Source: Acaryochloris marina S15 (GTDB taxonomy: Bacteria > Cyanobacteriota > Cyanobacteriia > Thermosynechococcales > Thermosynechococcaceae). From it: a stretch of DNA of 32,000 bases. The translations under genes and the position numbers were made by a program. This document shows positions 1 through 32,000 of this stretch, piece by piece; position 1 is the first letter of the stretch, and the number at the start of each line of letters is the position of its first letter. The notes beneath the pieces are model-generated. The model was not told where the DNA came from. It ran no database searches and saw only the letters and a list, made by a program, of their open reading frames with translations. The stretch covers positions 3,000,001 through 3,032,000 of the forward strand of contig NZ_CP064923.1 in assembly GCF_018336915.1 (NCBI RefSeq), given 5' to 3'.

Positions 1-1
1 A

Positions 2-472
2 TTCCTAGAAAACCTAGAAATGACCCAACGATTAGGGAAAGTCTTGGGCCAAATATTACCTGCGGGAAATATCTTATTGCTAGAAGGTGATTTGGGAACT
101 GGTAAGACATCCCTGATTCAGGGTTTGGGGAAGGGAATCGGTATCTCTGATGCGATCGTCAGTCCTACTTTCACATTAATTAATGAGTACCATGACGGAC
201 GAGTCCCCCTTTACCATCTAGACCTTTACCGCCTTACCCCGCAACAAGTGGATGAACTCTATCTGGAAACCTACTGGCAAGGGGTTGAAGTACCACCTGG
301 AATTGTTGCCATTGAATGGTCTGAGCGACTTCTTCATCGACCTTCTAGCTACCTATTTATCAAGTTAAACCACAAAAAAGGGGCAAGACAGGCAACCTTG
401 CAAACGGTCGGTTCTGTCCACAACTTAGGCCTAGAGCAAGTGCCATTAGCATTGAGATCTACTTCAGCCTAG
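2..472 (+). CDS. tsaE: tRNA t6A biosynthesis ATPase TsaE (YjeE family), probably 5'-partial
   Basis: Has Walker A 'GDLGTGKTS' plus the 'SPTFTL' and 'YHLDLYRL' motifs typical of TsaE/YjeE. The frame is open back to base 2 (FLENLE precedes the Met at 20). Family members usually carry 15-20 more residues before the P-loop, so the true start probably lies left of the window. Confidence 0.85.
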   Translation, partial: FLENLEMTQRLGKVLGQILPAGNILLLEGDLGTGKTSLIQGLGKGIGISDAIVSPTFTLINEYHDGRVPLYHLDLYRLTPQQVDELYLETYWQGVEVPPGIVAIEWSERLLHRPSSYLFIKLNHKKGARQATLQTVGSVHNLGLEQVPLALRSTSA

Positions 473-554
473 TACTCAAAGCTTCATGGGTTGGTTATAT
501 TGGGCTGAGAGAGAATAGCCCTTGATCAATATTTTTGTGCGGCCACAATACCGT

Positions 555-1088
555 ATGCATCAGCCCCATCAACGCCTTAATCCAAAACGCTTCTTCCGGG
601 GCACAACATCTCATCGCAAGAGAATAACTTGGAAACGGCGAGGGCGTTATATCTATTTGCGGTTTATACGGTTACAGGGAAGCCCAAATGCGATCGCACG
701 GGGACTCTCCGTTGGTGCTTTTGCTGGCATGTTCCCCATTTTTGGGTTCCAAATCTTATTTGGCATCTTTTTAGCTGCCTGTGTCCGAGGCAATAAGTTA
801 ACTGCCGCCGCCGCAACTTGGATTAGTAATCCCTTTACCTATCTGCCTCTATTTGCCTTTAATTTTCAGGTAGGGCAATGGCTTCTACAAGCCAAGAGAT
901 TTGAGTTCAATCAGCTCCAAAAGCTGAACTGGCAAGAACTCCTGGCCTTAGGACCCGGTTTTATCGCAACTTGGTTTACGGGCTGTTTTGTCATGGGATG
1001 TTTAGCCGCAATTCTGGGCTATGGTCTCGGCTTATGGTTAGTTCTACGATTGAGGCACAAATACGCTGCCCAACGTCAAAAGACCTGA
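555..1088 (+). CDS. DUF2062 family membrane protein
   Basis: A basic N-terminus is followed by 'SPNAIARGLSVGAFAGMFPIFGFQ' and further hydrophobic helices, as I recall for DUF2062. I prefer the ATG at 555 over the TTG at 522 used by the ORF track. Confidence 0.7.
   Translation: MHQPHQRLNPKRFFRGTTSHRKRITWKRRGRYIYLRFIRLQGSPNAIARGLSVGAFAGMFPIFGFQILFGIFLAACVRGNKLTAAAATWISNPFTYLPLFAFNFQVGQWLLQAKRFEFNQLQKLNWQELLALGPGFIATWFTGCFVMGCLAAILGYGLGLWLVLRLRHKYAAQRQKT
690..697. repeat. HIP1 octamer GCGATCGC (representative copy; 13 perfect copies in the window)
   Basis: Perfect copies begin at 690, 2262, 4024, 6094, 7064, 9522, 13661, 14732, 19530, 22081, 25562, 27172 and 31690. About 0.5 copies would be expected for a random 8-mer in 32 kb with equal base frequencies. 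Confidence 0.9.
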
Positions 1089-1272
1089 TATAAAGCATCT
1101 TCAACAGACCCTGGGAATTTTTGATCAACTCCCATGAACATCTTTAGCTCTACACAAACCACCCAAAATAAGTGAAGAGAAACCGGAGTAATTTCGTTTG
1201 ACTTTCTGAGAGTCTGCTACCAAAAACTTCTCAAGCATAAGATAACCGCCTCTCAGAAGGCACAAGCTCTCA

Positions 1273-1422
1273 TTAACGTCCTACGACGACTAGAAACCCC
1301 AATAACCCCAGCAACGATAGTATCAATACAAAATCAAAAGGATTAAAGTGTCCCAAACCAACGTTTGTAGAAGATAAAAGGACAAGAAAATTCTTTAAAC
1401 CAAAATCAAGACAATATGCCAT
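1273..1422 (-). CDS. Candidate small membrane protein (49 aa), not in the ORF track
   Basis: My translation of the minus strand is MAYCLDFGLKNFLVLLSSTNVGLGHFNPFDFVLILSLLGLLGFLVVVGR*. The ATG is preceded by 'AGGAG' with a 7-nt spacer (ctAGGAGattattcATG). The C-terminal 20 residues form a clear hydrophobic helix ending in GR. I recognise no family. Confidence 0.35.
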   Translation of the reverse strand: MAYCLDFGLKNFLVLLSSTNVGLGHFNPFDFVLILSLLGLLGFLVVVGR

Positions 1423-1639
1423 GAATAATCTCCTAGAACGGGTTCAAGTCTTTGGGTGCTAGAGTAGCATTTCTATGGCATCAAAGCTCCCCAAGGTCCT
1501 TGCATAGAAGTATTTCAAGCTTGTTTGCTTAAGAATAGAGGCTTTCCTAATGGGTACAGCACAGATCATCTACCTTCTACCTGGAAAGCCGGGAACTTGA
1601 CTCCACAAATCGACCCAACTCAATCAGTACGCAAGATCC

Positions 1640-1677
1640 AAAAAAGCTCTCCACCCAAGGTGCATCTTAGGTGGAGA
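1640..1677 (-). terminator. Rho-independent terminator of the SDR gene
   Basis: On the minus strand, TCTCCACC (1677-1670) pairs with GGTGGAGA (1655-1648), and an inner AAG/CTT pairing extends the stem. It is followed by GCTTTTTTGG and starts 22 nt after the stop codon at 1700. Confidence 0.75.
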
Positions 1678-1699
1678 TACAAGCTAGAGAAATTTCAGC

Positions 1700-2464
1700 C
1701 TATAAACCCGGTGTGGTTTGGGCAAAAAGAGCTGCAAAATCTGAGGTGGGGGGTGCTTCACCTTCCTCTCGGGTGACGACATCAAAGGCTTTATTCTGGG
1801 CGTTGGGCTCTAGCAAAGCCTTAACCACCACTTCAGCTACATCTGCTCGGGGAAGCTTATGGGGCATATTGCAATCTGGGATAAAGAATGAATCGTCTTT
1901 ACCGACAATAATTTCGCGGTGGCTTCCCCGCTCATCAATGAGTCCACCGGCTCGAACAATGGTGTAAGTGATGCCTGAATCAATCAGATATTGTTCAGTC
2001 CGTCGCTTCCAAATCAGGATATTGCCATTACCCAGGGTGTTGAGATAGTGATTTTCATCCGTCCCCCCCATCGAACCCACAATGACGATATGTTTCACGC
2101 CTGCAGCTACCGCCGCATCAATCACGTTTTTATGGCCGTTATAGTCAACGTCTTCAGGGTAGCCCCCTTGCGGAAATTCAAATTCGGGCCTTTGTCCGGG
2201 CTGGGGCGGACCTTTCATCACGGGTGCAGCACTAGATAAGATTACCAAGGCATCACAATCTGCGATCGCAGAATCAATACTGGCCCGATCAGTAATATCT
2301 CCTACCACCACACCGTCCAAAGAGCCCAGCTTTTTCTGCGCTTTCACTTCAGAACGGACCAAGCCAACCACGTCGAATTCATCGGCACGTTCGCGGAGTT
2401 TGTGCACCACAATCGAGCCGGTTTGTCCCGTTGCCCCAGTTACCAATACTTTTTTAGTCGCCAT
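1700..2464 (-). CDS. NAD(P)-binding atypical SDR, plant At5g02240-like family
   Basis: Has the Rossmann motif 'VLVTGATGQTGS'. It is collinear with my recollection of Arabidopsis At5g02240 ('DALVILSSA', 'VKHIVIVGSMGG', 'LGNGNILIWKRRTEQYL', 'YTIVRAGGL', 'PRADVAEV', 'NKAFD'). Confidence 0.85.
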   Translation of the reverse strand: MATKKVLVTGATGQTGSIVVHKLRERADEFDVVGLVRSEVKAQKKLGSLDGVVVGDITDRASIDSAIADCDALVILSSAAPVMKGPPQPGQRPEFEFPQGGYPEDVDYNGHKNVIDAAVAAGVKHIVIVGSMGGTDENHYLNTLGNGNILIWKRRTEQYLIDSGITYTIVRAGGLIDERGSHREIIVGKDDSFFIPDCNMPHKLPRADVAEVVVKALLEPNAQNKAFDVVTREEGEAPPTSDFAALFAQTTPGL

Positions 2465-2535
2465 AGCTTCTGAACTCTGTCTATTTAAGAGTGACCAACT
2501 TGTCTCTCCTTGACTTTATCAGAAGCTGATCAGCA

Positions 2536-2566
2536 GATTCGCTAAGGGCGAATCCCAGGGCGAATC
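2536..2566. promoter_or_regulatory. Direct repeat plus inverted copy upstream of the SDR gene
   Basis: AGGGCGAATC occurs at 2545-2554 and again at 2557-2566, a 12-nt period. GATTCGC at 2536-2542 is the reverse complement of the GCGAATC core. The element lies 72-102 nt upstream of the SDR start codon at 2464. Confidence 0.4.
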
Positions 2567-2598
2567 TATAAATTATTTCTGATCAGTGGTGATGGATC

Positions 2599-2620
2599 CC
2601 TAGGCCATCAATGGCCTAGG
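2599..2620. repeat. Perfect 10-bp inverted repeat (CCTAGGCCAT ca ATGGCCTAGG)
   Basis: Read directly from the sequence. It lies between the stop of the 2709-3470 gene and the SDR promoter region. No T-tract follows on the minus strand, so it is not a canonical intrinsic terminator. Confidence 0.6.
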
Positions 2621-2708
2621 AGAGAAATAGAAGCATATATGAAAGCAGATTCAAAAAATTCAGCCAAGGTTCAAGCCTGATTTAACTTCAGCAGACCTCT
2701 GGAAAGAG

Positions 2709-3470
2709 TTATCTAAACTCAGTCGGAATTACCGTCGAAATGGCCGCTTCACTGAGCATTAGGGAAGTTACCTCTACTACATTATTCATATTATTTCGAG
2801 GTTTCACTTGACGGGCTTTCTTATGAAAGTCATTACTATTAGGCCAAAGAAAAACATTGAACTTTCGATTGCCAAGTTTTTGCTTATATTTCAAGGTTCT
2901 CTTAGAAGCCAAACTAGTAACCGCATTTAGTCGATCTGCCAATCCCATACATCGTCGGAGGGTACTTGGGGTATAACATTGCACATCAACTTGATTACAG
3001 CCCCGGGCAGGTAACTGTTTAGCTTGAAAAGGCTGAATACTACAGTAAATTGGCTTGGTATAAGCCGATCGAAGCTCAACAAAATCTTTTGCGGAATAGT
3101 GCTTGAAGTAGTGATCATCTACTTGAAGACCATCCGTATGCTTTGCCTCATTGATCAGTTGTGATACCGTTAGGGATCGCAACTGTGGCGACTGAATCCA
3201 CACCACGGGCTTCAGTTGGTTGTCCCGAGCAGCTTGACTGACCTTTTGTTGAACGTCATCTGAGACATTCCGATAATCCAGAAAAACAACCTTATACTTT
3301 TGCTGTTTAATCTTGGCCATTGCCTCAGTCAACGTATTGGAAGAGACATGGTATCGAATTTGAGGTTGTGAGAGCCATGTGCCTGTGGGAGCCGCATGGG
3401 CAACTTGAGGCGCGACAAACAGAGCAGAAGAAAATAGTAGGCTTTTTAGGGGTAGTTTATAGTTAGGCAT
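2709..3470 (-). CDS. Secreted hypothetical protein, possibly a divergent GHL10/DUF187-like glycosyl-hydrolase-like fold
   Basis: The N-terminal signal peptide ends in 'VAHA-AP'. The motif 'TDGLQVDDHYF' weakly resembles the 'DGxQxDDHF' motif I recall from the glycosyl-hydrolase-like 10 family. The protein is K/N/Q-rich. Sampled lines give 30-45% GC, below neighbouring genes. Confidence 0.6.
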   Translation of the reverse strand: MPNYKLPLKSLLFSSALFVAPQVAHAAPTGTWLSQPQIRYHVSSNTLTEAMAKIKQQKYKVVFLDYRNVSDDVQQKVSQAARDNQLKPVVWIQSPQLRSLTVSQLINEAKHTDGLQVDDHYFKHYSAKDFVELRSAYTKPIYCSIQPFQAKQLPARGCNQVDVQCYTPSTLRRCMGLADRLNAVTSLASKRTLKYKQKLGNRKFNVFLWPNSNDFHKKARQVKPRNNMNNVVEVTSLMLSEAAISTVIPTEFR

Positions 3471-3903
3471 CAGATAAAAATTATTATATATTCAGCTACA
3501 GTAGACAGAGGCTAAAAAGAGAGATTTTTCATCAATAATTCAATATTTCAAGCTCAATAAACCAATAGATTTTTGCGAGAAATTCGAAACCCGAATTCTC
3601 CAAAACCAAGCATGAAATAGTCACCTGATCTCTATCCACAGAACAACAGAGATACTAGGTTGAGCAAATTTTTTAGAACTATTCTTAGAAGGCCATTTCC
3701 TGATACTCCTAGAAACAGTTAATCATCACCATTTAGAATCTTATGAGTTTGAACTCAACAAAACATAAATACCTTAGCTGATGATTAAGTTCCTAGGGTT
3801 GTATCCTATTTAATTTGTCTTTTAATCATTAATCAATTAGCAAAAATCATTCGTTGTCGGCTTGACCACCAAAAATAAATCTTTGCTCACAAAAGACTTA
3901 GAA

Positions 3904-4206
3904 TTAACGAGGTTGTTGTACTTGAATAAAATCACCCCGAATCCATCCTCGGGCACCAGAAGCGAATTCAACGTGGTACCAGTAATAACCATCGTTGCCC
4001 GTTGTAGATTCAATCACCTGTACGCGATCGCCTACCAATCCATAATGAGGGGAGTAGGATGAGGTGCTTGGGCCAGAACGCACATTCACTCGACTTCCTG
4101 GCTGAGCCCCTACTAGGTAGGCAGGTGCAGCAAGTGCTGGAACGGCAGCTAGGATTGACAAGAAAGAAATTGAAGCAAAAGAGAGAAGTGATCGGGTAAG
4201 TTTCAT
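3904..4206 (-). CDS. Secreted SH3 domain-containing protein (bacterial SH3_3 type)
   Basis: The signal peptide ends in 'ALA-AP'. It is followed by 'VNVRSGPSTSS...GDRVQVIE...DGYYWYHVEF..GARGWIRGDFI', the typical bacterial SH3 pattern. Confidence 0.75.
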   Translation of the reverse strand: MKLTRSLLSFASISFLSILAAVPALAAPAYLVGAQPGSRVNVRSGPSTSSYSPHYGLVGDRVQVIESTTGNDGYYWYHVEFASGARGWIRGDFIQVQQPR

Positions 4207-4444
4207 CTACTTTAGAAAAAGTCTGCATGTGTCCACGTTCTTCTAATTTAATCCTGAGAAATAAAGTCGTCGTCAGTGAGAATGCGTAACTTAGCTATAA
4301 TCAGAACATATAGTATCTAAGTAGCAAATATTTATTATTTTTTCGTAGATAAATGTTTTTAAGGTGTGATTTGCCTTTAATATCCATATTTTAGGTACTA
4401 AACCATTTCAGGTAAACAATTTTTTCTAGGTAGAGGTTATAAAG

Positions 4445-4951
4445 ATGCTTGCCGCAACCAGCTATCCTGCACCTTGGGGAGTTTCGTTAAAAGCCATCTC
4501 TGGAGGAATAACACTGCTGCTGATCGGCATAGCTGTTATTGGTCTACTCACGGGACCCAAAAGCAACTGGATTTGGATCCTCAGTATGGTAGTTATCCCT
4601 CTCGGCATCTTGTTAATTACGGCTTTGTTTACAGTTCGAGGCTATGTCCTTACGCCTGATGCTCTGCTTGTGAAGCGCTTAGTCTGGAATACGGAAATAC
4701 CATTACAAGGGCTACAGACGATTGAAGCCGATTCTAATGCCATGGAAGGCTCTTTCAAAACAATGGGGAACGGAGGTTTGTTCAGTTTCTCAGGTTCCTT
4801 TCGCAATAAACGCTTAGGGGCCTATCGAGCTTTGGCCACCGATATGCGGCGATGCGTTGTCCTCAAGTTCGATCAAAAGGTGATTGTTATTACGCCTGAC
4901 AAACCTCAAGCATTCGTCAATCAGGTCAAGGCAATAAAGGGCATGACTTAA
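4445..4951 (+). CDS. Membrane protein with a bacterial PH (bPH_2/YdbT-like) domain
   Basis: Two N-terminal TM helices are followed by 'RGYVLTPDALLVKRLVWNTEIPLQGLQTIE', which resembles the bPH_2 core. Confidence 0.6.
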   Translation: MLAATSYPAPWGVSLKAISGGITLLLIGIAVIGLLTGPKSNWIWILSMVVIPLGILLITALFTVRGYVLTPDALLVKRLVWNTEIPLQGLQTIEADSNAMEGSFKTMGNGGLFSFSGSFRNKRLGAYRALATDMRRCVVLKFDQKVIVITPDKPQAFVNQVKAIKGMT

Positions 4952-4967
4952 AGATGGTTTTAAAATT

Positions 4968-6185
4968 CTAATCCGCCAAGACTTGCAACACAGCTTTAGG
5001 TGCAAGCTTATCTTTGAACCACACCAATCGAGCTGGGGTATTGCTGAAATTGACGCCTGCTTTATCTAGGTTGAGTCGTTCAGAAATCGCTAAAATCAAG
5101 TCTGATCGATCAGCCTGTTGCACCTGAGAGAATTTCTTTTTTAAATACTCGGGCCGCCAATACCCCACTATCTCTAGTAGAAATGTCCGACCATCCGGGT
5201 GAACTAGGCGGAAGTCTGGAATCATGACGCTTCCCGGAATCGGAATCAGATCAATTTCTCGCTCTAGCTTCCACTCCGTTTTAGTCTTCTGCCATCGTTC
5301 GGCAAAGCTGGCTTCCAGCATACTGTCATAGGGCTTACCCGGTGGATAGTGACTGACCAAACCACATTCAGAATCAAGGGCAAATCGACTGGTTCGTTGT
5401 TGTTTGGAATAGGTGTCTTTGCTGGTTAAGGTTGCAGACAGGCTCCACTTCGTCACATGCAGTAATGCTGGCAGCAACTTTGCTAAAGCTAAGCCATAGC
5501 GGGTGCTAGCACTAAATACACTGGCAGGCCCATCAATTTTGAGGGTAAATCCTTGATCAGCATCGCCCTCGATATAGGCCATTAGACAAAACAGCTTCAG
5601 ATAGCGAAATAGAAGCTTATACTCTCCGGGGTCATTCCGATGGGCATTGATGATAATTTGAGTTGCTTTGTAAAAAACGCCTTGAACCTGAGATAAGTTA
5701 TAGCGGTGTAGCAACGCTTCAGGGGTAGGGGCATCAAAGGCAGTCAAGATTTGATTGTCTGGTCGATCGGCATAAAGCCCTTCTTGGATTTGAATCGCAC
5801 TAACGTCTCGCTCTAGCTCTTGGCTCAAGTTAACGGCTAGTCGTTCTAGAGTCTGGGTTGTCGCTTGAGGACTTGGCACTGACTGGGCAGACAGAGAAAA
5901 GACTCGCTGCCGCAACATGGGTGGATCGAGGGGACTAATGACTTCAAAGGTGGAAAAGCCACTGGATAAAAGATGGGCCAGTCCCCGCTTCACCCGATAG
6001 TCTGTTCCATCTCCTTCAAGATCTAGTAACTGCTGACTGAGTTCGCCTCGGGTTTGATTGCAGGCCGCGTTAAAACAATCGATGGCTTCTGTTGCGATCG
6101 CAACATTCCCCGCATTCACCGCCAGCCGTTTTGGAATAATCGCTTCACCCTGATAGTGATGCATCAGTAAGTCAGAAGGCAACAT
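4968..6185 (-). CDS. DUF790 family endonuclease (Bax1-like)
   Basis: The N-terminus 'MLPSDLL....IIPKRL' and the C-terminal 'IPDFRLVHPDGRTFLLEIVGYWRPEYLKKKF' match the DUF790/Bax1 pattern I recall (PDF...EivGfWtpeYl). The ~400 aa length fits. The ATG is 3 nt after the upstream LRR stop (TAGGACATG), with GAGG 8 nt upstream. Confidence 0.75.
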   Translation of the reverse strand: MLPSDLLMHHYQGEAIIPKRLAVNAGNVAIATEAIDCFNAACNQTRGELSQQLLDLEGDGTDYRVKRGLAHLLSSGFSTFEVISPLDPPMLRQRVFSLSAQSVPSPQATTQTLERLAVNLSQELERDVSAIQIQEGLYADRPDNQILTAFDAPTPEALLHRYNLSQVQGVFYKATQIIINAHRNDPGEYKLLFRYLKLFCLMAYIEGDADQGFTLKIDGPASVFSASTRYGLALAKLLPALLHVTKWSLSATLTSKDTYSKQQRTSRFALDSECGLVSHYPPGKPYDSMLEASFAERWQKTKTEWKLEREIDLIPIPGSVMIPDFRLVHPDGRTFLLEIVGYWRPEYLKKKFSQVQQADRSDLILAISERLNLDKAGVNFSNTPARLVWFKDKLAPKAVLQVLAD

Positions 6186-6188
6186 GTC

Positions 6189-7412
6189 CTAACCCTCAAC
6201 ACTTTTTCGCAAATAGTCTTTAACTGCCCTAGCCCCTCGCTCCCACTGCACATCTAGCTCAGATCTAAGGGGATTATTGGATAGATCAAGGGTTTTGAGA
6301 TGGTCTAGCTTCCCTAAAGAAGGGGGGAGATCCGTCAAATTGTTGTGGCTCACATTCAGACTCTTTAACTGAGTCAGTTCCCCTATCCAATGGGGTAATG
6401 CCCTTAACTCACAAGCTACAAACGTCAGTTGTTCCAATAAGCGGCAACCCCGTAGTTCCGATGGAAACGCTTGCAAAGGAACGGGTTGGTCTGGGTCTAG
6501 ATTGAAAATTAGCTGCTTAAGATTGTGGAGTTTACCGATAGATTCTGGCAGCTGACGAATGCTATTGCCAGCAATGCCCAAACTAGCCAAGGCCACTAAG
6601 TGACCAAAGGATTCGGGAAGATGGGTGAGCTGATTGTTATAGGCCAACAATGAGGTCAAATTCACTAAACTGCAAATTTGCGGTGGCAAAGATTGAAGTT
6701 GATTAGATTGAATATCCAAACTTGTAAGTTGATGAATTGAGCCCAAGGCTGTGGGTAATTCAGTCAACTGGTTAAAAGACAGGTCCAAGGAACGCAATTC
6801 CGCCAATGTCCCCAACCATGCCGGGAGAGTCTCCAGATGATTAAAAGCAAGGTTCAGAGATGCCAATCCCTGAAGAGATTTCCAGATAGTCGGGATTTCA
6901 TGGAGTCCGGTACTGGCAACTTCAAGAGATCGTAACCCCGTCAACAATCCCAACTCCTCTGGCCACTGGGCAATGGGATTGTAGGAAAGCTGCAATTCTT
7001 TGAGGGTTTCCAGCTTCCCGATGGAAGAGGGCAAATGAACCAGTTGATTGGATGTTAGATTTAGCGATCGCAACTGTGATAATGCACCTATAAATTCCGG
7101 GAGTTCCACAAGGGCATTTCCCGTGAGATCCAGCGATCTCAACTGGGTTAAATCCCCCAGAACCTCCGTTAGGATAGGCAGATGGTTACGGGCTAAGTCC
7201 AACCCTTGGAGCTGAGTTAATCGCCCCAAGGATTTGGGCAGTCGCATCAGTTCATTTTCAGATAGGTAAAGAGATTTCAACTGAGAGAGGGAACCAATCG
7301 ACTCTGGTAACTCACTCAACCCAATATCACTTAAATCTAGCTCCGTTGCTCCTTCAAGACGAGCAATATCTATCAGCCTCTCGGCTTCTCGATAGGCCGA
7401 ATTTTTTTCCAT
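6189..7412 (-). CDS. Stand-alone leucine-rich repeat protein (~16 repeats of 23 aa, Roco-type LRR module)
   Basis: About 16 consecutive 23-residue units of the form LxxLxLxxNxLxxLPxxIGxLxx, for example 'LKSLYLSENELMRLPKSLGRLTQ' and 'LRSLDLSFNQLTELPTALGSIHQ'. The N-terminal cap is 'AYREAERLIDIARLEGATELDLS' and the C-terminal end is 'NPLRSEL...AVKDYL'. There is no P-loop or Roc-COR. Confidence 0.9.
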   Translation of the reverse strand: MEKNSAYREAERLIDIARLEGATELDLSDIGLSELPESIGSLSQLKSLYLSENELMRLPKSLGRLTQLQGLDLARNHLPILTEVLGDLTQLRSLDLTGNALVELPEFIGALSQLRSLNLTSNQLVHLPSSIGKLETLKELQLSYNPIAQWPEELGLLTGLRSLEVASTGLHEIPTIWKSLQGLASLNLAFNHLETLPAWLGTLAELRSLDLSFNQLTELPTALGSIHQLTSLDIQSNQLQSLPPQICSLVNLTSLLAYNNQLTHLPESFGHLVALASLGIAGNSIRQLPESIGKLHNLKQLIFNLDPDQPVPLQAFPSELRGCRLLEQLTFVACELRALPHWIGELTQLKSLNVSHNNLTDLPPSLGKLDHLKTLDLSNNPLRSELDVQWERGARAVKDYLRKSVEG

Positions 7413-7474
7413 TACTTCTGATATCTAAGCCCTTTAACCGGAAAAAACACTGCCTCTCAAGAATCATCAATAGG

Positions 7475-8017
7475 CTATTGCTCTATTAATGCTTTGAGAT
7501 TCCCTAACCCCGCTTCATAATCTTGCCCCACAGCACTATCCAGAACAAACCGAAGGTAGGAACTAACAGGCTTCATTAAAGGAGGCACCCCCGCACTCAT
7601 ATCTGTATCTAGGGACCAGGCAACCAGCGTACCATTGTCCTGAGGCGTCAATTGTAACGCTGCATCCGCAGTTCCCTGTGGTCCAAAATCTAGATGGGTC
7701 TGGATATAGCTGGGCTCAGTCATAGCTGTAACTTCTTGAGTACCCGTCCCCACCATCGGATCCTCACTTTGCCAGTGCATCGTCTGCCCTACACCATTTC
7801 CCTCAATCGTTAAAGCCATATCGGGATCCATTTTTGCCCAGGGGGACCAAGCAGACCACTCTGATAAATCACTGACAATGGGGAAAATGGCAGCTGGAGA
7901 CGCATTGATTAAGATATTTCGTTCAACATGCACTTCGCTAGGAAGGATCAAGCCTCCTATCACCACCAGTAAAAACAGCCCTATCAGTCCACCAATCACA
8001 TTTCTGAAGATAGCCAT
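7475..8017 (-). CDS. Membrane-anchored SRPBCC (polyketide cyclase/dehydrase-like) family protein
   Basis: An N-terminal TM helix 'IGGLIGLFLLVVIGGLIL' is followed by 'VERNILINASPAAIFPIVSDLSEWSAWSPW', typical of the SRPBCC/START-like fold. Confidence 0.7.
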   Translation of the reverse strand: MAIFRNVIGGLIGLFLLVVIGGLILPSEVHVERNILINASPAAIFPIVSDLSEWSAWSPWAKMDPDMALTIEGNGVGQTMHWQSEDPMVGTGTQEVTAMTEPSYIQTHLDFGPQGTADAALQLTPQDNGTLVAWSLDTDMSAGVPPLMKPVSSYLRFVLDSAVGQDYEAGLGNLKALIEQ

Positions 8018-8405
8018 AACCGAGGGATCTCCTAGATTGTCTATTCGCTTTCAGTGTAAAAAGAGAATACAGAATTCGAATCAAGATTGAACATTGTTTT
8101 AAGCCCTCAAGATTACTAATCGTTACAATTCATACGCAGGAATAATATAGAAGGGCATGATTTAGTTTAGAACCTCACTTTGGGTATGAAAGTGAGCTAT
8201 AACCTGCTAGGGATAGATGATTGCTTGACTACATAAGGAGTGATAAACAACACCTTCTCTTGTGACGCACATCATATTTTTCATCTAGCGTAAATTATAT
8301 TCTTAATTTCAGTGAGCCACAGCCCAGGAACAATCTGGTCGAGGCCACGACACAAAGCCTAAGCAAACACTAATTCTTTACCCCCCTGCATTGAAGGAGA
8401 CTCCT

Positions 8406-8753
8406 ATGACTCGCCAAATTAAAATGATTGCCGGTTTGCTCGCCACTACAAGCGTCGCTGGATTAGTGGTTGCCGCCTTCCCCCAAATTTCCCTGGCCGG
8501 TCAAAAGCACACTTACGACCCCATCTTGGTTCAACGCTATAACTCTGGTTGCGTCGAGAAAGTGACGGGCAAAGGTTACACTCCTGCCCAAGCCAAGCAG
8601 ATGTGCAGCTGCTCCATGAGCAATATGCAAAGCCAACTCAACGAGAACGAAGCCATTAGTCTGCTCATTAAGTCCCAGTTCAGCTTTTCCAAAGATAAAG
8701 CTACTGGATTGCCCACTTCCCTCTCTCCTTACTTCGTAGGCTGCAAAGCATAA
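8406..8753 (+). CDS. Small secreted 4-Cys hypothetical protein
   Basis: AAGGAG sits 6 nt upstream of the ATG at 8406. The signal peptide ends in 'SLA-GQ'. The mature part contains four Cys. I recognise no family. Confidence 0.6.
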   Translation: MTRQIKMIAGLLATTSVAGLVVAAFPQISLAGQKHTYDPILVQRYNSGCVEKVTGKGYTPAQAKQMCSCSMSNMQSQLNENEAISLLIKSQFSFSKDKATGLPTSLSPYFVGCKA

Positions 8754-8842
8754 CTACATTGAGGGTTAACGCCTGACAGTCATGATTCTCAATTGCCGCT
8801 AAAATATAAGTACAAATAAACTATTTAGCGGGTATCGGGGTC

Positions 8843-9634
8843 ATGGCCTACCCACTTTCAGCAACCAAGCTTCAGACCTATCGTCAATGTCCTCAAGCCT
8901 ACTATTTCAAGCATGAGCGACGGTTAACGGTCCCCTCTGCCTTCGGTTCACCCACCTTCGGTAAGGCAATCCATCGAGCTTTGGCCCAGATCTACCAGGA
9001 CTGGTCCTATGCCGACCCTCTTCCGCCCTTGCAATGGTTTGCTGATTGTTGGCAACAGCATATTAGTGAGCTAAAGGAGTCTCAAATTCATGAAGGCTGG
9101 CAAGCCCTAGAGACCTACTATCACCAATATGTGGCCCCTCAACCCATGCTGCGAAAACCAGTGGGCATTGAGGGCAAGATTCAAGCCTCTTTTCAAGTTA
9201 GTAATATTGAGTTTGCCTTGTCCGGTCGCTATGACCGATTAGATTGGCTAGACGATGGCCTAGAACTGATCGACTACAAAACCAGTAAAACCGTAAAGCC
9301 CCCAGAAGCCATTGATGTGCAGTTGGGGCTTTATTATTTGGCATTGGAGCAAACGTATCACCATGCTCTTAAACGACTGAGTTTGATTTATTTACGCAGT
9401 AATCAATGCATTTCTTATGAGGTGACTCCCGATCATTTAGAGCAAATCAAAGATTTGATTGGGGACTTAGCTTTGAAACTCAGGTCTGATCAAGACTGGC
9501 ATCCTCAGGAAGGATCACAGTGCGATCGCTGCGGGTATCGACAATATTGCAGTGCCCAAACGCCTAACCCTGAACCTCTCCCACAAACCGCAAAACCTCC
9601 GCAAAAGGTCCAATTAGCTCTGCCATTCCTTTGA
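8843..9634 (+). CDS. PD-(D/E)XK nuclease, Cas4/RecB-exonuclease-like with a 4-Cys cluster
   Basis: All hallmark motifs are visible: N-terminal Cys in 'YRQCPQAYYF', 'GKAIHRAL', 'GRYDRLD', 'ELIDYKTSK' (the D/ExK motif), 'QLGLYYLAL' (QxxxY) and C-terminal 'CDRCGYRQYC'. Confidence 0.85.
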   Translation: MAYPLSATKLQTYRQCPQAYYFKHERRLTVPSAFGSPTFGKAIHRALAQIYQDWSYADPLPPLQWFADCWQQHISELKESQIHEGWQALETYYHQYVAPQPMLRKPVGIEGKIQASFQVSNIEFALSGRYDRLDWLDDGLELIDYKTSKTVKPPEAIDVQLGLYYLALEQTYHHALKRLSLIYLRSNQCISYEVTPDHLEQIKDLIGDLALKLRSDQDWHPQEGSQCDRCGYRQYCSAQTPNPEPLPQTAKPPQKVQLALPFL

Positions 9635-9878
9635 ATAGTTTTTTTCATTCCCCTGCAGTAAAGCATTGAGAGCAGACCATAATCTCACCCGAGATCTCGC
9701 TAATTCTGGTTGAAAGCTTTTTTTGATCATCTGAAATATTATTGACCAAAATTAACTCAGTACCAAACGTCCAAGCTTTTCCCTTTACCAGATCGGAAAA
9801 CATCCAGGATGAAGAGTAATCCTGATGCAAACTAGGTTTTTCAGCTCGGAAGTTATTGGCAGGGTTAATAGTCGTGGA

Positions 9879-10166
9879 CTAAAGACGTTGCAATATTGAG
9901 AGACCTGTTATCTCTAGAGCAGCTATGGATGCCGCACCTTGAGTGGTGTGTCGATGTTGTTGCACATTTTCTAGAGCGTCTTCGATAATTTTCCAATCGA
10001 AGTCTTGAAATATCTCTAAGTCCTCAATGAGTTGCAAGGAGTCATGCAGTGCAGGGATGGGATTCTTTAGCTCAACAGCTTGTTGCAAACACTGCTGCAA
10101 GACACTCGTCAATTGATGTTGTTCAGCTCGTTCTGCGAAGGTTAGAGGTCTAGGTTTGTTGTTCAT
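9879..10166 (-). CDS. Hypothetical acidic helical protein (95 aa)
   Basis: An open frame with an ATG start and protein-like composition. I recognise no motif. Confidence 0.4.
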   Translation of the reverse strand: MNNKPRPLTFAERAEQHQLTSVLQQCLQQAVELKNPIPALHDSLQLIEDLEIFQDFDWKIIEDALENVQQHRHTTQGAASIAALEITGLSILQRL

Positions 10167-10552
10167 TAGGAGTTACAAACCCTTGAGCGGGTAATGAAGG
10201 GCGGTAAAAACCTGATAAGAGCGTCTTGGGACTTGTGTAGTAATCGGTTGTGATTAGTCCAGATTTATTCAAAATCGGCCAATCATAAAAAGCAGAATTT
10301 AACCGAGGTCGTCCAGTTCATTAATGTCAAAATTGATATATTTATCCGTCTGTTTCCACCAGGCGACCTCTACACTGTAGCCTCAATCCTTTAAGAATTC
10401 CCCAGTTGCTTGATATTCTCCCAACCTGAATTTATTCTCAATCGCCCCCGCGGAAGGATCAAAATGATGGGTCTTTACCCTAAGTTAAACCAGCGGCGCT
10501 TTCAGGACGCCAGGAGAATCAGCGAATAGTTCCCATACCGCGTCCATAAGAA

Positions 10553-10576
10553 GGTTATGGGGTAAACCCCATAACC
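10553..10576 (-). terminator. Probable intrinsic terminator of typA
   Basis: A perfect 10-bp stem GGTTATGGGG/CCCCATAACC with a 4-nt loop, 55 nt downstream of the typA stop. The minus-strand tail is TTCTTAT. Confidence 0.6.
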
Positions 10577-10630
10577 TCAACCAAATGTTTCCTTACCGTG
10601 ATTACTGGCCATGGCTACACCACACCGGAA

Positions 10631-12424
10631 TTAGCGCTTGGCGAGCTTTTTCTTCTCTAGTTTCCGTAAACGCACAGACTTAGGAGTCACTTCTACCAGT
10701 TCATCAGGACCGATATATTCTAGTGCCCGCTCTAAACTCATATCGACAGGAGCCTGCAACTGCACTAATTCATCGCCCGTAGAACTGCGGTGGTTGGTGA
10801 GGTGCTTAGTTTTGCTAACATTGAGGTCCAGATTCTGGGGACGGTTATGCTCACCCACAATCATGCCCTTGTAGACTTTGACACCTGGCTCAATAAAGAA
10901 AGATCCACGATCTTCAGCATTTTTAAGGGCATAGAAGGTAGCGGTTCCTTCCTCAAAGGCAATAATCACACCATTCCGTCGAGATGAAATATCTCCAGCC
11001 ATTTCTCGGTACTCCAAGAAGCTGTGGTTCATAATGCCATCTCCGCGAGTGAGGCGCATAAACTCGCCTCTAAACCCGATTAAGCCACGGGCTGGAATCA
11101 CAAATTCGAGTTGGGTGCGGCCACTGCTAACCTGCATATCCTGCATTTCACCACGGCGTTGTCCCAAGCGTTCGATACAGCCACCCACGGCCTCTTCAGG
11201 AACGTCTAGCACTAGATACTCATAGGGTTCACAGGGCTGACCATTCACTTCTCGATAAATCACCTGGGGCTGGGACACTTGAAACTCATAGCCTTCTCGG
11301 CGCATGGTTTCAATCAAGATACCTAAGTGCAACTCACCTCGACCGGAAACAGCAAACCGATCTGGGGAGTCTGTTTCTTCTACTCGCAACGCTACGTTGG
11401 TTTCCAGCTCGCGCATCAAGCGATCACGAATTTGTCTTGAGGTTACGAAATCTCCTTCCAAGCCAGCAAAGGGAGAGTCGTTGACGCAGAAGGTCATTTG
11501 CAGGGTAGGTTCATCCACCTTAATGAGGGGAAGCGGCTGGGGTTCGTTGGGACAGGTAATGGTTTCACCGATATTGGCGTTGGCAAAACCTGAGACCGCA
11601 ACCAAGTTACCCGCAGAAGCAGTTGCTAACTCAACTCTCCGTAAACCTTCAAAGCCCATCAATTTGCTGACTTTAGCTTTGACCATCTCGCCATGTTCAT
11701 TGATCAAAGCAGCTTGCTGCCCCATATTAATCGTGCCATTGTGAATTTTGCCAATCACAATTCGGCCTAAATAATCGGAATAGTCCAGGGTGGTTACCTG
11801 CAGTTGCAAAGGCTTCTCAGGATCTCCTACTGGGGGTGGAACATGGTGTAGGAAAGACTCAAACAGGGGTTTCATATCCTCCCCTGGCGCATCTAAATCT
11901 TCCTTGGCATAACCATCCAAGCCAGATGCAAACAGATAAGGGAAATCGCACTGATCATCATCCGCACCCAGTTCAATAAATAGATCCAAGACTTTGTCTA
12001 CTGATCCATGAGGGTCGGCTTGGGGGCGGTCAATCTTATTCACCAACACAATCGGTCGTAAGCCTTTTTCCAGGGCTTTTTTCAACACAAACCGCGTTTG
12101 GGGCATGGGGCCTTCGTTGGCATCTACAATTAGCAGACAGCCATCCACCATTCCCAACACCCGTTCAACTTCCCCGCCAAAGTCGGCGTGACCTGGGGTA
12201 TCCACAATATTAATCAGGGTCTCTTTGTAGGTAACCGCTGTATTTTTGGACAGAATGGTAATACCTCGTTCCCGCTCTAGATCGTTAGAATCCATTACGC
12301 AATCAGGAACGTCCTCTCCTTCACGAAAGGTGCCGGCTTGCTTCAGTAGGGCATCGACAAGGGTCGTTTTGCCGTGATCAACGTGGGCAATAATGGCGAC
12401 GTTACGAATGGGAAGGAGCGTCAT
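10631..12424 (-). CDS. typA: Translational GTPase TypA/BipA
   Basis: '[22 protein letters not shown]', '[14 protein letters not shown]' and 'NKIDR' are G-domain motifs, followed by EF-G-like domains and the TypA C-terminal domain. The start is set at 'MTLLPIRN' (ATG complement at 12422-12424), giving 597 aa. Confidence 0.95.
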
Positions 12425-12636
12425 ACTAGGTTCCAAAGATACAGATGTTGGATCAACATGGATTTTGCAAATCTGAAAGAATACTTTCGGCCAGACTTGC
12501 AAAAATATTAATTTTATTTAACAATTTTAGACTGATTCTGCCCAAATCAGTGCAGTGATGATCAAGTCACCCTGCTGAAAGGATATAAAAAAGGCTATGA
12601 AGGGGGTAGAAATGGGCAGTCTAGGGTCAGTGAGTG

Positions 12637-15600
12637 ATGGCTAGTCGTTACGTGAATCCTTCGACAACTACAGGCGTTACCCCTGCCGAGCTGACCTTGT
12701 TTAATCGGCTGACGACTCCTGTCTGGATCTTTGATATTGAGCAGATGCGGATGTGGTGGGCCAATACGGCAGCACTTGGGTTATGGAATGCCGATAGTTT
12801 AGAGGAACTACTCAATCGAGATTGGAGTGATTATTCAGAAGCAACCGAGATTCGATTACAGTCCTATCTTGATAAGTTTCAACAGGGAGAGTCCATCACA
12901 GAGCAATGGACTTTTTATCCCAAAGGTGGCGCTGCGGTTTCCGTTCGCTGCATTTTTTCAGGCATTGCCATTGAATCGGGCCGACTGGCAATGTTATCCG
13001 AAGGCATCTCCGACGCTTTAGAACAGGTGGATGTCGATAGTCTCTGTTCTTTAGAAGCCCTGCGCCATACCACGGTCATGATCTCCCTCTATGATCTAGA
13101 GGGGCAAGCCATTCTCCAAAATCCTGCGGCCTTGCAATGCTATGGAGATGAAGTCCGTCAGGAATCAGAGCCGACGTTTGCGCGTCGGTTTAAAGATCCC
13201 GGCCTCGCTAATCTAGCCATGGTTGCGGTTAAAGCTGGGGATGTTTTCAGTGTTGAAGTCCAGGTCCAAACCCTGCAGGGCATGGAATGGCATGGAATTG
13301 ACGTGCGCGGTACGCAAAATCCCCGCACAGGAGAGCTGGCAATTCTCGTCAATGAAAGCAATATTAGCGATCGTAAACGAGCAGAAATTGCCCTTAATCA
13401 ACTCTTACGACAAGAACAACAACGCACTTTTGAACAGCTCCAACAAACCCAAACGGATCTCCACGCATCTCAACGTTTGTTGCAATTAATTTTGGATACG
13501 ATTCCTCAAGCCATCTTTTGGAAAGATCGACAGTCCACCTATCTGGGGTGCAACCTCGCCTTTGCTGCAGATGCTGGACTATCGGCCCCCCACCAGATTG
13601 TGGGATTAACGGACTATGATTTGCCCTGGTCCCAGGAAGAGGCGGATTGGTATCGACAGTGCGATCGCAAAATCATGAACAGAAATGAGCCAGAAGATCG
13701 AATCATCGAGACCCAAATCCAAGCAGATGGTCATCAAATTTGGCTAGAAACTAGCAAACTTCCCCTCCTCAACAGTGAACAAGCAGTCGTTGGCATCTTG
13801 GGACTGTATGAAGACATCACTGAACGTGAACAATCCAAAGAAGCCTTACAACTGATTTTAGAAGGGACTGCCACAAAGGTAGGTGAAGCCTTCTTTCGCA
13901 CCTGCACACGGGCCTTAGCCGACACCTTAAATGTACGCTATGCCATGATTACAGAGTTAGTCGGTATAGCCCAAGATCGCGTCCACACTCTGGCCTTCTG
14001 GCAGGGGGATTCCTTTGGCGAGAATTTCGAATATCCCTTAGAAGAAACACCCTGCAGAGAAGTGCTTGCCGGAAAAGCCTGCATCTATAAAGACTCCGTT
14101 CAGCAATATTTTCCCAATGACGCCGATCTAGTGACCCTGGATGCAGAAAGCTATTATGGCATTCCCATTTTGAATATTTCAGGTCAGACTTTGGGGCATA
14201 TCGCAGTTTTGGATACTGCTCCACTCAAAGACGTATCCCAATATGAAATGATCTTGCAGATTTTTGCTGCCCGGGCAGCATCAGAAATTGAACGTCAGCA
14301 AGCTCAGCAAGCCCTGGAACAACAGCTCTACAACGCCAATCTCCTCAGCCAAATCACACGAGATATCCGTCAGAGCCTAGATGCTTCAAAGATACTTGAC
14401 ACCGCTGTTCATCATATTGGCCAGATTTTCAAGGTGAGTCGCTGTCATATCCACACCTATACCCACCATCCCACTCCCCGATTGCAAGTAGTCGCAGAAT
14501 ATATGGCCACGGATATGCCATCCCTGATCGGTCAGGATATTCCCGTCCTCAATACGCCTTACATGCAACAACTGTTGTCCCTCGATCAGGCCATTCCGTC
14601 TACCCATGTGGACACTGATACCACTTTAAATGAGTTGCGTCCCCTCCTTACCCAAGCAGGACTTCTCTCTATTCTGTCAATTCGAACCTCTTACTTGGAT
14701 GAAGCCAATGGCGTGATTGTCCTGAGCCAATGCGATCGCACTCGTGCTTGGACCCCCGAAGAAATCAGCCTGCTCGAAACGGTCGCCAGTCAGGTGGGCA
14801 TCGCTCTTGCCCAATCCCACTTACTGGAACGAGAAAAGCACCAGCGCCAGCAATTGATCCAAAATTACCGCCAGCTACAGCAAGAGATCAAAGAGCGGCA
14901 ACAAGCAGAACAAGAACTGGAACTTTCAAAATATAGCCTTGATAAAGCCAAAGATAGCATTTACCTCCTGGACTCAAGCGGGAAATTCCTCTATGCCAAC
15001 GATCGAGCCTGTCAACAGTTAGAGTATTCTCGAACCGAAATTTTAACAAAGTGGTTTGGAGATATTGCCCCTTGGATACCCCCTCAGAAGCTTGAGTTGC
15101 TATTAAAAGACATTAGGGACAATCAATCCCTCACCTTTGAAGGGATTCACAGAACCAAATCGGGTCACATTATTCCGGTAGAAATAACATCCACCTACTT
15201 TCAGTTCCAGGGAAAAGACCGCTTCAGTGCCGTCTCACGCGATATCACGGAGCGCAAACAAGCCGCCCTAGCCTTAGAACGGCAGATTCAGCGAGAAATG
15301 CTGTTACGGAATCTCACTGCTGATATCCGTCAGAGTCTTGATACCCAGCAAATCTTCACCACTGCCGTGCAAATGATCGGTGAAGTATTTAATGTCAATC
15401 GTTGCCATATTCATAGCTATACAGCAGAGCCTGCAGAAGAATTTCCGATTGTCGCTGAATATCTTCAACCGGGTTGTGATTCCATGTGGGGAATTAACAT
15501 ACCAGTCCATGGCGTGGCCCATGTCCAGCAGATGCTCTCGCAAGAAAAAGCGCTGTTGACGTCTAATGTTTATACGGATCCGCTCATTTACCCTTCCCTA

Positions 15601-17358
15601 GATAGTCGCTCTATTCAACTCAAGTCCATCCTTGCCGTGCGCACATCCTATCAAGGGCAACCTAACGGCGCCATTGTGCTACAGCATTGTCAGCAGAAAT
15701 TTAAACGTCAAGACTTTTTGCAGCTACCCATCCCAGAGCAGAACGACATGCTGCGTCAATGGACATCAGATGAAGTTGAACTCATCGAAGCCTTGGCCAA
15801 CCAAGTGGGAATCGCATTAGCCCATGCCAAATTATTGGAGCAAGAAAAACAGCAAAGCCAGAAGCTATCCGAGCAAAATCACGAGTTATTAGTAGCCAAG
15901 CGGGAAGCTGAATCTGCTAACCAAGCAAAAAGTGAATTTCTAGCCAATATGAGCCATGAACTGCGCACTCCTTTGAATGGCATTCTGGGCTATGCCCAAA
16001 TTTTACAGCGGTCGACATCCCTCAGCCCCAAAGACCACAAGGGAATTCAGGTGATGCGCCAATGTGGTCAGCATTTGTTAACCCTCATTGAAGATTTACT
16101 AGACCTATCAAAGATTGAAGCGCAACGGATGGAGCTGCATCCTGAATCGTTCCATTTTCCTGAGTTTCTGACCGGTATTACAGAACTCTGCAAAATTAAG
16201 GCACAACAGAAAGGCATCGAACTCATCACGCAGTTTGCCCCCAATCTACCTGGTGGCATTTATGCAGATCAACAGCGATTACGGCAAATTTTGCTCAATA
16301 TCCTCGGCAATGCGGTGAAATTTACCGACAAAGGGAGTGTTAGCTTCAAAGTAACCTTAGCCACTGCTTCTCCCCCACAAATCGATCAAGAAGACGATTC
16401 TACCCCTGGAGGAAACATCCAACCCATCGTTTTTCAAGTTAGTGACACCGGTATTGGCATTGTCGCTCAGGAACTCGCTAAAATATTTCTCCCCTTTGAA
16501 CAAGTTGGTCATCCTGATCGATACCATCAAGGCACAGGATTAGGGTTAGCGATTAGTCATAACTTGACTGCAATGATGGGGGGCAAATTATCAGTTGTTA
16601 GCCAACCCAATGAAGGCAGTATCTTTTCTTTTACCCTCGCTCTCCCCGTAGTTCAACCCGATGCACTGGCTTTGGCTCTGGAGACCTATGAAAACATAAC
16701 GGGCTACCGTGGACATCTCCGCACCATCTTGATCGTCGACGATCATTTGGATACTTGTGCCGGAATGATTGAGTTACTGAATGACTTAGGGTTTACGACG
16801 ATGACTGCCATAAACGGTCAAGATGGAATCAAGGTTGCCATTGATCACCAACCTGACCTAGTGATTTCTGATCTAATGATGCCTCATATGGATGGTTGTG
16901 CTTTGACTCAAGCCATTCGTCAACATCCCTCGACAACGGATATTCCCGTGCTCATGTCTTCGGCCAGTGCTTATGGGCCGGATCAATCCCGTAGTTTAGC
17001 CGCAGGTTGCAACGACTTTATTGCTAAGCCCTTACAGATGGGTGAGTTAATCCAGAAATTGCAGCATCACTTAAACCTAAAATGGGTGACTACAGATAAG
17101 GCTCATAGGGGTGATTTGCAAACAAATAGCCTCCATCCTCCTTCAATGCAACCCAATATAGTCTGTCCTCCTCGGGTAGAGTTGGAAAGACTCTTGGTTA
17201 TGGCAAATAAAGGGAGTGTGTTTGAAATTACTGATGAAATATCTGATATTCAGGCAATTAATTCACAATACAAAGGTTTCTGCCAGAAAATTATAGATTG
17301 GGCTGAAAACTTTGAAATCACTAAAATCCAAGAATACTTACATCAAAAGCTGAATTAA
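12637..17358 (+). CDS. Multi-sensor hybrid histidine kinase (PAS-PAS-PAS-GAF-GAF-PAS-GAF-HisKA-HATPase-REC-tail)
   Basis: PAS modules include '[16 protein letters not shown]...YEDITERE' and '[14 protein letters not shown]...[10 protein letters not shown]'. GAF modules include '...GHIAVLD...', '[11 protein letters not shown]...[14 protein letters not shown]' and '[11 protein letters not shown]...[14 protein letters not shown]'. The H-box is '[19 protein letters not shown]' (His codon 15955-15957). ATPase boxes are '[12 protein letters not shown]', 'DTGIGI' and 'GTGLGLAIS'. The REC domain is 'ILIVDDH...[13 protein letters not shown]' (Asp codon 16870-16872). An ATG at 12637 directly follows the GTG at 12634. 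Confidence 0.92.
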
Positions 17359-17708
17359 ATCTACTAAATCTTCCCAAATATTTGTCGAGTATTTGTTGAA
17401 TACATATTGAGTTTCTCGTCAATTTGCCTCCAGAGATTCTACTCCTTTCCCCCTGAAACACTTAGAGGATGAAAACTCAGAGATAGGCTAGAAATACTCA
17501 ACAGGTGTAGCAAAAGATTTCCAAAGCCTAAAAATAGACACATTGAAATATATTTATTTAGACAATCAACTCTAAATTTAAGTATTCTTGCGGATTTTGT
17601 TCGTTCCATTACCCTTCACAATGGAAAAGTCAAACCATCCTGTTTTTGACATAAATTTATCTGGATGTGCCATTAGCCTCCACTAGTCCAGTCTTATTTA
17701 CAAAGGCG

Positions 17709-18740
17709 ATGCCTGATTCCCCTAAAACTTCAAATATTCTCATTGTTGATGATGTCCCAACCAATCTGACAATTTTGGCTCAGACTCTAAGGGATCAGGG
17801 GTTTACAGTTTGGGTCGCCACCAGTGGAAATGCAGCCTTAAAGCAATTAGCTCACGGTTTACCCGATTTAATTTTGTTAGACATCCAAATGCCGGGAATG
17901 GATGGCTTAGAAACTTGTACAAAATTAAAAGCAGATCTTCGTACCCAAGATATTCCCGTTATTTTTATGTCGGCTCTCAGTGAGCAAGCGAATAAAGTTG
18001 AAGGGTTATCCTTAGGAGCGGTTGATTATATTACCAAGCCTTTCCAGGAAGCAGAAGTCCTGGCGAGAGTGAAAGTGCATTTGAGCATTCGAGAACTGAC
18101 CCAAAATCTGCAGAGAGAAATCGAAGAGCGTAAACGGGTTGAAGCTGAACTCGCAAAGGCCAATGCCTCTTTACATCGTCTGGCCCATATTGATGGCTTA
18201 ACCCAAGTGGCCAATCGCTATCGCTTTGACCAAGATATGGAGCAAGTTTGGCGACGACTCCAGCGAGATAATGAGCCCCTATCGTTAATCTTATGCGACG
18301 TAGATTATTTCAAACTGTTTAACGATCGCTATGGCCATCAAGTTGGAGATGACTGCTTACGGCAAGTCGCCCATGCCATCCAGCAGGCCGTCCATCGCCC
18401 GGATGATCTGGTAGCTCGCTATGGTGGAGAAGAATTTGCGATTGTTCTACCCTCAACCCATGCCCAAGGAGCAGAACAAGTTGCCCTGGGAATCCTCAAT
18501 AAAGTTTCAGAACTCGATATCCCCCATGAGGTGTCCAGTGTTAGCCCCCAGATTACGCTGAGTTTGGGCATTGCAACCGTTATCCCTCAATCTGATCAGT
18601 CCTTAGATGACTTAATTGAGCTGACAGACAAAGCGCTATATCGGGCCAAGGAAGAAGGCAGAAATACTTATTGTCACCATGACTGTTCACAATCTCCTCC
18701 TTCTCTAAGCTGCTCGCCCTCCCCCCTAAGCCTCCGTTAA
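17709..18740 (+). CDS. Response regulator with GGDEF output (diguanylate cyclase)
   Basis: REC motifs are 'ILIVDDVPTN', 'LILLDIQMPGMDG' (Asp codon 17880-17882) and 'ITKP'. GGDEF motifs are 'DGLTQVANRYRF', 'DVDYFKLFNDRYGH' and an intact 'GGEEF' (18423-18437). An RxxD I-site 'RPDD' lies five residues upstream of it, followed later by 'ALYRAKEEGRN'. I prefer the ATG at 17709 over the GTG at 17667. Confidence 0.92.
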   Translation: MPDSPKTSNILIVDDVPTNLTILAQTLRDQGFTVWVATSGNAALKQLAHGLPDLILLDIQMPGMDGLETCTKLKADLRTQDIPVIFMSALSEQANKVEGLSLGAVDYITKPFQEAEVLARVKVHLSIRELTQNLQREIEERKRVEAELAKANASLHRLAHIDGLTQVANRYRFDQDMEQVWRRLQRDNEPLSLILCDVDYFKLFNDRYGHQVGDDCLRQVAHAIQQAVHRPDDLVARYGGEEFAIVLPSTHAQGAEQVALGILNKVSELDIPHEVSSVSPQITLSLGIATVIPQSDQSLDDLIELTDKALYRAKEEGRNTYCHHDCSQSPPSLSCSPSPLSLR

Positions 18741-18870
18741 GCTCAGCATCCTGTTGGCATTTCAATGCCAATGGTTACTTTGGGTGCTAGCTAAACGATG
18801 CTTAAGACTGAGCCTAAACCCAGCGCTCAGTAAGGTGTATCTTAGGTGAGATCTTTCTTTTTATCGTTGC

Positions 18871-19308
18871 ATGGTGATTGTGCATGAGATTCTTGATCTT
18901 GAAACCGATCAAGGGATTGGCATTTATAATCTATCCCCTCAAATTCAAGGGTTTATTACTACTAGCTCAGTTCAAAATGGCCAAGTCTTAATCTGTTCTC
19001 GCCATACCACTACTGCCTTAGCCATCAACGAGTATGAAGAGCGACTATTAGAAGACATCAAGGTCTATTTGCATAAACTGGCACCTACCAACCAACGATA
19101 CCTGCACAACGATCTACACCTGAGGGACGTGCCATCAGATGAACCTGAAAATGCTCATTCCCACCTGATGGCCATTACCCTCTCCTCCAGTGAAGTGGTT
19201 CCTATTGTCGCGGGCCAATTGGCTTTAGGGACGTATCAATCAGTCCTGTTGTTTGAACTAGATGGCCCTCGCCAAAGAACTGTATTTCTACAAATTTCTG
19301 GAGAGTAA
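18871..19308 (+). CDS. yjbQ: YjbQ/UPF0047 family protein (secondary thiamine-phosphate synthase-like)
   Basis: 'SRHTTTALAINE', 'AHSHLMA' and 'LALGTYQSVLLFELDGPRQR' follow the UPF0047 pattern. Confidence 0.8.
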   Translation: MVIVHEILDLETDQGIGIYNLSPQIQGFITTSSVQNGQVLICSRHTTTALAINEYEERLLEDIKVYLHKLAPTNQRYLHNDLHLRDVPSDEPENAHSHLMAITLSSSEVVPIVAGQLALGTYQSVLLFELDGPRQRTVFLQISGE

Positions 19309-19327
19309 TCGGCAACCCTGCATAGGG

Positions 19328-20380
19328 TTACTGCCATCCCGCGCGATCAGCTATTTTGGTTGCTTCTGGATTATTTCGTCCATAGGCGCTGACGTTGATG
19401 GTATCGGATTTAAACTCGCCATACTCTTTCAAGGCTGGTGAAACATCCACTCCGATCACTGCCGGATATTCGTTATTCGCTTCTGCAAAAACTTTCTGGG
19501 CTTCAGGGCTAGTGAGGTATTCCATAAATGCGATCGCATGTTCCTTATGGGGCGCATCAGCCACTACACCTGCCCCACTGATATTGACATGGGTCCCTCT
19601 ATCTTCCTGGTTAGGGAAAAAGACCCCTACCTTCTCAATAATGGCTCTATTCTTAGAATTCTCAGATTGGGCTAAACGGGCTACATAGTAGTGATTCACA
19701 ATAGCTACATCACATTGACCTGCCGCCACAGCCTTAATTTGATCAACATCCCCACCCTTGGGAGGACGAGCAAAGTTAGCGACTAAATCTTTGGCCCATT
19801 GCTCTGTTTCTGCTTCCCCTTTGGATTCAATAAATGATCCTAGAAGAGATTGGTTATAAATATTGTTGGAGCTTCGAACGCACACTCTCTTTTCCCAAGC
19901 TGGTTCTGCCAATGCTTCATAGGTGGAAAGCTCTTCTGGCTTGACCTTAGCTTTGTTGTATATCAACATCCGCACCCGCTTAGTCAGTCCAAACCAAAGA
20001 CCATCTGGATGACGGAGATTTTCTGGAATTTTGTCATCCAGCTGCTTAGAAGAAATACTTTGCAATAAGTTGGCCTGTTCTGCTCGCCATAATCGACCTG
20101 CATCTACGGTAATCAACACATCCGCTTGGGGGTTGCTGGCTTCATTTTTGATTCGTTCTAAAAGCTCATTATCCTTACTCTCTAAAAGCTTGACTTCAAT
20201 CCCCGTTTGCTTTGTGAAATCCTTATATAGGGCCTGATCAGTATCATAATGCCGTGCAGAATATACCCTGACAATTTTTTCTTCACTGCCTGTCTGAGTG
20301 TTGGTACATCCGCCCAAAACGGTAATAGAGAAAAAGCCCACCGAAGTGATCAGGGCGATTTTAGAGAGATTGAAGATCAT
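19328..20380 (-). CDS. futA: Fe(III) ABC transporter substrate-binding lipoprotein (FutA/IdiA/FbpA type)
   Basis: Has the lipobox 'VLGGC'. 'VRVYSARHYDTDQALYKDFTKQTGI', 'DVLITVDAGRLW' and 'NNEYP' are typical of cyanobacterial FutA/IdiA. No permease or ATPase gene is adjacent, which is usual for cyanobacteria. Confidence 0.85.
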   Translation of the reverse strand: MIFNLSKIALITSVGFFSITVLGGCTNTQTGSEEKIVRVYSARHYDTDQALYKDFTKQTGIEVKLLESKDNELLERIKNEASNPQADVLITVDAGRLWRAEQANLLQSISSKQLDDKIPENLRHPDGLWFGLTKRVRMLIYNKAKVKPEELSTYEALAEPAWEKRVCVRSSNNIYNQSLLGSFIESKGEAETEQWAKDLVANFARPPKGGDVDQIKAVAAGQCDVAIVNHYYVARLAQSENSKNRAIIEKVGVFFPNQEDRGTHVNISGAGVVADAPHKEHAIAFMEYLTSPEAQKVFAEANNEYPAVIGVDVSPALKEYGEFKSDTINVSAYGRNNPEATKIADRAGWQ

Positions 20381-20818
20381 CTTAAATTTTCACGCACTAA
20401 TGAAAACAATTCTTAATTCTTAGACCAGTCTTCAAGCTATCTGAGTCGACTCACCTCTGTCAAGCAGACAAAACCTGGACTTCCCGATTGGGGCTCGATC
20501 TCCAGCAACTGACGATGAATTTGGCACAATGTGGCCATCCTGACGATACATCTGAATCTTCTGAACTGTTCTGTTCTGATAGTAGGAAAAAGATTAGAAA
20601 CTCAGTATGCAGAAAGACAAACGAATGTAAATATCTTATAAATCTTGGAAAACAATATTTTATATAGGCAAAGAAATATATTTTGTTTGGCCCAAATTTA
20701 TCTTCTAGTCAAAATTTAACTAAATTCTGTATTTATACTGAGGCCAGTCTACCTTCCCAAAAAAGTAAGATGACATTAAAAATCTAATTACTATTCATCA
20801 TTTCAATTGCTTCTAAGA

Positions 20819-21145
20819 ATGAATCAAAAACTGGCAGTCTTAACAGCAATACTTGCATCTTCTGTAACCACAGCTGTTACAGCACAAACTGCTCAATCAT
20901 CAAACATTCAGCCTCTTGAAAAGCCCGGATTATAAATGGCTAGAGCTGTTCTACAATATTCTGATGGAGATGCTTTGCAAGCAGATTTCAGAGTATATTG
21001 TCCCACTGCAATGATTCGGCCAACAAACTACCAATTATTCGATCATTTAGGGCATATCAAAAAACAAGGTTCATGGTGGGAAACATCTTTTCAGCCTCAA
21101 TATTCATCTGAACATCAACTGGTTAGATCCGTTTGTGGTGGCTAA
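20819..21145 (+). pseudogene. Small secreted protein gene interrupted by a single in-frame TAA
   Basis: ATG 20819 encodes MNQKLAVLTAILASSVTTAVTAQTAQSSNIQPLEKPGL, a signal-peptide-like sequence, then TAA at 20933-20935. The tracked 69-aa ORF (ATG 20936) follows immediately in the same frame. That makes 109 codons with one stop in an AT-rich region. Confidence 0.45.
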
Positions 21146-21162
21146 GTTATTCAGAGAGATTT

Positions 21163-21191
21163 CCCCTAGTCAATATCAACTTAACTAGGGG
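21163..21191. terminator. Hairpin between convergent genes (CCCCTAGT ... ACTAGGGG)
   Basis: An 8-bp perfect stem with a 13-nt loop, between the end of the small + strand ORF (21145) and the MscS-family stop (21233). T-tracts are poor on both sides, so terminator function is uncertain. Confidence 0.35.
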
Positions 21192-21232
21192 ACCAAGAAG
21201 AGAAGAATTTTTTCTAATCTAAGCATAATAAA

Positions 21233-22957
21233 CTAGCTAGCCCCATCATCTTGATGAGTTGAATTCGTATTGTCAGCAGCATGAATTTCTGAAGATATTC
21301 CATTTACAGACTGCTTTTGTAACCAGACTTCTAAATTTTGGGTGAGCTGGGTAAAGGAAGTTACTAATTCTTCTGGTAGATCTAGGGGTAGCTTGCCGGA
21401 TCGTAGGTGGAGATCCCGTTGTGGAAAAGGAATCTCAATCTCTCGATGGCGCAGAATAGTCTCAATCCGAAAATTAAGATCGCTTTTAATTGCAAATTGC
21501 TTTTCGGGCTCATCAATCCAAATCAATAACAAGAAGTTCAGAGAATTATCCCCAAACTCAGTGAAAAATACTCGGGGCGGCGGATCTTTGCGAACTGAAC
21601 CATAATCAGCAACTGCATCCATCAGGGCTTCTCGTACCTGTTTTGGGTTAGTACCATAGGCAACTCCCACAGGAATTTGTAAACGAGATATGGAGGAGCC
21701 ATGATCCCAATTCACTACCTCAGATTCCAAAAAATCTGCATTAGGAACAATGATGGAGACTTGGTCAAGGGTACGAATCTCTGTACTACGAACATTGATA
21801 CGCTCTACCGTGCCTTGATAATCTCCTACCTTCACAAAGTCCCCAACCTTAATGGGCTGCTCAAAAATCAGGACCATACCACTAATAAAATTCTTGGCAA
21901 ACCCTTGCAATCCTAAGCCAATCCCCACACCGAGAACACTGGCAAATACTGTTAAGGAACTCAGATCAAATCCCCAAAGCTGAAATAACACCATTGCCCC
22001 GATGAACAGCAAGACATAGTTGGCAACGAAAGCAACAGCCTCTTGGGCACCTCGATTCAATCCCGTGGCACCTAATACCCGCGATCGCAACAAATGCTGC
22101 ACGGTTTTAGCTAGGTTCATTAGCCCTGCCAGTAGAACTAGAAGCAGAGCAACATCCAAAACAGAGTAAGACTTCCCACCGGCCGGAATAAACGGAGTGG
22201 AAAAGGTTTGAACTAGAGCGTTGATGATTAAGTAGATGCCATTGCGGGTCCAGGGGAATAAACCACAGATAAAGCCAATCGTGCCCACCCACAGCGCTAG
22301 CCGCAAACAGTAGAAAATGACTTTGAGGAGAAATCTGAGACTTTGGGGCTGATCTCCCGTGGTCGGATCAACCGTTGCCCGAGGTAAAAGCGTGAATAAC
22401 TTCTGACGCCAAAACCACCCTATTCCCCAATGAGCGATGAGTGCCAATAGCAAACACAGCGAGCCGATGGCGATTAGCCGCCAGGGATTTCCCCGTTCCT
22501 CCTGCCCCCGATCAATCGCCTGCTGCAATTTCTTTTGCCAAGTTCTGGCCGTCACTTCTGGAGTAGACCACTTGGCATCCTGACTATTCACCGTCAATAA
22601 ATACAAGGGCTGTTTAGCACCCACTTCGACTTTCAACACGGGTAAATCATCAGAGACATCCACAATGACCGTTGCCTGGGTTGATTTACTCACCAGACTT
22701 TGCAAGCTTTGGTTGACCTTTCTAGCTCTGTCTTCCGCCGGAAATGCTTTAGACGAACTCAATTCAAATAATGGAATACCATCAACTTCCACCTTCTCGG
22801 AATCAAGGGTTTGAGCCACAACGGTATCCGTATGGGGATGGCTTAAGAGAATTAAGCTTGCCGTAATCAGGGCAAAACAGCACCAACGCCACAAGCGCCG
22901 ACAAGAAAAATCCCTAATAATTCGGGCTACCCAGGCGAAGAATCGGTTGATGATCAT
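21233..22957 (-). CDS. Mechanosensitive ion channel, MscS family (large multi-TM form)
   Basis: 'FISGMVLIFEQPIKVGDFVKVGDYQGTVERINVRSTEIRTLDQVSIIVPNADF' is the MscS pore-helix/beta-domain signature. Several TM helices lie upstream, and there is a periplasmic N-terminal domain. Confidence 0.88.
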   Translation of the reverse strand: MIINRFFAWVARIIRDFSCRRLWRWCCFALITASLILLSHPHTDTVVAQTLDSEKVEVDGIPLFELSSSKAFPAEDRARKVNQSLQSLVSKSTQATVIVDVSDDLPVLKVEVGAKQPLYLLTVNSQDAKWSTPEVTARTWQKKLQQAIDRGQEERGNPWRLIAIGSLCLLLALIAHWGIGWFWRQKLFTLLPRATVDPTTGDQPQSLRFLLKVIFYCLRLALWVGTIGFICGLFPWTRNGIYLIINALVQTFSTPFIPAGGKSYSVLDVALLLVLLAGLMNLAKTVQHLLRSRVLGATGLNRGAQEAVAFVANYVLLFIGAMVLFQLWGFDLSSLTVFASVLGVGIGLGLQGFAKNFISGMVLIFEQPIKVGDFVKVGDYQGTVERINVRSTEIRTLDQVSIIVPNADFLESEVVNWDHGSSISRLQIPVGVAYGTNPKQVREALMDAVADYGSVRKDPPPRVFFTEFGDNSLNFLLLIWIDEPEKQFAIKSDLNFRIETILRHREIEIPFPQRDLHLRSGKLPLDLPEELVTSFTQLTQNLEVWLQKQSVNGISSEIHAADNTNSTHQDDGAS

Positions 22958-22996
22958 AGCAGCCGTATCTATTGCAAAGGGTTATTGTAACGAGGA

Positions 22997-25900
22997 TTAG
23001 AATTGAATGCGATATTCCAAAACACCGACTGCTTCGCCTTCAGAGCTGACCGAGGACCGGGCTCTAATTTGATTGTTGATCTCGTAACTCAAGTTAAATA
23101 AGGTCGGTTCATCTACCCCCGTCAAAATTTGGAGAACGGAGGCAGAAAAGCGGTCGGTAATGTCGAAGCCTAATTCAGCCCCAAAAGCGAGCACAGCACT
23201 TTGATTATTGCTCTGATTAGGCAGCAAAACAGGAAAGGCTCGAAAACTAGCACGACTACCCAGAGCATCATTTAGCGCTTGCTGCACACTGGAGAAAGCT
23301 GCCGAGCTAGCAATATTGGCTGCAGCTTGAGTGGCTTGACCATCCTGCAGTGATCGATCGATGCCGCCCCCCAATAAAGCAATAATTTGGGGATTGGTTC
23401 GACCAGGGCGACTACTGAGAGTGACCACATCATCAAAGTCAGCGAGGAGTTCACTGGCTCGTCCATCAACCGTAGCGCTCACTTTTACGGACTGGACGGC
23501 ACCAATCGCACTCGAAGGCAACTCAGCGAACTCATTTAGATCAGTTGTTGAAGCACGTACTACCTCAGTCACAGTGGTTTTCATGCCGATGTTGAGGTAA
23601 GGGTCTAAGCCAAATCGAGACTCAAATCTAGCAAAGTTATCCCGTCTCGAATCAACGCTAAACAGAGTCGTAATCAGATTAATCGATCCTTTACGAAAGC
23701 TAACCACGCCATCCGCTAACGGTTGATCCACTGTTCCATTAATTTTGAGTTCACCCGTCGCCATAAAACTAAGGACAGGCGGCTGAGAAATTTTGACATT
23801 GTCGCCAATCTGAACCACCAAATTGTTGAAGTCTATAGGGTTACCCGCAGCAGGTTGAGGAACCGTTCCAGGAACTGCACTTTCAGCAGCACTGGCATTA
23901 GCTAATTTGACCTTACCGTTAGTGAGTTGAAGTTTTCCGCCTATCTGAGGTTGTAGAGCACTACCTTTGACGACAATGGCTCCATTCACTCCCCCCTGAT
24001 AGAGTTCTTGGACATTTAGATCTAAGTCTTCCAATCTGACATTCAAATCTTGTTGATTTGAGGCCTGAAAAATGGGCAGACTGCCCTTGGTGACTAACCG
24101 GCCATCGCCAATGTTGGCCGTCAATTGAGGAATCGTCACTAAATTGCGATCAAACTTGATCGTGCCATTCAGATTGGTTAGGGGCTGTTTCAGGGCAGCA
24201 GCCTGAAGTTTGGCGTCTTGAAAGCGAATACTACCGTCTACAACAGGCTGATCAATCGTTCCATTGACTTTTACATCTAGGGCACCATTACCGCCTTCCC
24301 AAGTCACTTGGTCCGTCAATAAACTCAGCAGGGATAAGCCGTCATCCCGAATACTAGCTGTCAGAGAGACTTGATCTGTTGCAGGTGTCACAGATGAGAA
24401 GAATGGTGAATAGGGAACTTCTCCCTTGAGGATCAAGGGTTGGGAGTTATTAATACGAGCCTGACTGTCAATCTTGAGGAGCGCTTGTTTATAGCTCAAG
24501 GTGGTCTGAGCACTATTGACAACGGCATCGTCCAAACGCCCATCAACTAACTCGAATTGCCCTTCCAGCTGAGGGTCCTCTAAATTCCCAGCTAAGTTGA
24601 GGGTGCCATTTAATTTGCCCGTCACAGTCACTGGCAAATCCAGGAAGGGGTTGATGGGTTCGACGGAAATGTTTTGCAGCTGTAGTTGACCCGACTGATA
24701 AGAGCTGCCGAGTTCCCCCTGAAAGGCCAATAGGCTCTCACCCGTTTTAATGCGCAGGGGCTGCAAACTCAGGAGGCCATCTTCCAGTTCTCCTTTGACG
24801 ATCAGTTGATCAATACCATATAGCCCCAACTTAAAATCTTGTCCCCGAATGTCGAAGTCAGCATTCACACCCGTTTTAACCGATCCAGCAAAGTCAATTT
24901 GGCCTCCAAACTGCCCTGTTAATCCATCCAAAGCAAATAAGCTTTGCTCCTGCTTGTTGGCTTGGATAATGGCTAGCTGCTGAATTTCAGTAAAACGGCG
25001 CAGTTGAGTCAGTAAAGGGCCGTTCACACCAACCGAAATGGTTTTTAAATCTGCAGCCGTTCCATAGGTTTGGGGCTGGGGCGATCCTAAGTTGGCAAAA
25101 TCTACAGTCTCATACAACGCTACAACATCAGCAAGATTACCTTTCGTAATCGCTAAATCGCCAGAGTACCGAGGGTTATCACTGGGAATAAATTTTGCAT
25201 TTAATACATATTGGCTATCATCCTTGAGCAATGTCCCCTGGTCTAGATTGGCGATTCCATCTCGATAGCGAATCTTGCCTGTTAGGGTTTGGGCTTGAAT
25301 CTGGTTGAGGGCTGGTTGATCAACGGCAAAGTTACCGTCTAGGGTTTGTTGTTTCAAATTGGCTTGGAATTGGCCAGAGGCGGTCCCAGAGACTGTGCCT
25401 ATGCCTAAATTAGCTATAGAACCTAAATTCAAAGGTTGTAGGGGAAATTTCTGAACTTCTGCCTGGAGGATATCGCCTTGAGTCGTTCCTTTGGCTAATG
25501 CCTGATCTCTGCGGATCAGAAAAGAGTTGGGCAGGAATTGTGAATTGAGGGATACGTGGATGCGATCGCGTTCTCCCCCCACCTGCATCTCAACTCCTTG
25601 GCCAAAGGCCAAGTTACCTTTCATCAACGGTTCAAACCGAAACTGAGACACCGCTAAGTCTTCTAACTGCAGGGTCGCCACTAAATTGGGGGCTTCGGGC
25701 GTCCCAGTGATGCGTCCTGTGAGGTCGGCCTGTCCTGTAAGTGGAATAGCCGTGGGTCCCAACGCTGCTAGGGTTCGTAAATCATAATCGTCTGCCTTGA
25801 TGTTAAGATCCAAAGCCGTGATTTGGGGGCCTTGAGGAGTCTGGAAGTCAGCATCAATGGTTCCATCCGCACGGAACCCCTTAGCCGTCGCTGACTGCAC

Positions 25901-28204
25901 CACAATCTGGCGCCCCGTCCATCGGAATCGCGCATCCAGCGGCTGTTCAAGCAGCGATAATCCCTGGGAAAAATTCACTTGGCCTTGGGCTCGAAGGGTA
26001 TCAGGGCTGAGGGCAGCAATGGGACCATTGAGAGCGACATCACCACTCAAATCCCCCTTTAATTCAGGCGCAAAATTGGATAGCCCAATGCCTGCCAATC
26101 TGACATCAGCTTTCAGATCGGTTTGGTCAAAATATCCATCCAGCCGAGCCGTCCCACCAGCCACCTGAGCCACGACATTCTCTAGACGAGTAATCCCTTT
26201 TCGCAAGCGCATTTCCCCATTAGTGGGATAGGTGGCTCGGGGCGCTTGAAAGGCAATCAGGGTACGTAAATCTTCGGGCTGTCCTCGAACCTGAGTCTGA
26301 GCATTGATCGGACCAATCGTTAGACCCGATGGCACCTCGTATAGGGATGCGATCTCATCCCCTGGCACCCCCACAACATCAACATCCGCCGCCAGGTCTT
26401 CTCCGGGTAATAGGTTATAGAGGGCCGTGCCCGTAATTTCTCCCCCGGCTTCAGGCACTGCCAAAATCCGTGTAACTGCTAGGGACGGATTATCTAACGT
26501 GAATTCAGCTTTAATCGTCTCAAAAGGCACTCGGTCAATTTTGGTGCCCGAAGCCATGACGACTTCCCCAGCAATAAAAGGTCGTTCAATCGGACCCGTA
26601 ATCCGAATATCTGGGATACTCACTTCACCCGCAATGGGCACAGGCAATGCAGGCACTTCTAGGGTAGCCAGAGCCGTATTGACATCCAATCCAGGAATAC
26701 GGGCAGAAAGGTTATAGCCTCGCTCAATATCAATCGAGCCTTTTGCCGCCACAGGCACTTGGTCATATCGAGCCGTTACTCCTTCTAGGGTGGCAGTTAA
26801 TCCCCTTAAGCGAATAAATCCATTGGCATCATAAAAAGACTTGGGAAGGCCGATCAGTTGAGCATCGATATCCTTCATGCGGGCGGTGCCGCGCATACTC
26901 GGTTTTTTAGCCTGATCTAGGTATAACGTGACGTTGGCATCCACTTGGCCTGAACGAATCGCCACAGGGGTTTGAAACGCTCGATCAAAAATAGGTGCAG
27001 AAACATTCTGGGCCAAGACGGAAACTTTGATCTTGCTTAAATCGAGGGTTGTTTCCCCCTTAGCCCGCAGTCGCCCCCCACTGGCAATCGTGCCTCGGGC
27101 TTCAAATTGCAGGCTTTCTTTGTCCTTTAGGAATTTTAAGGTGCCATTTGTGCGACGAAGGTGCTGACGTTGCGATCGCCCATTTTGAAACAGTAAATTT
27201 TCAGGTACATAAAGATCCGCCGATCGAAACTGGGCTTCTCCCCCCACTTTGGGAAGCTGCTGATTGGGAGAATACTCAACATCCAACTCTCCCTGAAATT
27301 CTTTTGCCTTCACCCAAATATTCTGTTCAGGCACACGAATATCGGCATCTTTGACTTCTGTCGTTCCAGTCAATTGAATGGGGGCTTGAGGTCGGTATTT
27401 TAACTGAAAATCCCCATCCACTTCGCCAGAACGAACTTGAATGGGAATATCTGTGGGCACAAACCCCATTAACGGGGTAATTTGAACCTGTTTAGCCTTG
27501 ACATCTAACTTCAGGGATTGACTGGGCTGCAACCACTCCCCTTTTAGTCTGGCTTTGCCACCCGAGTCTAAAGTGCCATTTCCCTCAACCTTCAGCTTCT
27601 CATTGTTGTCATGGAGCGTTAGAACACCCTTCAAATCCCTCAGGGTCCGAGCCTCTGCACCATAGGGATCAATAACGGCCTCTCCCCCATCGACACTTAG
27701 AGAATCAAGCTGAATTTTGACCAATCCCTCAGAATCATCCTGAGTAAGAGTCGTTGATACCCACTTTCCATCTTCGGTTTGGTCGAGATACAGTTCCGCA
27801 TCAACCAATGTCACATCTAAATTAAGGGTCCGGGTCCAGAGGGTTTTCCAAACATCGAACTGGACATTAACGGCTTGAACCTTACCTTCATCCTGATCTT
27901 CGAGGGTTCGACCGTTGCTCTCATAGGTATGAGCGGGTACCGAAGACGGTCCAAACTGTAGTCCCGTCAGTGAATAACTTTTTACATCGCCTAACAGCAC
28001 TGGGCGATTCAGGGACTTTGTGAGTTCTTTGGCAATCTGGGGAGCAAGTTCTTCGTTGATAAAGCCTAAGATTCGCCAACCGCCCCAAATTAAGATTGCG
28101 AGAAGAACGAGGGCTGTGCCTATCACTGGGCGACTGAATAAAATCAGCCAGAGGCGGCGAAAGGGGCGTGGAGCTTGCTCTCCACCGGAAGGTTCTTGAG
28201 GCAT
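22997..28204 (-). CDS. tamB: TamB/AsmA-like translocation and assembly module protein (DUF490 C-terminus; TIC236-like)
   Basis: A single N-terminal TM anchor 'VIGTALVLLAILIWGGW' is followed by about 1,600 aa of beta-rich G/T/N/Q/L/V segments. The C-terminal end is DUF490-like: 'GAELGFDITDRFSASVL...GVLEYRIQF'. Confidence 0.85.
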   Translation of the reverse strand: MPQEPSGGEQAPRPFRRLWLILFSRPVIGTALVLLAILIWGGWRILGFINEELAPQIAKELTKSLNRPVLLGDVKSYSLTGLQFGPSSVPAHTYESNGRTLEDQDEGKVQAVNVQFDVWKTLWTRTLNLDVTLVDAELYLDQTEDGKWVSTTLTQDDSEGLVKIQLDSLSVDGGEAVIDPYGAEARTLRDLKGVLTLHDNNEKLKVEGNGTLDSGGKARLKGEWLQPSQSLKLDVKAKQVQITPLMGFVPTDIPIQVRSGEVDGDFQLKYRPQAPIQLTGTTEVKDADIRVPEQNIWVKAKEFQGELDVEYSPNQQLPKVGGEAQFRSADLYVPENLLFQNGRSQRQHLRRTNGTLKFLKDKESLQFEARGTIASGGRLRAKGETTLDLSKIKVSVLAQNVSAPIFDRAFQTPVAIRSGQVDANVTLYLDQAKKPSMRGTARMKDIDAQLIGLPKSFYDANGFIRLRGLTATLEGVTARYDQVPVAAKGSIDIERGYNLSARIPGLDVNTALATLEVPALPVPIAGEVSIPDIRITGPIERPFIAGEVVMASGTKIDRVPFETIKAEFTLDNPSLAVTRILAVPEAGGEITGTALYNLLPGEDLAADVDVVGVPGDEIASLYEVPSGLTIGPINAQTQVRGQPEDLRTLIAFQAPRATYPTNGEMRLRKGITRLENVVAQVAGGTARLDGYFDQTDLKADVRLAGIGLSNFAPELKGDLSGDVALNGPIAALSPDTLRAQGQVNFSQGLSLLEQPLDARFRWTGRQIVVQSATAKGFRADGTIDADFQTPQGPQITALDLNIKADDYDLRTLAALGPTAIPLTGQADLTGRITGTPEAPNLVATLQLEDLAVSQFRFEPLMKGNLAFGQGVEMQVGGERDRIHVSLNSQFLPNSFLIRRDQALAKGTTQGDILQAEVQKFPLQPLNLGSIANLGIGTVSGTASGQFQANLKQQTLDGNFAVDQPALNQIQAQTLTGKIRYRDGIANLDQGTLLKDDSQYVLNAKFIPSDNPRYSGDLAITKGNLADVVALYETVDFANLGSPQPQTYGTAADLKTISVGVNGPLLTQLRRFTEIQQLAIIQANKQEQSLFALDGLTGQFGGQIDFAGSVKTGVNADFDIRGQDFKLGLYGIDQLIVKGELEDGLLSLQPLRIKTGESLLAFQGELGSSYQSGQLQLQNISVEPINPFLDLPVTVTGKLNGTLNLAGNLEDPQLEGQFELVDGRLDDAVVNSAQTTLSYKQALLKIDSQARINNSQPLILKGEVPYSPFFSSVTPATDQVSLTASIRDDGLSLLSLLTDQVTWEGGNGALDVKVNGTIDQPVVDGSIRFQDAKLQAAALKQPLTNLNGTIKFDRNLVTIPQLTANIGDGRLVTKGSLPIFQASNQQDLNVRLEDLDLNVQELYQGGVNGAIVVKGSALQPQIGGKLQLTNGKVKLANASAAESAVPGTVPQPAAGNPIDFNNLVVQIGDNVKISQPPVLSFMATGELKINGTVDQPLADGVVSFRKGSINLITTLFSVDSRRDNFARFESRFGLDPYLNIGMKTTVTEVVRASTTDLNEFAELPSSAIGAVQSVKVSATVDGRASELLADFDDVVTLSSRPGRTNPQIIALLGGGIDRSLQDGQATQAAANIASSAAFSSVQQALNDALGSRASFRAFPVLLPNQSNNQSAVLAFGAELGFDITDRFSASVLQILTGVDEPTLFNLSYEINNQIRARSSVSSEGEAVGVLEYRIQF

Positions 28205-29013
28205 GAGTTATAAGCTGCCGACTAGATCAAAAAGTTACGGTTGCACGACTCAATAGTTGTAATGAAGATTACCACTCTGAGGGGCTTGAAGGACGGAACC
28301 TAAATTACAAATCCCTCCATAAAACTAAAATCCCCCCTTCCTAAGAGATTAGGCAACTGTTAAACATAATTCATCTATCTGAAGAGATAACTTAGAATTT
28401 TGAAACAAGGTCTTCATTTAATCGCTCCTCTATCAATATTCTTTCTTTTCTAAAAAGCATTAGTAATCAACCGGATTATTGCTAGGCATTCAAATCAGCT
28501 CTTGCGAGAAATTGAATATCATTCTAGTTATCTATAGATAAAACCGAGTAACGTATCAATCCAAAAACTAAGCGCTTATTAACTCTAAATAAATCGTTGA
28601 ATAAACCGAACAAGCTAAAGACAAATAAGGAAGGAGAATCATAGCTTCTGAATCTAAAAAATATGTAACTAATGCTAATCACCAGGTGATATAGCGATCT
28701 GACGTGAGTTGTGAGAATTATATTCAACCTAAATGGATACTGGTAAAGATTTCAGCCTCTCTACATCTCACGATTGATTTCAGATTGCTATAGAAACTAG
28801 TAAATGTAGATTTTTCATTTTTTTTGAGGCTTACCAATAGTTAAGATATGTAAAAATAGGAATAATACTTGATTGCCCCCCTGAAATATCTACAGAATGG
28901 CAACTCCATATTCCAGATTTGCATGCTGACCAAGCAACTCAATCCCTTTTCCTATCTGAGAATTTTGCTGTTTGCTCCTTCCCCTTTGTCCGCAGACCGT
29001 AAGTAGGAAACTC

Positions 29014-29499
29014 ATGAACAAGACAGTTTTGTGCATCCCGACGGCGTTAGCATGGATGCTGCTTCTCTCTCCAGGCCAAGCCCAACAAGCACCCACAAAA
29101 CCTATCTCAACGCAACGACAACACTCGGCCTTAACCACTCACCCCAGCAATACTCAGAAATCACAGGCACAAAAGGGCTGCTACACAGGACATACAAACC
29201 GTCCAAGTAATCCGATAAGTACGATCCAATCCCCCACACCTCAACAGAGGCAGCCAGTCAGGACTGCTGTGTGGCAAGATTTGCGATCCCCCGGCGCCAC
29301 ATCTTCATCCTCCATTGACCTGCACGAGTCTGAACTGTCTAATACCGCAGCCCGTAGCTATCAAACAACATTACCTAAGCGACCCATCGTTGTAGAAGCC
29401 CAAGGATGGACTCGCGATGAGAAAGGTCGAGTCTTCTTAACCTCAAGGTTCTCTAGATTTAGAAAATATGGGGCTACCCCATCCACTGGGGAATGTTAG
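29014..29499 (+). CDS. Small secreted Q/P/T/S-rich protein with a TpsA-tail-like C-terminus
   Basis: The signal peptide 'MNKTVLCIPTALAWMLLLSPGQA-QQ' begins at ATG 29014, with GGA 7 nt upstream. The middle is low-complexity. The C-terminus is 'VWQDLR...RPIVVEAQGWTRDEKGRVFLTSR...GEC'. A strong terminator follows downstream. Confidence 0.55.
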   Translation: MNKTVLCIPTALAWMLLLSPGQAQQAPTKPISTQRQHSALTTHPSNTQKSQAQKGCYTGHTNRPSNPISTIQSPTPQQRQPVRTAVWQDLRSPGATSSSSIDLHESELSNTAARSYQTTLPKRPIVVEAQGWTRDEKGRVFLTSRFSRFRKYGATPSTGEC

Positions 29500-29569
29500 C
29501 CACGACGATTGGTTAGATAGATCGAGGTTGTCGATCGGCAACGAAGAGATTTTTCCTATACTGTGTCGC

Positions 29570-29623
29570 CCCAGGCAAAAGCCCCTCTCATTCAGGGTTT
29601 TGCCTGGGTTTTAGTATTATTTT
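29570..29623 (+). terminator. Rho-independent terminator
   Basis: CCCAGGCAAAA (29570-29580) pairs perfectly with TTTTGCCTGGG (29598-29608), with an inner CCCT/AGGG pairing. It is followed by TTTTAGTATTATTTT. Confidence 0.85.
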
Positions 29624-29687
29624 GTCTCCCTCACCATATTTGGATTAGCAGCCATATGCTTGTCCTTCGTTAGCACCAGACAAATTT

Positions 29688-29723
29688 CTTTAGTTTGCTT
29701 GGAACAATCAATGCAAACTAAAG
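29688..29723 (+). promoter_or_regulatory. Perfect 11-bp stem-loop in the corA leader
   Basis: CTTTAGTTTGC (29688-29698) and GCAAACTAAAG (29713-29723) flank a 14-nt loop. The stem ends 16-25 nt upstream of the candidate corA start codons. Confidence 0.5.
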
Positions 29724-29748
29724 ATGCATAAGCATTCTGGTGTCAGAC

Positions 29749-30870
29749 ATGACCAATCCCCTATCGGACCCTTTGCAACAAGGGTACGTCGATTATTTTT
29801 ATGACCAAGCGGGTAGCTCCCCTGGAACCCTGACCATTGACGAGGATGCTTCACCGACCCGCATCGTCGTCATAGATTACAACACCAATCAAGCTCGCCG
29901 GATCATCGTTGATCAGCCTGAAGAAAGTGCGGATTATCTGACAACGGAGACCGTGTCTTGGATTGATGTTCAGGGGCTAGGGGATGAAGACATTCTGCGC
30001 CGATTAGGACAAACTTTCAATCTGCATCCATTGGTTTTAGAGGATGTGGTGAACGTACCTCAGCGCCAAAAAGTTGAAGATTTTGAAGATCAGCTCTTGA
30101 TCATTGCCCGTATGGTTCTTCCTCACCCAGATGGCGTCGGGTTTGTGAGTGAGCAAGTCAGCTTCATCTTGCACCAACAAGCATTGCTGACCATTCAAGA
30201 AGAGCCCTACCACGATGCTTTTGAGCCAGTCCGCAAGCGGATTCGATTGAAGAAGGGATTAATGCGAAAAATGGGAGCTGACTTTCTGACCTATGCCCTA
30301 TTAGACGCCATTATTGATGGTTTCTTTCCGGTGTTAGAACTCTACGGAGAACGCTTAGAAACCTTAGAAGATGAAATACTAGAAAATCCCACCCGAGAGA
30401 TCCTGAACCAAGTTCACTCCCTTAAACGCGAGCTGATGACGCTGCGACGGCTGAGTTGGTCCCAACGGGATGCGTTATCTGCCCTTTTGCGGGAAGATAG
30501 CCCCCTGATCAGCCAAGAGGTGAAAGTGTATCTACGGGACTGTTACGACCATTCCATCCAGATCTTAGACATGGTTGAAACCTATCGAGATTTTGCTGCC
30601 AGTCTAATGGATGTTTATTTATCCTCTGTTAGCAATAAAATGAACGAAGTGATGAAAGTCCTAACGGTCATCTCAACTATTTTTATTCCCTTGACCTTTA
30701 TCTCGGGGTTATATGGCATGAACTTTAACCCTCAAGTCTCCCCTTTTAACATGCCGGAGTTGAGCTGGTACTGGGGGTATCCTGCGGTAATAGCTACCAT
30801 GTTGTTAATTTCGGGCAGTCTGAGCTATTTATTCTGGCGTCGAGGGTGGTTCAACAAAGTATCACCTTGA
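29749..30870 (+). CDS. corA: Magnesium/cobalt transporter CorA
   Basis: Two C-terminal TM helices carry the 'YGMNF' GMN motif, after a cytoplasmic alpha/beta domain of typical length. The start is either ATG 29749 or GTG 29740. Confidence 0.9.
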   Translation: MTNPLSDPLQQGYVDYFYDQAGSSPGTLTIDEDASPTRIVVIDYNTNQARRIIVDQPEESADYLTTETVSWIDVQGLGDEDILRRLGQTFNLHPLVLEDVVNVPQRQKVEDFEDQLLIIARMVLPHPDGVGFVSEQVSFILHQQALLTIQEEPYHDAFEPVRKRIRLKKGLMRKMGADFLTYALLDAIIDGFFPVLELYGERLETLEDEILENPTREILNQVHSLKRELMTLRRLSWSQRDALSALLREDSPLISQEVKVYLRDCYDHSIQILDMVETYRDFAASLMDVYLSSVSNKMNEVMKVLTVISTIFIPLTFISGLYGMNFNPQVSPFNMPELSWYWGYPAVIATMLLISGSLSYLFWRRGWFNKVSP

Positions 30871-30972
30871 GTGCTTCACAATATTTCAGAATGCTAAAAC
30901 TGATGCTAAATTGCAACTTTTATTGATGGCGAGGCTACATCTTAAGATAGAAGCGATATTTACTAAATTCAG

Positions 30973-31818
30973 ATGCCTATCTTAGTTGTTCTCGCGTTAC
31001 TCATCGCCCTGATTGCCATCCTATTTGCGTTGCAAAACGCTTATTCGATTCCTGTGAGTTTTCTGATTTGGCAATTTTACGGCTCTTTAGCTCTAATTCT
31101 CTTACTAACGCTGGCATTAGGGGTTATCGTTGGCTTATTGGTCACTGCTCCCACTATTATTAAACGGGGATGGGTTTCTTCTCGCCAAAAGCGACAACTG
31201 AGTCAGCTGGAAGAAGACTACCAGGGGCAAGCTCAAGATGCATCTAGCCAGAAGAAGAAGCTTGATTTGATGCATTCGGCACAGATGCAGTTATTTTCGG
31301 CCCTCGGATTAACGGAACCTAAAACAGGGTTATTAGAATATCAGCTACTGGATCAAGTTCTCACTCATGCCTTGAGTAACTTGGGGGATAATCCTGATTC
31401 GGCTTGGCATCGCTCTATCTGTTTATTCGTGATGGATATTGAAGATGCCCCTAGTTCTGATGACGTCAATTCAAGAGCCGTTTGGCCTATCATTACCGAT
31501 CGAATACAGCGTCAGCTTTCTCCTCGTAGCTGGCTACATTTTGATGGCAACCATCGTTTATATTGCATCACTCTGGGAATGGCCATTGAAGCAGCAGCCG
31601 ACTATGGTGAGTTTCTATCCACAACTTTAGATGAACCCTTACAGCTAGTGGATGCTTCAGAAGTCTCTGTGAGTTTAAAGATTGGAGGTGCGATCGCACG
31701 CAATAACACCACCGTTACCAGTCAACAACTCATTTCCCAAGCCGAGCAAATGCTAGAGAAATCAAGCCTTTGGGGACGGAGTCGCTTTCGGATGGTGGAG
31801 GCAGGTGTCTCCTCTTAA
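30973..31818 (+). CDS. LapA-like (DUF1049) membrane domain fused to a degenerate GGDEF-like domain
   Basis: The N-terminus 'LVVLALLIALIAILFALQNAYSIPVSFLIWQF..SLALILLL' matches the LapA_dom pattern. A coiled-coil linker follows. The C-terminal part is collinear with GGDEF ('TGLLEYQLL', 'ICLFVMDIED', 'VSLKIGGAIA', 'AEQMLEKSSLWGRSRF'), but the signature is replaced by 'DGNHR' (31543-31557). Confidence 0.65.
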   Translation: MPILVVLALLIALIAILFALQNAYSIPVSFLIWQFYGSLALILLLTLALGVIVGLLVTAPTIIKRGWVSSRQKRQLSQLEEDYQGQAQDASSQKKKLDLMHSAQMQLFSALGLTEPKTGLLEYQLLDQVLTHALSNLGDNPDSAWHRSICLFVMDIEDAPSSDDVNSRAVWPIITDRIQRQLSPRSWLHFDGNHRLYCITLGMAIEAAADYGEFLSTTLDEPLQLVDASEVSVSLKIGGAIARNNTTVTSQQLISQAEQMLEKSSLWGRSRFRMVEAGVSS

Positions 31819-32000
31819 GTCGATTGCTTCCTAGGAAGCTATAAATTTACAACTTCTTACCTACTGCCGGAATACCGTCGTCAACCCCCTCAACCGCCAA
31901 TGGCAAGAAATGTTTCAGATGCGGGGGACTCCTGTTTTATTTCTTAGAATAGGGATATAAATCTTTCCCCCAACATTTTCTACGTTATAAGGTTCTTAGG

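Follow-up and report, generated by a model that had tools for sequence, protein, structure and literature searches.

Does the Bax1-type nuclease gene of Acaryochloris marina form a dedicated two-gene system with the LRR gene that precedes it, or did a rearrangement place the two side by side? The question is raised by a 32-kb window, the whole stretch of the A. marina chromosome analysed here, whose minus strand carries in order an SRPBCC gene, an LRR gene and a DUF790/Bax1 gene. An earlier note on this DNA had proposed that the LRR gene occupies the position of the XPB helicase partner and forms a functional two-gene module with the nuclease. We consider it probable that the nuclease gene is instead a vertically inherited Bax1 orthologue whose 5′ flank was rearranged and which is co-transcribed with an unrelated LRR gene, the pairing being a by-product of rearrangement and not a dedicated LRR–nuclease system.

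Organization of the locus

The DUF790/Bax1-family nuclease gene (4968–6185, minus strand) encodes a protein of 405 residues (QUY40473.1 / WP_212661697.1, Acaryochloris marina). Upstream on the same strand lies a gene for a stand-alone LRR protein of 407 residues (6189–7412), preceded after a gap of 62 nt by an SRPBCC (Polyketide_cyc2) gene (7475–8017; Pfam PF10604, 8.9e-17) whose product carries an N-terminal hydrophobic anchor. On the other side, a gene for a bPH_5 (bacterial PH domain) membrane protein (4445–4951, plus strand; Pfam PF10882) is convergent with DUF790, the two stop codons being 16 nt apart.

On the minus strand, the LRR/DUF790 junction has the sequence GAGGGTTAG-GAC-ATG, that is, a stop codon, 3 nt and a start codon. 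The LRR stop codon TAG occupies 6189–6191, the spacer GAC 6186–6188 and the DUF790 start codon 6183–6185. A GAGG motif is found at −12 to −9 relative to the start. The two ORFs share one reading frame, and the in-frame translation runs ...SVEG*DMLPSD.... An arrangement of stop codon, 3 nt and ATG, with TAG or TAA as the stop and GAC or GTC as the spacer, is present in 5/5 strains of the A. marina clade. A consensus scan between the LRR and DUF790 genes revealed no promoter-like or terminator-like excess above shuffled expectation. The tight same-strand junction is compatible with both co-transcription and translational coupling.

The SRPBCC gene is probably the first of the transcription unit. 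It is separated from a divergent plus-strand ORF of 120 aa by an intergenic region (8018–8390) that likely contains the promoter for SRPBCC-LRR-DUF790, since no other sizeable non-coding gap lies upstream on the minus strand.

The window ORFs of at least 100 aa contain no helicase domain, and searches of the window for Rfam families and tRNAs gave no matches. The GC content is 0.464 for the LRR gene and 0.479 for DUF790, close to the 0.457 of the window, and copies of HIP1 (GCGATCGC) are located at 6094 and 7064. The earlier description of the locus holds in all these respects, from the two ORFs, their junction and the upstream SRPBCC gene to the HIP1 copies, the host-like GC and the lack of a helicase.

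Features of the nuclease and the LRR protein

The DUF790 protein covers profile positions 1–387/387 of PF05626, with an E-value of 7.3e-155 and a score of 515.9 bits against a cut-off of 28.8. Residues 1–376 match the archaeal Bax1 structures 6P66_B, 6P4F_B and 6P4O_B (E 1e-21 to 1e-27). The conserved acidic residues of the active site are intact: E291, D324 and E338 align with E275, D305 and E318 of the three AfBax1 nuclease motifs, the first glutamate being offset in this alignment by one position from its published number. D140 is situated in an N-terminal 'YADR' motif. None of these four residues varies among 26 cyanobacterial sequences.

The archaeal XPB–Bax1 helicase–nuclease complex is known from Archaeoglobus fulgidus and Sulfurisphaera tokodaii (PDB 6P66, 6P4F, 6P4O and 6P4W; PMC7293015, PMC7672443). 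The A. marina protein and archaeal Bax1 share the PF05626 family, are homologous over the N-terminal, Cas2-like and nuclease domains, and have the E, D and E of the nuclease motif and the N-terminal YAD motif in common. However, the A. marina protein is bacterial, is shorter (405 residues versus 468 to ~500 in 6P66_B and 6P4O_B), lacks the archaeal C-terminal domain and is encoded without an adjacent XPB gene. The NCBIfam Bax1 equivalogs NF053694 and NF053695 score 162.8 and 139.7 bits against a cut-off of 500. The A. marina protein belongs to the family but is no equivalog of its archaeal members.

DUF790 proteins are 70–75% identical across cyanobacterial orders. The dN/dS ratio of DUF790 is 0.03 overall and 0.05–0.12 in the XPB-binding N-terminal domain, and purifying selection is strong in every domain. 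The Moss Beach DUF790 has a frameshift at a G-run. A. marina most likely inherited the gene vertically, as its orthologue of the structure-specific, Bax1-type nuclease found in cyanobacteria.

The LRR protein matches LRR_8 (1.8e-42), LRR_14 (6.4e-43) and LRR_4 in Pfam, and no profiles other than those of LRRs. It is composed of an N-terminal cap followed by 16 repeats, which begin at residue 22 and continue up to the C-terminal cap; one is an irregular unit of 28 aa, and the other fifteen have 23 aa each. The layout agrees with the about 16 units counted previously. The protein aligns over its full length, at 39% identity, with the LRR arm of an LRR-Roc-COR (Roco) protein, P0127, as far as the LRR-Roc linker. 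The N-terminal cap is included in the alignment, and at the C-terminus 'NPLRSELDVQWERGARAVKDYL' corresponds to the 'NPL...AAYL' linker, which bears out the resemblance to Roco proteins reported in the earlier note. Unlike a Roco protein, the A. marina ORF ends at the linker, 6 residues past the point at which its counterpart enters the Roc P-loop, and contains no Roc GTPase or COR domain detectable by Pfam.

The LRR ORF could on these grounds be regarded as what is left of the 5′ end of a decaying Roco gene, truncated by the rearrangement that brought in DUF790. The protein ends 6 residues beyond the linker motif, and the 5′ flank of DUF790 is indeed a rearrangement breakpoint. However, the LRR gene displays a dN/dS of 0.13–0.15 at a dS of 0.7 among A. 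marina-clade strains, and its product is 407 aa long in 5/5 strains, free of indels and stop codons. Purifying selection on the gene is of the ordinary kind. Identity to the closest Roco proteins is only 39–46%, so any truncation would be old and its product kept as a functional protein; proteins made of LRRs alone are also encoded in related genomes. On account of this selection and the constant length, a truncated-Roco pseudogene was rejected, and the remnant reading as a whole is extremely improbable.

One homologue search with the LRR protein returned only multi-domain LRR proteins of 30–46% identity, but it missed even the 84% identical protein of strain L011 and is of no use for finding orthologues. 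In a metagenome scan, the best match was 39% identical, the matches were LRR-only, paralogue-like genes in housekeeping contexts, and no orthologue was found outside A. marina.

A true two-component defence or DNA-surveillance module, in which the LRR protein takes the place of XPB and serves as a sensor or scaffold to recruit or gate the nuclease, would be in keeping with several of these features. The genes lie 3 nt apart on one strand and in one frame, an arrangement kept in five strains; both are under purifying selection; the window lacks a helicase; and the LRR domain belongs to the Roco signalling type. A repeat-type binding module beside a nuclease also recalls the prokaryotic STAND/NLR-like defence proteins, although the likeness is conceptual only: the A. 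marina locus has no NTPase switch, encodes two separate proteins and shows no conserved co-occurrence. Against a module of this kind, the concave face of the LRR protein shows no diversification. Substitutions affect 15% of concave positions and 15% of other repeat positions (Fisher p = 1 for the window versus L011 and 0.83–0.86 for the other two pairs), and the protein carries no immune-sensor signature. None of the LRR, DUF790, SRPBCC and bPH_5 proteins matches a PADLOC-DB v2 model, and the sole defence-island mark in the window is one isolated Cas4-like gene.

Gene neighbourhoods of DUF790 in cyanobacteria

The comparison of gene neighbourhoods weighs further against a two-component module. 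It covers the DUF790 loci of 80 other cyanobacterial species (GTDB), of which 75 are informative and 5 uninformative. XPB is located upstream of DUF790 on the same strand in 47/75 informative loci. Expressed over all species, it is directly upstream in 27/80, upstream with inserted genes in 20/80 and elsewhere in the locus in 1/80, and so adjoins or is near DUF790 in 48/80. The XPB proteins encoded directly upstream comprise XPB_DRD, ResIII, Helicase_C and ERCC3_RAD25_C domains. An LRR gene, by comparison, occurs within 8 kb of DUF790 in 0/80. Together with the restriction of the LRR pairing to the A. marina clade, these counts speak against the proposal that the LRR protein has taken over the XPB position as part of a functional module.

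The linked pairs are exemplified by Calothrix brevissima NIES-22 (L059), a Phormidesmis (L012) and loci L031 and L041. Their DUF790 proteins are orthologous to that of A. marina (69–75% identity) and equal it in length and invariant residues. They differ in having an XPB of ~490–560 aa, with XPB_DRD, ResIII and Helicase_C domains, encoded upstream on the same strand, where A. marina has the LRR gene. A 2012 survey listed few if any cyanobacterial XPB homologues (PMC3353954), and no bacterial XPB–Bax1 complex had been identified by then; the present survey shows many cyanobacteria to possess XPB–Bax1 gene pairs, and these to be highly conserved.

A DUF790 gene without linked XPB is nevertheless common in the phylum, as 27/80 loci with at least 2.5 kb of upstream sequence at hand have no XPB and assorted unrelated upstream neighbours instead. 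These include rpoC2 and genes for two kinds of transporter (ABC and MFS), a histidine kinase and a GT4 glycosyltransferase, among others.

Probable rearrangement within Acaryochloris

Within Acaryochloris, the SRPBCC-LRR-DUF790 trio is confined to the five strains of the A. marina clade; its order is kept in L011, L092, L093 and L094 as in the window. Four other Acaryochloris lineages, with DUF790 proteins 94, 90, 88 and 85% identical, do not have the LRR–DUF790 adjacency and each possess a different 5′ neighbour. The upstream DNA of these lineages is unalignable right to the ATG, and the synteny on the 3′ side (bPH_5, NmrA, DUF2062 and TsaE) is retained. The bPH_5 gene adjoins DUF790 in L001, L004, L005–L008, L011 and L092–L094 and is the conserved 3′ neighbour in the genus.

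The boundary between the two genes is also visible among strains that share the pairing. Between the window and L011, the flanks are ~99–100% identical and the SRPBCC-LRR block is only 78–88% identical, with one edge of the divergent block at the LRR/DUF790 junction. The SRPBCC and LRR genes diverge together, as a single block, between strains. This pattern indicates that the LRR cassette has been exchanged independently of DUF790.

Such an exchange argues against a two-component module, in that the LRR allele was swapped by recombination beside an almost unchanged DUF790. The pair is missing in sister Acaryochloris lineages, and synteny within A. marina spans a whole block of nine genes, so that the conservation is not specific to the pair. 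Taken with the survey and the absence of immune and defence signatures, these observations make a two-component module very unlikely.

Lack of conservation among relatives, which the earlier note had named as an argument against a module, is found in part: very close relatives keep the LRR–DUF790 adjacency, and distant ones have XPB beside DUF790, with the LRR gene a local neighbour. The claim that the pair is long resident likewise divides. It stands for DUF790, which is vertical and phylum-wide, and fails for the pairing, which to judge from a DUF790 dS of ~0.55 across the strains that share it is young.

The events that gave rise to the locus may be envisaged as follows. Most cyanobacteria have DUF790 directly downstream of XPB, as part of an XPB–Bax1 operon. 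Members of the genus Acaryochloris apparently underwent repeated rearrangement on the 5′ side of DUF790, and XPB ceased to be adjacent. One such rearrangement, in the A. marina clade, would have brought DUF790 to within 3 nt of the end of a stand-alone LRR gene that is unrelated to it and moves together with the gene for the membrane-anchored SRPBCC protein. Placed behind the LRR gene, DUF790 would have been deprived of its original upstream sequence; its transcripts now most likely start at the SRPBCC/LRR promoter, with re-initiation past the LRR stop codon providing for translation. The pairing would thus be a case of operon capture. Its confinement to A. marina suggests a local gene reshuffle rather than a new two-gene system.

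One observation counts against this capture scenario. The junction and both intact ORFs have been retained in five strains over a DUF790 dS of ~0.55, which is also expected if the coupling is useful. The LRR protein could then have been recruited in the A. marina clade as a working Bax1 partner that targets or gates the nuclease in place of XPB, the junction being either a selected coupling or a source of low-level read-through LRR–nuclease fusion. An LRR-gated Bax1 nuclease would be a new kind of two-gene surveillance system, but we regard such recruitment as highly improbable. Comparison with other cyanobacteria suggests that this gene order is an accident at the level of the species, which limits the importance of the pairing itself. 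With operon capture as the preferred reading, Acaryochloris would illustrate how a conserved repair gene can be separated from the gene of its partner and end up in an operon with which it had no connection.

The captured nuclease probably still functions in DNA repair, most likely together with an XPB encoded elsewhere. A different possibility is that A. marina has lost XPB entirely, and that DUF790 acts alone or with another helicase, its LRR neighbour being incidental. XPB is absent from the 32-kb window and from ~100 kb of other Acaryochloris loci. No Acaryochloris names appear among the best 120 XPB matches listed for a Phormidesmis XPB query, and searches of PLSDB plasmids retrieved XPB matches from Deinococcus, haloarchaea and Nostoc only, with none from Acaryochloris. 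Moreover, certain archaeal Bax1 proteins cleave DNA unaided (PMC7293015).

However, the best 120 matches listed extend down only to ~74% identity, and a list of this length would have missed an Acaryochloris XPB of 70–77% identity; it also omits Nostocales XPBs that certainly exist. Neither this list nor the plasmid results are informative on whether A. marina encodes XPB. The XPB-binding N-terminal domain of DUF790 remains strongly constrained, with an invariant YAD motif. An XPB from Logan, P0330, has 52% GC and OprB genes only ~60% similar, and is therefore not demonstrably from Acaryochloris.

The loss of XPB is also weakened by Leptolyngbya boryana, in which XPB, located at 2.75 Mb, has no DUF790 in its vicinity, and DUF790 likewise lacks a neighbouring XPB. 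XPB can thus persist in this species unlinked from a coexisting DUF790. Complete loss from A. marina is unlikely on this evidence, and the helicase is most likely encoded elsewhere in the genome. Besides that of L. boryana, two more solitary XPB genes were found (P0330 and P0317).

Junction and encoded proteins

The LRR gene (6189-7412) and the DUF790 gene (4968-6185) are minus-strand open reading frames encoding proteins of 407 and 405 aa. The coding-strand junction, read directly, is ...GTTGAGGGTTAG GAC ATG...: the LRR stop TAG (6189-6191) is followed by a 3-nt spacer and the DUF790 ATG (6183-6185), and a Shine-Dalgarno-like GAGG lies at -12 to -9 relative to the DUF790 start. A scan of the junction revealed no terminator-like hairpin or promoter-like excess between the genes. 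Given this absence, the GAGG and the 3-nt gap, co-transcription with re-initiation is plausible. The two frames coincide, separated by the stop and a single sense codon (...SVEG*DMLPSD..., window 6183-6191), and reading through the LRR stop would yield a fusion of ~814 aa. The in-frame layout is identical in five strains, but the stop codon varies between TAG and TAA, and this variation argues against programmed read-through. The SRPBCC gene is separated from the LRR gene by 62 nt. HIP1 sites are present at 6094 and 7064, and the GC content of the LRR and DUF790 genes is host-like. An earlier note on this locus had described the tight same-strand junction, the HIP1 copies, the GC content and the 62-nt gap, and all of them hold.

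The DUF790 protein covers the Pfam profile end to end (E 7.3e-155). NCBIfam Bax1 models also match it, but far under their equivalog cut-offs. In a comparison with solved structures, residues 1-376 align with the archaeal Bax1 chains 6P66_B, 6P4F_B and 6P4O_B (E 1e-21 to 1e-27). The acidic residues assigned to the AfBax1 nuclease active site are E275, D305 and E318, and D133 belongs to both the N-terminal site and the XPB interface (PMC7293015). In the alignment, these correspond to E291, D324, E338 and D140 of the A. marina protein, the last within a YADR motif. DUF790 identity is 70-75% between cyanobacterial orders. All three domains are constrained, with a dN/dS of 0.05-0.12 in the XPB-binding N-terminal domain.

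The 407-aa protein matches only LRR profiles in Pfam (LRR_8 1.8e-42, LRR_14 6.4e-43); both family assignments of the earlier note are borne out. Its N-terminal cap is followed by 16 repeats, all of 23 aa except one of 28 aa. Along its entire length the protein aligns at 39% identity with the LRR arm of an LRR-Roc-COR protein. Unlike Roco proteins, in which an 'NPL...YL' linker precedes the Roc P-loop, the protein stops 6 residues past this linker, as had been noticed before. The best matches in a database search belong to Roco, TIR-LRR and SHOC2/LRRC40-like proteins (30-46% identity), and no close orthologue was found in a metagenome scan. No signal peptide is apparent by inspection, suggesting that the protein is probably a cytoplasmic scaffold. 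The gene has no indels, is of equal length in every strain and is clearly functional.

Database records are uneven across the locus. DUF790 and SRPBCC have identical entries, QUY40473.1 and QUY40475.1, both recorded as Acaryochloris marina. The exact 407-aa LRR proteins of the window (6189-7412) and of the A. marina-clade strain L011 (L011:2467-3690) are absent from a 15-billion-protein collection that contains their DUF790 and SRPBCC neighbours, and the called 407-aa genes of L011, L092 and L094 have no Pfam record. The missing records may reflect a collection gap, or the deposited annotation may use another start codon. Other LRR-only genes are found in related genomes, in surroundings that differ from those of the window gene. 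Contig L095, which has an exact 8-residue word in common with the window LRR protein, encodes two tandem LRR-only proteins of 804 and 709 aa (L095:5632-10288) in a housekeeping context (iPGM, CcmE); LRR-only proteins thus exist elsewhere without DUF790 or SRPBCC neighbours.

DUF790 and XPB across cyanobacteria

Scanning a single genome for each GTDB species yielded 80 cyanobacterial DUF790 loci (L012-L091) among at least 596 confirmed matches. ORFs were called in all loci and clustered, and XPB positions were recounted by tblastn. The commonest neighbour is a ~510-aa protein encoded just upstream on the same strand, which is the XPB helicase (Pfam XPB_DRD, ResIII, Helicase_C, ERCC3_RAD25_C). 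By tblastn, XPB lies directly upstream of DUF790 (gap <350 nt) in 27 loci, upstream with 0.4-4.4 kb inserted in 20, and elsewhere in the locus in one. XPB is missing from 27 loci with at least 2.5 kb of upstream sequence available, and the upstream sequence is too short in five. Same-strand upstream XPB is thus present in 47 of the 75 informative species loci, and about a third of species have DUF790 without linked XPB. Loci lacking XPB have mutually unrelated upstream genes (rpoC2, ABC transporter, histidine kinase/cyclase, GT4 glycosyltransferase, DUF5357, MFS, PPC-domain protein). These counts and unrelated neighbours make the canonical XPB-Bax1 arrangement the majority state in the phylum and probably the ancestral one. 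No LRR homologue was found in the 80 loci by either ORF clustering or the tblastn recount.

XPB-DUF790 gene pairs are therefore widespread in cyanobacteria, and XPB is very conserved, with ~74-83% identity between genera among the matches listed. According to a 2012 survey, 'few, if any' cyanobacteria have XPB, and an XPB-Bax1 complex had not been identified in bacteria at that time (PMC3353954).

The genes of the 32-kb window include no helicase, as the earlier note had stated. One explanation is that A. marina lacks XPB altogether; the nuclease would then work on its own or with another helicase, a finding of moderate interest whatever the LRR gene does. We regard this as rather unlikely. 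The DUF790 gene of Leptolyngbya boryana has no helicase within 10 kb, and the XPB gene of this species, 79% identical to Phormidesmis XPB, is located at 2.75 Mb of the chromosome without DUF790 nearby. Two further solitary XPB genes occur in cyanobacterial contigs. DUF790 unlinked from XPB does not imply that XPB is absent.

The spacer of the XPB-DUF790 operon takes insertions repeatedly. Small genes separate XPB from DUF790 in Microcoleus (L029, L032, L039, L045, L047, L048, L050, L051, L060, L061, L072) and Phormidesmis (L012-L014). The Microcoleus insert encodes a 153-aa DUF3598_N protein and ends 15 nt before DUF790, and the Phormidesmis insert, a Uma2-family endonuclease gene, reaches or overlaps the start of DUF790.

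Rearrangement and exchange within Acaryochloris

The SRPBCC-LRR(407 aa)-DUF790 trio is found in five strains, always with the stop, 3 nt and ATG: the window, L011 (a Logan assembly), L092, L093 (Acaryochloris sp. 'Moss Beach', CP071717) and L094 (A. marina NIES-2412). It is absent from other Acaryochloris lineages, where the 5' neighbour of DUF790 is a divergent glutamate synthase gene (DUF790 94% identical), a divergent TPMT methyltransferase gene (90%), two divergent unannotated genes (88%) or a same-strand unannotated gene of 187 aa (85%). An Acaryochloridaceae MAG also lacks the pairing and has rpoC2 upstream of DUF790. Upstream DNA of the relatives (L001, L004, L005, L009) is unalignable right to the DUF790 ATG and carries a different 5' gene in each, with downstream synteny (bPH_5, NmrA-like, DUF2062, TsaE) largely retained. 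This pattern marks the 5' side of DUF790 as a recurrent rearrangement breakpoint in the genus, the LRR neighbour being one outcome of several. We consider it likely that a vertically inherited Bax1 orthologue was captured into another operon after rearrangement, and its partner helicase probably has its gene at another site.

When the window is compared with L011, DNA identity is ~99-100% in the flanking genes but only 78-88% in block 6186-8200 (LRR, SRPBCC and the upstream spacer), with an LRR dS of 0.74. One boundary of this block is the LRR/DUF790 junction. The L011 LRR gene is closer to that of NIES-2412, and its DUF790 gene is closer to that of the window. The divergent block and these conflicting affinities indicate that the SRPBCC-LRR cassette has been exchanged between strains by homologous recombination without DUF790, which does not suggest co-adapted partners. 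Between the window and NIES-2412, dS and dN/dS are 0.55 and 0.03 for DUF790, 0.69 and 0.14 for LRR, and 0.44 and 0.11 for SRPBCC. A genuine LRR-Bax1 partnership, the LRR-nuclease module of the earlier note, is very improbable in the face of this exchange, the lack of the trio in sister lineages and the species loci devoid of LRR genes.

In L093 (L093:9833-11051, CP071717.1), one extra nucleotide in a G-run of DUF790 (GGGG to GGGGG) causes a frameshift, and no gene is called. The near-identical L092 assembly has an intact DUF790. Either the extra G is a sequencing error, or DUF790 is a true pseudogene in this strain, behind an LRR gene that has stayed intact.

Defence-related matches in the window

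PADLOC models do not match the LRR, DUF790, SRPBCC or bPH_5 proteins, and exposed x positions on the LRR beta-strand face show no excess of substitutions (12/80 vs 44/293 at the other repeat positions, Fisher p = 1, window vs L011); the other two strain pairs give comparable values. No tRNA or tmRNA genes were detected in a scan of window 1-32000, and no Rfam family reaches the gathering threshold anywhere in it. Other window genes encode TsaE, DUF2062, NmrA-like, SH3, bPH_5, BipA, a hybrid histidine kinase, a GGDEF response regulator, a solute-binding protein, MscS, TamB, CorA, LapA and a Cas4-like PD-(D/E)XK nuclease. The last, a stand-alone gene of 263 aa (8843-9634, plus strand; PDDEXK_1 1.2e-33, several PADLOC Cas4 models), is the sole defence-like match near the pair, and the window has no annotated cas genes. 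The nuclease gene is kept in L011, L092 and L093, and in NIES-2412 it is not beside SRPBCC.
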